A DNA stretch of 64,000 nt from a virus (taxonomy: Duplodnaviria; Caudoviricetes). The position numbers were made by a program, and so were the translations under genes. The stretch is taken from positions 24,633-88,632 of the IMG/VR virus record IMGVR_UViG_3300028585_000020, one strand, 5' to 3'. Below are positions 1 to 64,000 of the stretch, piece after piece; the stretch's first letter is position 1, and the number at the start of each line of letters is the position of its first letter. The notes under the pieces were generated by a model. The model was not told the origin of the DNA. It made no database searches and was given only the letters and a program-made list of their open reading frames with translations.

Positions 1-9
1 ATTGTCTCT

Positions 10-879
10 ATGACTGTCAATGGCTCTGTTGTTACCTGCACTATTCAACATCGGGGTTCGACCGACTTTACAGTACCGGCAGCAGGAACGTTTAAAGCTT
101 TTGCAGCAGATGGAACAGCGATTGTTGTTTCTAGCGTAGCTAAAATTAACAACACCTCTTTTACCGTTACTTGTGTAAGTCCTCCGGCATCGCTTCGTTA
201 TCTTGACGGTGGTGATCCCGGTACAGCAACACAGTTGTATGGTAACACAACACCTGCTTTACCTATGACAGTTGAGACTGAAATGCAGATTCAGCAAATC
301 GGACCTAAAGGTGTTGTGACAAGCCAGCCCGCCCCGGATGGGCAGAATCAAAGGTTTGCAGGCACAACGTCAAATGCTACCTCTGGGTTGTACACCCTTA
401 CGGGGAGTAACGGGGGTGTTACTGTTGGGCCGCTCGCATTTGTGATTGAAAATAATACATTTGATTTTACGCATACTGGTCTAGCTGCGGGTACATACAC
501 ACCAACTCTCACTGTTAGTGATGGCTCTGCAACAGTGAATGTTACAGGTACAACACCATTTACTATTGCAGGACTTGGTGGTGGGGGCGTAGTTACTCCT
601 GTCCAAATTAAGATTCGTCTTATAGGTCAAAATGGTCAGCCACTCCCTAATGGTACTACCCTACAAGGTGCATGGTTCGATCAAGCGCAACCAAAGGATT
701 TTCTTGCTCCAACATGGGCAGATACTTTGGTGACACAGAATGGAACAGGGGAAATTATAATCTCCCTTCCAGATACCGATCTTGCTAGTGGACAAACAGG
801 ATGGCTAATTATCTCTGACAGTGATGGAAATCCTACCACATTGCATAAAGCTTTTAGTGGCCCCGTGACAATTTTGTAA
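10..879 (+). CDS. C-terminal part of a virion structural/fibre-like protein (frame open at window edge)
   Basis: In-frame and stop-free from base 1. Thr/Gly-rich beta-type sequence; segment PPASLRYLDG..LYGN..ALP resembles the C-terminal end of sialate O-acetylesterase-type domains; lies in the structural block. Confidence 0.55.
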   Translation: MTVNGSVVTCTIQHRGSTDFTVPAAGTFKAFAADGTAIVVSSVAKINNTSFTVTCVSPPASLRYLDGGDPGTATQLYGNTTPALPMTVETEMQIQQIGPKGVVTSQPAPDGQNQRFAGTTSNATSGLYTLTGSNGGVTVGPLAFVIENNTFDFTHTGLAAGTYTPTLTVSDGSATVNVTGTTPFTIAGLGGGGVVTPVQIKIRLIGQNGQPLPNGTTLQGAWFDQAQPKDFLAPTWADTLVTQNGTGEIIISLPDTDLASGQTGWLIISDSDGNPTTLHKAFSGPVTIL

Positions 880-886
880 AAAGAGT

Positions 887-905
887 CCCCTGCTTGCCGC
901 AGGGG
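887..905 (+). terminator. Possible terminator hairpin
   Basis: CCCCTGC-ttgcc-GCAGGGG directly after the stop; U-tract weak. Confidence 0.4.
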
Positions 906-930
906 CAATTTAGCTCCACAAAGGAAAATT

Positions 931-1371
931 ATGGCTGGAATGACGAATTATCTTGAGAACAAACTGGTTGATCTTTTGTTCCGGGGGGTTACATACACGC
1001 CCCCTACAACTCTGTACTTTGCTCTTCTTACAAACATTCCAGACGATAGCACAAGCTTGGTCGAGGTGTCTGGAGGATCGTATGCAAGGGTTGCTGTGAC
1101 TTCTAACACAACTAACTGGGCTGGTACACAAAGTGCAGGCTCCACTGTAGCGTCCACTGGTACAAGTGGCACCACTAGCAACAACAATACAATTACTTTC
1201 CCATCCCCTACTGCATCTTGGGGCACGATTCTCGGAGTGGCAATTATGGATGCCGCTACCGGAGGAAACGCCTTGTTTCAAGGGGCATTGGCCGAATCAA
1301 AGATGGTTGCAACTGGCTCACCCGCTCCAAGCTTTCCTGCGGCGGCATTCGCGTGCCAGATCGATAACTAA
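931..1371 (+). CDS. Phage minor tail/fibre-associated protein
   Basis: AAAGGA RBS; MTNYLENKLVDLLFRG..LYFALLT..EVSGGSYARV..ITFP..WGTI pattern typical of a widespread phage structural family. Confidence 0.7.
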   Translation: MAGMTNYLENKLVDLLFRGVTYTPPTTLYFALLTNIPDDSTSLVEVSGGSYARVAVTSNTTNWAGTQSAGSTVASTGTSGTTSNNNTITFPSPTASWGTILGVAIMDAATGGNALFQGALAESKMVATGSPAPSFPAAAFACQIDN

Positions 1372-1399
1372 TATCCGTTTAACCTAAGAGGGGTCTTCA

Positions 1400-2368
1400 A
1401 TGGCAAACCTAATATTTTCAGAACAAAGGGACTCTTCGGGAAATGCGATATTTGCAGAGCAGGTTGAGTCGGACACCCCGAATAGCATTCGAGCATCAAT
1501 AAAATCAAGCAGCTCTATTGTTGCCAGAATGTCTGTAGGCGATGGTCGAATTAGCACCACTATTAGATCGACGTCCTCACTAATTGCAACATTGCGTGAC
1601 AGTGTAACTTATATAAGTGCGTCTTTGAAGTCTACAGCAACGTTGATTGCAAATCTGAAAGCTGATGAGCCTACTTCAGAAATACCTTCAGATATTGACG
1701 GCACATTAATTTCTGCGAGTAGGAAAGTTGTATTCCCCGGAGGAACCCGAGTAGTAATGTTCGGGACTCGTCCTAACACTGCTGTCTCAAATGCTCCATA
1801 TTATCGTGCAGGTAGGTGGTTTGTTGATAAACACCCAGACGATCAACGTTACTATGTAGCACACATCGGGGCAGACTTAGAAGACAGGGGAACAACGGCT
1901 TTGCAAGTGACGGCAATTGTCGCAGGAGTTACAGTGCTTGTTGATCCTGTAATTCAAGGGGTATTGATTCTTATCAAAATTGGAGGATTCAACAGCTTAA
2001 ACACAGCGAATAATTTCTGCACTTTCCGCGTGGTGTGTGCCAATGGGGAACGGTTCGACAGAACTCTTTGGTTCAATCGGCAAGACACTAGGTACATTCT
2101 TGAAAAAGACCCGGACGATAGAAACTACTATGTGGCAGACTTTAGCAATGATATGACTGACAGTGCCACTTCTATTTCAAGAATCACTACAGATGCTGTC
2201 GGGGTTGAGGAAATCGCTGTGCCAGAAATCCAAGGTAATTTGCTGGTGTTTAAATTAGGAGGTATGGATATAAGTGCTGACCCTCTTAACACGTACACTA
2301 TTCAAGTGGATTGCAGCAACACTGAGCGATTCTATAAGGTAATTAATTTTGTGAAGGTTGATAATTGA
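1400..2368 (+). CDS. Structural protein with two tandem KxPDD-motif adaptor-like domains
   Basis: KHPDDQRYYVA..GERFDRTLWF and KDPDDRNYYVA..TERFYKVINF repeats; tail-module context. Confidence 0.6.
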   Translation: MANLIFSEQRDSSGNAIFAEQVESDTPNSIRASIKSSSSIVARMSVGDGRISTTIRSTSSLIATLRDSVTYISASLKSTATLIANLKADEPTSEIPSDIDGTLISASRKVVFPGGTRVVMFGTRPNTAVSNAPYYRAGRWFVDKHPDDQRYYVAHIGADLEDRGTTALQVTAIVAGVTVLVDPVIQGVLILIKIGGFNSLNTANNFCTFRVVCANGERFDRTLWFNRQDTRYILEKDPDDRNYYVADFSNDMTDSATSISRITTDAVGVEEIAVPEIQGNLLVFKLGGMDISADPLNTYTIQVDCSNTERFYKVINFVKVDN

Positions 2369-2760
2369 TGATTGACGCAAGCAAATTTCTTATTAAGCCT
2401 AGCGGAGGAAGGGGAGCTTCTACAATATTAGTCCACGAGAACATAAAGGCAGTTCCTACGAGTTCTCCCACTCTCAGTATTTCTAAGTATGCCTCCGAGT
2501 ATCAAACAGACAATTTCTCAGTGTTCTTTGAGAAAACAGGAATGTTTTTTGACAGTACGTATTGCAAATTTGTTTTACGTATTGAAAATTCTCAAGACAT
2601 CATATGCGAGGTGGACGGAGTAATTACTAATGCCGAACTAGGGAGGGTTTCATTTGAGACTCCACCTCTGGCGTCTGGGGTGTTTCGTTACAATGTACAG
2701 ATGGTAGATTCTAGCGGCTTCGTAAGAACATTAGTATCTAGCTCTTACATTGTGAAGTGA
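2365..2760 (+). CDS. Small BppU-like Ig-fold structural protein
   Basis: ATGA stop/start overlap; GVITNAELGRVSF..GVFRYNVQMVD pattern. Confidence 0.5.
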   Translation: MMIDASKFLIKPSGGRGASTILVHENIKAVPTSSPTLSISKYASEYQTDNFSVFFEKTGMFFDSTYCKFVLRIENSQDIICEVDGVITNAELGRVSFETPPLASGVFRYNVQMVDSSGFVRTLVSSSYIVK

Positions 2761-2763
2761 GAT

Positions 2764-2792
2764 TTGACAAGAATGCTCAGTTCTGTTATAAT
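2764..2792 (+). promoter_or_regulatory. Consensus sigma70 promoter
   Basis: TTGACA-17 nt-TATAAT with TG extended -10. Confidence 0.8.
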
Positions 2793-2813
2793 GCGTGGAT
2801 TAAAGGATACAGT

Positions 2814-3257
2814 ATGAGCTTTGCAGCAAGTCTCCGTAAAAATATCGACAGAGTGCTACGAGAAGTTAATTACAAGATTAATCATCGGGCTTACATCTTC
2901 TTCAATTACATTGTTAAGAAATCTCCCCACGTAGGGGACGGACCTTATGTTTCAGGCCACTTTATTAACAACTGGTTCCCTGCTGTGAACACTTTTGATG
3001 GCTCTATAACTCCCGCTACAGAAGCTGATGGTGGAGGAAGTATGGCAAGGATTGAGAGTGTTGTCAAGAACAATTCTGCTTTTCTTCGTAAGGATGGCTT
3101 TGTCAGCTTGAGTAATAATCTTTCCTACGCGGCCAGAATAGAAAGCTTGGGTTGGCCTAAAGGGTATGATCCAAAAAGCGGGTGGAATTGGACTGGTAAG
3201 CGGATCATTTTTGCACCCGTGCAGAAAGCCACTCTTTATATGAAGACAATCAAATGA
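2814..3257 (+). CDS. HK97 gp10-like neck/tail-completion protein
   Basis: Probable start ATG 2814 (AAAGGA RBS, downstream of the promoter); KSPH..YVSGHFINNW and NNLSYAARIESLGW motifs. Confidence 0.7.
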   Translation: MSFAASLRKNIDRVLREVNYKINHRAYIFFNYIVKKSPHVGDGPYVSGHFINNWFPAVNTFDGSITPATEADGGGSMARIESVVKNNSAFLRKDGFVSLSNNLSYAARIESLGWPKGYDPKSGWNWTGKRIIFAPVQKATLYMKTIK

Positions 3258-3646
3258 GCATTAGACAAGAAGTTGAAAAGACTCTTAAAGCCTTTGTGGA
3301 CTCTCAAGGTATCTCACTAGCGCGTGAAGGTCAAGCTTTTAACAAGCCTAGCAGTGGAAATTATCTTGAGTACATGATGGAAGAGCCTGTTGTGCTAAAT
3401 CCAACAGTGGATGTCACTAGGGTTCGTAAGTACGGCGTTATCCAAATCATCTGCTTCATCGAAGACAACCGTGGTATGGGGCCGCTAGACACTCTTACCC
3501 AGTCTGTTGTGGATTTATTTCCTGTGTATAACAAACAGAAATTTGAAAATTTCACCGTAGAGCAGACTCCATCTGTTAGCTCTTCATTTTCTGAGGGCAT
3601 TTTCAGGTGCGCCGTTGTGCGTGTGAAATACAGGCAAGAACTGTAA
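3254..3646 (+). CDS. Tail terminator protein
   Basis: Position between gp10-like gene and major tail gene; GVIQIICF..GMG..LTQSVVDLFP and VRVKYR motifs. Confidence 0.7.
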   Translation: MSIRQEVEKTLKAFVDSQGISLAREGQAFNKPSSGNYLEYMMEEPVVLNPTVDVTRVRKYGVIQIICFIEDNRGMGPLDTLTQSVVDLFPVYNKQKFENFTVEQTPSVSSSFSEGIFRCAVVRVKYRQEL

Positions 3647-3708
3647 AAATCTCCGTAAGGAATATCGGGCAAGCTTGCTCATCTTAATTAATATGTAAAG
3701 GAAATAAA

Positions 3709-4170
3709 ATGGCTGTTAAAGATATCACCACATCGGCTACTACCACTCTGTGGGTAGCAGAAACTCTCCCAACCACTTACACTGAAGCCGGTTTTGAAGC
3801 TGTCACTGATTGGATTCAAGTTACCGAACTCAGCAACGCTGGTCAAGTCGGTGGCACCACTACTGTTACTAATCACATCGATGTCTCCACTGGCAAGGTT
3901 GTTAAGCGCGGTGGTAGTGTTAACTACGGTCAAATGGCACTCACCATGGCGCGCCACAAAGGTGCTGATATGGTTGCACTGCGTGAAGCTTTCGCTGACC
4001 GCCAACCACGCGCATTCCGTATCGTTTACCCAACCGCTGTTGGCGAAGTGGAATACTTCACAGGCGTGGTTGTCTCGCTCCCTACTTCGATCGGTACTGC
4101 TGACCAGATTCTGGACATGAGTATCACCATTGAGATTGATGACGAAGTTCTGACCGCAGACGCAGTGTAA
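3709..4170 (+). CDS. Major tail (tube) protein
   Basis: 153 aa, strong RBS, followed by a terminator; GQVGGTTTVTNH..KRGGSVNYGQMAL..EYFTGVV pattern. Confidence 0.85.
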   Translation: MAVKDITTSATTTLWVAETLPTTYTEAGFEAVTDWIQVTELSNAGQVGGTTTVTNHIDVSTGKVVKRGGSVNYGQMALTMARHKGADMVALREAFADRQPRAFRIVYPTAVGEVEYFTGVVVSLPTSIGTADQILDMSITIEIDDEVLTADAV

Positions 4171-4175
4171 TACAT

Positions 4176-4199
4176 GAGGGCTTCGGCCCTCTTTCTTCT
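4176..4199 (+). terminator. Intrinsic terminator
   Basis: GAGGGC-TTCG-GCCCTC then TTTCTTCT. Confidence 0.75.
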
Positions 4200-4290
4200 A
4201 AGGATTCTTACATAAGAGTGTTTAGAAGAAATACTGATGAAGGGTGCCCAGACACTCATTATACACAACCTACCATAAAAGGAAATACAA

Positions 4291-4740
4291 ATGACTAAAA
4301 ATACTGAACTCAATTTTGACCTGAACGACCTCTTCTTGAGCGAAACCGCCGAACTTCATTTGGATCACCCTCGTGATGATGGCAGCAAACTTTACGCACC
4401 AGTGGCAAAAGATCAGCCTGAAGATTCTCGGCCTGTCACTTTGACTGTGTATGGCTCGGCATCCGCACAGTATCGCAAAGCCATGGAGGTAATGCATAAA
4501 AAAACTAATGCCCGTGGCAAGCGCCTAGCAAGTGCAGATGAAGTCCGAAACGAGAGTGTTGATTTCTTGGTGGCTGTCTCTGTCAAATTTGACAACATCA
4601 CATTTGATGGGGAAATTGTAGAAACTCAAGCAGCTTTCCGTAAAATTTACAGCAACCCTAAGTGGGATTGGCTGACCAAACAAGTGACGCAATTCGTGTT
4701 CACGGATAGCAATTTTTTGGGAAAGTCGAAGAGCAACTAA
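4291..4740 (+). CDS. Tail assembly chaperone (lambda gpG equivalent)
   Basis: Between the major tail and tape measure genes; slippery site near the 3' end. Confidence 0.85.
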   Translation: MTKNTELNFDLNDLFLSETAELHLDHPRDDGSKLYAPVAKDQPEDSRPVTLTVYGSASAQYRKAMEVMHKKTNARGKRLASADEVRNESVDFLVAVSVKFDNITFDGEIVETQAAFRKIYSNPKWDWLTKQVTQFVFTDSNFLGKSKSN

Positions 4741-5225
4741 TCCTCTTCGCCCGGCAGTTCGCATGGCTTGGAGCAACCCCGGACAAACAAAAGATTAGCA
4801 GGATAGAGGCTATTGAGAAAAGAAAAGCTTCTATTCTAGACAATGAAAATTCCACTGAGCCTGACGATTCTGGCAGTGTCCCAATAGTTCCCCAAGATGT
4901 TGAACTGCCTGAACTCGGGCCTTTCGCTCATCTTCGGGAACTATTTCTGTTATCAGGGCAAGCGTTACAGACGATGGGTGGTTTGGTGGAATTGACATGG
5001 AGTGAGATTAGGGCATTTATAGAAGTGAATGAATTAGAGTTGACATTGTGGGAACGTGGAATGATTAAAAAGATGAGCCACGCTTATTGCAGGGAAGCTT
5101 CTGCTGCCACGGATGAAAATCGACCTGCTCCGTATCAGGAACAGAGAGAGGAAGATGAAGTGGATCATGTTGCAATTGCCCTTCAAATCGCCGCTAACAT
5201 GAGGGCATTCAGAAAGAAGAGATGA
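4291..5225 (+). CDS. Frameshifted chaperone product (gpGT equivalent)
   Basis: -1 frame from 4719 reads GKVEEQLILFARQFAWLG.. without a stop into the 4974-5225 ORF (ELTWSEIRAF..). Confidence 0.8.
4713..4725 (+). promoter_or_regulatory. Programmed -1 frameshift site(s)
   Basis: T-TTT-TTG (4713-4719) and G-GGA-AAG (4719-4725), both phased to the zero frame; -1 frame open to 5225. Confidence 0.85.
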
Positions 5226-5226
5226 T

Positions 5227-8200
5227 ATGAGTTTAGAAGCCTCGGGACTTAAAGTAGTAGTAGAAAGCCACGGCATCACTAATGCGGCAGATGCCCTTAA
5301 CAAATTGGCAGTGGCTGGCGACAAAGCAGAAAAGAGCACTAAAAAGCTGGCACAGACTGATAAAGCCACGCAGGCTTCTGCTGATAAGAGTGCAAAAACT
5401 TGGTATGATTTAGTTGACAAAGTTAGCAAGGCTAAAGAGAAAGAATACAATCTTCTCCAACGCCATAATAACAGGGTTTATGCTATGGCGCAAGCTGAAG
5501 CAAACAAAATGAACTCTGTCATGGATCGCATCAACCAACAGGATGCTGCCAAGTTTGCTAAACGTCGTGCTCAAGAACAGAAGCAGATTGAACAGCTTGA
5601 CATGATTCGTCGCAATGCTGCTGCCAAAGAATATGCTCGTGCTCAAGCCGATGGCAATCGTCTAAACACTCTGATGGATCGCCAACGCAAACAACAAGAG
5701 GCCGCTGCGAAAGCATCGGCTGAGCGTCAGCGTGTCATGAATTCTACTTACTCGTCCAGCAGCCTTGCTCAACAGATTGCCACTCTCCAACGGGCACAAT
5801 CTTATGGCAATCTAGGAGGCAATGTTTCTCAGCGCTATGGCAGCAATGTTGCAGGCGCTGTGTCAGGTGGTGAGCTTGAGCGCCTGCAACGTCAATACCG
5901 TCAATTACAACTGGAAGCCCGCAGAGCTAACGCTACTATGGCGGATACACATGCCGCTGTACGGGGCTTGTCGGGATCGCTAGGTGCTCTGTGGCTTACG
6001 TACGGTAACTTGCTCCCTTTGATTGCAGGGGCGGCTGTAGGTATGGCTATCAAGGGTGTGGTGGCGATTGGTGCGGACATTGAGCACACGTTAGAAAAGA
6101 TTCGTGTTCTTGCCGTCACAACCACTGCTGAAGTTGACCAAATGCGTAAAGTGGTGTTCGAGCTAGGTCAAGGTGTACAAGGCCCGAAAGACGTGGCAAA
6201 TGCCCTTTCTGTCCTCACTTTGGCAGGACTGGACGCACAAGAGGCAATGCAAGGTGTTGGGGCAACTCTTAATTTGGCTGTGGCAGGCGATGTTAGTATT
6301 GAAAAAGCATCTACCACTCTTGTTCAGATTAGCACATCTTTGGGCTACACAGCAAGAGATTTTGGACACATTGCAGACGTTGTTGCTAAAACAGCAGCAG
6401 CATCTATGTCCAGTGTTGATAGTATCTCTGGAGCATTTCTTTCAGCAGCGGCTGTTGGTGAAGTTTATGGAGCCAGCCTGCAAGACATCGGCCTTGGCTT
6501 GGCTACTGTTGCAAATTTAGGTATTCAAGCAACTGCTGCGGGTACGACTCTTAAAAACTTTTACGCTGATTTGTCCAAAGGAACTGAAAAGTCTACAAAG
6601 ACTTTGAAAGATATGGGCCTGTCCCTCCGCGACCTTAAGGATTCCAACGGCGGTTTTATTGATCTTGTAGAGTTAGTAACTAAGCTTGAGCAAGGGTTTG
6701 CTAAACTTGATCCTCAAGCGCGCGGCGAAGCGATGGATAAATTGTTTGGTGAGCGAGGTATTAAAACTGGTGCTGCCCTTATCAAGCAGGTTAACACACT
6801 ATCTACAGAGTTCGACCAGTTCGGAAATGTGTACAAAAATAAGCTGCTTGAAGTAGCTGGTGAAATTGAAAAGAGCGCTGCGTTTGCTACAACAGCAGCC
6901 TTGGCGATGTCCCAAACAGCCACTAACCAAATGAAGTCGGTTGGCAACACTCTGCAAGTGACTTTGGCAAAAGCGTTTGAATCTATTGCGCCTCAAATTG
7001 GACAAGTGGCTCGTGCTTTAAAGGTGGCTTTTGCATCGCCTGAGTTTTTGAACGGAATTAAGATTATTGCCACTGCTGTTGCAAACTTGACTTTGTTTAT
7101 TGTTGAGCATGCAAAGCAAATTGCTATTATGGTTGCAGCTTATGCCGGTTGGAAGATTGGTGTTTTCGCAGCAGGGTTGATTACAATGGCTAAAAGTTTT
7201 GATATTGCCAAGGTAGCTGCACGTGGATTTACTGCGTCTCTTGGCCCTCTTGGTTTAGCTATCACAGCCCTTGGTATTGCTTGGGAATTGTACGGCAATC
7301 AGAAAAATAAAGCAATCACGGATAACGATGCAAATGCAGGAAGCTTGGATGAATATGCGAAAGGTCTGAAAGACGCTGCTATCAAGGAAGCTGAAGCGCT
7401 GCGCATGCGCAAGGCCGGAACATCAGAGTTAGAGATTGCTAGGAAAGAACAACTAGCCAGTGATAAGGCTGCATCTGCTAAGCTTGTCGAAGCTTCTGCG
7501 GAAGGTGTTCGAGCAATGAAGCTGTCGCTTGACCAGCAATATTCCGCTCTGTCGGAGAATGAAAAGAAGCGCGCTCAAATGATCCGTAACGGAGAGGTTT
7601 CGTCGGGCAGTCGCAACACTGTTAATTATCTTGACACGGTTAACAAGTACATGGGCGCTTACAATAAGCATCTAGACACCGTGAAGGACATTCAAACAGC
7701 AGAGCACGCTTTGTTCCGCGACCGGCAAGAGAATGGCAGATTGGCAGATGAGGCAGCTAAAAAGGGTTGGATCAAGCCAACTGGCACAGGGGAATTAGGC
7801 GGCGGTGATATGGAAAAAGCAGCACAAAAGGCTGCTAAATTTCACCAGAATGAGTCTCTTGAACTTAACAAACTTGCAGCCGGATATGAAGCCAAAAATG
7901 CAGCAATGCGTCAAAGCATCGAACTCGGAAAGCATGTTGCAGCGGAGGCCCAACAAGCAATTGTACTTGAAAACTTGGCAGCAGGTAAGTACGGCAGCAA
8001 ATCGAAAAGCAATGTTCTGTACCAGTCTCAGTTGCGTCTTGCTGTGCTTGCTGACGAAGCTAAGGCTGAAAATGAGAAGCTGAAAAAAGTCAATGAATTT
8101 GCCACCAAAATTGCTGAACTCGAAGCCGCGCAAAAAGCCTATAACGTAGAAGCTACTGAAGGTAGCATGACACACTTTGGCGCTCTCCGCAAGGAAGCTG

Positions 8201-10878
8201 AAGGGTTGATTCAAGTTGTATCGATGTCTGAGCAAGCTGCTGATGCACTCCGTAAACGTGCTGATGCGATGGACACTTACAAGAAGCAGCAGGAAGCAAT
8301 CGTCAAGCTAAACTCCGCAGCAGACTCGTCACGTAACCGTGCAGAGGAGGCTAAAGAAGAAGCTGAAACAATGCTCAAGTACGGCGAGAACACTAAGCTT
8401 GGTGCGATGGCTGTCGCTGAGTTGGTTATTCAGAAATCAAAGCTCGATGATATCACTGGAAAAATTGCTAAGAGTGCTTTGCGTGAAGCAGCAGCCACAG
8501 AGCAATTGAACTCGGCATATAATGATTTGTTGAAGCAACAGATTGATATTAACAAAGCTTCGCAAGATGCACAAGCAGAAAGCCGATTGATCTTTGCTAG
8601 TAGTGAAGCTGAAAAAGTTTCTATTGCTAACGAAACTCGCAAGAAACTTCTGGCGATTGAGTACCAGAAAGCACAGGATGCGTACATCGCTAAAGAGACA
8701 TCTGGCACAGCACGCCCAGAAGATTTTGAAACTTACAGTAAAGCTTACAACGCTTACATTGAAACGTCAAATAAATCTGACCGTCTCGCATCAATGGAAA
8801 CCAACAATCTGAAATTGAAAGATTGGAAGAAAACAATTGATGACATTGAGCAAATTGGGCGTGAAGGTTTCTACAATCTGACAGAGAAAGGTACGAGCCT
8901 CTGGAAAAGCATGGCAACCACTTTCAAGAGCATGTTCAAGACTACGGTTATGGACTACATCTATAAAGAGTTTGCAAAGCCTCTGATGCTGAAAGTGATT
9001 GCGTCGGTTGCTGGCTTCATTGGTGCAGACGATTTGTCGAATGCAGCTAATGCGATGGGGGGAGATAAAGCATCTTCAATCACTGGCACTGCAACGAAGC
9101 TGTACGACATCTTTAAAGGTGGTGGGAAGTTTGAATCTACAATTTCAAAAAGCGTAAGCACTGGCTTTGAGAAACTTGGGTTCTCTTCTTCTAATTCCGC
9201 TACGGCAGGTAAGTGGGCAGGGACAGCGGGAAATATTGTGGCTGGATATACAGCAGGTAGTACAGTTAATAAAGCTATTTCGGGTGGCTACGAAACTGGC
9301 AACGGTTTCATGAAAGCCGAGAAGATTGCTACAGCAGCAGCTAGTGCAGTGTTTGGCCCGATTGGGGGGGCAGTCGCTGGGGCAGTGTCGGGATTAGTCA
9401 ATCGTGCATTCGGACGCAAGCCTAAAGAGATTACCTCGGAAGGTATTCGCGGCACAATTTCCAGTGATACCACTTCAGGCCAATCATACTCTGATTGGAT
9501 GCAAAAAGGTGGTTGGTTCCGTTCAGATAAAAAAGGTACTGACACTTCTGCGTTGAACTCGGACATCGTGAATTCGTTCACTAGTGGCCTTAACGAGATG
9601 AAAGCTTCGTCGTATGACTTTGCAAAGAATCTCGGAATCAACTCGACAGAACTGCAAGGGTACACGAAAGCATTTGACATCAAACTCACGGATGACGCCG
9701 AAGCCAATCAAAAAGCAATTTCTGATTTCTTTGTCAGCATCGGCGATGAAATGGCAACTCGGCTTATCCCAAATATTTCAGCATTTGCTAAGCAAGGAGA
9801 ATCTGCTTCTCAGACAATGGAGCGCCTTTCCAGTGTGTTTGCCACAACGCAGCAAGTGGCGGATATTCTTGGGCGTTCTGTGCAGCAGATGTTTGGACAA
9901 GCAGGGCTAGGTTCAGCGGGGGCACGTTCGTTGTTGGTTGATTTGTCGGGGGGTGTTGATAGCCTTGCTCAGAAAACTACAGCGTACATGAATGCAATTT
10001 ACACAGATTCTCAGAAACTTGAGCCTGTGCAGAAAGCATTGAGCGATGCAATGGCAAGTTTGGGGTACAGCGGAATCAAGACAAAGCAGCAGTTTAAAGC
10101 TGTGGTTGATGGATTGCAATTGACTGATGAAGCAAGTATTCGCACATTTAACGCTTTGTTGGAGTTGGCCCCTGCGTTTGGGCAAGTTGCAGATGCAGCA
10201 GAAGCTGTAGCTAAAGAATCTGCAAGCAGCATGACTTCGGCAATTGATCGCCTCAAAGAGTTTGGCAATTCTATCCGAGACTTCCGAAATGGATTAGTGC
10301 TGGGTAATCTGTCTACTCTAACTCCTGAGCAGAAACTTGCAGCAGCAGCTAGTCAGTATCAGACAACGCTCCAAAAAGCTGTGTCGGGTGATGAAAATGC
10401 ACAAGGAAACTTGACGAACATCGCTCAAGCCTATCTAGAAGCTGGTCGTACATTATACGCCAGCAGTGATGCTTACTCGACTATTTTTGATAAGGTGCAA
10501 TCTGATCTGGATATGACTAGTAAGTGGGCTGATACTGAAGTGAGCGTTATGCAGAAGCAGCTAGACGCTTTGAGCAGCATTGATAACACACTGAACAACA
10601 TGTTCAATTCCTCTGGCGGCTTTACATCCTCGGCAACTCCTGTGGTTAGTGTTGCTGCGACTTCGCAAGGGGGCAACAGAGAAACCTCGGAAGCTGTGGC
10701 GTTGCTGACAGCAGCAGTGGCTCAAGGGAATGAGAATGTTGTAGCAGAAATTCGCAAGTTGGCTGGTGCAACATACGACTCTAATTTTGAAGCTTCTAAC
10801 AATACAGTTGCAGGAGTTAGTGAGGCAATCAAGTCTAGCTCAAATAAAACTGGGACGTATGTTGTTGCACAACGTTAA
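5227..10878 (+). CDS. Tape measure protein
   Basis: 1883 aa, Ala-rich and helical, TP901-type core (LAGLDAQEAMQGVGATLNLAVAG); follows the chaperones. Confidence 0.95.
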   Translation: MSLEASGLKVVVESHGITNAADALNKLAVAGDKAEKSTKKLAQTDKATQASADKSAKTWYDLVDKVSKAKEKEYNLLQRHNNRVYAMAQAEANKMNSVMDRINQQDAAKFAKRRAQEQKQIEQLDMIRRNAAAKEYARAQADGNRLNTLMDRQRKQQEAAAKASAERQRVMNSTYSSSSLAQQIATLQRAQSYGNLGGNVSQRYGSNVAGAVSGGELERLQRQYRQLQLEARRANATMADTHAAVRGLSGSLGALWLTYGNLLPLIAGAAVGMAIKGVVAIGADIEHTLEKIRVLAVTTTAEVDQMRKVVFELGQGVQGPKDVANALSVLTLAGLDAQEAMQGVGATLNLAVAGDVSIEKASTTLVQISTSLGYTARDFGHIADVVAKTAAASMSSVDSISGAFLSAAAVGEVYGASLQDIGLGLATVANLGIQATAAGTTLKNFYADLSKGTEKSTKTLKDMGLSLRDLKDSNGGFIDLVELVTKLEQGFAKLDPQARGEAMDKLFGERGIKTGAALIKQVNTLSTEFDQFGNVYKNKLLEVAGEIEKSAAFATTAALAMSQTATNQMKSVGNTLQVTLAKAFESIAPQIGQVARALKVAFASPEFLNGIKIIATAVANLTLFIVEHAKQIAIMVAAYAGWKIGVFAAGLITMAKSFDIAKVAARGFTASLGPLGLAITALGIAWELYGNQKNKAITDNDANAGSLDEYAKGLKDAAIKEAEALRMRKAGTSELEIARKEQLASDKAASAKLVEASAEGVRAMKLSLDQQYSALSENEKKRAQMIRNGEVSSGSRNTVNYLDTVNKYMGAYNKHLDTVKDIQTAEHALFRDRQENGRLADEAAKKGWIKPTGTGELGGGDMEKAAQKAAKFHQNESLELNKLAAGYEAKNAAMRQSIELGKHVAAEAQQAIVLENLAAGKYGSKSKSNVLYQSQLRLAVLADEAKAENEKLKKVNEFATKIAELEAAQKAYNVEATEGSMTHFGALRKEAEGLIQVVSMSEQAADALRKRADAMDTYKKQQEAIVKLNSAADSSRNRAEEAKEEAETMLKYGENTKLGAMAVAELVIQKSKLDDITGKIAKSALREAAATEQLNSAYNDLLKQQIDINKASQDAQAESRLIFASSEAEKVSIANETRKKLLAIEYQKAQDAYIAKETSGTARPEDFETYSKAYNAYIETSNKSDRLASMETNNLKLKDWKKTIDDIEQIGREGFYNLTEKGTSLWKSMATTFKSMFKTTVMDYIYKEFAKPLMLKVIASVAGFIGADDLSNAANAMGGDKASSITGTATKLYDIFKGGGKFESTISKSVSTGFEKLGFSSSNSATAGKWAGTAGNIVAGYTAGSTVNKAISGGYETGNGFMKAEKIATAAASAVFGPIGGAVAGAVSGLVNRAFGRKPKEITSEGIRGTISSDTTSGQSYSDWMQKGGWFRSDKKGTDTSALNSDIVNSFTSGLNEMKASSYDFAKNLGINSTELQGYTKAFDIKLTDDAEANQKAISDFFVSIGDEMATRLIPNISAFAKQGESASQTMERLSSVFATTQQVADILGRSVQQMFGQAGLGSAGARSLLVDLSGGVDSLAQKTTAYMNAIYTDSQKLEPVQKALSDAMASLGYSGIKTKQQFKAVVDGLQLTDEASIRTFNALLELAPAFGQVADAAEAVAKESASSMTSAIDRLKEFGNSIRDFRNGLVLGNLSTLTPEQKLAAAASQYQTTLQKAVSGDENAQGNLTNIAQAYLEAGRTLYASSDAYSTIFDKVQSDLDMTSKWADTEVSVMQKQLDALSSIDNTLNNMFNSSGGFTSSATPVVSVAATSQGGNRETSEAVALLTAAVAQGNENVVAEIRKLAGATYDSNFEASNNTVAGVSEAIKSSSNKTGTYVVAQR

Positions 10879-10930
10879 AGTTTCTAGATGTGTAAGAAAC
10901 TTGCAAAATGTTTGATGAAAGGTTATAATT

Positions 10931-12439
10931 ATGGTTAATTACGCGGCATGGCTTAAAAACCCTGCCGCTCCCCGTATTATTATCGTAGAGGTGAAAGTAA
11001 AGAGTGGCGGACAAGAAACAACCCGCTATCTCTCTACTGCACACTACGTAACCTCTCCTTCTGACACTCCTTCTAATCAATACTACGAGCCAGTGCTTAC
11101 TGCTGGCTTTCAGTATGTTGAACAGTTGGATTTGACAGGAGAAGGTGGTTTGTCTGGCGGTGATGTTGAAATTGCCAATTACAACGGGGAGCGGGACAGT
11201 TGGTTGAATGATATTTGGGATAACCGCAGTATTGTAGCATGGATTGGTGATCCTAGTTGGAACCGTAGTGATTTCCAAATGATCTTTAATGGTGCTGTAG
11301 CATCTATTGATTGCCGTAGCAGAGACACACTTGTCTTAATGCTTCGGGACAAAATGCAAATGCTGGATACCCCCGCCACAGACAGTAAGATTGGTGGTAC
11401 GGGAACTAACAAAGGTGATGTAGTGAGTCTCTGCTTCGGAGAAGCGCACAATGTAACTCCGGATATTATTACTAGTACAGACGGTAGTAGTGCACGTCTC
11501 ACAACTTATAAAGTTCACGACACAACGATTGAGAGATTCCTTGAGGTTAGGGATAACGGAGTTCCTATCGCCAATGACAACATTGGTTGGTCGAAAGTTA
11601 CAAGAAACCTCTCCAACGGGACATTCACATTAAATCAATCCTCGGAAGGGACGATTACAGCATCCGTTCAAGGGGATAAGAACACCACGTTCAAGCCAAC
11701 TATTGCTTCCCTTGTTCGTAGGTTGGCAACATCTTATGGAACTGTTGAGTCTAGATATTCTTCGGGGGATATTGACGAAAATAATTTTACATCTTTCGAT
11801 ATCCAATGTTCACAGCCTGTAGGAACATTTTTACAAGGGACTTCTAACGTTCTGCTTACTTGCCAAGAATTGGCAGCAAGCGTAGATGCAAGATTGGTTA
11901 CGTCAAGGCTTGGGAAGCTACGCCTTATTCAAGTTAGTGTGCCGGGTGTAGGTACCCCTGTTGAAATTAATTCTAATCAAATTGTATTAGATTCTCTGAG
12001 GATTTCGGCGCGCCCGTTTGTGAAGGCGTCTGTAACTCTGGGATTTAACAAGAACTACACAGTTCAAAAGGACTTGCTGACAGGTATCCCCGACGAACAT
12101 AAGCAGATGTTTTCAGACGAGTGGCTTACAGTAACGTCTACTAACAACACTGTCAAGTCAGATTACAAATTAAACACTGCGCCAGAGCAGACTAACACAT
12201 TGTTGCTTCGTAGAACAGACGCAGCCTTAGAAGCAGACCGCCGTAGGTTATTGTGGAGCAAGCAACGAACAGTGTTTCAGTTTGAGGGAACTTCAGATTT
12301 GATTGATTCTTTGGAGCTTGGTAGAGCAGTTTTGCTGAAGCATCACAGGTATGGTTTGTCGCAAGGCGTAGAGGGCACAGTTGTATCGCTATCTCCAAAT
12401 TGGTTCACAGGGAGGATTGTGGTAGGTATTTTAACATAA
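10931..12439 (+). CDS. Tail tip/baseplate hub protein
   Basis: 502 aa directly after the tape measure gene; CFGEAHNVTP motif and hub-like C-terminus (LELGRAVLLKHHRYG). Confidence 0.65.
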   Translation: MVNYAAWLKNPAAPRIIIVEVKVKSGGQETTRYLSTAHYVTSPSDTPSNQYYEPVLTAGFQYVEQLDLTGEGGLSGGDVEIANYNGERDSWLNDIWDNRSIVAWIGDPSWNRSDFQMIFNGAVASIDCRSRDTLVLMLRDKMQMLDTPATDSKIGGTGTNKGDVVSLCFGEAHNVTPDIITSTDGSSARLTTYKVHDTTIERFLEVRDNGVPIANDNIGWSKVTRNLSNGTFTLNQSSEGTITASVQGDKNTTFKPTIASLVRRLATSYGTVESRYSSGDIDENNFTSFDIQCSQPVGTFLQGTSNVLLTCQELAASVDARLVTSRLGKLRLIQVSVPGVGTPVEINSNQIVLDSLRISARPFVKASVTLGFNKNYTVQKDLLTGIPDEHKQMFSDEWLTVTSTNNTVKSDYKLNTAPEQTNTLLLRRTDAALEADRRRLLWSKQRTVFQFEGTSDLIDSLELGRAVLLKHHRYGLSQGVEGTVVSLSPNWFTGRIVVGILT

Positions 12440-12449
12440 AGGAATTGAA

Positions 12450-15065
12450 ATGGCAGATGTAATTAATGACAGGGACACACTCCTAATCGGCTCACCTCAA
12501 AGGGCCAACAATCCACTGAACGCAGATATTCTTCTCCAGCTAAGCACTCCTAGCGGTTTCAGGGTCGTCAACAATACAGGAACCCCTAGTACTATTACTA
12601 TCACTGCCAACCTTATTAGCTTAGTAGGCACTGTTACTTTCACTGCTGTTGGTGCAACGATTACTGATAACAGGGATAACACAGCTACACTGGCCTACCT
12701 TGACATGGCTGGCGATTCTGCCACTATCACTGCGCAGCTTAATTCAAATGGCGAAGTGTTCACCAGCAGCGTAGAGGTAGGTAAAATTTACAGCGGCGCA
12801 ACATTTTACACTTGGGTTAAGTATGCGGATTCCGCAGCAGGGGTAGGTTTGAGTGATGACCCTACAGGAAAAGCTTACATCGGTTTTGCCTATAACAAAG
12901 CAACAGCCACTGAGTCTAATATAGCATCTGACTATGCGTTCTCTTTGATTAAAGGTACGGACGGACAACCGGGCGGGCAAGGTGCTGATGGACAGACTTT
13001 GTACACTTGGATTAAATATTCTGATTTCTCAGATGGAACCGGGCTATACGACACACCAACTGCAAGCACCCAGTACCTTGGAATTGCAGTCAACAAAACT
13101 ACGTCCACCGAGTCCACCAATAAAGTAGATTATGTGTGGTCCAAATTTCGTGGGGATCAAGGAGTTCCGGGTAACACTGGCACGCCCGGTGCTACAGGGG
13201 ATAAAACTGCAACTGTGTATCTTTACCAGTACGCACCGGCTGCGCCAGCAAAGCCAACGGGAACTTCAGGATACACTTGGGCCACTGCTGTAAATAGCAC
13301 GTATAGTGCAAATGATGGTTGGAGTGTAGTGGTGCCGACCAATCCGGGCGGGCCTAATACAAGGTTGTACGTGGCATCTGTGAATATCACAGCATCTGGC
13401 AACACAGCGTCAACAGTAGTATCTTACAGCAATTCTTCTGTTGCAGCTTGGACTCAAAATGGCGCTGATGGTGTTAGCGGTGTACAAAGTGCTACGGCTA
13501 TTGTGTATCAGTGGGCAGCATCTATTCCTACTGGCCCGATTGGATCAGGCACTTACACATGGAGTAATGGGACATACGCTGCCCCAAGTGGTTGGTCGCT
13601 AGTTCCGCCTAACCCACCATCACAAGGTATCTCGCTGTGGGCTGCTCGTGTGAATATTGTGGATTCTGCCAAGAACGCAACAACTGAATTCAATTGGGCA
13701 TCTGCTTCAATTTATGTTGCAGGTAGCTCCGGGGCGAATGGCAGCGCAGGGCCGAGTGGTGCATCATTCGTAATTGCCTACGCGGCTTCCACAAGCATCT
13801 CGTCTAACACTGCACCACCTCCTACAACAGGCAAAAACAGCGTCCCAGAGACTAATAGTGGCGGAATTGTTGGGACATATACAAAGACCGTACCTGCACT
13901 TGCAGAAGGCCAGCGGATGTTCCAAGTTGATGGCATTTATGATCCAACCACAAATCTTGTGACATGGAGTGTACCCTATTGGTCGGTGTTTAAGGTAGGC
14001 AGTCTTTCTGCTATCGTAGTAAACACTGGTAATTTGACAGTCACTGGCACTGTAAGTGATGCATCTGGAAATTGGAGTATCGACAGCAACGGCAAAATGA
14101 CTGCAAAGAGTTTTGAACTGAGCACTTCCGATAATCAATTAATTTTGCAATCCGGTATCCCACTGTCTCGACAGACTGCAACAAGCCCCAATTTTGTACC
14201 ATCAGTTAGGCAATGGAAAAGATGGACTGGAGGTGCTGTACCTCTGGGTGGCTCTGACAATACAGCAAATGGGGAGTATATACATTTCCCCGCGAGTTCT
14301 GATAGTAAATTTGTCGAAACAGACATCCAGTTATTGCCCTACGCAGAAACGTATACGCTAAGTTGTTTGGCGATTAGTTATGGTCAACCGGGCGTGTTGG
14401 CTATTGATATTATAGGGTCTCCAAATTTGTTTGTCCGGGCATTTTTAGTGCAACCCCCTGTAGGGTCTTTGCAACAATATGTGGCAACATTCACTCTTCC
14501 GGGGGGCACATCAGGGGTTGTCATTAGGTGCCTAACAGGGAATGCAAATCAGGTGGAGGTGGCAGACATTAAGTTGGAGACGGGGTACAAAGCAACAGCT
14601 TGGAGTGACAACGTAATCACTCCCGGAAATGCTGCGATGAAGGTGTTTCCTGATTCTATCACCAACACACAGTTTGGTGGCGACCTTTATAGCTCAAACT
14701 GGAACGGTGTTGTTGGGCCGGGAGGGGCGGGCTGGCTCTTGCAGCGCACAGGCACATTCTATGCTGGAGACGTCAGACTACGTGGGAATATTGCTGGAGG
14801 TTCTTTCAATGGCTACGCTTGGCCTGCGGCTGGTTTAACAGGGTATTACGTGGGTGCGGAAGGCGCTCTGTGGGGAAATCCAAACAACGGCTCTTATATA
14901 CAAATTACAGCTACTGGCAATATCTACACACCAACCTTTCGCGTAGAAGACGGGCAAGTATCCATTAAATCTGCTGACTCAGGCCAACGCACTGAGATTG
15001 ATAAAAACGGCACTAGAGTGTATGCGCCGAACGGTCAGATGGTTGTAAGAATAGGGGTTTGGTAA
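12450..15065 (+). CDS. Central tail fibre / host-specificity protein
   Basis: YTW(V/I)KY(A/S)D repeats, short Gly-X-Y collagen-like linkers, CBM-like insert (KLETGYKATAWS), J-like C-terminus (RVYAPNGQMVVRIGVW). Confidence 0.8.
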   Translation: MADVINDRDTLLIGSPQRANNPLNADILLQLSTPSGFRVVNNTGTPSTITITANLISLVGTVTFTAVGATITDNRDNTATLAYLDMAGDSATITAQLNSNGEVFTSSVEVGKIYSGATFYTWVKYADSAAGVGLSDDPTGKAYIGFAYNKATATESNIASDYAFSLIKGTDGQPGGQGADGQTLYTWIKYSDFSDGTGLYDTPTASTQYLGIAVNKTTSTESTNKVDYVWSKFRGDQGVPGNTGTPGATGDKTATVYLYQYAPAAPAKPTGTSGYTWATAVNSTYSANDGWSVVVPTNPGGPNTRLYVASVNITASGNTASTVVSYSNSSVAAWTQNGADGVSGVQSATAIVYQWAASIPTGPIGSGTYTWSNGTYAAPSGWSLVPPNPPSQGISLWAARVNIVDSAKNATTEFNWASASIYVAGSSGANGSAGPSGASFVIAYAASTSISSNTAPPPTTGKNSVPETNSGGIVGTYTKTVPALAEGQRMFQVDGIYDPTTNLVTWSVPYWSVFKVGSLSAIVVNTGNLTVTGTVSDASGNWSIDSNGKMTAKSFELSTSDNQLILQSGIPLSRQTATSPNFVPSVRQWKRWTGGAVPLGGSDNTANGEYIHFPASSDSKFVETDIQLLPYAETYTLSCLAISYGQPGVLAIDIIGSPNLFVRAFLVQPPVGSLQQYVATFTLPGGTSGVVIRCLTGNANQVEVADIKLETGYKATAWSDNVITPGNAAMKVFPDSITNTQFGGDLYSSNWNGVVGPGGAGWLLQRTGTFYAGDVRLRGNIAGGSFNGYAWPAAGLTGYYVGAEGALWGNPNNGSYIQITATGNIYTPTFRVEDGQVSIKSADSGQRTEIDKNGTRVYAPNGQMVVRIGVW

Positions 15066-15066
15066 A

Positions 15067-15339
15067 ATGCCTTCTGGAATGCAGTTATTTAATCTTAACG
15101 GAGTTTTAGCTTTTGATTCCAACTTCGCTACAGGAGGGGTTTGTCTGGATATTGTTTTTCTTCCGGGAGGGACTGTAACTTATTCTTTCCCCGAAGCTCC
15201 TATATCTTCCAACCCTTTCGTCATATTCGGTGCTGGATTTATTAATCTTCCTTGGTCTTATTCTCTGGTAAACAATGTCCCAACATTTACTTTTCCAGAT
15301 AGTGTGGCAGGAGTTACGGTGGGGATGTATTTAAAATGA
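15067..15339 (+). CDS. Small tail-tip accessory protein
   Basis: GMQLFNLNGVLAFDSN motif typical of genes following J-like fibres. Confidence 0.55.
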   Translation: MPSGMQLFNLNGVLAFDSNFATGGVCLDIVFLPGGTVTYSFPEAPISSNPFVIFGAGFINLPWSYSLVNNVPTFTFPDSVAGVTVGMYLK

Positions 15340-16064
15340 TAGGGTTCCAAATATTTAATCCTAGTGGACAAATGGTAATGTCGAGTAATACAAAAAGTAC
15401 CAGATGCTTAGGTAAGGCAAGTCATGTACAAACTGTACAACCTACCGGAGTTGTCGGAATGGCGTCGAGTCGAGTATCAGGATATTCTGTGTATACGTTC
15501 TCGCATAATGCACCAGTCCTGTGGGGAATTGATCTTCCTGTAGGTAGGAAAGTTGGAATCTCTACATCTTCTTACAGGAACGGTGTTCACACAATTGAAG
15601 TTTATTGCGGAGACTCTCCAGACAATGATGGGTTTGACGCACAATACCCCGTAGATGTGTGGGCATTTGGCACAGGTGTTTCCCCTTCGGGCAATTACGG
15701 TATTCAGCTATTTAGTACGAGTGGCATCCTAACTCACGACTTAGCTTTGCCTAATATCTCCTTTCCTGTGGCGGTTGGGGAAATTGGCACTTCATCTCAA
15801 GTTCCAGCTGGGGTAGGTCGCCCAATATCTGTAGGGACAAGCCCTTTTGTAAGAATTAGATATACCAATATTGATCCGGATAACGAGAGTAATGGATATT
15901 ACACCACACAAACTCGTAATTTTGTCATGAGAGACTCTGGTAATGTTGTGGCCTATTATGAAGGCACTATTAACAAACGCACAAGTCCCGGTTTTAAGCC
16001 CGCAGACAATACAATTTCCTTCCCGTCTACGTTTTTTGTATCCGAAGGCATATTGCTGCCGTAA
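15336..16064 (+). CDS. Tail-tip accessory protein
   Basis: GFQIFNPSG and YGIQLFSTSG repeats, related to the preceding gene. Confidence 0.55.
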   Translation: MIGFQIFNPSGQMVMSSNTKSTRCLGKASHVQTVQPTGVVGMASSRVSGYSVYTFSHNAPVLWGIDLPVGRKVGISTSSYRNGVHTIEVYCGDSPDNDGFDAQYPVDVWAFGTGVSPSGNYGIQLFSTSGILTHDLALPNISFPVAVGEIGTSSQVPAGVGRPISVGTSPFVRIRYTNIDPDNESNGYYTTQTRNFVMRDSGNVVAYYEGTINKRTSPGFKPADNTISFPSTFFVSEGILLP

Positions 16065-16081
16065 CCAATATAAGGAATAAT

Positions 16082-16762
16082 ATGGCAATCTTAAAAAGTA
16101 TAAGGCTAGACACGGGAGTAAGTGTATCTTACCACACCGTAACAAAAATCGAAATAGATGACGTAAATAAACTGTTACGAGTGGATTTAAAATCTCATGC
16201 TGACGAAGAGAGCGCTCTGAACGGATTGCCCGCTGCATGGTGTTGGAGCTTGTCAACTGGCTCTGTAGTCGATAATGTATATGCGCTGATTGGAGACTTG
16301 GAAACGTACGTTGTCAATACCTTCGATATTTTTAAAGACAGTATCACAACGCCTGATTTGACCAACTCACTAACCGCCCTCAAACGACGCAAAATGGTGG
16401 AAATCAGAACAAAATGTGAAGCTCAGATTTACGAAGGATTTAAGTGTTCTGCTTTGGGGGAGGAATTCTTGTACCCTGCTAAGAGCACAGACCAGACGAA
16501 TTTGATGGCGTCTGTCACAGACTCTCTGATAGAGCCTCCAGAGTCCAATTGGACTACACCGTTCTGGTGTGCAGACGAAGATGGTGTTTGGGAATTCAGG
16601 GATCACAGTGTCGCTCAGATACAAGTTGTAGGGCGGTGCGGTAAGGTGGCAATCCTTGATGCAATGCGCCGTAACGAAATCATTCAACGAATAATCCAAG
16701 CGTCCTCAGAGGCTGATCTTCAGGGGATTACATGGGATATGAATCTGGAGCCGTATGCCTAA
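16082..16762 (+). CDS. Tail fibre assembly-like protein (DUF4376-like C-terminus)
   Basis: GFKCSALGEEFLYP..DQTNL..FWCADEDG.W..HSVAQIQVVG pattern. Confidence 0.65.
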   Translation: MAILKSIRLDTGVSVSYHTVTKIEIDDVNKLLRVDLKSHADEESALNGLPAAWCWSLSTGSVVDNVYALIGDLETYVVNTFDIFKDSITTPDLTNSLTALKRRKMVEIRTKCEAQIYEGFKCSALGEEFLYPAKSTDQTNLMASVTDSLIEPPESNWTTPFWCADEDGVWEFRDHSVAQIQVVGRCGKVAILDAMRRNEIIQRIIQASSEADLQGITWDMNLEPYA

Positions 16763-17567
16763 TATCCGAATTGTGTACGACAACGCAGCCAATAGAGCAA
16801 CAATCACTTCTTCGTCTGTTGTCAGTTCCCTACCTGCTGCTAATTTGCTGAGTGACATCAAGAGTATGGTTTGCAGAGGTACAGGAACAGCGCTTACATT
16901 GACACTTACGTGGACCACTCCTGAGGAAATAGATTGTACGGCATTTGCATTTACTAATGCCAGTGTTAACGCAATAATCAGTGTGGAAGGGTACACTGAG
17001 ATAGGTGATACAATCCCTGTTTACAACAAATCAAATCTTGCCTCTCTTGGATCAGTTACAGATGTGAAGGGAGTTAATAATCTTGCGTACGGCTCAGGGG
17101 TGTATGCTACTCATTGGCTTGATTCTACAATCACTGTACGTAAGCTTGTAATTACATTGTTCGATCCTTCTAACGCTCAAGGTTATATCGAGGCAGGCAG
17201 GCTTATTGTCGGTAAATACTGGCAACCATCCTTCGGTGTAGAACAAGAAGGTACATCGTTGACAATGGTAGATTCTAGCACACAGTTTAGAACAGAAGCA
17301 GGTGATATGCACATTACGGTCAAACCACGCTACAGAAAGCAAACTCTGTCTATGCCTTCGCTGAATAAGGCTGACCAGAAAAAGATGTGGACTATCCTAT
17401 GGAACAACGGTATCGTAAAACCTCTGTTTCTCAGCCTACACCCTAATAATTCTGACAAAGAGCTTGAGCAATCCCATGTACTGTATGGAAGGCTCTCATC
17501 CAGCCCATCGATGCAAACACCCTATTTCTCATATCAGAGTGCCACTTTAGATATCGAAGAAATTTAA
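16755..17567 (+). CDS. Distal-tail-like virion protein
   Basis: GYIEAGRLIVGKYWQPS..FRTEAG..RYRKQTLS pattern seen in siphophage tail-tip genes. Confidence 0.55.
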   Translation: MPNIRIVYDNAANRATITSSSVVSSLPAANLLSDIKSMVCRGTGTALTLTLTWTTPEEIDCTAFAFTNASVNAIISVEGYTEIGDTIPVYNKSNLASLGSVTDVKGVNNLAYGSGVYATHWLDSTITVRKLVITLFDPSNAQGYIEAGRLIVGKYWQPSFGVEQEGTSLTMVDSSTQFRTEAGDMHITVKPRYRKQTLSMPSLNKADQKKMWTILWNNGIVKPLFLSLHPNNSDKELEQSHVLYGRLSSSPSMQTPYFSYQSATLDIEEI

Positions 17568-17579
17568 ATAGGAAAAACT

Positions 17580-17912
17580 ATGAACTTTGAACAACTATTG
17601 ATGTGGGCATTAAATGGCTGTCTAGCTATTGCAGCCACTGTCCTGTGGTCAATCATCCAAGATTTGAAAACCAGCATTAAGGAAATTTCCACCAAGTGTG
17701 ATGTTAAGTACAACGAAAACGAAACTCATATTGACAAAGTAGAGGCAGCGCTAATGGTACACCAATTGGACGTTAGTTCCCGCTTTGTCACTCGTGAAGA
17801 ACTTAAACAGTTTATTCTATCCATCACACAAACACTAGACCGTCAGACAGACAAACTTGAAACACGGCTTGAGCGTATGGAAGAACGCATCTTAGACAGA
17901 GGACGAACATGA
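17580..17912 (+). CDS. Holin-like protein
   Basis: One N-terminal hydrophobic helix plus coiled coil, directly before the endolysin. Confidence 0.6.
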   Translation: MNFEQLLMWALNGCLAIAATVLWSIIQDLKTSIKEISTKCDVKYNENETHIDKVEAALMVHQLDVSSRFVTREELKQFILSITQTLDRQTDKLETRLERMEERILDRGRT

Positions 17913-18409
17913 ATTTAAAAAATAGACTTTTTCTTACGCTTGTCCCTGTCACTCTTATTGCCAGTATTGGTGTGTACGAGAGTGGTGGAAAGGAGGCTGT
18001 TAAGACTCCTTATAAGGACATTGTAGGTGTGCTTACAGTTTGCCACGGGTATACAGGCAAGGACATTATTGTCGGTAAAAAGTACACTGAGAAAGAGTGT
18101 AACGAACTGACTTTGAAAGAAATCAACAAACACGGCAAGGGTGTTCTTGAATGTATTGACGTCCAGATTAGCCAGAAGGAATACGAAGCTTATACAAGTC
18201 TTGCTTACAACATTGGCGTTTCAAATTTTTGCCGTAGCAACATTGTAAAGACGCTGAACAGTGGTAATCACGCTTTAGCTTGCAAGGGTATCTATCAGCA
18301 TCCTAATGGGAAGCCTGCTTGGAGCAACGCTGGTGGTAAGTATGTGCAAGGCTTGCAAAATCGCCGTTACAGCGAATACAAGACCTGCATGGGAGGGCTT
18401 TCTAAATGA
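17909..18409 (+). CDS. Endolysin, GH24 lysozyme, probably SAR-type
   Basis: Hydrophobic N-terminal anchor; catalytic E..D..T (YE..PYKDIVGVLTVCHGYTG); AYNIG; GLQNRR. Confidence 0.9.
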   Translation: MNLKNRLFLTLVPVTLIASIGVYESGGKEAVKTPYKDIVGVLTVCHGYTGKDIIVGKKYTEKECNELTLKEINKHGKGVLECIDVQISQKEYEAYTSLAYNIGVSNFCRSNIVKTLNSGNHALACKGIYQHPNGKPAWSNAGGKYVQGLQNRRYSEYKTCMGGLSK

Positions 18410-18738
18410 AGACCGTCACAAGCAAGATTCTGGCATTCGTTGTCGTTGTGCTCATCACTGGCGGCATTCTCGGGTACGTGCACTACCGTGGAGTTATTAG
18501 CGAACGTGATCGCAACGAGAAAGCTGCTGCCGAGCAATATCGGGAGTTGACGGTCAAGTATAACACAGTCAATACCAAATACACAACCTTGCGCGCAAAG
18601 AAGAGTGAGAAGCGTCAAGACGACATCATTAGAGAGGATAAAATCATCAATGAAAATCGTGACTATTATGCTGGCGATTGCTTTGACAGCATCGGGTTGC
18701 AGCACATTCAAAAATCCCAAGCCCCCGCTGCCAAGTAA
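18406..18738 (+). CDS. Rz: Inner-membrane spanin
   Basis: N-terminal TM helix plus coiled coil after the endolysin. Confidence 0.8.
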   Translation: MKTVTSKILAFVVVVLITGGILGYVHYRGVISERDRNEKAAAEQYRELTVKYNTVNTKYTTLRAKKSEKRQDDIIREDKIINENRDYYAGDCFDSIGLQHIQKSQAPAAK

Positions 18739-18886
18739 TCTGCTTCAGAAGTGCTCTGATGTGATTCTGCTGCAAGCTGGTGACAGGGCATCCGTGATGA
18801 AGAACATCACAGCCAATGCGTTTAATCAGCAGGAATGTGTTGACCGTCACAGCGCACTTGTGGAAGCTGTGACACAGAAGCCTTGA
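18650..18886 (+). CDS. Rz1: Outer-membrane lipoprotein spanin
   Basis: Start ATG 18650 (AGAGGA RBS); MKIVTIMLAIALTASGC lipobox; Pro-rich; overlaps Rz in another frame. Confidence 0.85.
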   Translation: MKIVTIMLAIALTASGCSTFKNPKPPLPSNLLQKCSDVILLQAGDRASVMKNITANAFNQQECVDRHSALVEAVTQKP

Positions 18887-18918
18887 CAGAGAATGTCGAG
18901 AAGCTTCACAATAGAAAA

Positions 18919-18948
18919 AGAGAGGCGTCCCGGCAAGGACGCCTCTCT
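18919..18948. terminator. Perfect 12-bp hairpin, probable terminator for leftward transcripts
   Basis: AGAGAGGCGTCC-cggcaa-GGACGCCTCTCT; A-run on + side gives a U-tract on the - strand. Confidence 0.75.
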
Positions 18949-19023
18949 CTCGATCATGCTTGGTAGGTGTGAACTAGCCCGCTAGTCTCTTGGTGAAAGC
19001 CTTGAGGTTAGTGGGCTTCTTTT
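18919..19023 (+). ncRNA. Putative ~105-nt small RNA antisense to the 3' UTR of 19022-19321
   Basis: TTGACA(18883)-18-CACAAT upstream; 14-bp stem 18976-19017 with three G-U pairs valid only on the + strand, capped by a GAAA loop, then TCTTTT. Confidence 0.45.
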
Positions 19024-19321
19024 ATGCGGCCTTGAGTTTCTGGACGTGCTCGACAAAGCCGATAGCTTCGTAGTAGGACAAGGTGGCCTCTGCCATTCGA
19101 CGTACAGGTGCAACGATTTGCGAGAACGTAATGCACTTGCTGATGGAAGTTTTTTCGTAGATAGTCTTCACGCCATCGACTGCTACGTAAATCTTTGACG
19201 TTGGCGACCCTGCACACTGCGGATTATTTTCTGCGCGCTTCACTTCCTCGGCAATCACTGGCAGCAGACCTGCAAGGATTTCGCTGACGCTAAGTTCTGC
19301 TGCGTTGTTGATAGTGTTCAT
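19022..19321 (-). CDS. Hypothetical protein, moron-like stand-alone cassette
   Basis: AAGGA RBS; own promoter at 19378-19406. Confidence 0.7.
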   Translation of the reverse strand: MNTINNAAELSVSEILAGLLPVIAEEVKRAENNPQCAGSPTSKIYVAVDGVKTIYEKTSISKCITFSQIVAPVRRMAEATLSYYEAIGFVEHVQKLKAA

Positions 19322-19377
19322 TACAGTGATTCCTTAATTAGTAGTTTTCGTGATGTCAGATATGTCCGACAGAAGCT

Positions 19378-19406
19378 AGTGTAGGGCTGTTCAAATAGAC
19401 AGTCAA
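19378..19406 (-). promoter_or_regulatory. sigma70-like promoter
   Basis: TTGACT-17-TACACT. Confidence 0.65.
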
Positions 19407-19475
19407 TGCGATTTTGCCGATTTGCTCAAATACAACGTTTTGTCAATTGCCACACAGCACATTTAACAATGATGC

Positions 19476-19739
19476 TTAATTGTCCACGGCATCGCACAGA
19501 GCCGCAAGGGTAGTTGCCTCATCAATCACTTCCTTAGTCTTGGCGGCAAAACGGCTCTTGATGAACTTGGTAATGATGCGCTTTTCGAGCTTAGTGTCCC
19601 GTACCGCTTCTTCAATCAGTTCTTTAAAGTCCTCTTTGTTGCTTTCAATTTCCGAGAGTACTGCAATACCGCGTTGCAGGAAACGGGTCAGGTCGTCCGA
19701 TTGGAAGGTGGCATTATCAATAGTGTAGGTCTTGGTCAT
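19476..19739 (-). CDS. T4 DsbA-like small dsDNA-binding protein
   Basis: 87 aa helical; DLTRFLQRG..EIESNKEDFKELIEEA..TKLEKRIITKFIKSRF pattern resembling T4 DsbA. Confidence 0.55.
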   Translation of the reverse strand: MTKTYTIDNATFQSDDLTRFLQRGIAVLSEIESNKEDFKELIEEAVRDTKLEKRIITKFIKSRFAAKTKEVIDEATTLAALCDAVDN

Positions 19740-19754
19740 TATGTTTCTCCTTAG

Positions 19755-20363
19755 TTAATCAAAAATATCTACTTCAAAATTATTAAGCGCATCTACGGCA
19801 CGTTGTTCAATTTTACCTTGCCACTTGTTTGCTAAGAATTTAGCTACATATTCGCGTCTATCTTTGTATACCAAAAATGCTTCTTCAGAGTGGTCAAAAT
19901 ATCCCAAATGCCGTTTTAGCCCACAACCGCTAGGGTAACACTCTGCACGAAATCTTCCCGTCCGTTTGAATAGGTTCACTCCTCTGGGATACGCACCTAC
20001 AGCAGACGTGCTTCCTATTACAAACTGATTAATTTCTTTCGGTACAAATACGCAAGTATCTTCTGAATACAATTTATTTCCTTTTACAAGTAAATCCTTG
20101 TCTAATTGAAATACAGTATCATGAGAATAACCTATCTGATCTTGGCACCACTCAGCAAAAGCATTAAAATTTGCGAATTTGTTTTCTGCGCCAATATAAG
20201 TTCCGTTGCGCCGTTGGTAACCCCCTTTCACATCTCCGCGTGATTCGATTGCATACCACAGTTTTCCAGATTTTGTATAAAACCGATCCTTACTATTACC
20301 TACAAATTTTAACCAGTTACCGTCTTCATCTTTGCAGTCTACTTTGTACGTGACGTTAGCCAC
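19755..20363 (-). CDS. HNH-type homing endonuclease
   Basis: Probable GTG start 20363 with GGAGG RBS; FAEWC..QLDKDLLVKGNKLYSEDTCVFVP..IN; YPRGV; HLGYF. Confidence 0.75.
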   Translation of the reverse strand: MANVTYKVDCKDEDGNWLKFVGNSKDRFYTKSGKLWYAIESRGDVKGGYQRRNGTYIGAENKFANFNAFAEWCQDQIGYSHDTVFQLDKDLLVKGNKLYSEDTCVFVPKEINQFVIGSTSAVGAYPRGVNLFKRTGRFRAECYPSGCGLKRHLGYFDHSEEAFLVYKDRREYVAKFLANKWQGKIEQRAVDALNNFEVDIFD

Positions 20364-20580
20364 GTTTTGCCTCCCGTCGTTGTTTTCGTTCTTCTTGCAG
20401 CTTGCGCTTTTCGTTATTGCGAAAGCTTCCTGCGTACCCAGCATCCCAAAACTCTTGTCCATGCTTAAGCTTCTTAGAAGCTTTATTCATTTCTTTGCGA
20501 CGTTCTCGGTAATCTTCGTAAGATTCGTTCATAGCTCTCTCGGGCGAATTGTTAAGGGGTTGCTCAGTTTGTTGTGTCAC
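20356..20580 (-). CDS. Small basic hypothetical protein
   Basis: AGGAG RBS, upstream promoter, PER..NESYEDYRERR motif. Confidence 0.7.
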   Translation of the reverse strand: MTQQTEQPLNNSPERAMNESYEDYRERRKEMNKASKKLKHGQEFWDAGYAGSFRNNEKRKLQEERKQRREAKRG

Positions 20581-20597
20581 TTTATCTCCTTAGTGGA

Positions 20598-20640
20598 GTT
20601 GACAAGAGACATCTTACGCATTGTTCAGTCTCTTGTCAAC
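20598..20640 (-). promoter_or_regulatory. sigma70 promoter embedded in a 13-bp inverted repeat
   Basis: TTGACA-17-TAAGAT on the - strand; arms GTTGACAAGAGAC / GTCTCTTGTCAAC. Confidence 0.7.
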
Positions 20641-20657
20641 AGGTTTCTTACGATTTC

Positions 20658-21614
20658 TTAATATTCCCACTCGCCTGTGAGAGAGTCCTTGCTGTATGCC
20701 GTGATGGTCGTCTCAAAGAAGTTACCAAGAATGCCGTCGCCAGTAATCTCCTCGATAAACGGGAGAGGGTTTTTAGTGATGCCAAACTGTGGCTTGAAGC
20801 CCATCTGCTGCATGCGGTAGTCGCACACAAGACGGATGTAATCCTTCAGGTCTTGTTTATTAAGCTTCTTAGGCTGATGCACCGAATAACACAAGTCAAT
20901 GAAGTCATCTTCTAGTTTAACAACTTTACGGGCCGTATCGTAGATAGCTCGTTTGAGTTCTTCTGTAACAACGGAAGGGTTCTCTTCTACGAAGATTCGG
21001 AACAATTCCGACAGCCCTTCTACATGATAAGATTCTTCAATAATACTCCATTGATTCACACTCACCATACCGGGAAGTTCATTACTTCGTGAGTGGTCCA
21101 ACAGCATGGCAAACGAGCCAAAAAGGTTGACACCCTCCATAAGAATCTGTTTGGCAAGATACTCAGCCTTGCCTTTGTTAGAGCGAAGATCAACAGATTC
21201 AATCATGAAATCATGTTTATCTTTCATTTCCTTAAACAACAAAAACTCTGTCATGAATTCTTCGCTGTCGTACCCAAGCGTGTCATTCAGCCGTTTGTAC
21301 CCAAGCATATGGGTAGTCTCGCGGGAAGCAAATGACAGCAACATAATACGAGCATCAGCATTCTTAAAGATGGGCAGCAGTTTCTCAACGTACCCCGCAC
21401 AAACGTCTGTGTCAGCTTGTGTGAACAGGCGCAGAATCATCTTGATATACGCTTTGGCAGAATCTGAAATCGTACCGTCTTTCCATTGTACGACATCAAC
21501 CGACATGTCAGCTTCTTCAGGATACCAGTGTGCTCGTTCGTGTTTGGCATACACTTCTTGTAGCTTGTGATATCGCGGTACAAAAATCTCAGTGGCTTCA
21601 GTAATTTTACTCAT
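20658..21614 (-). CDS. nrdB: Ribonucleotide reductase class Ia beta subunit
   Basis: HWYPEE, FTQAD, ETTH..Y radical tyrosine, EGVNLFGSF, EESYH diiron ligands, NFFE tail. Confidence 0.95.
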   Translation of the reverse strand: MSKITEATEIFVPRYHKLQEVYAKHERAHWYPEEADMSVDVVQWKDGTISDSAKAYIKMILRLFTQADTDVCAGYVEKLLPIFKNADARIMLLSFASRETTHMLGYKRLNDTLGYDSEEFMTEFLLFKEMKDKHDFMIESVDLRSNKGKAEYLAKQILMEGVNLFGSFAMLLDHSRSNELPGMVSVNQWSIIEESYHVEGLSELFRIFVEENPSVVTEELKRAIYDTARKVVKLEDDFIDLCYSVHQPKKLNKQDLKDYIRLVCDYRMQQMGFKPQFGITKNPLPFIEEITGDGILGNFFETTITAYSKDSLTGEWEY

Positions 21615-22200
21615 CTACTCCCCTCCCGTGGCGTTCTGTGTAACCCACATTGTTAATACGAATCATACCTTCTCTCATCTCTTCAGCAAGCCGTCTTGCA
21701 TCATTACCATACTTGTTCACTGAAAAAGATTTGCTTCTACGATTACCTTCTGAATCCTGCCACTGTGCCACCCATTTATCATAGCCATTTTGTGACTTAA
21801 AATACACGCCAGTACAACCAGATTTGTTCGACTTATATTTCTTGGCATTTCTACTGTTGACAAATTGTGTTACCAACCGAAGGTTGTCTATTTTGTTGTT
21901 TGCAGAATTTCCGTCTTCATGGTCCACAACAAAACCTTCAGGAATCTCCCCATGAAACATTTGCCAGATTACTTTATGACACAAATATTTAACTTTGTTG
22001 TATTGGAACTTGAAATAAAAACCACCACGAGAGTTTCCTGAGTAGCTTCCAGCAGTTTGCCCCTCTCTGATTTTCCTGATTTGATAATTCAGTCCGCTAA
22101 AAATATCACAATTCCAGACAAGCCCCGAAGGGCTTTCTTCATCGTACCTCAAGATATCAAAATCTACCCACTGCATGATACGCACTCCTCCCCGGTCCAA
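21607..22200 (-). CDS. HNH-AP2 homing endonuclease between nrdA and nrdB
   Basis: VVDHEDGNSANNKIDNLRLVT HNH motif; SGCTGV plus AP2-like tail; start may be 22176. Confidence 0.85.
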   Translation of the reverse strand: MDRGGVRIMQWVDFDILRYDEESPSGLVWNCDIFSGLNYQIRKIREGQTAGSYSGNSRGGFYFKFQYNKVKYLCHKVIWQMFHGEIPEGFVVDHEDGNSANNKIDNLRLVTQFVNSRNAKKYKSNKSGCTGVYFKSQNGYDKWVAQWQDSEGNRRSKSFSVNKYGNDARRLAEEMREGMIRINNVGYTERHGRGVDE

Positions 22201-24005
22201 TCTATGAGTGCTCGCCTCTCTATAGCTTTTGCGTTATCAGGGACGCCTTCACGTTCACCGCGATAGTAATACATCGTTGTCACATTTGAACTCTTAAGGA
22301 ACTTAAGGTGTACCGAATTAACATACTTACGACTACTGCCAAACGGGAAGAACACATTCAGACTTTGGCTTTGGAAACCAGCGCCGAGTGCAGCAGCACG
22401 GGCGTCTGCTTGTTCAATAACCCAATGCATGTCCAGTTCCATTGCACAAGCAAACACATTCTTTTCATGCCCATTCAAACAATCTAGCTCTGCGACACTC
22501 CCATCCTTAGACAGAATGAAATCCCAAGTTGCATCATCATCTCTCCCATAGCCTTGAAGAACTTTTTGAAGGTGCCTGTTCTTCACACGGAAGTTACCTG
22601 CCCTAGTGCTCTTTAAGAAGATATTGCGGAAGTACGGCTCGATGCTTGGCGAAGTGTCCAACAAATCTGCACTGTTAGCGTTCGGTGCGATTGCGGTGAC
22701 ACGACTATTTCGCAGTCCAGTGCCTTTCATATCTTCTGGTTCACCACGCTCGACAGCAAGTTGGCGGCTGGAAGCTTCTGCCCGCTGAGCAATCAAGCTG
22801 TTTACCTTGTGAACATGCTGCATAGCGCTGTTAAAACCGCCACTCTCAAATGCAATGCTCTTGCTTTGCAGATAGCCGTGCCAGCCCAAAGTCCCCATCC
22901 CAACAGCACGTTCACGTTTAGCAGAATAGACGGCTTTGCTCAAACTTAGTGGTGCATTGTCAATGAAACTTTGTAGCACATTATCCAAGAATCGCACAAG
23001 GTCTTCGACAATGTTTGTGTCTTTCCATTCTTCAAACTTTTCTAAATTCAGGCTACTCAGACAGCAGACAAAAGTTCGATCCTCGTCCGTTGGCAGAGTA
23101 ATCTCAGAGCACAAATTTGAACCCTTAATCTGCAAACCTAGGGCTTTCTGAGTTTCAGGCATCAGGCGATTAGCTAGGTCGATCTTCATCAGATAGGGTT
23201 CACCTGTCAGAGCACGAGTCTCCAGAATCTCTTCCCATACTTTACGTGCGTCAAGCGTCTCGCGCACTTCACCACTATGTGGGCACATAAGATCGTAAGT
23301 CGTACCATTCAGCACAGCCTCAATAAACTTGTCCGTAAGATTTACGGCATTGTGAAACTGCTGCCGATTGTCACTACGGCGCTTGCTGTCGCCACCCGGC
23401 TTGCGGAAACGGATGTGCTCAATAATATCAGGATGATCCACACGTTGATAAGCTGCCACAGCGCCCTTACGAGTCTTGCCTTGACGGTAGTAACCAATCG
23501 CACTGTCCATAACTTTCATGTACGGAATCGGACCCGGAGCTTTGCCACCGACTGCGCGAATGCTCATGTGTGCACCAGTTCCACCTCCAGCCAACGACAG
23601 GTCAGCCAGTTCCGCCATCACTTGAACTTGACCTTTAGTGGTATCAGGTACATCGAAAGCGAAGCAACTAATAGGCTGGCCTTGAGACTTCTCTTCAGGG
23701 TAGAACAAACTATCCATCCAAGGTTCTACAAAATCAAGCTCAGGATGCTTCTTCCAAGTTCCTTTCATTGCATTACTCAGTACAGGACTAGCGTACATGA
23801 ACCAACCTTCGTACACATAGTCGTAAATACGCTGAGCAAGCTCCATGTCACCATAAGAAAAAGCTACAGCCGGTCGAGCCAGAGCTTCCGAAATACTCTC
23901 ATCGTCACGCTTGTAGAACCCATCCAGTAGAGTACGAGAGAATTCTGTAATGTATTTCGGATCACTCTCGTTAATTAAGATTCCCTTGTATTCTTTTTTA
24001 TTCAT
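22164..24005 (-). CDS. nrdA: Ribonucleotide reductase class Ia alpha subunit (no ATP cone)
   Basis: ASPVLSN, ISCF, GGGTG, GSNLCSEI, CCLSSLNL, APNANS, TMYY, C-terminal CVSC. Confidence 0.95.
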   Translation of the reverse strand: MNKKEYKGILINESDPKYITEFSRTLLDGFYKRDDESISEALARPAVAFSYGDMELAQRIYDYVYEGWFMYASPVLSNAMKGTWKKHPELDFVEPWMDSLFYPEEKSQGQPISCFAFDVPDTTKGQVQVMAELADLSLAGGGTGAHMSIRAVGGKAPGPIPYMKVMDSAIGYYRQGKTRKGAVAAYQRVDHPDIIEHIRFRKPGGDSKRRSDNRQQFHNAVNLTDKFIEAVLNGTTYDLMCPHSGEVRETLDARKVWEEILETRALTGEPYLMKIDLANRLMPETQKALGLQIKGSNLCSEITLPTDEDRTFVCCLSSLNLEKFEEWKDTNIVEDLVRFLDNVLQSFIDNAPLSLSKAVYSAKRERAVGMGTLGWHGYLQSKSIAFESGGFNSAMQHVHKVNSLIAQRAEASSRQLAVERGEPEDMKGTGLRNSRVTAIAPNANSADLLDTSPSIEPYFRNIFLKSTRAGNFRVKNRHLQKVLQGYGRDDDATWDFILSKDGSVAELDCLNGHEKNVFACAMELDMHWVIEQADARAAALGAGFQSQSLNVFFPFGSSRKYVNSVHLKFLKSSNVTTMYYYRGEREGVPDNAKAIERRALIDWTGEECVSCSG

Positions 24006-24577
24006 TATACTCCTTCTACAATTTTTCGCTGTTTCTTTCGACGTGGCTTAGGGATCACTTCCGGCACTTTATAATCATACGGTGTTTTGAATGACCCGTC
24101 AAGCTTAAATTGCGTTCCCCGTACATGCAACAACACATCTTCTAGCATCTTAATCTCAGCAAGAATTCGTTGCTCTTCCATCTTGTCTTCATCTTCGTCC
24201 CGCACAGGTACGTTGTCATCAAGACTGGAAGACAGGCCGTAGTCGTGACAACGAGAACCTAGCGAGTGCAGTTCTTCAAACAAGCTGCGGTCTTTCATGC
24301 CACTAACAATCTTACGATCTTCAAAGCTTCCGAACGGGCCAGTAAGAATCTTACGATCTTGGTTAATCTCGCCTGCAATGAGAAAGTTGATGACCACTTG
24401 CCCTTGCAGATTCCTGTGCTGGTATGCCCGGTATTCCATTGGTGCGTTGATGTCGAAGCCTAGGATTGCCAGTTGGCTATTCACCAAGTCATCATTGTTG
24501 GGGTGGATCATCTCGACATAATTCAGATGGGACAGAACGTCGATTAATTTAAGATCAGTAACACTTACAGTCTTCAT
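24005..24577 (-). CDS. Hypothetical protein
   Basis: 190-aa ORF coupled by stop/start overlaps. Confidence 0.65.
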   Translation of the reverse strand: MKTVSVTDLKLIDVLSHLNYVEMIHPNNDDLVNSQLAILGFDINAPMEYRAYQHRNLQGQVVINFLIAGEINQDRKILTGPFGSFEDRKIVSGMKDRSLFEELHSLGSRCHDYGLSSSLDDNVPVRDEDEDKMEEQRILAEIKMLEDVLLHVRGTQFKLDGSFKTPYDYKVPEVIPKPRRKKQRKIVEGV

Positions 24578-25290
24578 GTGGCCTCCACTTCAATAGTTTT
24601 CGCTTCTTCATATTCTTGTGGACGAGTGTATCCACGAAACTGCATTTCCATATCTTCCCGTTTTGCTACAGCCTCCTCGAAAGTGTCAAATGCACCTCCG
24701 TAGTATTTCTTATACTTATACCTTATCGAAGCAACCCATTTACGTGTAGACTTTCTAAATATAACACCTGTCCTACCTGATGTGTTACTACAATGTTGTC
24801 GTCTATTGATAGCTTGATCCTGCGCGGTTGCCCATACGCAATTAGACGGGTGATATCCATCGTTCGTATCCCTCCTCTCTAGAGACATACCTTCTGGTCT
24901 GGCCCCCATATCTTTAAAGAAAGTCGAGAAATCTTTCCACTCTTCACAGTAGTTGATCCCCCTCTCGCCATAATGCTTGTAGGATTTGTTTTCAGGATTG
25001 TTGCAACGTTCTTTCATTGCACACCAACTTCTAAATTCCGAACTCTTTGACATACCATGCGTTGTAAACATCCCCACCACTGTTTCTGTTCGCGCACAGC
25101 CGCAAGATTTTGAAGTGCCCGATGTAAGGTTGTATTTCCACACATCTACCTCTCTACCACAATCGCAGATGCATGTGTAATTGATTGCGGTTTTTCCTGT
25201 GGCGTTTGTTGTGTTGGCACCTCTACATTTTACAACCCACTTACCAAATCTAGTCCCAGCCTCGATAGGTGTTTTCTCTGCACTAGGCAT
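24574..25290 (-). CDS. HNH/AP2 homing endonuclease
   Basis: CICDCG, THGMS, RCNNP..YGERGI, SLERRDTNDGYHPSNCVWAT, SGRTGV plus AP2 tail. Confidence 0.85.
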   Translation of the reverse strand: MPSAEKTPIEAGTRFGKWVVKCRGANTTNATGKTAINYTCICDCGREVDVWKYNLTSGTSKSCGCARTETVVGMFTTHGMSKSSEFRSWCAMKERCNNPENKSYKHYGERGINYCEEWKDFSTFFKDMGARPEGMSLERRDTNDGYHPSNCVWATAQDQAINRRQHCSNTSGRTGVIFRKSTRKWVASIRYKYKKYYGGAFDTFEEAVAKREDMEMQFRGYTRPQEYEEAKTIEVEAT

Positions 25291-25661
25291 CAGTACGCCT
25301 TCCCGCCGTCAGCTTCACGATTCTCTTTCTTGTGGTCAGGGCGGATAGCGTTGAAAGCAAGCTTCTCTTCCACTGCACCTCCCAAATCCATCCCATAAGC
25401 CCCTGCCAAATCGCAGATACGAATCAGTGCATCAGCAAGCTCAACTTCACGCATATCACGATGTGGCAGCTTGTCATCTTTAAGATTCTTGCGATCACCT
25501 TCCATCGCCTCTGCAACCTCTGAAACAATCAACATCAGCTTTTGCGAGAAGCACATCGGGTTGTCGCGAGTGTCACCATTCTTATTCGCCCACCAACCCG
25601 CATTGAAAGAGGCATCATGGCAAACTTTAACTGCGCTATTGATTTCTTTTTTAATACCCAT
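25290..25661 (-). CDS. MazG-like nucleoside triphosphate pyrophosphohydrolase
   Basis: KLMLIVSEVAEAMEG..EVELADALIRICDL..EEKLAFN. Confidence 0.85.
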   Translation of the reverse strand: MGIKKEINSAVKVCHDASFNAGWWANKNGDTRDNPMCFSQKLMLIVSEVAEAMEGDRKNLKDDKLPHRDMREVELADALIRICDLAGAYGMDLGGAVEEKLAFNAIRPDHKKENREADGGKAY

Positions 25662-25739
25662 ATTATTATTCCTTCCGATTTTCTACCAATTTAACTAACA
25701 ACATAATCAGGCAAAAGAAGCCTGCGATGTCCGTGATGT

Positions 25740-26609
25740 TCACAGGCTCATAGCCTCCAAGATTGGAACACCGTCGATAATCAAACAAGTCCCAATGATA
25801 GGCCGCTTAAGATTTGTGTTATTGTATGCGAACGCATAATTCTTATCATCAATCAAACACCCACCATTCATCGCCCAGAACAATCCATTCGGGTTAGCCC
25901 AATACTTGACCCCAAAGCTTTCATGGAAGTGTCCGCACACATGACTCATCGACATTGCTTGACTGGTCTTGATAGCGTCACTGCTCTTGCCGTGGTGGAT
26001 ATAAACTCGCTGACCATCTGGCAGAGTGATAGTAAGTTCGTTGTGCCACTTCCACCCTTCACCAACTCCCAACACTTCATTATAGCTGCGAATATATCGA
26101 CGTGGCAGACCATGATGCTTTGCTTTGCGATAAACCATCGAGCCGTGGTTAGAATCAATAATATCCATCTCAGGGAACAATGCCTCAAGCTCCGCAATCA
26201 CTGGAAGGCTTGCTGCAAGTTCGTCCCCAGCACTCATCAAATCGGGGTCACTGTCATGGAACGACAGAGCGTGCTTGTCAAGTTCATCGCCCAGACAGAT
26301 GATTCGAGTGGGTTGGTAACGCTCTTTCAAACTCTTCAAGAACGGAATAGTGTTCGGATGATGATAAGGAATGTGCATGTCCGAAATAAACAGAATCCGG
26401 CTATTATCATGCAGAGGCTTCACAACCTCCACTTCATTAAGCTCTGCGACAATCCCATCTTCGACATCTGACATTGCCTTATAATAAGCCCTCAGATAAT
26501 CCAGACAAGTGCTACGAGCCACACCGAGAAATTCTGCAATCTCCCTCCGGCTCATAACGCCAGTGTTTGCAAGTTTAACCGCTTCGACGCGCCAATCTTT
26601 TACAATCAT
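25740..26609 (-). CDS. Metallophosphoesterase with N-terminal HTH
   Basis: ISDMHIP, CLGDELD, DSNHG, IHHG, CGHFH motifs; SRREIAEFLGVARST HTH. Confidence 0.85.
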   Translation of the reverse strand: MIVKDWRVEAVKLANTGVMSRREIAEFLGVARSTCLDYLRAYYKAMSDVEDGIVAELNEVEVVKPLHDNSRILFISDMHIPYHHPNTIPFLKSLKERYQPTRIICLGDELDKHALSFHDSDPDLMSAGDELAASLPVIAELEALFPEMDIIDSNHGSMVYRKAKHHGLPRRYIRSYNEVLGVGEGWKWHNELTITLPDGQRVYIHHGKSSDAIKTSQAMSMSHVCGHFHESFGVKYWANPNGLFWAMNGGCLIDDKNYAFAYNNTNLKRPIIGTCLIIDGVPILEAMSL

Positions 26610-28063
26610 TTAGTCCCCTCAGTAATAATCACAGTAGTTGGCGTAACAACAGGTGCAGCCCCTTGCTCGTCCCACTTCTTGACAATAGAGAGCGCCCCGT
26701 TCAAACTCTCCTTCACAGCATTATCCTTAGCTGCCGCCTGCTGCCTTACTAGCACTAGCTCAAGCAAATTGGCAATCTTCTCGACAGCAACCATAATGCG
26801 GTCGAAATACTCTAAATCTGTTGCAGGTTTACTGTTAGGCATTATTCCTCCACGAGCTTGCTTTTAAGTTGGTCGATACGTTCTTGGTAATTCTTCATCA
26901 GGATTTCTGCATGCTCAACATCTTGTTTGCGGAGTTTGATGTTGTGCAGCAACGAAGCGATCTGCTCGCGGGCTTCTGCGTTGGATCGGAGTTGTTCTGC
27001 TGTGAGAGGTTGCTTGTTGATGATTTTCCAATCCTTGTTTCTGATAAATTTCTCCACAGCTACAGCAGCGTAATCAATCCCCTCGTAACCTCCCTGAGTA
27101 AAATCCCAAGTAATGTGGAATCCACCTTCGCATTCTACAGCTTTAAATTCTTCACCTTCTTCGTCAACAATGAAATAAAACACCGAAGGCAACTGAGGAA
27201 CCTCATCCGGCAGTGTATATTCCTGCTTTGCCTCTTCTACAATACTCCTCCACAGACGTTTCGCAACATGCCCTTCAATATCTTCCATAGTGTAAGCTTT
27301 TTTATTACATGGCACATTTGTACCAATCCGATACGCATACCAAACACTGCCGTTCTTCCGCATTGCCCACTTAATGCTGCCAGATTCAACAGTGAAATTA
27401 TCAGGGAATTTTGGTTTGGCTTTCTTGTTTTCGTCTACAACAATCCAACCTCCACTGACAACAAAATCTGCTGCTTCTTCCTCGTCGCAAATTGACCATT
27501 CAATATCTGTCACTTCGCTCCAACCTCGCGCCCACTTGACTTTGAAGCGGCCCGACTCAAGGCGCTTCACAACGTGCGTGAAACCGGGCGCGTGATCTAC
27601 ACGCATCTGAAAAACATCTGGCAGCTTCATTGCACAACCTCCTCATACGCTTTCACAATAACCTGACGATCAATCAGACTACGAAGCTCTCCAGCTTCAA
27701 AGAAAGTCACTTTCTCACTCCCTGCAAAGATGTCATAGCATTGCTCGTTAGGGATTGCTTGATAACGAGTGCTGAAACCTCGCAGGTAAAAGTTAAAGCT
27801 TTCCATTATTTACCTTTCTGAATGTGGTCGTAAGCTGCTTGCAGGGCTTTTATGAGGAGAGGAATGTCTGCAACCGTCAAATAGCTCTCATCGTAGCCGC
27901 CAAGACCATCACCTAACTTGACTATTACACTAGGGCCAGCAGTGCCACACTCACCCAGCACAACCTTTTCTTCGGCACCGTCAGTGGCAATATATGAGAA
28001 ACCATCAATCTCTACCTCATGCTTATCAACTCGTACAAACATTCTCTTCTCCTTAAAATTCAT
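26606..28063 (-). other. Four hypothetical CDSs: 26606-26842, 26842-27630, 27627-27806, 27806-28063
   Basis: Contiguous overlapping starts/stops with RBSs; 27627-27806 (59 aa) read directly from the sequence. Confidence 0.65.
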
Positions 28064-28106
28064 AACAAGACATCATTGTACATCAGATTGTTACGCAGTG
28101 CAAGAG

Positions 28107-28628
28107 TTATTTTGAGCGTTCTTTAAGAATCTTCTCGACAATCTTACGTCGCTTATCGCTATTTGTTAGCTGAGCATCTGCGTACCCGTAGTCGTAGCAA
28201 AACTGCTTAACAATGCTAACAGGCTGCTTGCAGATTGCAATCACTTCTTTCTCAAATTTAGCTTGGTCAAAAGTACAGCCTGTCTTGTCCATCCGGGTTT
28301 TACAATCATGGCACTCATGACACAGCACTTGAAGCCCTGAAGGTTGGCAGAACAGCCTCTCTACGAAATCTCCTACATCTTCCTTGCAAGTCATACTTCC
28401 AGCAGGAATCTTGTGGTCAACAGCCACCATCTTACTCTCAAAAAGCTGCTGGCACATGTTGCACTTGTAGCTCCACTGTCGGCGCTTGTTGTCGCCTTTG
28501 TATGGAACTTTAGCAGCAGCCAGAGCTTCGTAAACAGCAGGCCACTTACGGGACAGTGAGCGCAGTCCTGAGCGCAACCATACGTAGAAGTTAACAGGCT
28601 TCTTGGCAGGTTTAGACTTCTTAACCAT
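28107..28628 (-). CDS. HNH endonuclease (Zn-binding), possibly a core recombination nuclease
   Basis: Probable start 28628; YKCNMC..VDHKIP..LQVLCHECHDCKT. Confidence 0.75.
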   Translation of the reverse strand: MVKKSKPAKKPVNFYVWLRSGLRSLSRKWPAVYEALAAAKVPYKGDNKRRQWSYKCNMCQQLFESKMVAVDHKIPAGSMTCKEDVGDFVERLFCQPSGLQVLCHECHDCKTRMDKTGCTFDQAKFEKEVIAICKQPVSIVKQFCYDYGYADAQLTNSDKRRKIVEKILKERSK

Positions 28629-28803
28629 ACTTAGTGCAAAGCACCAACGCTTGATCTTCCGAGAATCCTTGCTCAACAAGCTCTTCGTAACGTGCTCGCC
28701 AGATTCGTGCATTCAACACTGCAAACTCGCAATGAGCCAAAATGTTCTCTCGCAAATTCTTAACGAGCATTGGTAGTTCTGTTACGTTCGGTTCGTTATT
28801 CAT
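28621..28803 (-). CDS. Hypothetical protein
   Basis: 60 aa, overlapping neighbours; ..GFSEDQALVLC motif. Confidence 0.6.
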   Translation of the reverse strand: MNNEPNVTELPMLVKNLRENILAHCEFAVLNARIWRARYEELVEQGFSEDQALVLCTKYG

Positions 28804-29815
28804 ATGTCACTCCATATTTATCAAGTTCTTCGTCAAGATTAAATTTATAATCCTCGCTAGTCATCATCCGACTCATTACGCAGTTTTCGTTCATGACGTA
28901 CTTCCAGTCCACCTCAAACTGGTTACCCCGCCAACCCGTAATAACTCGCGGCTCTGGATAGAGTTTCTTATAAACTGCAATGGCTGCACCCCAAGCCTCT
29001 TTCTCATTCTTGCAATTGACCAGCGCCTTGTAGCTACTCTTCTCTCCCCATTTCTTTTCAGGACATGCCGAGTTGGCCCAATATTCGTCACTATCGTCCC
29101 CGCTACAAACTTGGTGGAGCCACCAGAGATACCCATCACCCTTCACAGCACCCTTGTCGTTCAAGTAGAGCTTACCGAATCCCGAGATTTGTTGAGGCTC
29201 TTGCATCTGCCCGTGAATATAGTAGTTAAGATTACAACCAAAATAGTCCTTTTCAATACCTACAAGAATTTTACTAGGGTCTTCTGTGCAATCAATTACT
29301 ACTTGATCGTCTGTTTCTAACCCGCGAATTATCTTACCTTTGTGGCTAGTAATAATGTACTTTTCAATTTCTTCCAAGTGTAAAGGCTTCAAAAGGGAAG
29401 CCCTCGAACCTTTATATTTAACAATAGTGGAAGCCTCAACTCTCCAGCTATCTCCCTTTCCAATGTAGCCATAATAAGAAGTGGCGTCAAGAGCGTCAAC
29501 AACATTCTTAATGTGATTCTTGACAGACGAAAGTGCAAACTCAATAGGTTCAGCCACTTGCTTGTCCACAATCTCGAACTCATCAAGAGAGAAGGGGGTT
29601 TTGCCTTCCTGCATACGCGACAGATTTGTTTCAGCAAGCCACCCGCCAGATTTAGCTTTCCAGTGTCCGTAGAACATCGTGCGATTATCAAAATTCTTAG
29701 CCCTGCCAGTGGGTTTGTGTATGACCTCGACAGAACGCTTTTCACATGCTGATCCAATCTGGTATTTCAAGTAATCGAAATCAAAGACTAAAACGGTCAT
29801 TACCCCTCCAATCAC
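28796..29815 (-). CDS. 5'-3' exonuclease / RNase H (T7 gp6/FEN-like)
   Basis: VFDFD, GKGDSWR, YKGSR, LETDD, EKD, GDDSD acidic motifs. Confidence 0.8.
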   Translation of the reverse strand: MIGGVMTVLVFDFDYLKYQIGSACEKRSVEVIHKPTGRAKNFDNRTMFYGHWKAKSGGWLAETNLSRMQEGKTPFSLDEFEIVDKQVAEPIEFALSSVKNHIKNVVDALDATSYYGYIGKGDSWRVEASTIVKYKGSRASLLKPLHLEEIEKYIITSHKGKIIRGLETDDQVVIDCTEDPSKILVGIEKDYFGCNLNYYIHGQMQEPQQISGFGKLYLNDKGAVKGDGYLWWLHQVCSGDDSDEYWANSACPEKKWGEKSSYKALVNCKNEKEAWGAAIAVYKKLYPEPRVITGWRGNQFEVDWKYVMNENCVMSRMMTSEDYKFNLDEELDKYGVTYE

Positions 29816-30422
29816 AAATATGTTCGTACTTGTTCAGATAATCTATAACTCGCGTATCAACATCAAAGTCTTCAGTTTGAAGTCGAACTGCCCACTCTCT
29901 TGCACGAGCTTCTTTTGCAGCTTTATAAAGGTTGCGACCAATCTCAATATTCTCTCTTGTGACTTCGAGCTTAGCTAGCACGGTATCACAAATACGAACC
30001 CACAACTTACCTTTCCATTCGTAACTGCCTTGTGGGTATTCTCCTCGCTTCGCACCACAGCTCTGGAGGAATTTATTTAAAGGTGCAGGAATTAAAATAC
30101 AAGTTTCTGGTGAATAGATTTTGTTGCCGCTTAGTAAAATGTCAGCATCCAGTTGGTATCCTAGTGCATAGCCTTTTTGTGATCTGTTCCATTCCACGAA
30201 TTCTTGGTATCCTTGAAACTTGTTCTCACTCCCTCGGTAAGTTGGCTCGCGCATCTGAGTTGCCCCATTCGGATTACAGCGCTCTTTGATATTATTCCAA
30301 AGAACCCCACTCACTGTCCAAACGTATTTTTTACCTACGTACCCTCGTTGAGTCCATTCTCCGAGCTTATTCTTCTTATCAGGCTGTGTTTTCATAGCCA
30401 TCCTTATGAAAATGCCCTGCAC
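29781..30422 (-). CDS. HNH-type homing endonuclease (paralog of 19755-20363)
   Basis: ERCNP..EPTY..FVEW..QLDADILLSGNKIYSPETCILIP..LN; YPQG. Confidence 0.7.
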   Translation of the reverse strand: MQGIFIRMAMKTQPDKKNKLGEWTQRGYVGKKYVWTVSGVLWNNIKERCNPNGATQMREPTYRGSENKFQGYQEFVEWNRSQKGYALGYQLDADILLSGNKIYSPETCILIPAPLNKFLQSCGAKRGEYPQGSYEWKGKLWVRICDTVLAKLEVTRENIEIGRNLYKAAKEARAREWAVRLQTEDFDVDTRVIDYLNKYEHICDWRGNDRFSL

Positions 30423-30465
30423 TCCCCGCAGGAAGAACAGGGCAGGTTGTCTTACTCAGCCAAAC

Positions 30466-31104
30466 TTAAAACGGAGCCGAATCAGCGTCGTATTCCTCTT
30501 GCTCTTCAGACTCTTCTTTCTTAGCCTTAGAAGCACGGGCTTGAGTGGCCTCTTTACGAGCCTCTTCTTTCTTAACAGGCTTGTCGCCAAACTCACTACC
30601 CGCAGCACCGCCTTGCGAAACATATTCTTTAAAACCTTCTTCAGTCATAAGAACATTATTCAGCTTGGCGAAAGTGCCGAAGTCATTGGTGGAAATTCGA
30701 TAAGAAACTTTACCAACACTTCCATTCGCAATCAGGCGACTCTCCGTAATGTCCACACGATCACCATTGTCATAATCAACAAAGACTTTTGGACGATGCT
30801 CTGGGTAAAACGGCTCACCGTCTTTCGTAGCGTCTTTCTTCAGCTTAATCTCGTAGACATTTTTCTCACCCTTGAGGTTATCTGGGAGAGCAACCTTGTA
30901 CTTACCCTCGAAGTCACTTGCCTTAATCTTCTTAGCAGGTTGCTTCTTGAATTGCTCATCCCATGCATCTGCTGCGTCTTCGTCAACAATAACACTGATA
31001 GTGTACTCAGTGTCTTTCGATTGATATTTCAGACTTGGCTCAGCCACTTTTGCGAACACGAACATACCTTCAACAACACCAAAGTTTTGCTTTTTATCAG
31101 CCAT
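30466..31104 (-). CDS. Single-stranded DNA-binding protein (T7 gp2.5-like)
   Basis: FAKVAEP..EYTISV..IANGSVGKV and acidic C-tail ending in F (EEYDADSAPF). Confidence 0.75.
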   Translation of the reverse strand: MADKKQNFGVVEGMFVFAKVAEPSLKYQSKDTEYTISVIVDEDAADAWDEQFKKQPAKKIKASDFEGKYKVALPDNLKGEKNVYEIKLKKDATKDGEPFYPEHRPKVFVDYDNGDRVDITESRLIANGSVGKVSYRISTNDFGTFAKLNNVLMTEEGFKEYVSQGGAAGSEFGDKPVKKEEARKEATQARASKAKKEESEEQEEYDADSAPF

Positions 31105-31200
31105 TATTTATTTCCTTTTCATTTAATTACACTTGTGGAATGCCATTTGGCGGCTTCCTCCTTATTTACACACGAGCCTGCATGTGCAACAGTAGAACAC

Positions 31201-33687
31201 TTACCTAAGCTTCCTCCGCTCCCACCAATCGTGCACCTTCCATACTGCCAGAAGCAACACAACAGAAGTGTTGGCAACAGGAGTGAGCACAATCGCAGCG
31301 TGCCAAATACATTCGGAGAACGGAGGGTGTATCTCAAGCTTGCCCACATTCTGATAAAGACCGTATAGAAGAATTACAGCAGACAGCAGGTAGATTACTA
31401 TTAGTGTTGGGATCATCACATGAACGCCTTTGCAATCCAGCCGAAGAGCAGCACGACAGCCGGAGCAATGACATCAAATACAAGCAGCGTACTATACTCT
31501 TGTCGATTATCAGTCTCAATCTTGGATGGCATGTGCTTGAATAGCATCACCCCGTACATGATACCAACAGCAACTGGCACAGTGATTGCAGGCATACCGA
31601 ACGTTGCTACGATAAACCATGCCCACATCACACTTAGAACGTAACCACGCCACACTGTGGTGCCGACAGCAATTAGCAGTTGTCCAATCAGCTTAGTAAT
31701 ACTAGATTCTTCTTTCATCAATCCTCCTTATCACGTTCATCATAAATCTTATAAAGCTCAGCTTCAAGCTCGCTCACAGCAGACGCACTCATGAGATGAA
31801 TCACATCAATTTCATCTACAAGCACTTTGTCAAGCTCAATCTCATCGTAAGCTTCCGGTTCGTCTTCTGTTGCAGGGTGCCCCTTATAGAAATAGAACTC
31901 TGCAATTACTGGAGTGCCACGTAACATCACTTCACGTTGGTGTCGAAATGATTCAGAATATTCTTTGTTAGCCAATGTTCGATATCTCCTTTAAGAAGTA
32001 GAAAACCTATTCGGATGTTCATTAGAACATATTGGAAGTCATTCATCCGTCCCAGCCTTCAAATAACTCGATGAAGTCCTCTTCAAGCTCTCGCATGTAC
32101 TGGTTGTATTGCTTTTGAGTGATGAAGCCTTCTGACAGTTCTTGTTCAAGCTCCATCGCAGCAGCTTCGTATCGCGCCTCTTTACGCATACTCATTTAAT
32201 CTCCAAGTCCGTCAGATCACCATCGAACGCTTCAGCAAGAGTTTGAAGCTCATCGCCAATGTACTCTTTGTTATCTTTGTACTGGTCGTCCTCAAAGAAA
32301 TCTGGGGAAACTTCCATCGTCACGTACAGTTTAAGCTGTGCCATCTTCTTCCTCCTTCATTTCAAGGTTGCTATTATACAGATTTTTGTCTTCTGAGTCA
32401 ACAACATTCTTAAGCAATTTTGTTACAGCAGCTTCACGGTAGGCAAGCTCACGCATACTGAGCATGATTCCTCGATGGCCCTCTGGTAAGAATCCTTTAG
32501 AATGCAACCAGTCGCACAGCTTAACAGTTTTGGCTTTGTACACATCACACAATCCATCCTTCGCCACGATGATGCCTTTCGGGAAATCTTCAGCTAGTTT
32601 GCAGAAATATGGCAAGCGATACCAAATATCCTTCTCCCTTAGCATGCAAGCCCTCAGACACGCCTGTGCGAGCTTCTGATAAGTTTCCTCGTCGGCTTCG
32701 TGTGTTGTGGCGAGGAGTTGTTTAGAAGGTTTCCTTCTAGCCGTAGTAGGAATGTTGCTCATGAGTTCGCTCACTACATTTCCCACACACAGCGCACTCG
32801 TTCCAATACTCAGTGTAGGCAGTGTCGTTGTAACTGCCGCTGAAATAGTATTCCCGCTGGATCAAATCTAAATGTGGGCAGATTGCGTCACGCTCAGCTT
32901 TCGCTTTGGAAAACTTTTCATCTGCTTTCCGTTTAGCTTCTTGTGCTTTCAGAAAACTAGTTTGTGCCTTTTCAAAATCTTTCATCATTCCTCCACAACA
33001 AACAAAGTTCTAGAAATCCTAACCCAGCGCTTCTTCTTGAGCCACTGTTCACCACTCTCGATAGCCACACCTTCAGGATTGTTAGTGTACCACTGATAAG
33101 AAAGCTTAAACATATCGTCGTTCTTAATAGACTCAAACAAGTCAGCGCTGCAATTGACCTGTAAATCATTCGCCACCCAAGTATTCTTGTGCATGAAAGC
33201 TTCAAAATCGTGGACACGTTGGACAATGTCGCCAACGTTCTCGTAGAGCCACTGAGGGACGATGTGGCGGGTTTTCAGGGTTCCCTTAATTCCCGGAGGA
33301 TTGTAAGGTGCTTGAGTCCAAGTTGCAAGTTGCTCACTGTATTTGCTGTTGAATTTCGCAACATGCTCCTTTTCGTGCTCAAACAGTTGTCGCCCAATTG
33401 CTGGGAAAGCATCTTGTATTTTACTCATCATTCCTCCATTTCAAAATTCCTAGGGATACGTTGAAATCGCTCTCCCGTCCACGCATAGTCTGTTTCAGCT
33501 TTCATCAAATCCTCCGATAGTTCTTTTCAATGTACTCATGGATAACACTCATCGACGCCTCGTGCTTCTTGCGGGCAGCTTCTCGTTGCTCGGGAGTGCC
33601 GCCGTTGTGGATGGTGAATAGATCGAAGTAGTCGGAGAAGTCTAGTGCGAATTTTCCGATGTGGTGTTCCAGGGTAAAGTCTTTCAT
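31201..33687 (-). other. Run of small hypothetical CDSs: 31201-31419, 31416-31721 (membrane), 31718-31975, 32331-32786, 32737-32988, 32985-33431, 33505-33687, plus two ~50-aa ORFs at about 32040-32345
   Basis: ATGA-type overlaps, GGAG RBSs, co-orientation. Confidence 0.65.
32373..32401 (-). promoter_or_regulatory. sigma70 promoter
   Basis: TTGACT-17-TATAAT. Confidence 0.75.
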
Positions 33688-33704
33688 GGTTTCTCCTTAG
33701 TGAA

Positions 33705-35828
33705 TTAGTGAACTTCTTTCCACGAGCCATTATACGCAGCTTTGCCCTCGCCATCAAGCTCAATCGGCAACTTAAGATACTTACCAGCCTCAATGATGCA
33801 ACCAACAGACATAGTACGGATATCCTCCTGAATGCCATCTTCTGTAAGCCAACTGTACTCATCGTGCGTCAAATTAGAACGCCAAGTGACTTTCCCCTTG
33901 TATTTGTAGAATGGTCGTCCTAAACTATCAATATACATTTCACCTAGTTTTGCATCCATCAAACAAGCTGCAATAGACATACAAATTGCCCCGAGAGACT
34001 GACCAAGACAATTGATAATCTTGTTCTTGCTACGGATATTCAAGATTCGCCCGTCCCACGCCGGAAGGTATTTCTTCTTACCCGAACCATTATAATAGGC
34101 TTCAGCCTTGTCTTTTAACATACCCAAGCCAGCGTTCTTAGTCCAATAGTTGTTATATGCAATAGTGGCTGCTGGCATAGTAAGATTCAAGCTACTAGCA
34201 AGCTTAGGAATGCCGCCACCATAAGCCAGTAGATAAGCCCCGGTTTTCGCACGATTACGGTAAGGCTTAAACTCAGTCTTATCTTTCAGCCCTTCCTCGT
34301 TCATGTCAAATTTCTTCTCAATTTCTGGGAAGAATGCAAATGCATTAAACGTATGACTGTCGCCCTCAAGAACCAGTCGTGCGAAAGCTCCGTCATCGTG
34401 CTTAAAAGTATAGGCTGCAAGCGTCCTATTCTCCAGCGCAGCCGCGTCTGTTCCTACGTACCAATAGCCTTCAGGACACACGAACAAATCCCGCATCTCA
34501 TAACCTAACAACACTTTAGGGTCAGCCTTCGGACAATTCACAACGGTCTTATGTTTAACCCTGAAAGTTGGTGTGTAACCGCTAATCTCACTACTTAGAC
34601 GACCATCGAAGTCTAGTCGCCAGTTCTTAAGCCACCCACTCACCACGCCTAGACGATTTCGGTATGACAGAAACTTGACCACCTTTGCAGGAATCTCATC
34701 ATTCAATTGCATGAGGTTAGGGCACAATTGACCAGCTTCTTGAATCTTCGGAGTGGTACGAATAACTTGCCCACGGCCATCCTTAACGGGCTTGTTATCT
34801 GGACCCTTCTTTAGATTCCACAAGGTAGGCTTCCAACCTGCATCAAGAAAATACTGTTTAATCTCAGCGTTATCATCAATTTCCATTGGAAGCTTGATGT
34901 CTAGAATATCATTAGCTACAAGCTTCTGTTGCAGGCCGTAAGCATGGATAATGTTGTCGTCCCCCATCGTGGCATTGTGCTTCTCAAGCCATTTAATCAG
35001 TGCAGCAGAACGTTCGCCTGACTTGGAAAACGGCTTGCTAGGCATCTTGTAGAAAGCCTTCTCAGCAGTCTTCAATGGGCGCGGAGGCAAGGCAGGATCG
35101 ACTTCCGCCTTAAGCTTCGCCATCTCAATTTCAATCTTCTCTGTCAGCGCAATTGCACGTTCTTTGTGGAAAGGACTCCCGCTGTAAGCCTGCGCCGAAT
35201 ACAGCCAATAGTCTTTCTGCATCTGACGGAAGCTGGCATGAATCCACCCGTTACCGTATAAGTCAACAGCCTTCGCCCACAGACGCTTAAACACGCCTGC
35301 CAGAGCCTTAACGTCATCATCGCAGTATTCATCCATCAAAGGATGGTATTGCTTGAACTCAGCCCCTTTTGGTGCGTCCTTAGTCAGTGCTCCTGCTTCA
35401 ATTAACTTGGCACGGAAATCCATCTTCTCATCTTCACTACCCGTTGACAGATATTCTAGGCTATGTTGTGGGGAGTCTGGCGAAAGAAACATTGACAGCA
35501 CGTAAGTATCCACGAACTGAACAGGCTTATCCTCGATCCAGTCTTTACTCTTTTTTCCAACTCGCGGCTTGACATCGTAGAGTTTCCACCACGTCCAAAA
35601 GTCAAATCCAAGCCCGTTGTGGAAAACAACAAGAGCATCGTCAGGGAAACTGTTAACCCACTCCATTAATTCCGCTTTGACTTCTTCTGCCTTCATACGG
35701 AAAGGGTAAATCTTAGTGGTACGGGAACCGTCAATACTGGTCAGACGGAGATACCAAGTCTTCGTGCATTGCAAATAAAGATTATCAGTTTCCACATCCC
35801 CAAGCCAACCAATTACTTGTGTTCCCAT
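33705..35828 (-). CDS. DNA polymerase, family A (T7 gp5-like)
   Basis: Exo I GDVET, Exo II HNGLGFD; motif A TDAAALENR; motif B RAKTGAYLLAYG; motif C THDE. Confidence 0.95.
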   Translation of the reverse strand: MGTQVIGWLGDVETDNLYLQCTKTWYLRLTSIDGSRTTKIYPFRMKAEEVKAELMEWVNSFPDDALVVFHNGLGFDFWTWWKLYDVKPRVGKKSKDWIEDKPVQFVDTYVLSMFLSPDSPQHSLEYLSTGSEDEKMDFRAKLIEAGALTKDAPKGAEFKQYHPLMDEYCDDDVKALAGVFKRLWAKAVDLYGNGWIHASFRQMQKDYWLYSAQAYSGSPFHKERAIALTEKIEIEMAKLKAEVDPALPPRPLKTAEKAFYKMPSKPFSKSGERSAALIKWLEKHNATMGDDNIIHAYGLQQKLVANDILDIKLPMEIDDNAEIKQYFLDAGWKPTLWNLKKGPDNKPVKDGRGQVIRTTPKIQEAGQLCPNLMQLNDEIPAKVVKFLSYRNRLGVVSGWLKNWRLDFDGRLSSEISGYTPTFRVKHKTVVNCPKADPKVLLGYEMRDLFVCPEGYWYVGTDAAALENRTLAAYTFKHDDGAFARLVLEGDSHTFNAFAFFPEIEKKFDMNEEGLKDKTEFKPYRNRAKTGAYLLAYGGGIPKLASSLNLTMPAATIAYNNYWTKNAGLGMLKDKAEAYYNGSGKKKYLPAWDGRILNIRSKNKIINCLGQSLGAICMSIAACLMDAKLGEMYIDSLGRPFYKYKGKVTWRSNLTHDEYSWLTEDGIQEDIRTMSVGCIIEAGKYLKLPIELDGEGKAAYNGSWKEVH

Positions 35829-35847
35829 TCATTTCTCCTATATCAAT

Positions 35848-36792
35848 TCAACCACCAACCCCTGCTGCGACAAACCCAACAATCACTGGAGTAGCCAGCG
35901 CAACAGCAACCCTCACATTAGTCCAAGGCACACTCGTCAGCGCACCCCCTGTAAGGAACAACGCTACGCCATCAACAATCAGCAGCAGCCAAGGGGATGC
36001 CCACAGAAGCAACAGGAATGCAAGAAATCCCTCCTTAATGCTCATCACAGCCTCCGCTGATGGCTATCCACCACTAGGCATAGGAAGCCTACAATAAATA
36101 CCCAGAAAGGGGCATTCAAACCAATACACGCAAAGAACGCGAACAGAGCTACTGCCATAATTAATCTCCAATATTAATAGAATAACTTCCCATCTCAACC
36201 ACAGGCGCTTCTGCCATAAACTTTGGAGCATACTTGAACCAACGCATGCTGTGTTCGTCGTCATAGGCCTGCTGTAATTGCTGCTTAGTGAATTTCTGCA
36301 ATTCAACGAGCTTATCCAGAGCCTTGTTAATCTTCCGCACAGAATTGTACAGAGCATCAACACGAGCTTTCGTGCTAGGAATTTCTGAAAGCTTCTTCAG
36401 CCAAGCAATGTCTGTCTTGCAATTGCAAATCATTTCGTGATGCTCTGTAATGAGATTGGCTTGTGTACGTAGTTGCCGCTGAAGCATGCTAGTGCGTTTC
36501 ATCGTCCCATCTCCTTATTCAAATCAACCAGTTCAGAAATCATTTCGTCGGCAATCGTCAAATTGTCTGACAGGCGTTCTTCCATAACTTTGAGCAAAGC
36601 AAACATTCGTTCCCGGCGATGTTCTTTGCGAGTTGGGAATGGTGCAGGTTCCTCTGGCAATGGCTCATACACTTTTTCTGTCTTTGGCTGAGTCCAATAA
36701 CCCATGGTGACGAATCGTTCACCTTCTGAATCGTGGATTAGGAAGTGTTCCGGCGAATCCACCTTAAACTTCATAGCTTTCAGTTTGCTCAT
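35848..36792 (-). other. Hypothetical CDSs 35848-36048 (membrane), 36161-36502, 36499-36792
   Basis: RBSs and co-orientation. Confidence 0.6.
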
Positions 36793-36840
36793 ATTCCCTC
36801 CTTAGTGACTTGACAGGCCCCTTATCGAAGCAACGGGACA

Positions 36841-36869
36841 ATCTTACGTGGATTTGTGGAGCTTGTCAA
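36841..36869 (-). promoter_or_regulatory. sigma70 promoter
   Basis: TTGACA-17-TAAGAT. Confidence 0.75.
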
Positions 36870-36895
36870 GTGGTGTTTAAAATTGTTGTGGGTTG

Positions 36896-38542
36896 TTAGA
36901 ACTCTGCAACATCACTATCTACAAGCTCAACTTCCCAAGTTGTGGGATTCAATCGGAATTCATCACAGACTCCCAAGACTCCATAGGGACGATTCTTAAG
37001 CACCGTAAGCCGTGCGTTGCCTCTACTACGATCAGGCATCACTTGCCCCTCTAGGCCGAGAATAATCCAACTGAGCGCCTCAAGAGCCGAACTACCCCGC
37101 ATATGACTCTTATCAACTTTAACCCAATACGGCTTCTCATCAGCGTCTTTAGGTGGCTTGTTATCAGCAAACCCTCCTCGGTTAATGTGTGAAATCGCTA
37201 TGATTGTTACAGGGTTACTTGCACAGAATGCAGCCAACATGGTCATAGCGCGGTCAATCTCTTTGCGCTCGTCAGATTCTCCCGCTCCACCGGACGTAAT
37301 CAAAGTTAGGTGGTCAATGATGATGCGATCACACTTACTGACAAGGTGCATGTGCTTAATCTTGGGCATCAACTCATCAATATTCATGTGCCCAAAGTGC
37401 GACAAGAACACTGCCTTATCATCACTAACAATGTAATCGTAGGCAGCTTTGATTTCTTCCTCAGACGCGCAAGCGAGAGGGTCTTCCTTAAACTGATTGA
37501 AGTTGACCTTCAGATGATGTGCAACCATCCGTTGCAGGGTTTCCTTCTGAGTTTCCTCAAGAAAGATCAGTCCAACTCGTTCGCCAGCTTTAATAAAGTC
37601 TGCCGCAAAACTGGCGGTGACAGTGCTCTTACCTACACCAACCCCGGATGTCAGCAGAACAAGTTCAGACTTGCGAAAGCCTCGAATCTTTTCCATCAGT
37701 TTTGGGAAGCTCGGACACATCAGCCCCACTTCCCGCTTTGCGATCAAATCCTCAAAAGTGACATCAGATGCGTAGCTAATCTTCTCAGTAACGAATCGCT
37801 TAGTGCCAAACTGAAGTAGCTTTGCCAACTCGTTAGACTTCCCTGCTTGAAGGTAGTCACTGCAATCCTTCAAACCGTTGTCAAAAGGGACTGTATAAAT
37901 GTTATCGCCAATAAAAGCCCCTGCAACGGCTTCAGTGGCCTCCTTGCCCTTCATAATCTTTTTGACACGCTCAGCGGGAGTTGCCTCATCGTTGTCAAAC
38001 GCTAAAGTGATACGTTCATGGCCTAGGACAAAGCCTTCATTGTGTAGCATTGCCTCGGTGGCGTTAGCAGTGCCCATCGAGATACTTACAATGAAAGGCT
38101 CCATACCTTCAAACTTAGTACCTTTGACTTGATCTTTGAGTGCTTGGAAGCCTGCCAAACAATCGTGTTCGCCCTCACTGACAATCAAGTTTGATTTCTT
38201 ACGCTGGATGCCTTCAGCAACTTGCTGACCAAAGAGCTTATTACCAATCGTAAGGCTTCCCACAACCGACCAATGGCCTTTTTCGGTTTTGTGCTTCGTA
38301 AGGTCTTGCCGCTTATATGCGGTCAGCTTCCCCTTTTGGTCATAGTAAGGGAAATAGATAGCTTCGATAGTTTTACCATCAGATTGGGATTTGGCAACTT
38401 TTACACCGTACCGCTCGCAAGTTTCTTTACGAATACCTCGCTCTGGAATATCTGCAAAAGGATAGCCCTCAATTTCTTTCAATGTTTCCTTGGGTACGTA
38501 TTCACTAATCATCTGTTTACTTTCTCCCTTCCAGTATCCCAT
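36896..38542 (-). CDS. Primase-helicase (TOPRIM plus SF4, T7 gp4-like)
   Basis: SEGEHD, FDND, KDCSD; Walker A GVGVGKST; IIIDHL; ISHINR; MRGSSAL; KNR. Confidence 0.95.
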   Translation of the reverse strand: MGYWKGESKQMISEYVPKETLKEIEGYPFADIPERGIRKETCERYGVKVAKSQSDGKTIEAIYFPYYDQKGKLTAYKRQDLTKHKTEKGHWSVVGSLTIGNKLFGQQVAEGIQRKKSNLIVSEGEHDCLAGFQALKDQVKGTKFEGMEPFIVSISMGTANATEAMLHNEGFVLGHERITLAFDNDEATPAERVKKIMKGKEATEAVAGAFIGDNIYTVPFDNGLKDCSDYLQAGKSNELAKLLQFGTKRFVTEKISYASDVTFEDLIAKREVGLMCPSFPKLMEKIRGFRKSELVLLTSGVGVGKSTVTASFAADFIKAGERVGLIFLEETQKETLQRMVAHHLKVNFNQFKEDPLACASEEEIKAAYDYIVSDDKAVFLSHFGHMNIDELMPKIKHMHLVSKCDRIIIDHLTLITSGGAGESDERKEIDRAMTMLAAFCASNPVTIIAISHINRGGFADNKPPKDADEKPYWVKVDKSHMRGSSALEALSWIILGLEGQVMPDRSRGNARLTVLKNRPYGVLGVCDEFRLNPTTWEVELVDSDVAEF

Positions 38543-38551
38543 AAATTACCC

Positions 38552-39549
38552 TCAATGAATCTGCTTTTCAAAATTGACAGCATACACTGCAATCATCCCC
38601 TGCATAATCTCCTCATCAAAGTACATAGCTCCGTCTTCATCTTCGTAGAAGTAATTATCCCGGTTCTTATATAGAAACTCCTGCAAATCCTTGAATACGC
38701 TAATCATTTCTCCCTCCAAATACACTTCAAGACTGCCCACATAATCCCAATTATTAAGCACCACAAACCAGCAACACCTAGCATCCATACAACAGCAAAA
38801 ACTATGAACAACAACCCTTCAGCAAATACGAACATGCCCAGAGCGCCACCCACGAGTAACAGAAAGCTTGTAATACAGGCTGTAGCAATAACTTTTTCAA
38901 GTTTTGTGAACATCATTTCAACCCCCTTAAAAATCCTTAAACACATCATTATACGTCCAATTGCGCAAATCCACCATCAAACAATTGTAACTAGGAATCT
39001 TGGCATATTGTTCATTGGCCCACGCAAGAGCTTCCTTATTCTGAGAGCCGCCACGTTTAGTCATCTCCAGATAAATTCGAGATTGTCGCTTGACAGTTGT
39101 TCGATATGCGAAATCCACTCGCACAACGTACAGGAAAATCAAGCCGAGGATTGTTAGTAATGTTGCGTAGGCGGGGAACATGTTGGCTCCTATTTGTAAT
39201 ATTCGTACTGCTGTTTAAGTTGCTCTTCCAGACGCTCAATCTTATCCTGCAAGTCCTTACCAATTGCCGCTTGGATTTCCTCTTTGTTGGCCTCGTAAAT
39301 CAACTGTCGAGCTTTCTCAGAACTAAACCGGCGAGTGATGTCAAACTTTACGTGCTCATCATTCAGAGTGCCATCGAAGAAGGCTGTCAGCCACTCTACA
39401 GTTTGGAAGTACACATTGCTTGCAGTGTCATTCTCAACGTGCGGAAGATAGCCAAGGTAAATCTTGTCCACAGCTTCGCGTGCGGCTTCCTCAACTTGTT
39501 TGGTGAGGATAGTTTTAGTGTTCAGAAACACTTCTTCGATGGTTGGCAT
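38552..39549 (-). other. Hypothetical CDSs 38552-38707, 38704-38949 (membrane), 38927-39181, 39190-39549
   Basis: RBSs and overlaps. Confidence 0.6.
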
Positions 39550-39571
39550 TTTGGCTCCTTAGTTAAAATTC

Positions 39572-40279
39572 TTACGAATGTTCCAGCAATGCTGCCAAGC
39601 TCACTGGAAAGTGTTGTTCTACAATTTCTTTCACTTGTTGTGCGACAATGGTAGCTTCTTTCTGCGTGTGTGAGTCAAGACGCAACGACAACATCTTGTG
39701 AAACGCCTTCAGTGTGCCGCTCCAGTACCACTCTGTCAGCATGTCGGTCGGAAGCACTGCTCGCGCCTGTTCCGCACAAATCCCCATTTCAAGAAGCTTA
39801 TTATACGCATCTAGCGCCACTTGTACAGCGTTAAAGAACACGTTGTGTGCAGATGCTTGAGTCATCTCGTCAACTTCGCCACCACTGCCTTGCTTAACAT
39901 TTTCAGCAGCCCATCGGAAGTTCATCTCGCCAAATTCAGGTTCACTGTCAACATAGCGGCGGCTCACCTCATTCCACGGCATGTATTCGTGCTTCACAAG
40001 CTGGCGCGCGATGTAGAGCGGAGCCTTGACGCGAACAGTGATGAATGTGTGATTGAAAGGAGAGTAGTGTTTGTGCTTAGCAAGATAATTGATAAGTTTC
40101 TTGTCGCCTTCTTTCAACTTAGCAATCATCTTAGTGTAGATACCAAAAGCATCTTCGCCAGCAACCTCGTCGTAATCCCAATCACTTGCTTTATCAAAGC
40201 TCACTCGCGCCGCTTGTACCACACTCAGGTCACTACCGCAATGGTCAATGTATTCTACTTTAATGTCTGCAATCTTCAC
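39572..40279 (-). CDS. thyX: Flavin-dependent thymidylate synthase
   Basis: SVVQAARVSF, HYSPFNH, RQLVKH..NEVSRRY, EQARAVLP, RLDSHTQKE. Confidence 0.95.
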   Translation of the reverse strand: MKIADIKVEYIDHCGSDLSVVQAARVSFDKASDWDYDEVAGEDAFGIYTKMIAKLKEGDKKLINYLAKHKHYSPFNHTFITVRVKAPLYIARQLVKHEYMPWNEVSRRYVDSEPEFGEMNFRWAAENVKQGSGGEVDEMTQASAHNVFFNAVQVALDAYNKLLEMGICAEQARAVLPTDMLTEWYWSGTLKAFHKMLSLRLDSHTQKEATIVAQQVKEIVEQHFPVSLAALLEHS

Positions 40280-42248
40280 TTGTTCTCCTTAAACCAATCG
40301 GCCACTTCATGCTCATACCAACGCTCTACTTTAATCTCAACCATGTCACGATTGTGCTTCAGAGCACCGTTCATAACTTGTTTGTAGACTAGAGCAAGAG
40401 CCCCCTCATAATCTTCTCGATTGAAGAATCCGATATTCATCCAGCCGTCCGAAACTACTAGATACTCTTTCTTCTTGAGTTCTTCAAACTGTTTCAACTT
40501 AGATTGACAGTGTGCAATCAGGTTGTGCAAGCCTTCTGAATCGAGGTCTGCGATGTATTCTGGGTAGCTTTGTCTCACACTACCTCCATATCAATCCACT
40601 CTTCAATCTGCTTGTACACCACATTTGCTGGTCGCCCATACAACTCATTCTCAGCCTTGCCAAGACCCTCAATAAAACTTGGGTTGTAGCCCGCTTGTGT
40701 AGCAGCAAACTTGAAAAGAGACTCTTGCTTCTCTTCCAAGTCTTCTCCACTAAGCTCAAACATATAGGATTCAAACTCGTCAATAAACTCCTGCGTCAAA
40801 ACTTCAGGAGTAAGCTCAATCTCGTACTCTTTTTCAATAGTGACACGGACAGTTTTCTTCATAGTTTCCCTCAATCCAAACGAATAACAATCTTCGAGCC
40901 GTTGTCAAGCTCAAATTCATGGGACGGCACAGGATTCCAACCGTCGAAGTTCACTGCCGCACAAACGACGTAACAATCTTGCCCGTAAAACCGGATAGGT
41001 GCTCGTTCATGGAAAGCAACCTCAAGTGCTTTGATAGCGTCTTTCTTCTCTTTGTCCAAAGCATCCACTCGCGCTTGTGCATATTTAGCGACAACGTGAG
41101 CTTGCTCTTTGGTCATCTTGTCGATTTTGTCATAGATGCTCATCACTTCTCCTCCCTAGCATTCTTTTCAATAAAAATCACAACAATAATCGCTGCAACA
41201 AGCTGCCAGAAACTCAAAGGCCAAACTAGAGCGCCTAGCAGAAAGTAGAGGAAAATGTTGATATAGTTGAGGCTCATGCTGAATGCCACTCAGTAATCTC
41301 AACAACTTTCTTCACAGGACGCACTTTGCGAAACTCTGGATCATACCGTTCACCATCACTCCAATATCCTGAATTGTCACGAGTCTCAGTAACTTCAAAA
41401 TACTCGTCAGTGCCTCGTAGGTGATAGACAGACGTTTGCGATACAGTCTTGTGCTCCACCACATCGTCACCATGTTCTACGCAATCGAAAATAACGCTGT
41501 CGTCTTCGGAATACACTTCACCGTATTCGTAGTGGTTGTCTTGGAATTCTTGGATGTTCATTTCGTTTCCCCCTGTTGTTTGTAAAACATTTCACTAAGA
41601 TGCACAGCCTTGAAGTCCTCTTGCTCAGCAAACTTCTTTCCTGTATGTGTTTGCCAAGCCCTCTTGCAGCCACTCCTCGTCCCCCACCCACATTTCGTGT
41701 CAAAAGAGACAAACTTGTTTGTGGGAATGTGGAGGATTGCCCAGATTCCGGGAGCTTCACAGATTTTTCGCTTGCTCATTCGTTGCCCATCATTTCATCC
41801 AGTTGCAGATACAAATCATCCAATTCATTCTGCATGTGCCAGTTCTCTTCTTCGTTTGCGGTGATTTCTCCCTCAAGCACTCGGCAACGTGCTGCAATTT
41901 GATCTTCAGTCATCATGACACCCGTACAGTTTTAATCATATCTGGTTCAACATCTTTGAAATACTCTTTCCAAAGTTCCATGCCGTTGTCGAAGCTTGCC
42001 TTGAATGCTTCGGGATTAGAACAGTTGAGTTCATAACCAACAAAGAAATAATCGCCACGGTAACAATCAAGCATCCTACCTTCTACTTTTTCGTTGTCGT
42101 ACAGCCACTCAGACAGCCCGTCTTCTTCGATACGTTCACGATCTTCATCCGACAACACATTGTGTTTTTCCAAGAAGGCTTCTGCATCGTGCTTGTCGTC
42201 AAACTCTTTACCAATGCCTACAATGGCGGAATACGAAACACCCATCAT
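40276..42248 (-). other. Run of small hypothetical CDSs: 40276-40578, 40575-40874, 40871-41146, 41143-41277 (membrane), 41274-41561, 41558-41779, ~41776-41916, 41913-42248
   Basis: ATGA overlaps and RBSs; several are strongly acidic. Confidence 0.65.
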
Positions 42249-42255
42249 CTTCTCC

Positions 42256-42648
42256 TTAGCAATAAAATTTATGGTTGTGCACCACAGCTACAAGTCTCTT
42301 ACTCTTTGCCCAGCTAGGCTCTACAGACTTAGCATGAAAATAAGTTGTACAGCTTGGCACAACAGGACTCATCATACGGAGTTTTTCGTAATCAGTCAAG
42401 AACTTTCTACTGACCTTAACATTTTTAAGCTTCATACCCTTCTTGACGCTGCTAAATTGCCCCTTGCGCTTAGCTTCCGTGCATGTGTCTGTGCCATTCT
42501 TCCGTGCTCGATTCTTAAGTGTCTGTCGAACAGCTTTCTGACCTCGCAAGGGTTCTCCCCTGCTCTCCAAGTAAACAACAGCCCTTGTACAGAAATCCTC
42601 AGCGGGAGGCTGTTGCGCAAGAAGAAGGGCTAATACGAGGCCGGTCAA
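42256..42648 (-). CDS. SleB/Hydrolase_2-family cell-wall hydrolase
   Basis: Signal-like N-terminus; AVVYLESRGEP..GQ..GQFS..TYFHA..PSW..HNHKFY. Confidence 0.85.
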   Translation of the reverse strand: MTGLVLALLLAQQPPAEDFCTRAVVYLESRGEPLRGQKAVRQTLKNRARKNGTDTCTEAKRKGQFSSVKKGMKLKNVKVSRKFLTDYEKLRMMSPVVPSCTTYFHAKSVEPSWAKSKRLVAVVHNHKFYC

Positions 42649-43249
42649 ATGAACTCAATCACATTATCTTTGAAGGGCACCTCGGACATTCCATGGTAAA
42701 AACGTTCTCCAAAAATTTGAAACAATTCCCATAGTTGGCCCTTGTAAATTTTGCCCTCTTTAATTTCCCGCCAGTCATGGTAAGCATCAAATTCACTATA
42801 GTACCTGTTAAGGCACTCCGCGCCAAATTTTGTCAGAACGACTTGCGCGGGATTGTTCATGTTAATTTGTACGCAATCCATCATCGCCCTTTCGTGTTAA
42901 ACGGCCAGCCAAGTTCTCGTCGGGCTTGTTCGTGTTGCTGCTTAGTAATGACTGAAGTCAACATCACACTTCCTCCAGCATCTCAACAGGCATCGGCATA
43001 AGAATTTTGTCCATAAACCTGCGGAACGCTTCCTCATCCCTAGCATTCTTAGGTGGCTCAATCAGCTTCAGGCAAGAGCGCCCAATCAGCCAACTCTCAT
43101 CACTACCTTTCAAGCTAATGTTGTAGTATTGCTCTTCATCAAAGTGTGCAATGCTCAACACAGTGCATTCCATGCCTCGATACTCCGCAAATTTGTTGTA
43201 CGTGTCGATGATTTCACACACGTCACCTTGCTTCAGTGGCTTCTCCATA
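42645..43249 (-). other. Hypothetical CDSs 42645-42884 and 42964-43249
   Basis: RBSs; upstream leftward promoter. Confidence 0.6.
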
Positions 43250-43280
43250 CATCCTCCTTGTGTCAATGAACTATGCAGCA

Positions 43281-43383
43281 ATGATGCCACGTATTCTTAC
43301 CGCTGTCAACAAGAATTTTACTAGGATGTTGTGCAGCCGTGCTAAGAAAGCGCTTGACAAGAATCTTACCCTTGCTGTATCCT
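43281..43383. promoter_or_regulatory. Back-to-back divergent sigma70-like promoters at the strand switch
   Basis: Minus: TTGACA-17-CATCAT (43281-43309); plus: TTGACA-18-TATCCT (43354-43383). Confidence 0.7.
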
Positions 43384-43416
43384 AAGCGAGTTGTTTCTAA
43401 TTTACAAGGAGAAGAT

Positions 43417-43908
43417 ATGGGATTTCCAAAACTGGTAAAGTGTGTGGACGACGAAGATGCCTTGTACGCAGATGGCTTCCTAGTCGCGGGGGTGAATTAC
43501 ATTGCTACAGGTGTTGAGCACGGTAGTGATTTCGTGATCGACGGTACGGCCTACTCTTGGGATATGAATCGTTTTGTGGTGCTTGAGGAAGACTACCAAG
43601 TACCGCAAGATGTGGCTCCAGAAGAATACACAGGCGCATCCGTCAGCTACTACAAACTTACCATCACTGAACGCATCGACCCAGAAGCTGAGCCTTGCGA
43701 GATTGAATGCCAAGAAGTTATCGAAGCTCTCGGCATGGATTTCGCAGAAGGAAACGCCTTCAAAGCCATCTGGCGCAAGTGTGCTGCACGTAAGTTTGGC
43801 AAAGCTAAGAAGGGTTATGATAATGGTCTTTACGACGCTGAAAAGGTTGTTTTCTTTGGGCAACGTATGCTAGCATTGGCGAAGGCATACGCCGATAAAC
43901 TTGAATAG
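43417..43908 (+). CDS. DUF3310-like protein with N-terminal extension
   Basis: Start 43417 (AAGGAG RBS); IECQEVIEALGMDFAEGNAFKAIWR..DAEKVVFF. Confidence 0.7.
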   Translation: MGFPKLVKCVDDEDALYADGFLVAGVNYIATGVEHGSDFVIDGTAYSWDMNRFVVLEEDYQVPQDVAPEEYTGASVSYYKLTITERIDPEAEPCEIECQEVIEALGMDFAEGNAFKAIWRKCAARKFGKAKKGYDNGLYDAEKVVFFGQRMLALAKAYADKLE

Positions 43909-43922
43909 GGAGAAGAAATTGA

Positions 43923-44021
43923 ATGAAGCGAATTGTTTTTAGCCTAGCAGTGGCAATCGCCATGTCTTTGTGTGTTGCTATTGGAGTGAGCTTTGTAAAG
44001 CATTACTTGAGGGTTGGCTGA
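43923..44021 (+). CDS. 32-aa membrane peptide
   Basis: MKRIVFSLAVAIAMSLCVAIGVSFVKHYLRVG, GGAG RBS. Confidence 0.5.
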   Translation: MKRIVFSLAVAIAMSLCVAIGVSFVKHYLRVG

Positions 44022-44092
44022 ATAGTTTCTGGAATGTAAGTCCAAAAAGACAACTTGGCTAGGTCATCTCACTTTAAAATTTAAGTCTGTCT

Positions 44093-44123
44093 AGGGCTTC
44101 GCAGAAATGTTGAAGCCCTTTTC
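44093..44123 (+). terminator. Intrinsic terminator
   Basis: AGGGCTTC-11 nt-GAAGCCCT-TTTC. Confidence 0.7.
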
Positions 44124-44129
44124 TTCGTC

Positions 44130-44515
44130 TGTACAATTTCACTTACAACTCCCTCACTCCCGCCTGCCGTCACAATTCCTCCCAAGCACCTTTCACAATC
44201 TTGCTCAAAAGCATCAGATTGAGCATGTCCCTAGCCTCCTTTCAGCTATTCAAAAAATGTTCTGGCAAAAGATGCCCTTATCCGCGCTAGATGGGAACTC
44301 TTGGCTGGGATGTTTCTTCACGCTCTATGTAATACACATTAGTCGCTATGAGGGATTGTTCAAGGGGAGATTGTTCGTATAGGGTTGTAGGACTCCTTGC
44401 AGATGGTTTGTCAGCTTGTAGGCCGTTCTAGTGAGCCTACGCCTATCTACTAGATAGTGCAAGCTGTGACAGTGGGTCAACTGTGAGTCAACGTGTAGAT
44501 TGTGAAATCGGTGAA
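44130..44515. ncRNA. Candidate large structured non-coding element
   Basis: Multiple nested complementary segments and a three-way junction; no credible ORF (see findings). Confidence 0.4.
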
Positions 44516-44516
44516 G

Positions 44517-44591
44517 TCACATTTGGTATTGCTTCAAAGTCAGTAAAGTTGAACAGAAGAATTTGTGTGTCTTGCTTCCTATGAGAGCCAT
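44517..44591 (-). CDS. Possible 24-aa peptide
   Basis: AGGAG RBS 5 nt before ATG; MALIGSKTHKFFCSTLLTLKQYQM. Confidence 0.35.
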   Translation of the reverse strand: MALIGSKTHKFFCSTLLTLKQYQM

Positions 44592-44695
44592 AAAATCTCC
44601 TGAGACACAATGTTGCTTCTGTTGCAAATGAGAAAGTAGGATTTCGCTTACACGGAATAAGTCAATACCTTCTGCACAATTTTTAAAAATATTTG

Positions 44696-44735
44696 TTGAC
44701 AAGCGCTTTTTACGTTTGCTATAGTTCATTCATCG
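44696..44735 (+). promoter_or_regulatory. Early promoter with TCATCG downstream signature
   Basis: TTGACA-18-TATAGT-4-TCATCG. Confidence 0.75.
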
Positions 44736-44820
44736 ACACGGCAACGACAACAAGCCTGAAGTCGAAGCTGAAACAACTAACTTATAGCCAACCGCTAAAC
44801 AAACTTAAAGGGAATACATC

Positions 44821-45567
44821 ATGAACAAGCAGACCAACACCGCAGCTAACAACCTCAAGCAACTGATCGTGCGTATCTCGCCAGTCTCGGGAGCGCCAGT
44901 TTTGTTCGACGCAAGCTCGAAACACAATGGTCAAATTTCTTGCATCGTTTCGGGAGAAGAGAAAATTGTCGGACTGGATTTTTATCAGGCCGCTGTGCCG
45001 ATGGAAGAAGATGCTGCCAAACAAGTTGTGCAAGCTTACGCTGAACGTGCTAACATCCCTCTCGAAAGTGTGGTTGTTCGTCACCGACTCCCAAAAGCTA
45101 ATATTGCGCCTCCGGCTCCACGCAAGGCTCGCAAGTTGAACGACGCTAATTTGGTGCTCGCCTCGGACAACACCAAACCTGTTAAGAAAGACGAACAGGA
45201 AAGCACTCAGGACTACCGATCGAAGTCTGAATTGGAAGCGGCAGTCCAGCAGATGCACGACAACGCAACTAAAAAGCCAACGCCGGAACCAGTGCAACAA
45301 GCTTCTGCTGAGAATCCTGAAGGTGCGACCGTGAAGCCACAAGAGCGTCAACGCAGGAAGTACGAGCGCACCGCAAAGTCTGTCCGTACCAAGCGCTCTG
45401 CTGCGGCACTTAAGCGTTATCACGAAGAGCTTCAAGCTGCGACGAAAGATAGCACTACTCTCATGGAACCTGCCGCTCACAACGCCACCCGTGAAGTTGT
45501 AGATCAGGCTACTCTGGAGTTGGCGATGGCCCTGGCAAAGATTTTGAAAGGCGGGAACTTCCTCTGA
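44821..45567 (+). CDS. Hypothetical Ala/Lys-rich protein, partly disordered
   Basis: 248 aa, highly expressed-type codons, long A/C-rich leader. Confidence 0.75.
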   Translation: MNKQTNTAANNLKQLIVRISPVSGAPVLFDASSKHNGQISCIVSGEEKIVGLDFYQAAVPMEEDAAKQVVQAYAERANIPLESVVVRHRLPKANIAPPAPRKARKLNDANLVLASDNTKPVKKDEQESTQDYRSKSELEAAVQQMHDNATKKPTPEPVQQASAENPEGATVKPQERQRRKYERTAKSVRTKRSAAALKRYHEELQAATKDSTTLMEPAAHNATREVVDQATLELAMALAKILKGGNFL

Positions 45568-46426
45568 GTCGGGGTGGTCGAGGGACGATTATGAACGAAG
45601 CGTCCCTCTTATAACCTTTTGATTTCTCCTTATGCCCGTTCATAATTTTGTAAAGGCAGTTGACATTTACACCTGTTATTTTGCTGACCTCTTGTGCAGA
45701 CCCCGTAACCACTTCACCAGTTACGTCATTTTCAACAGACACTATCCTCATAAAACCTTTTAATCTGGGATCAGATGCAGGTACAGAGTCTAGACAAAAC
45801 CCCTTGCTGTAGACTGCTTTACCTGCTATCATGTTGCTAAGGCTGGAAGTCCTAAGGCCAAACTCTGCTGTCATTTCGGCAGGAGTCCGTTCTACCTTCT
45901 CGCCGGTTACGATATTTCTGAAAACATGCTTTTTAAAACATGCTCTCTGAGCACTGAGGTTTTCTTTTAAGCAGTAATTTTCACACCTCAGAGTTACTCC
46001 ATTTGTGAGAACATTGATATTACTCTCAGGTATTCCTACTCTGGCGGCAAACTCCCTTCGGGTCATTTCAAAAGACTCTCCTGTGTTTATGTCAGCAAAT
46101 TCATATACAGTTTGGTCGTATTTACTTTCGTTATACTCTCTCCTGACAACACCGAACATTCTTCGATTTCTGACAGTCCTTCTCCCCTTCGACATTGCCA
46201 TCATTGCCCAAGCACCTTTCCAGTGGATTCCTCCGTAAGCTTTCGCAAGCAACAAATGTGCTATAAAGTGATCCTCTGCCGTCAAGTACACTAAATTCTC
46301 TTCTTCATCCCCTCCACCCATGCACCTAGGCTTAATGTGGTGCCTCTCGTAGTACACACCTTCCAGTTTCGGCATCATCTTACGATGCTCAATCAGTTCG
46401 TTGTAAATCCTCAGGTAGTCCATCAA
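45509..46426 (-). CDS. HNH homing endonuclease with NUMOD-like DNA-binding repeats
   Basis: ERHHIKPRCMGGGDEEENLVYLTAEDHFIAHLLL; three ..TGE.... repeats. Confidence 0.85.
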   Translation of the reverse strand: MMDYLRIYNELIEHRKMMPKLEGVYYERHHIKPRCMGGGDEEENLVYLTAEDHFIAHLLLAKAYGGIHWKGAWAMMAMSKGRRTVRNRRMFGVVRREYNESKYDQTVYEFADINTGESFEMTRREFAARVGIPESNINVLTNGVTLRCENYCLKENLSAQRACFKKHVFRNIVTGEKVERTPAEMTAEFGLRTSSLSNMIAGKAVYSKGFCLDSVPASDPRLKGFMRIVSVENDVTGEVVTGSAQEVSKITGVNVNCLYKIMNGHKEKSKGYKRDASFIIVPRPPRLRGSSRLSKSLPGPSPTPE

Positions 46427-46644
46427 ATCCCCTCAGGAGCAACGCCGAACTCCGCAACGTACTCCGAGTGCAACTTGATGATCTTGGACAGCTTGCGGGC
46501 CTGCTGGAGCTTTACAAGCATCTCTGTGTCTTGCTTCCCGCTGTAGTACGTGATAAGCTTAGTGAACGCCTGAGGTTGGACAGTGTTGAAGTGGTCTGCG
46601 ACAGCAACGAGCGAAGCTGCGCGATAGTCGAATGAACGCGACAT
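46423..46644 (-). CDS. Hypothetical protein
   Basis: Start MSRSFDY with AAAGGA RBS; promoter at 46723-46751. Confidence 0.65.
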   Translation of the reverse strand: MSRSFDYRAASLVAVADHFNTVQPQAFTKLITYYSGKQDTEMLVKLQQARKLSKIIKLHSEYVAEFGVAPEGI

Positions 46645-46722
46645 AGTAATTCCTTTAAATTGTGTTGTTGGGAGTTTGGTACAGCAGACTTGCAAGGTAG
46701 AATTGCTCTACCCTTACTTAGT

Positions 46723-46833
46723 ATTATACAATCGACGTTTCCTTAAGTCAATTCTTATACTGATACTATGTAGAAAGATTAGAAGGAAAGTTCTAACTCC
46801 GCGCTTGTGAACTTAAGATTCTTATGTGATGAT
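46723..46833. promoter_or_regulatory. Divergent promoter pair
   Basis: Minus: TTGACT-17-TATAAT (46723-46751); plus: weaker TTGTGA-17-GATGAT (46805-46833). Confidence 0.65.
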
Positions 46834-48907
46834 AGGTACATCAAACAACAAGGAGGAAACCATGCTTGAAATGACTATGACGATGGAGAAGGGTGATTTG
46901 GTGCAAAGCCTGTCGTATCTCGGATACGGAGAACTTGTTGGTATTATCAAAGACCTTGACCTGATGATTGCAGACGTAGGATTTACGGAAGACCTTATCA
47001 AAATGTTGATTCAAAGTCTTGTAGCAGACAAAGAAGATGTCAGCCTACCATTTATCAATTGGGAGAAAGTGTGATGAACCTACACAACGATATCATGAAC
47101 ATTGCTGAGAAGCGCCCTGACTTCAGCTTTGAAAACACTCACGACCGAGTGCTCTACAAAGAAGGCCACCGAGACGCCCGACACGCTGCGGCAGAATTGG
47201 CTATGCAAGCCGATTCACGAATAGAAGAACTGGTAAACTCTTTACGTGAAGCACAAGCCCACGTCTCGGAATTGTGCCAAACCTTTTCTGTACCTCTGCC
47301 AACAGCATCTTTTGAAAAATATGAAAATGTTCTTAAAAGGCTTTCCAAATGACCCCACAACACCTAGCTGCCCTACAAGAAATCCTACAAACACTAGAAT
47401 CAGCAGCAACACACAACAGCAAGCTTGGACGTTCTGTATTCGCACACAGCCAGCAACGTAAAGCTGATGCTTTGAAAGAAATTATTAATTTTTATTTTGA
47501 TGACAAAGGGGAGTGATATGAAAAATTATCTACAAGAAACTATAACCAATATTCCTTGCTTGTTCGACTGCGCTACAGACGGTCAACGGCAAGGTTATCG
47601 TGAGGGACATCGAGATGCGCTATATCAGGTTTTAGAAGCTATCGCCAATAAGGCGACAGAAGAAGGCGAACTGCCCGTAGCGCCGTGGACTGAACGACAT
47701 TCAGCTTTCGAGACGCCCGACTTTAGCAAGATGGCTCGCATGGAGGCTGAGATTGCAGACTGGCGCGAATATTTCCGCGCATCCCGTCAGGGATCGTCTG
47801 TTCCAGACTGTTTCGCCAATAAGGCGGAAGTCGAGCCTGTGGCGTATTGCGCGCCCGATAAGAAAGGCAAGCCACTTTTTGGTAAAGGCTGGATGTTTTC
47901 ACCAGTTGAGCATCTTCAAGCAACCATGCCACTCTACGCCACCCCTCCTGCAACTACTGGTGGGGCGAATGCCACGCCCACTGGTGCAAGCACTGTCCGC
48001 GATCAAGCACTGGAAGATGCTGCTGTAATCGCAGATAGCTTCTACGACCATATCCGCCAGTACACGACGGATGTTCCGGGAATTGGTGGGGCAATCCGCG
48101 CGCTCAAGGGTTCGGTCGGTGCAAGCACGGCAGCAGAGGATTTACTGACTGACGCAATCAGGCACGAAGCACCCAAATAACCATTGACATTTCCTCAACT
48201 TCTCTATACCCTCCCTTGCATCTAATCTAAAAATGTGCAAGGGAGCTTTCATGGCAATTCAAGTGGTATTGAACGGAAACGTTGGAAACATCAACGTAGC
48301 CCGTGTTGTACTGGCAACAGTGCCACTTCCGTACAATGCTACAACAATGATTGATGGCTTGGAATCTCACCCACACAATAACGTCGATGCCCTCATGAAA
48401 GCCATTGAGAATGCTATTGGAGTGCACGGAGCAATAAATTTCTTCTACACGCGAGAACAAATTTAAAAATTAGCTTGACTCATAAAACTCTTAAGCTTAT
48501 TATAGATTCATACAAACAGAGGAGGTTATTATGTTTCTTAACAAAATTATAAATTTCTTCAAACCTGAAGTGCTCAACCCTGCTACGATGACAATGGACG
48601 AGCTTCACGTGGAGAATTGTCATGAAATGGAATTTGGAGATTATGACAACGAGTTTAACAGGGAAATTGAGCGGCGGAATAAGGTTAGTGAGGGGGCCAA
48701 ATGAGCAGTTATGCGCTCTTTGGGGGCAACAGATTTTATCCTGCTGGTGGGATCGAGGACTTCAAAGGATTCTTTGAAACCGTCGAAGAGGCAGAGCAAC
48801 ATGTTCTTGAAAATTATGACATGTATATTAATTTTGATTGGTATCACATTGCTTGTAAAGACTCTTTTACAATAATTGCATCTGGAAATGGGGAGGATTT
48901 AAAATGA
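46826..48907 (+). other. Early hypothetical CDSs: ~46862-47074, ~47071-47352, ~47350-47516, 47497-48180, ~48251-48466, ~48530-48704, 48701-48907
   Basis: RBSs, ATGA overlaps; promoters TTGACA-17-TACCCT near 48184 and TTGACT-17-TATTAT at 48475-48503. Confidence 0.6.
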
Positions 48908-49160
48908 GCTTAGCACTAGATGCAATGATCTTTGCCAGAGAAATTCACAAAGATCAGAAGAGGAAGTACACAGGACAACCTTATGCGGATCATCTAGCAG
49001 AAGTCGCAGGAATTGCTATGAGTGTTGGCTGGCACGCTGTAGATGTTCACCCTGATACGTTTATGGCTGTGTGCTGGCTCTGGCTAATCAGGAAGATAAG
49101 CAGCTTGAAAACATGACTCCAGATGAGATTCGTGCAAAGCTGGCAGAACTGGACGACTAA
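48904..49160 (+). pseudogene. Truncated RelA/SpoT-type HD hydrolase fused to a remnant of another gene
   Basis: AMIFAREIHKDQKRKYTGQPYADHLAEVA breaks off at CWL just before the expected HD motif, at a CTGGCT-CTGGCT tandem. Confidence 0.7.
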
Positions 49161-49179
49161 GTAACAGTGTAACACAATG

Positions 49180-49200
49180 GCCCTCTTCGGAGGGCTTTTT
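49180..49200 (+). terminator. Intrinsic terminator
   Basis: GCCCTC-TTCG-GAGGGC-TTTTT. Confidence 0.85.
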
Positions 49201-49221
49201 CACATCTTCTTCAAAAACTGC

Positions 49222-49260
49222 TTGACGCCATAAACTTGTTGTAGCATACTAGCTTCATCG
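49222..49260 (+). promoter_or_regulatory. Early promoter with TCATCG signature
   Basis: TTGACG-17-CATACT-4-TCATCG. Confidence 0.7.
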
Positions 49261-49267
49261 CGTAACA

Positions 49268-50008
49268 ATGTTAAACACCAAAGGAGGATTTATGGACGAA
49301 ATGATTACCATCCAGTTTTATATCAGCACTCGAAAAGTTGGAAGTGAGTGCAAGGACAGCTTCCAGATCGAACGTGAAGTGTGGGAAGAAATGTCAGAAG
49401 ATGAGCAAGAGGAAGTTTGCAGAGAGGCCGCGTTCGAGATGATGGAATGGGGTTTCTACAAGGAAGAAAACTAACATGCCAAATTCGAATGACCATGAGA
49501 AAGGCAGGAACAACGTGACTGCAAATCGTCGCCAATCAGACAAGCTTTCATCAAAGCTTCGCACTGTCCTCGTCAAAGCCTTGCACATTCTCATTGTGAT
49601 TGGCTCCTTGACAGCAAGCTATTTCCTCTTCTGGGATTATAGTGTGTGGGGAATTATTATGTCTATTATCTGTTGCATTCCTGCTGGGATGGCTCTTGCA
49701 GAGTTGTTTCCGGGGAAATGGAAGGGGCATGGCGACTAACGCGCCAGCCTTTCTCAAAACTAACGTTTATCGAAAGTGGGTGTTAAATGATCTTAACTAT
49801 TCTGTGGGCATTGCAAGTTGGCATCGCTGTGTTCTGCTTCGGACGCTGGGACGAACTTTGCAAGAAGACTCCGGGCTTTGTTTTCAGCAACAGTGCAGGA
49901 CTTATGCCGGGGATCATAGGATTGTCGTTCTTTCCGGGCTTGGGTATGGTTACCAGTGTTGCTGGTGCCCTTTATATTGAGAACGAGTACAAGGGGAAAT
50001 ACAAATGA
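49268..50008 (+). other. Hypothetical CDSs 49268-49474 (acidic), 49476-49739 and 49787-50008 (membrane)
   Basis: RBSs; TM segments. Confidence 0.6.
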
Positions 50009-50535
50009 AAACTCCCCACAAACACGCAGAGCTTATCAAAGAAAATATAGGTAGATTTATCTACTTGGCGTCAGGTGATCTAATTTGGGCAGAAAACTAT
50101 GGGCCTCGTGCCAGAAAAGGGGCCTTAGTGGGGTGCAAGGATACTCACGGATACCTCCAAGTAAAATTAAGCGGGAAATTTGTTTTTGTACACCGAATTA
50201 TTTGGTACATGCATAAATTTAGTCTGCCTGAACAAATAGACCATATTAACAGGGACAGAGGAGATAACAGAATCGAAAATTTACGGGAGTCCTGCAACCT
50301 GCAGAATACACAAAATGCCGGTTTAAGAAAAGATAACAAACATGGTTGCGCAGGAGTAGGAGAAAGACATGGTAAATGGTTCGCAAGAATCGGTTGCAAC
50401 GGGAATCGAATACATCTAGGTACATTTTTGACTTTGGAAGATGCTAAAAATGCCTACATAGCTGCCAAACTAAAACACCATTCTCACGCTGATGCTGCTG
50501 TTAAACGTTACATTCAGGATACGGAAAACAAATGA
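50005..50535 (+). CDS. HNH-AP2 homing endonuclease
   Basis: FVHRIIW..QIDHINRDRGDNRIENLRE; HGCAGV..WFARI..IHLGTF AP2 tail. Confidence 0.9.
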   Translation: MKTPHKHAELIKENIGRFIYLASGDLIWAENYGPRARKGALVGCKDTHGYLQVKLSGKFVFVHRIIWYMHKFSLPEQIDHINRDRGDNRIENLRESCNLQNTQNAGLRKDNKHGCAGVGERHGKWFARIGCNGNRIHLGTFLTLEDAKNAYIAAKLKHHSHADAAVKRYIQDTENK

Positions 50536-52210
50536 TTAAACTCCTACAAATACTATGGTACGGGCATAGCCACAAGTGGAAAATTATTCAAACTATCCAA
50601 CTTCAAAACGAGTATGGTGCGAACGTTGGTAAGAAATATCATTTACAATGTGAAGTATGCGGCAACATCAAACGAAAGGAAGTGTGATGTACGAACTGAT
50701 TTATAAATATGGCGACAATTTTAAGCGGGCGTATGTCGTTACTTTATCTGCTGAAGACGCTCGGACAATTCTGTTAGAGCACTTCATGGTTGATGCCATT
50801 ACGATTTTATCAGCTATTCAAGTGTCTCCGGGTAGTGTTATTTATCCTGACGGGAGATTCTGACCCTTGCGGGTCAGCCTTTCTCTAAATTACATTTATC
50901 GAAAGTTCTATTTATGACCAAATTTAAAAAGTATCTCTATTGGTTGTCGTTTCCCCTGTCATGCATTCTGTTTATGGTTTTTGAAATGCTTGGAGCTTTC
51001 TCGGAGTTTATTGTTGAAGGTCTTCACAAGTACGAAGCATGGATGTTGGAGTACAAGCGTCGGTTCCCTCACATGCATTACAAGGGCGACGGAATTTACA
51101 GCAGTCACAAAGGAGATTAAATGTACCAAATCCAAGGATACAACCTAACAGCCCTCCGCTGGGAAATTATGCCCTACCAGAAAGAGCTTGATGGGCCTGA
51201 GCATACAACGTACAATATTAAATATATGGCTGAAACTGTTGCTACACATTGGCGGGAGTTTTGTCCGGGAGTGGCGTTTAGGGTTATTGAGGTGGAGGAA
51301 TGATGATGGAAGACTTTTACAAAGAATATATTATTTTCCCTTCTGACTTTCGGGACGACAATGAGTTATCAACTGCAATCTTGTTACTTGCTGATAAACT
51401 TAAAGCAAATATAGTCCGTGTAAATAGAGGCAATGGGTATGAAATTGAACTGGAGGGCTATTAATGATTAAACTCTACATGGTTCAATGCTTCAAGGATG
51501 GTAAATGGGTTGTATGTTGGAATGCAGGAAATCAACCCACGATCTTTACAGACTTGCGGGATGCTGAAGACGATCTTATAGGCTGGAGAGAGGATGTGTA
51601 TTACGAATACCGTATTGTAGAGGGGTATTTTACTCAACAATTTACTCACGAGGAAACAAAATGACAAGCAGAAATATCTCACAAGGGCGCTACGCAGGAT
51701 GCTTCAGAGGGCAGCATGTGCGTACAAAGAATTTGTCTAGTGGTAAATATGTAATCGACCTTGACGGGATCATCCTAGAGCCCCTGCCAAATGCTAATGT
51801 CACTTGGGGGATTCTTGCTGCAAAGAATTTTGGGATGATGGTTACGAAGATTACTTATTTGGAGGATTGATGAAAGGACTCTACTACCCCGTTGCACAAC
51901 ACTTGCAACAATTCTGCAAGGATGGTGATTTTGTTTTGTGGAGAGACGCTTTCCGCTGGAAGGACATCAACGACCACGTACTCAGCAACCACTACGACAG
52001 CATGTCTCTTGAACAGCTTGCGGAAGACTTCGGATATGAGATTGACTGGGAGTATAACTTGAAGCATGTTGCGATTGCGAGGAAGAAATGATTACACCCC
52101 TACCGCCAGCGCCCATAGGTAATGCTTCCGAAACAGAGTTTCAAATCTATCTTGATGCTCTTGTCACGATGGTGCAGGAACTTTATAAAATATCTGAAAA
52201 TCTAAATGCA
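50532..52210 (+). other. Run of small hypothetical CDSs including 50657-50863, 50914-51120, 51121-51303, 51464-51664, 51661-51870, ~51870-52091
   Basis: Overlaps and RBSs. Confidence 0.55.
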
Positions 52211-52218
52211 AAATAATT

Positions 52219-52253
52219 ATGGAGAGACATCCGAAAGGGGTCTCTCCATTTTT
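52219..52253 (+). terminator. Long terminator hairpin
   Basis: ATGGAGAGAC-atccGAAAggg-GTCTCTCCAT-TTTT. Confidence 0.75.
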
Positions 52254-52316
52254 GCTATGTGCTGGAAATGAATCTTGCTAGACAAATGCATCCAGCCGCC
52301 TCCATGTGGTTTTCTT

Positions 52317-52508
52317 TTATTTACTACCTTCCATCAAACGCTTATTCTTCCGCTCTTGCATCAAGGAGTAGGCTGCTTCCAGCTTATGTCCTAGTTCCGT
52401 CCCCTTGTTGTTCTTCCTGACGCTTGCTACGGTCTGTCGTGACGCAGTTTCAAAGTAGGTTGCAATTTCTTCGGTGCTTGCGAGAATGTAGTTGAAGTGT
52501 GCTGACAT
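52317..52508 (-). CDS. Hypothetical protein, possible small DNA-binding protein
   Basis: GGAGG RBS; consensus promoter upstream. Confidence 0.7.
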   Translation of the reverse strand: MSAHFNYILASTEEIATYFETASRQTVASVRKNNKGTELGHKLEAAYSLMQERKNKRLMEGSK

Positions 52509-52532
52509 AAGATGCCTCCAGTATAAAAACGC

Positions 52533-52603
52533 ATTATAACAGCCGTGGGCAGACCTGTCAAGAATGTACTAAACTTGACAAGACTTGTTGCCGATGATAT
52601 ACT
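52533..52603. promoter_or_regulatory. Back-to-back consensus promoters
   Basis: Minus: TTGACA-17-TATAAT (52533-52561); plus: TTGACA-17-TATACT (52575-52603). Confidence 0.85.
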
Positions 52604-52614
52604 CTAGGCTCGAT

Positions 52615-52636
52615 GGGCGCTTCTTGCGCCCTTTTT
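52615..52636 (+). terminator. Terminator immediately downstream of the promoter
   Basis: GGGCGC-ttctt-GCGCCC-TTTTT. Confidence 0.7.
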
Positions 52637-52669
52637 CATTTGCACATTAGGGCAAGGGTCAAGGGAATC

Positions 52670-53659
52670 ATGGGTAAAATTAGAAATGAAAATCCGGTCG
52701 CAGTTGGAGATAGATTTACCCTCTACTGTGGTGTCGTTGTAGAGGTGATACAATATATAAGTTATGGGAGAGTCACCGTGTCTGATGGAAAAAACGTAAA
52801 GGAAGTGAGTGCCAATTGTCTTAGAAAAGGTGAAATTGCATGGATTATTGATGGCATTAAGCACCGCGCCAGAGCGCCTAAACCTAGAAAAACTCATAAA
52901 AAGACATTGCGCAAAGATGGTCTTACAAACGGGCTTCCTAAAAAGTACAGTGTTGGTGCCATTTTAGAAACAAAACATTTCGGTAAAATATTGGTAACGT
53001 GTGTGACAGAGGAAAACATTACTGTCGTCTTCCAAAATACAGGTTCATCAGTCACAAAACCTGCCAACGCGAATTTTAGTAAGAGTAACTTGGTTGACAG
53101 GGCCGTGGTTAACCCTAAGAATTTGAACTATATGTCAAGAAAATTTCCTGTAGGCACAAGAATTTTGTCTCAGAAGCACGGTTGGTTTACTATACTCAGA
53201 ACTTGTGCAGAGGGTGCAGATATTGTATGGGAAGAAGGTGGACATAAACAATTTGTAAGTAAGTCTAAAATGCTGGCAGGCACTGCAAGAAACGATTCCA
53301 TATCTGGCAATTACCTAAAACCAGTTGGCAATTTTATTTATACAGCGTCCCTTGATGACAAGCTATTATATCTTGGCATGGGTGTAGATGGCAGGTATAA
53401 TCATTGTAACAGCGGAAAATCTTCCTGCTATCTTTTAAATAAACGACATTTTGAAGGTAAGTTTTTTGAAGTGGGTATAGCTATTGATGGTCTGTCGGGA
53501 GAACAAGCTAGGACTATCGAGGCTTTCTTAATTCTAAAATTTCTACCTGAAGGGAACACATGTGTCTCCAGGAAAAATATTTTGGATTTGGAAAATAAAG
53601 TAAAAAGTATGCCTCAATCTATTTCTGAGGCTGTGCTGCAATTAGATTTTTCAACCTAA
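52670..53659 (+). CDS. Putative homing endonuclease with C-terminal GIY-YIG domain
   Basis: Start 52670 (AAGGGA RBS); three N-terminal VG..(T/S)..(F/H)G repeats; FIY..LLYLGMG..GR..H..S and A..IE..LI near the C-terminus. Confidence 0.7.
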   Translation: MGKIRNENPVAVGDRFTLYCGVVVEVIQYISYGRVTVSDGKNVKEVSANCLRKGEIAWIIDGIKHRARAPKPRKTHKKTLRKDGLTNGLPKKYSVGAILETKHFGKILVTCVTEENITVVFQNTGSSVTKPANANFSKSNLVDRAVVNPKNLNYMSRKFPVGTRILSQKHGWFTILRTCAEGADIVWEEGGHKQFVSKSKMLAGTARNDSISGNYLKPVGNFIYTASLDDKLLYLGMGVDGRYNHCNSGKSSCYLLNKRHFEGKFFEVGIAIDGLSGEQARTIEAFLILKFLPEGNTCVSRKNILDLENKVKSMPQSISEAVLQLDFST

Positions 53660-53800
53660 ATTGAATTCCTACTTTTCGCTAAAACTCTGCCATTTAAAAA
53701 TTAAGGCTATTAAGGCGCTCGTAGGAATATTTTTAGGTGTGGTTATTACCGGCCCAATCTCAAAAGATTCTCCCCGCCTCCCCTATAAACCAGACGCGCA

Positions 53801-54024
53801 GGGGCGGATTAGACGATCAGCCCGGCTACCGTTGAAACTAGTATATCGCGTTTCCGCTAGACTCGTCAAGAGAAATCTTCAGAAATTTTTAAAGAGCTTT
53901 GTTAGTTCTACATCGGCGCGTTATGGCGATGCTTCTATATAGCTACACTGTCCGGGCTGGGAACCTAGTGTTCCTTACAGTGCGTTAGAACCACTGTAGA
54001 CGCCACCTGTAAGCGTGTCGCCCC
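53801..54024 (+). ncRNA. Candidate ~225-nt multi-branched structured RNA/DNA element
   Basis: Closing helix GGGGCGG/TCGCCCC enclosing several nested stems (see findings). Confidence 0.45.
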
Positions 54025-54081
54025 GTATTCTTTGGATGACTTGTTTTGTAAGTTAGATGTATAAATTTTTGTAGAAAGTTC

Positions 54082-54120
54082 TTGTGTTCTTAGGATGGCT
54101 GGCATAAGATGTAGTCATTG
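54082..54120 (+). promoter_or_regulatory. Early promoter with TCATTG signature
   Basis: TTGTGT-17-TAAGAT-4-TCATTG. Confidence 0.7.
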
Positions 54121-54146
54121 GATGCACAAACACACAGGAGAACGAC

Positions 54147-55129
54147 ATGAGCGACTGGCACGAACTCTGCATCACTGATAGCACTGGACAACAATTCTTC
54201 CGTTGCACGGCTTCGCCAATGGCAACGTATTCGGAAATTAAAAATCTGAAGCGCCACATTGAACAGGCAAAGAAACGTCCTGATTTGTACAAAAATCTTT
54301 TTGAGATTGATAGCGCCGTGATTTTGTTGGACGGCACGCCATACGGTGAACCGGCAGAGATTGACGTCGATGCCATGGTTGATGAACTGGAAGCGATGTT
54401 AAAAGAATTGGAGAAATAATCATGCAAACTCTTGCCGACAAACTCCTAGACTTGCGCAACTTCGTTAGCCGGTACGGTAAAATCCTGAATGATGAATCTT
54501 GCGAATTCGACGGAAAGCACTACCGTAAGACAGTGTATCTTTTGGAAAATCATGTTGTGACAATTAACATGTGCAACGGCAAAGTTAACACCTTCCATTA
54601 CAGCTAAGGGGCAATCATGGCTAAAATTTCTTTCCGTGCTAAAGTGCAACAAATGTACAATATGGACGACACACTTGCTTATGAGTATGTACAAGTGCCT
54701 AAGCTTGATCGTAAACACTGCGATATGAGCGCTTTTCGGAATCATCCTAAGTATGGAGGATTGGCTAACTCTACGTTGTTCCCGAACATCCTTGCAGGAA
54801 TTAGGAAAGGTATATGCAATAGTAGCGGCTGGATTAAGCTTGACGCCATGCCGGAAGGCGTAAGCGTGGATACAAGCGGCTTTCTTGCTCTTGTTGAGTT
54901 TGACGTATAATCGGAGACTAACATGATTTACTGCTACTATATCGCACAGAAGCTGGCAAGCCTGCACAAGATGCAAACAAACGGCAACGATTGCGACGAC
55001 AAGCCAAAGAAGATTGGACGGTTTGCCAGCGATGCAGAAGCAAAGAAGGCTTGCCAAGAGCATTACGAAAAAGCCTGTAAGATGGCAAGGGCGGCAGGGC
55101 GGGAAGAACCTAAACTAATGTGGATGTAA
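54147..55129 (+). other. Early hypothetical CDSs 54147-54419, 54422-54607, 54617-54910, 54923-55129
   Basis: GGAG RBSs, contiguous operon. Confidence 0.7.
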
Positions 55130-55130
55130 C

Positions 55131-55240
55131 AAGGGCGCACTGCGGTGCGCTTTTTCTTGTCCGCAACATTAAAAACCTTGCGCCCGCTCTCTGCTCATCT
55201 TTCCGGTAGATTAGCTATGTTCCGCTCTTCCGAAAGTTCA
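55131..55240 (-). ncRNA. Candidate ~110-nt sRNA with GGA-loop hairpins
   Basis: Leftward promoter TTGACA-17-TATTCT (55246-55274); no ORF beyond 8 codons; four CGGA motifs. Confidence 0.45.
55135..55155 (+). terminator. Intrinsic terminator
   Basis: GCGCAC-tgcg-GTGCGC-TTTTT. Confidence 0.8.
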
Positions 55241-55318
55241 TAAGTAGAATACCAAAGCTTGTAAGCCATGTCAACAGAAATCTACACAAAATTATTTTAA
55301 AATTCTTGCGAAAATCCT

Positions 55319-55347
55319 TTGACAAGCCAAAACAAGTCGCGTAAAGT
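55319..55347 (+). promoter_or_regulatory. Early promoter
   Basis: TTGACA-17-TAAAGT with upstream A/T tracts. Confidence 0.8.
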
Positions 55348-55421
55348 TCAACACATGGACGACGCACACAGCGAAGTCTCCCCGAACCGGGGCAACCTAA
55401 CAAACCACTAAGGAGTTTCAA

Positions 55422-55793
55422 ATGACCACTACTACCAACCTCGCAGACTTTGGCTATCGTGAAATCAAGATGGCCCGTGACTTACTTGACGCATGGGTTA
55501 ACAATGGTCTCCCTGAAGACTTCAGCAATGACGGTGTTACTCTGATGATGAATCAGAACAGTGGTAATGTCTTCCTGACCAATGATGAATTTGAGGTAGC
55601 AATGGAAAGCAACGGCGAACTGTATTCGTTCTACACCTCGCTATACGAAGGCAAAGAAGGCTCGTTCGATGATCTGCTGACGGAATACAAAGATATGTGC
55701 GAAGAAGATAAAGAATGGTTCCGCGATGTTGCAGAACGCCTGAACCGGGAAGATGAAATTCCAGCAGACGAAGACGACAGCGAAGAGGAGTAA
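55422..55793 (+). CDS. Highly acidic early protein
   Basis: 34 D/E versus 9 K/R in 123 aa; first gene after a strong promoter. Confidence 0.8.
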   Translation: MTTTTNLADFGYREIKMARDLLDAWVNNGLPEDFSNDGVTLMMNQNSGNVFLTNDEFEVAMESNGELYSFYTSLYEGKEGSFDDLLTEYKDMCEEDKEWFRDVAERLNREDEIPADEDDSEEE

Positions 55794-55799
55794 TCAATC

Positions 55800-56526
55800 A
55801 TGGAACTTATCAAAGGTTATCGCGTAAGCGCGAGTAATAATTCTCACAAGCAGCGCGGCAGCATCACTGTAAAGGCACCAACCGGACAAATCGCCGCCAG
55901 GGTGTACAGCGAATTCACCCGCCCATTGCAACGTGCTAGGCTCTATCTGAACAGCCCTGAACGCCATGAGCTAGTGTCGCAACTAACACAGGCAGGTGTT
56001 CCGCAAGGGACTATTGAGGACATAGTGTCGCTCAAGAAAGGAAATTAATCATGAACATTTACAATGTCTCTTGCCGGTCCGATTGTGGTACTTACTTTGT
56101 AGCATACTTGCAATATCTGACAGTTATTGCTGAAAGCAAAGAGGATGCATTTGAGCATGCTAAACAGTGGATGAGTGACAATCGTACATGGTTTATCGAT
56201 AATAACCCTAAGAAATGGCACATTGAAGAGATGCGGCAAGGTGTGCATGCTGGTGTTGTAGATTGGCACGAAGATAGCGACTACTAGAATACTTAAAATT
56301 CTTATTGCCAAAAACCCCGAAGTTAGATATAGTAGTGACATACCGAAGCGTAACACAACAGGAGAACATCATGACTCGTATGTACCACGTAATAGCAATC
56401 AATGAGAAAACCAACAAGAAAACTTATCTCACAAGTTATCCAATGATTCATCACGAGGCATGCGTGATTAAGAGCAAATTTAACCTACATAAAGATGTCC
56501 GTATTCAACTGGAAGAGGTAGCATAA
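55800..56526 (+). other. Hypothetical CDSs 55800-56048, 56051-56287, ~56371-56526
   Basis: RBSs, contiguity. Confidence 0.65.
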
Positions 56527-56678
56527 TGGACAAATTCAACGAAACTATCGAATACAAGGAAGGATGGGACGCTTTCCTTAACGAGTACACAGAAAAAGAT
56601 TGCCCATATCCCGAGAACAGCACACAGGCGACGGATTGGCGACTTGGCAGGCTTGATGCTCAATTGGAATATAAGTAA
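56526..56678 (+). CDS. Rmf/CrpP-like small protein (50 aa)
   Basis: YKEGWDAF..KDCPYPENSTQATDWRLGRLDA aligns by eye with the Rmf G(Y/W)xA..CPY..WxxG pattern; TAATG overlap. Confidence 0.55.
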   Translation: MDKFNETIEYKEGWDAFLNEYTEKDCPYPENSTQATDWRLGRLDAQLEYK

Positions 56679-56695
56679 GATTTTGTACGAAGTTC

Positions 56696-56772
56696 TTGCA
56701 CTCTTAAGAAGTCTTTGCTAGAGTACATTCCACAGACACAACAGCCGGAAGGCTAATTAGGAGAGAATTATG
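56696..56772 (+). promoter_or_regulatory. Promoter plus stem-loop leader (copy 1 of a 30-nt repeat)
   Basis: TTGCAC-17-TAGAGT; AGCCGGAAGGCTAATTAGGAGAGAATTATG (56743-56772). Confidence 0.7.
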
Positions 56773-56943
56773 TTACTTCAATCACAGTTAGCAGTGGAAA
56801 CTTTTAAAGCCTCTGGAGTTCGCACAGTCGAGCGCCTCAATGCCTTGTGCGAGCATTACGCTAACGTGTACGGCATGGCTAGTATGCTGGAAGAAATTCA
56901 AAAAGAAGCTAAACGCAACATTCCTGCTTGGATGTTTGAGTAA
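56770..56943 (+). CDS. 57-aa hypothetical protein
   Basis: AGGAG RBS; read directly from the sequence. Confidence 0.65.
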   Translation: MLLQSQLAVETFKASGVRTVERLNALCEHYANVYGMASMLEEIQKEAKRNIPAWMFE

Positions 56944-56951
56944 CACACAAA

Positions 56952-56981
56952 AGCCGGAAGGCTGATTAGGAGGGAATTATG
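56952..56981 (+). repeat. Copy 2 of the 30-nt leader repeat
   Basis: AGCCGGAAGGCTGATTAGGAGGGAATTATG; 2 mismatches versus 56743-56772. Confidence 0.85.
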
Positions 56982-57326
56982 AAAAATAAAGGCTTCAGCG
57001 ACTACCAAAAGACTTACGGATATAAGAGTGTGCAGGACAAACTAGATGTTTACGGCTTGTGGCACGTTCAAGGTGAAGACACCAATCCAGACTTCGGCGG
57101 GAGTCATCATCAACCCACATTGGGTTATTTTGAAGGGGTGTTACGTGATGTGATGGAATATGCTTTTACACTCAAGGGTTTTTGGTCTTGGGGTGGTGGT
57201 GGCAACTTCACACAAATCGAAATTGTAAAAGTTGATGAGAACACAGCAGAACGTATGCAAGAGATGCTAGAAGAAAAGAAACAACTAGAAGAACGTCTAG
57301 CAGAAATTAACAGAAAGATTAAATAA
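56979..57326 (+). CDS. Hypothetical protein
   Basis: Strong RBS; GEDTNPDFGGSHHQPTLGYFEG..WSWGGGG. Confidence 0.75.
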   Translation: MKNKGFSDYQKTYGYKSVQDKLDVYGLWHVQGEDTNPDFGGSHHQPTLGYFEGVLRDVMEYAFTLKGFWSWGGGGNFTQIEIVKVDENTAERMQEMLEEKKQLEERLAEINRKIK

Positions 57327-57327
57327 C

Positions 57328-57453
57328 ATGCATACACAAAATAATTTCTCCCTGACAAATTCTCCTTTGCCTTCCTTGTGGGCAATTCTCCGCACGCTGG
57401 CGGGGGTTTTGGTGGGGGCTGTGGGGTTGGTTGTATTAGGGGCGTTAAATTGA
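57328..57453 (+). CDS. 41-aa membrane peptide with GxxxG motifs
   Basis: LAGVLVGAVGLVVLGAL hydrophobic helix. Confidence 0.45.
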   Translation: MHTQNNFSLTNSPLPSLWAILRTLAGVLVGAVGLVVLGALN

Positions 57454-57722
57454 CTCAGGAATGCCCTTTGTAGGCGCTGTACGGGGTCGCCATTCAACGA
57501 ACGGGCAAAGAGTGTCGGGATTTACGCCGAGAAGTTTAAACGGCTAGAGTCGCTTAAAATTGAGGGAGAAGAGAATGACTATACAAATTGAACTTATTGA
57601 TGACGAAATCGAAGTGTTGCTAGAACTGTTGCCATGTATCCCGCTATCGTCTGCGACAATCAAACATCGTGACGATGCAAAGAATATTATCAGAAAGATC
57701 AACGAGGCTAAGGAGAACTCTC

Positions 57723-58100
57723 ATGTACACAAAACGTAAACAATTCTGCACATGTGCCGTCATGTTGTGTTTGTCTGTTAATGTTTCTGCACAGACACAC
57801 TCGCAGAAAGATGCGATGATTCGCAAGACATTCACTGCTGACAGTCGTTGTATCGCCCTAGCAGAACTTGCAGAACGATATGCCCATGCGTCTGCTGCTG
57901 GTATCCAAAAAGTTGAAGTGGTGAAGATTGCCAATAAGCACTCGACGGATTGGAGTAATCGCATTGCCAAGAACATCATCAGTCTTGTGTACATGATGCA
58001 GCTTGACGAGCAGATGGCGGCGCAGCTTGTATATACAAAGTGTATTGCAGGAGACTATAACCCTACAGTGGAAGAGATGGACAGGGAGATGCGGAAATGA
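57723..58100 (+). CDS. Putative exported/periplasmic protein
   Basis: Start 57723 (AAGGAG RBS); signal-like MYTKRKQFCTCAVMLCLSVNVSA|Q; paired Cys in the mature part. Confidence 0.6.
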   Translation: MYTKRKQFCTCAVMLCLSVNVSAQTHSQKDAMIRKTFTADSRCIALAELAERYAHASAAGIQKVEVVKIANKHSTDWSNRIAKNIISLVYMMQLDEQMAAQLVYTKCIAGDYNPTVEEMDREMRK

Positions 58101-58345
58101 CAACGCTTGAACAACTGTTAGACAATTTTGCTGAAGCTGCAATAGACTACTCGCAATGCGGCCCTAACGGTGGCTTACGCGAAGCCCTTAAAGCCGCACA
58201 GGAAGCCATTGTAGCGCATGTGGAAGGGGCTATGGGGAATGCGCTAGTGTTTGGGAAGCGGAACGGCTGTAGCTATGGCGTAGGGCCGCTGACGGACGCT
58301 CAACAGCGGAAATGGAACATTGTTGTGAAGGAGTGGACGGAATGA
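58097..58345 (+). CDS. Hypothetical protein
   Basis: ATGA overlap, RBS. Confidence 0.6.
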   Translation: MTTLEQLLDNFAEAAIDYSQCGPNGGLREALKAAQEAIVAHVEGAMGNALVFGKRNGCSYGVGPLTDAQQRKWNIVVKEWTE

Positions 58346-58594
58346 CAGATCAAGACTGGAAAGAACTGTTTGAGCGTTACATAACAGAAGTAATGCGAGA
58401 TGAGCAGGAGGAAACCGAAGCGCACATGTTTCCTAGTGCTATCAAGATAAGGGAGATGGTGGCGCTTTAATTTTAAACCTAAACATGTCCGTAGTAATCG
58501 ATGGGCTAGCGGGGAAGGTAAGCCGACAGCATTTAATGCTTTCTGTGTACTGAAGACTAGGTCGGATCAATGCTGGTAATAGAAAGGTGATTAG

Positions 58595-58762
58595 ATGAAA
58601 AAGACTGATGCATATCTTACAGGTGTCCGTGCATACTACAACGATTGGGCTATTACAGACAACCCGTATGACAACGAGAAGTTAGAACATTCCGAATTTG
58701 AAACTGGGTGGTTGCAAGCTAAGGAGTTTGATCAAGTTTACTTGCCAGAGGACAACCAATGA
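58595..58762 (+). CDS. Second Rmf/CrpP-like small protein (55 aa)
   Basis: AYLTGVRAY..DNPYDNEKLEHSEFETGWLQA; AAAGGTG RBS. Confidence 0.5.
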   Translation: MKKTDAYLTGVRAYYNDWAITDNPYDNEKLEHSEFETGWLQAKEFDQVYLPEDNQ

Positions 58763-58949
58763 CACTCCCACGATTCGTAAAGCTTGTTGGTAGCCCTCTT
58801 GATGGATTCTACATCAAGCAAGAGCAAGATTTGCGCACAATTGTTATTGGCTTTGTGCAGGGCTGGGGAGAATTGCGACAAGAGTCGCGCTGTCGGTACA
58901 AGGTGAGTTTGTGTGACGATGGGGGTGTTTGTGGATGAGGATTAAAGAG

Positions 58950-58972
58950 GCCCGCCTTTTGAGCGGGCTTTT
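58950..58972. terminator. Bidirectional terminator
   Basis: GCCCGC-cttttga-GCGGGC flanked by an upstream A-run and a downstream T-run. Confidence 0.75.
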
Positions 58973-58981
58973 CTTCGTCTA

Positions 58982-60301
58982 TCAGTTTTTCAGCCAGTCG
59001 CTATACAAGCTGCGCATACGTTTTGACAAGATAGCTAAGTGTATCGGCTTACCGTCACGTACAGCACTACGCCATACCCACTGTAACAATTCATTCAGTG
59101 CAAACCTCTCTGCACTATACCGAACATTATAAGTGTCCAGATAACGTGCTACACTCTGCAATGGATACCTGTTATAAGCATGCACCATCACATCTTTACC
59201 GGCGTACTCGTTACTAGCCCTTGCATTAGTGGGAATGTAGCAATTGTTATGTTTGTCAATTTCATCCGTAGGATTTCCGTCTACGTCCACCAAACATTTA
59301 CTATGTGGATACCCTGTAGGATGAATCCCTTTCGGTTCCCTCTGCACAGCTAACGAATCCTTTGGCACAGTGTAACCTAGTTTCCAAGGATCAGCCTTGC
59401 ATCCGTGGTTATCTCCGATGTTTCGGATAGTGTTGTTCAACAGCTTGTAATCTTCCTTTGTGCGTTTACGGTCATCCCACCATGTAGAGGACAGAGCAAC
59501 CTTATCAAACTTCTTGTCATGCTTTGTGATTAGCGTTACAAGTTTCCCGATAGATCGCTTAGTAGTGCCACGATGCAATTGTACACCTGTAAAGGGAACC
59601 CACTTAATGCCTTTGATTAAAAAGTATGCAGCCATAAGCGTATCATCAAATTGGTATGTTGACAACACAACACGATTAAACTGGTATAACAGAACATCGC
59701 TAGGCATTGTTACCAATGACACACTATCGTTCACACTTTTACCAGCAATGATTGAGGCATAAACTCGACCCTTACTAGCATCGTTACGGAGCTTAGTAAA
59801 TGTAAACTCTTCCCCAATTTCGTCTACACTATTGTCAATCCATTGCACCAAACCATAATTATTCTCGTCTACAGCTAAACGATTATCCCGTTTGTGTAGA
59901 AGGAAGTCACTAAACTTAATACCGTTGTAAGGGTTGATTAATTCTATTGTTTCATCTAAGAATAGGGAATATCCTTTCTCTTTCAGTAGATTATTAACAT
60001 AATCATTCTCCGATGCTTTAAGTAACAAAGCATGAGTTATGGCAATAAGTTGTGTCCCTGGCTCTTTGAGAATCTCTATCAGGTTGTCAGTTTTAGTAGC
60101 ATCTCCATGTTCCGAAGGGATGCGCCATAAGTGACTAGCTGCGGGATTCTCCGCTGTACGCTTCTCTAGCTCTGACAGGTATTCCGAGCAAAACACCCAT
60201 CTATTACTTCTGTTAGCTAGTGCTAAAGACTCTATGTAGCGTAATGTCGCAGTGGTCTTACCGTTACCCATCAAGCTATCTAGCAGTTCTACATGCTGCA
60301 A
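58982..60301 (-). CDS. Origin-binding / helicase-like replication protein (T5 D2/UL9-like)
   Basis: N-terminal Walker A DSLMGNGKTT; ITHALL; LFLDET Walker B; LSTYQF; ELLQWVWRSAVRDG. Confidence 0.7.
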   Translation of the reverse strand: MQHVELLDSLMGNGKTTATLRYIESLALANRSNRWVFCSEYLSELEKRTAENPAASHLWRIPSEHGDATKTDNLIEILKEPGTQLIAITHALLLKASENDYVNNLLKEKGYSLFLDETIELINPYNGIKFSDFLLHKRDNRLAVDENNYGLVQWIDNSVDEIGEEFTFTKLRNDASKGRVYASIIAGKSVNDSVSLVTMPSDVLLYQFNRVVLSTYQFDDTLMAAYFLIKGIKWVPFTGVQLHRGTTKRSIGKLVTLITKHDKKFDKVALSSTWWDDRKRTKEDYKLLNNTIRNIGDNHGCKADPWKLGYTVPKDSLAVQREPKGIHPTGYPHSKCLVDVDGNPTDEIDKHNNCYIPTNARASNEYAGKDVMVHAYNRYPLQSVARYLDTYNVRYSAERFALNELLQWVWRSAVRDGKPIHLAILSKRMRSLYSDWLKN

Positions 60302-60449
60302 TATATACCTCTCTTTCTAGTGGTCTGTATCAGGTGCGATACAAACACCTTTGTAAGTTATTGATTATTAAGGACAATTTCTACGTTTTGTAGGAGGGAA
60401 GGGTACTAAGAACTATCCTACCAACCCTATAAGTTTTGCTGAACACTAC

Positions 60450-60478
60450 ATTGTATCAGCACTGATGCAAAATGCAAA
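60450..60478 (-). promoter_or_regulatory. Promoter for the origin-binding gene
   Basis: TTGCAT-16-TACAAT (or TTTGCA-17). Confidence 0.55.
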
Positions 60479-60688
60479 GGGAAGACGTAATAGAAGATAT
60501 TAAGATAAAGATGGTTATTAGCACAAACAACCAAAAGAAAGACAAACCTAGCACACAAACACTAAGAACAATAAGACTAAAGCAATACTGTTGCTAAAAC
60601 AAGGAAACAGTTAGACGATTGCCATGCTTGACCTGCTATCGCATGTCTCGCGCTAACGCGGCAACAGCACAACAAACACAAATAGATA

Positions 60689-60728
60689 TTGACATGATGC
60701 TTAAGAATACCCTAAGATGTATCTATCG
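60689..60728 (+). promoter_or_regulatory. Early promoter
   Basis: TTGACA-18-TAAGAT-4-CTATCG. Confidence 0.7.
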
Positions 60729-60745
60729 ACAACAGAGAGGCAATC

Positions 60746-62584
60746 ATGAACAAATTCTCCAACAAAGAAGCCGTTGCAACCTACCTGGGCTGGTCATTCG
60801 ATGATGTAGAGGATTATCGTTATCACTACGGGCTAACTAAGGCTCCAATCTACACAGCAGGCAACAAGTACATCATGGCATTACCTAACGGCAAGAAACC
60901 AACAAAACATGATGTGGAGTACATCGGAGAATTTAAAGAGATGACTGATAGCATGGGTGAGTATTGCAAGTCTAGGGGCCGTACAGTGTGGATTTTTGAG
61001 AGTGAGTGACACAGGGAGCCTTGCGGCTCCTTTGTAGTTTCTACACACAACATAAAATTATTACGAAAGACATTGACAGGGTTGTTAGGGTGGCTTAAGA
61101 TGTATTCATTGAAGCGAACAACCACAGGAGAAAATCATGAAAGATTCCCAAAAACTCCGCATCACTATCGAAGACATCCAGTACGAAACTACTTATGGTA
61201 AGCTGGACAGTAAACTTAAAGTGTTTGCTAACAAGCTGGAGAGTCAAGACGCATTCGGCAAGATGGTTGGATTTAATGATGTGTACGTAGGGCAGGGAAA
61301 TGCTACACTTTTCGTTAAAGTGGAATATGTAGGTAAGGCTCCTAAGATTGACGGTAAGCCTAAACTGTTTGGGTGGGATGAAGAAGAACTAATGGCGAAA
61401 CAATACAAATAATGGACAACATTAAATTCTTTACTGTAGAGTACTTCGACGGGGAGTACTCTATTCAGAGTAAAAGTGATGGTGGTGGGTACATGCTGGA
61501 TTTGCCTAGGAGTATGAACAGAGAGGAAGCGTTATTGTTCTGCATGGCTGCTAATGCTACGTTGCAGGCAATCGGCATGTATGATTATTCTCAAGATAAA
61601 TAAATGCCCTTTCGGCCATTGACAACAAGCTTATCAGTGTCTAATATATAACTCATAGACAAACAGCCGCAAGGTAGATAATGGAGAACATCATGAACAA
61701 ACCTATCTGGGCACCAAAAGGCATGACTTGTTCGGCATGCACTAAGATTCCTTACAAGGGCTACGAAATCAGCATCGCTATGGATGATAGCTGCGGAACT
61801 CTTGAAGACTATAGCCGTAGTGACATTCGCGTATATCGTGATTATGACGGCAAGGATGTTACTGAAGATTTCTATAAGGGTTGCGAAGTGTGTATTGCTA
61901 CTGCGGACAATCTGAAAAGCATCTTTTCCATGATTGACATGTTTGGTGACAGGGACTAAGATTCCCCTTGACCCCCTAAGAATCCTACCCTAGAATGTCC
62001 TCATTAACACAGAAAGCAAACAACGCCTCGCAAGGGGCTTACAGGGGAATGTGATGATAATGTACGCAGTGTATAAAGAAATAAACAACGAAAATAAACT
62101 GTGCCAATGTTGGAATGAAGCTAACCCAGTTGCGATGCCTGCAATCTTCTATTTCAGTTCTGATGCTTTTCAGTTTGTCAAAGAGATGCAATCTGTAAAA
62201 GGTAATGAGATTTACAAGTACAATGTTGTTGGTGTTGATTTGACGAATAACTGTTTTTAGGTGCGATAATGCCAGCCTTATACATTCTGAAACACATAAT
62301 TGACGACTTCGGTAATGCAATTCAAGTGTGCAATCTTCCATACGATGTGTACATGGTTCGTTATGGGTTCTTTAAGGGGGAGTTTAATGTATTATGCTGT
62401 TCAATATAGAAAAGCAGGGCCTTATAAAATCTTCTTAGATTGTTCTGGTAATCCTTGTGTGTATAGCACAATGGCAGAGGGCCTAGAAGTTATGCTACAT
62501 GAGAAACGACAAGAGGTACATGCAGGCGGGTTGTTCCGTGTTGTTAAAGTGGACATTGTTGTATTGCCTTATACGGAGCAATGA
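60746..62584 (+). other. Early hypothetical CDSs 60746-61009, 61137-61412, 61412-61603, 61681-61959, 62051-62260, ~62387-62584
   Basis: Most units have their own promoter: 61073-61101 (TTGACA-17-TAAGAT), 61619-61647 (TTGACA-17-TAATAT), 61968-61996 (TTGACC-17-TAGAAT). Confidence 0.7.
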
Positions 62585-62621
62585 TGTTTAAGAACAAATT
62601 GAAAAAGAATAAAAATAATAC

Positions 62622-62650
62622 TTGACAACCCATTCCAACTAAAGTATTCT
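62622..62650 (+). promoter_or_regulatory. Promoter for the lipoprotein gene
   Basis: TTGACA-17-TATTCT with A-rich UP element. Confidence 0.8.
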
Positions 62651-62687
62651 TAAATCTGTTAACAACTACTCTGTAAGGAGAAACACC

Positions 62688-63071
62688 ATGAATAAAACTA
62701 TTTTTGTAGCACTCTTCAGCATCACCCTCGCAGCATGTGGCGGGGGCTCTAGCGACCCAATTAATCAGCCTGTAGTACAAGCACCTTCCGAGCAATCTAA
62801 CACACGTCAATTCCTCATCAACTATAAGGGCGGTACAGGTGTTGTAGAAGGAACTGATGATAGCCGTATCGGTGCTGCACAGAAAGCCCTCCGTGCATAC
62901 GCTCCTGCTAATTGGGGAGCCAATACCGAGGAATACCGTGCAATGTTGAGTGATAGTGGTTTGAAGATTGACATGGTAGACATTGGTGACGGTAAGAATT
63001 ATAAAGCTATCGTCAAGATGACCAATCAAGGGCTGAGTGTTTCAGTGGAGTATGTGGCAATTCCTGTTTGA
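62688..63071 (+). CDS. Lipoprotein
   Basis: MNKTIFVALFSITLAAC lipobox then GGGSS linker; AAGGAG RBS. Confidence 0.85.
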   Translation: MNKTIFVALFSITLAACGGGSSDPINQPVVQAPSEQSNTRQFLINYKGGTGVVEGTDDSRIGAAQKALRAYAPANWGANTEEYRAMLSDSGLKIDMVDIGDGKNYKAIVKMTNQGLSVSVEYVAIPV

Positions 63072-63102
63072 TTGTGGTCATGTTAATACAAGGGGGAATA
63101 AA

Positions 63103-63870
63103 ATGAACAAACAAGAGACGTTTGATTATGTGGTGAGGCATTTGTATGAGCAGGGAAAGCCTGCATTGAATGACGAGATGGGGTGTATGTATCGTACAGA
63201 GAATGGCCTTATGTGCGCTGTAGGGTGTCTTATTCCTGACAGCATGTACGACAAGGAAATGGAGTTTAAGCGTATTGATGCTGTGCTAGACGGGTTTACG
63301 TTACCAGCATTTATTAAGGACAATGAAGAGATGCTGTTTGATCTTCAGACAGTCCATGACAAGTGGCGTCCAACATTCATAAGTCCTGAATACCCTTTTA
63401 CACATATCGAGGGTCTGTTAAAAGAAGTGGCAGAGGGACATTCTGTTGTGTATAACAAACCATATTGAGAGGCTTTGATTATGGCTATTAAGATTATCGG
63501 GGAAGACTCCAGCGTAACTAAAGAGATTACTTGCAGGAAGTGTGGCAGTCGCTTACAGTACACGCCTAACGATGAGCAAAGGGATTACTCCAGCGATTAC
63601 ACAGGCAGTAAGGATTACTATCACTATGTGAGTTGCCCTAAGTGCGCCAACAAGGTTGTTACTAGGAATTATTGAGGGGTTTTGATGAAATACATTTACC
63701 TACTAGCACACACAATGGGGCCATTCATGGGCAATAATGGACGTATGGTCGAAGACTGGCAACAAGCAATTCAGTTTGATAACAAGGAGGATGCTACTAA
63801 GTATCTTGAAGATAACAATCTCTATCGAACTCTGTATGTGCAAACTCTGATTGTTAGTGAGGTGGAATAA
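63103..63870 (+). other. Hypothetical CDSs 63103-63468, 63475-63675 (CxxC..CxxC zinc ribbon), 63682-63870
   Basis: RBSs; GCMYRTENGLMCAVGCLIPD motif in the first. Confidence 0.7.
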
Positions 63871-63911
63871 CAACACAGCAAGGCATTGCACGGGGGATTG
63901 TAAGAAACTTG

Positions 63912-63950
63912 TTGACATGTACTGTTGAAGGAGTAGAATAGAACTCATTG
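63912..63950 (+). promoter_or_regulatory. Early promoter with TCATTG signature; downstream gene runs off the window
   Basis: TTGACA-16-TAGAAT-5-TCATTG. Confidence 0.7.
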
Positions 63951-64000
63951 GAAGACAACATAGCAACGGAGCCTGAAATGACCATCGCCAAACAATATTG

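Follow-up and report, generated by a model that had tools for sequence, protein, structure and literature searches.

Known non-coding regions in phage genomes

The left end of T7-like phages consists of several hundred non-coding bases placed directly upstream of the strong sigma-70 promoters A1-A3, from which the early operon starts, and iteron-type origins, such as lambda ori, P1 oriR and plasmid iterons, are characterized by tandem motifs in the same orientation within a unique non-coding locus. The untranslated regions of T5-like phages were found to be conserved above the neighbouring ORFs and were read as cis-acting DNA, and the untranslated repeat regions of these phages (the injection-stop-signal region) carry short repeats, dyads and palindromes (bioRxiv 10.1101/866236).

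The element described here is of a known kind, a phage non-coding control region, and is documented for a family of uncultured phages. It was found in the window, which is the whole 64-kb stretch of DNA analysed and corresponds to bases 24633-88632 of an 88.6-kb IMG/VR virus record. It resembles the T5-type regions in that the early part of a large tailed-phage genome contains an extended non-coding segment with short repeats and dyads, with both order and sequence conserved above the flanking ORFs across the phage group, but it has no paired DnaA boxes, no long inverted repeat pair and no sequence similarity to them, and its gap measures 0.8-0.9 kb, compared with 1.2-1.7 kb in the T5-type regions. 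As at the T7 left end, several hundred non-coding bases lie directly before a strong sigma-70 promoter of an early operon; unlike in T7, no evidence of terminal repeats was seen, the tape-measure gene of the phage is very long (1883 aa), and the 64-kb window shows no sign of a phage-own RNA polymerase.

With iteron origins the locus shares tandem same-orientation motifs in a unique non-coding place near the minimum of the cumulative GC skew. Its modules, in contrast, are only loosely alike within one genome and are spaced 47-75 nt apart, it has no adjacent long AT-rich unwinding element, and it lies neither inside nor beside a recognised initiator gene; instead of at least three near-identical direct repeats at regular short spacing, the repeat search gave short two-copy families only. 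The size class and the phage intergenic location recall GOLLD and ROOL, the large phage RNAs of Rfam, but the locus had no Rfam match at gathering or relaxed thresholds and no thermodynamic or covariation support.

The locus and its flanking genes

The ends of the virus record (1-120 and 88513-88632) overlap, its last ~110 nt repeating its start, and this repeat identifies the 'linear' record as a circular-looking assembly overlap. A gene-free region of 0.8-0.9 kb extends over ~44022-44820, and the stretch at 44130-44515, which had been flagged by a sequence-only reading as a structured element, forms its central part. The gap is bounded as follows:

43339-43908, + strand: upstream gene, an ORF of 189 aa, left boundary of the gap
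43923-44021, + strand: small hydrophobic ORF of 32 aa, whose counterpart in the relative L007 was called as a gene (2092-2190)
44093-44127, + strand: intrinsic terminator of the upstream unit, GGGCTTC...GAAGCCC followed by TTTTCTT
44821-45567, + strand: first early gene, an ORF of 248 aa, used as the anchor for collecting relatives

The C-terminal half of the 189-aa product matched phrog_4521 and related families of unknown function, and its homologues occupy the equivalent position in relatives. The 32-aa ORF, which has the same gene size as its L007 counterpart and 54% identity to it over 28 aa, likely encodes a small membrane peptide. The terminator combines a GC-rich hairpin (-15.3 kcal/mol, z -3.4) with a T-run. 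A search for tRNA and tmRNA genes found none.

The 248-aa gene is directed rightward and heads a long run of small early genes. Its product belongs to no Pfam or PHROG family, and its fold model (pLDDT 71), an N-terminal small beta-barrel plus helices, had no PDB match at E 0.001 or better and retrieved small phage beta-barrel look-alikes only in an atlas search; consequently, the model gave no clue to DNA binding. A homing-endonuclease-like ORF (45509-46426, minus strand; phrog_655, E 2e-36) overlaps the 3′ end of this gene on the opposite strand. Different inserts were observed at the same point, namely an HNH-like 370-aa gene in L011, a 486-aa gene in L007 and none in other relatives, so that the 3′ end of the early gene looks like an insertion hot spot.

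Relatives and block-wise conservation

Relatives were gathered from the cluster of the 248-aa protein (16 members besides the window copy), from 15 IMG/VR loci and from one further locus reached via the upstream gene, giving about 25 distinct uncultured-phage genomes from many metagenomes. In all of them a gap without a conserved gene precedes the 248-aa homologue, ranging from ~580 to 915 nt and mostly from 730 to 915 nt. No match to GenBank phages was obtained by blastn of the gap, nor to phages by tblastn of the 248-aa protein, and a metagenome scan with protein alignment gave one short contig. The nearest cultured relative by DNA polymerase was Pseudomonas phage vB_PsaM_M1 (42% identity), and no equivalent gap was present in the part of its record examined.

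Alignment at the DNA level across the whole gap was obtained for L007 only (73% over 656 nt). The four-fold sites of the adjacent gene, taken as a neutral yardstick, were 44% identical between the window and L007 (40/90). Against this level, four blocks of the gap were 73-100% identical, and the segments between them 30-50%:

44130-44159, unstranded: unconserved spacer with the two leftmost boxes (44133 and 44142), 30% identity to L007
44160-44285, unstranded: Block A, 83-93% identity
44340-44378, unstranded: Block B, containing ...GATTGTTCAAGGGGAGATTGTTC and two GATTGTTC copies 15 nt apart, 80% identity
44476-44580, unstranded: Block C, 73-77% identity
44637-44740, + strand: Block D, an A/T-rich upstream tract, a sigma-70 promoter and the leader start, 83-100% identity

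The sequence comparison indicates that these discrete blocks are under purifying selection. Block A, which aligns across six genomes of the window's clade, contains a C-rich G-poor tract, TCACAAT boxes (44170 and 44193), a local hairpin (44202-44225) and two bipartite modules. The TTCAAGGGG core of Block B was also found in L008, L014, L016 and L017. Block C contains the GATTGTGAAAT box (44498), an imperfect dyad, TGTGAAAT-N5-AAGTCACA (44501-44521), and AAGTCA boxes (44513 and 44539); L008 aligns over 44562-44670.

The sequence-only reading had called the element ORF-free. This does not hold literally, as three ORFs overlap it:

44107-44382, + strand: ORF of 91 aa, starting inside the terminator hairpin
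44346-44480, minus strand: ORF of 44 aa, from the ORF list
44517-44729, minus strand: ORF of 70 aa, starting inside the -10 box of the early promoter

It holds in effect, since no frame is kept in L007, the nearest relative, and the region is therefore effectively non-coding: indels of 1, 2 and 8 nt within the conserved blocks break every reading frame. A small-protein reading was rejected on the position of the 91-aa start and the frameshift of the 70-aa ORF in L007; the latter ORF, which also lacks a ribosome-binding site, is probably spurious. A minus-strand small protein was likewise rejected, the open frames across relatives occupying different frames. In L008, a stretch 46% identical to the 70-aa ORF lies in an open frame.

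Tandem modules and their hairpins

A common anatomy was recognised across the family. Most relatives have a + strand terminator at ~-700 relative to the early gene, and a C-rich G-poor tract follows at -720 to -600, with a family-wide skew of C over G (mean -0.2 to -0.38, with single values as low as -0.88). Each gap then has two or three bipartite modules in tandem (GRCRAWAG, 3-6 nt, CCCYWHCC), and after every module comes a short GC hairpin, its 5′ arm beginning within CCC. Clade-specific blocks separate the modules from the universal promoter and the conserved leader start. In the window, module 1 reads CAGATTGAG-N5-CCCTAGCC (44215-44236) and module 2 CTGGCAAAAG-N3-CCCTTATCC (44262-44283). 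Models built on a 14-genome clade matched the module 2 region of the window in collinear order, both as an HMM (44258-44321, E 1e-3) and as a covariance model (44261-44347, E 0.012). A family-wide k-mer motif search returned mostly compositional words outside the promoter.

Two other readings of the modules were tried and rejected. A CRISPR-like mini-array or solitary repeat does not fit copies that, within one genome, are about half alike by eye and not near-identical, and a generic phage promoter motif does not fit a module that was found nowhere else in the 88.6-kb genome.

Hairpins with z below -1.5 followed the CCC motif in 19 of 37 instances, compared with 11 of 75 control positions, and their stems differ between genomes (CCCUC/GAGGG, CCGUG/CACGG, CCACUG/CAGUGG and ACCCGC/GCGGGU), with few independent events. 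No strand preference was detected, the mean difference dG(+) minus dG(-) being -0.02, with 5 G-U pairs per strand. RNAalifold gave -2 kcal/mol over 272 columns for the 14-genome clade and ~0 in sliding windows on both strands, and covariation on the model-fitted alignment was 0.060 versus 0.065 in shuffles (328 of 500 shuffles reach the score). A dyad in the larger clade's own block D behaves as an imperfect palindrome, with one of its pairs left unpaired in 11 of the 21 sequences.

A minus-strand intrinsic terminator was also observed at ~-615 to -672 in L023, L026, L029, L031, L033 and L034 (for example, CACGUUUCUUAGAACGUG followed by UUUUG). In this larger clade it faces the terminator-like hairpin of the upstream gene.

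The early promoter

Within Block D, TTGACA (44696-44701) and TATAGT (44720-44725) form a predicted sigma-70 promoter that agrees with the consensus at 11 of 12 positions and carries a TG extension, its 18-nt spacer falling in the 16-18 nt range. It is followed by the conserved leader start TTCATTCATCGAC (44725-44737). The promoter was found in 24 of the 26 relatives scanned, and the HMM of the big clade matched the promoter block of the window at E 1e-9.

The -10 box together with the leader start, CTATAGTTCAnnTCATCGAC (44720-44740), also occurs as an exact pattern at L004:9554-9573 (minus strand) and L006:2890-2909. These are unrelated GC-rich viral contigs in which CTATAGTTCAnnTCATCGAC again lies directly ahead of a first gene; the stored L004 locus ends ~120 nt upstream of it. 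Across the whole window, TTGACA-N17-TAnnnT sites with at most one mismatch numbered 48, compared with 22 +/- 5 in shuffles, an excess that fits a phage relying on the host RNA polymerase, and AAGAT precedes many of the strong sites.

A proposed cis-acting DNA control region

The gap is tentatively read as a cis-acting DNA control region that would work through putative protein binding, either as an origin or in the control of the early region; we give this reading a little less than an even chance. It fits best because primary sequence is conserved block by block, the element is unique in the genome and it lies before the first early promoter. Moreover, the gene-free gap holds the same place in the ~25 relatives, and the modules are collinear across clades. 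Sequence has been kept rather than pairing, as the near absence of a consensus structure from RNAalifold indicates, and both the strand-neutral module hairpins and the palindrome-like dyad of the larger clade are consistent with duplex DNA. The T5 untranslated regions serve as a precedent.

According to this model, 44130-44515 would be the central part of a conserved non-coding region that acts as duplex DNA and not as one RNA gene. The proposed order begins with the intrinsic terminator of the upstream unit, continues with the C-rich tract and its two tandem bipartite motifs (YAGRYWWRR, 3-6 nt, CCCTWNCC) and then with lineage-specific boxes (ATTGTK, TGTGAAAT and AAGTCA), and ends with the A/T-rich tract and the consensus sigma-70 promoter that would start the long rightward early operon. 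For the conserved blocks, the most likely role is that of binding sites for phage or host DNA-binding proteins, and the bound proteins may set the timing of the early promoter, the start site of replication, or both. If the blocks are indeed protein-binding sites, the region would be the main cis-acting switch of a widespread group of uncultured large phages and would provide a handle for finding the regulator of the group.

Several observations run against a DNA control region. The loose likeness of the modules within a genome departs from classical iterons, and besides a ~25-nt tract at the promoter the region has no long AT-rich unwinding element. DnaA-box-like sites were weakly enriched over 26 gaps (7 exact versus 1.75 expected); the window has none that is exact and one with a single mismatch, TTCTGCACA at 44670, which is kept in L007. 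IHF consensus sites were not enriched. The minus-strand terminator of the larger clade, at ~-640, also stands against this reading, and the retention of hairpins next to CCC while their stem sequences change suggests that selection has acted on a folded single strand, be it ssDNA or RNA, and not on duplex DNA.

Alternative explanations

In a rather doubtful alternative, one or more smaller ncRNAs would be made within the gap. One candidate is a ~95-nt + strand RNA covering the best-conserved stretch (~44227-44320), with a candidate start at TTCACA-17-CAGATT and an end at the hairpin before TTTCTTCA; the other, proposed for the larger clade, is a leftward RNA of ~350 nt, for which the conserved minus-strand terminator would provide the end. 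Through their C-rich motifs (CCUCC and CCCUA), such RNAs could pair with G-rich ribosome-binding sites. The excess of hairpins after CCC, with stems that differ between genomes, agrees with this explanation, as do the TTyACA and yAGnyT boxes kept in the window, L007, L014 and L017 (L007 promoter score 9.5) and the T-rich run after the module 2 hairpin in the window and L007. In the larger clade, the minus-strand hairpin and U-run show a stem swap from CACGU to GUGCG, and the conservation of this terminator implies a leftward transcript within the gap, at least there. However, the candidate promoter is weak (8 of 12 positions in the window, the spacer varying from 15 to 19 nt between genomes), the window's gap yielded neither a promoter nor a terminator in the leftward direction, and only weak candidates, with no convincing promoter/terminator pair, bound the window's conserved blocks. 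The insignificant covariation, the lack of strand bias in the hairpins and the absence of Rfam families from the window and 20 relatives weigh against smaller ncRNAs as well.

It is unlikely that the phage family, of ~85-95 kb, carries a new non-coding element of ~350-450 nt composed of tandem C-rich modules and made as RNA, serving as an anti-Shine-Dalgarno or protein-sponge RNA or as an R-loop primer. Each module would then consist of a conserved single-stranded motif and a short variable hairpin. In the R-loop variant, by analogy with ColE1 RNA II, a G-rich leftward transcript could form a persistent R-loop on the C-rich strand and prime replication.

A physical end of the packaged genome, with a collapsed terminal repeat and packaging or injection signals, was considered decidedly unlikely. 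Such an end would resemble the T7 left end or the untranslated regions of the T5 terminal repeat, and the early promoter would be the first to enter the cell. The layout (a last gene, a terminator, ~0.7 kb of non-coding DNA and a consensus host promoter leading into small early genes), the uniqueness of the element in the genome and the similarly high conservation of the T5 untranslated regions relative to neighbouring ORFs are what such an end would show, but related long contigs end at scattered positions, with no clustering in the gap, the terminase region is distant, and the ~110-nt overlap of the record ends reflects a circular assembly that is uninformative on real ends.

Even less probable is a passive transcription insulator, in which the terminator, a Rho-loading (rut-like) C-rich G-poor tract and weak hairpin/T-run terminators would block read-through from the upstream unit into the early promoter. 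The family-wide C>G skew directly downstream of the terminator and the T-rich runs after several module hairpins would suit this function; rut sites, however, need a composition and not blocks conserved at 75-93%, Blocks B and C are not C-rich, and GC-rich hairpins are unfavourable for Rho loading.

Inverted boxes and secondary structure

The sequence-only reading had proposed one ~390-nt RNA, closed by pairing of left ACAAT with right ATTGT boxes and holding a three-way junction, or else an origin-like array of inverted ACAAT boxes for an origin-binding protein. Its observations were confirmed in part. The left-cluster motifs ACAATTTCAC (44133), CTTACAACTC (44142), ACAATTCCTC (44172) and TTTCACAATC (44191) and the right-cluster motifs GAGGGATTGT (44350), GGGAGATTGT (44365), GGGTTGTAGG (44382) and GATTGTGAAA (44498) are present, as are the stem TGCTCAA/TTGAGCA (44202/44219) and the junction sequence (44409-44471), and the boxes are split as described, three ACAAT on the left and three ATTGT on the right. 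The six cores in 386 nt, where ~1.4 are expected, represent a modest enrichment; among 1273 sampled 400-nt windows of the 64 kb, none exceeds this count and 2 equal it.

Four of the six cores lie inside conserved blocks and survive in L007. The boxes located in blocks are those at 44172, 44193, 44355, 44370 and 44499, with cores kept in L007 except at 44193 (one change, TCACATT); those at 44133 and 44142 fall in the neutral segment. The ACAATTyCC box (44172) and the GATTGTkAAAT box (44498) survive in L008 too, the latter at -321 to -331 in the window, L007 and L008. The interpretation was thus supported in part, an array of protein-binding boxes in the DNA fitting better than a large RNA; against such an array, the ATTGT boxes are absent from most other relatives. 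A role of the ACAAT boxes as a general operator was rejected, as they are only ~2-fold enriched upstream of other TTGACA promoters.

Complementarity between the left and right clusters was upheld by the cofold gain (-30.7 versus -18.0 +/- 4.7 in shuffles, reached by 1 of 200; z ~-2.5) but not by the best duplex (72 of 200), and the surplus was absent in all nine relatives tested, being ~0 in L007, L008, L013, L014, L017, L023 and L029, +1.9 in L026 and -1.1 in L033. Folding of 44130-44515 did not depart from dinucleotide shuffles on either strand, and the claim that G-U pairs favour the + strand failed, the minus strand folding slightly better (-109.2 kcal/mol, z -1.07) than the + strand (-107.6 kcal/mol, z -0.45). 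Of the 122 MFE pairs, 55 are lost in L007, 14 show one-sided changes and 7 are compensated; the perfect 11-nt inverted repeat 44191/44497 and the helix 44172/44350 each lose 3 pairs there with zero compensation. The two structures drawn beyond the boxes are:

44409-44471, unstranded: three-way junction, which folds in the window genome only
44549-44627, unstranded: long imperfect hairpin between Blocks C and D (inverted repeat I2, -22.6 kcal/mol)

Folding reproduces the junction as drawn, though with no exceptional stability on the + strand (z -1.29; minus strand z -3.0), and the junction sequence is 47-60% identical to L007, which is the neutral level; 12 of its 21 pairs are broken there (helices 14-16), and the L007 equivalent folds at z +0.43. 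Rfam 15 gave 0 matches at the gathering threshold in the whole window and in 20 related loci, and relaxed thresholds returned matches only at E above 1 for 43900-44850. Two of the three outcomes named beforehand as counting against a large phage ncRNA, an insignificant folding z and no covariation support, were obtained.

With the folding, pair-conservation and Rfam tests all failed, a cofold surplus confined to the window and four box pairings that cannot all nest, the single large structured RNA is rejected as extremely improbable in spite of the junction and the cofold gain of the window. Mirror-image motifs with a neat junction, however convincing to the eye, may belong to a single genome, and one close relative sufficed to reveal their non-conservation. 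Just outside the flagged stretch, the hairpin at 44549-44627 reached z -3.1 on the + strand and -2.3 on the minus strand; its outer stem is not kept in L007, and its inner TTTGTGTGTC/GACACAA part is common to L008.
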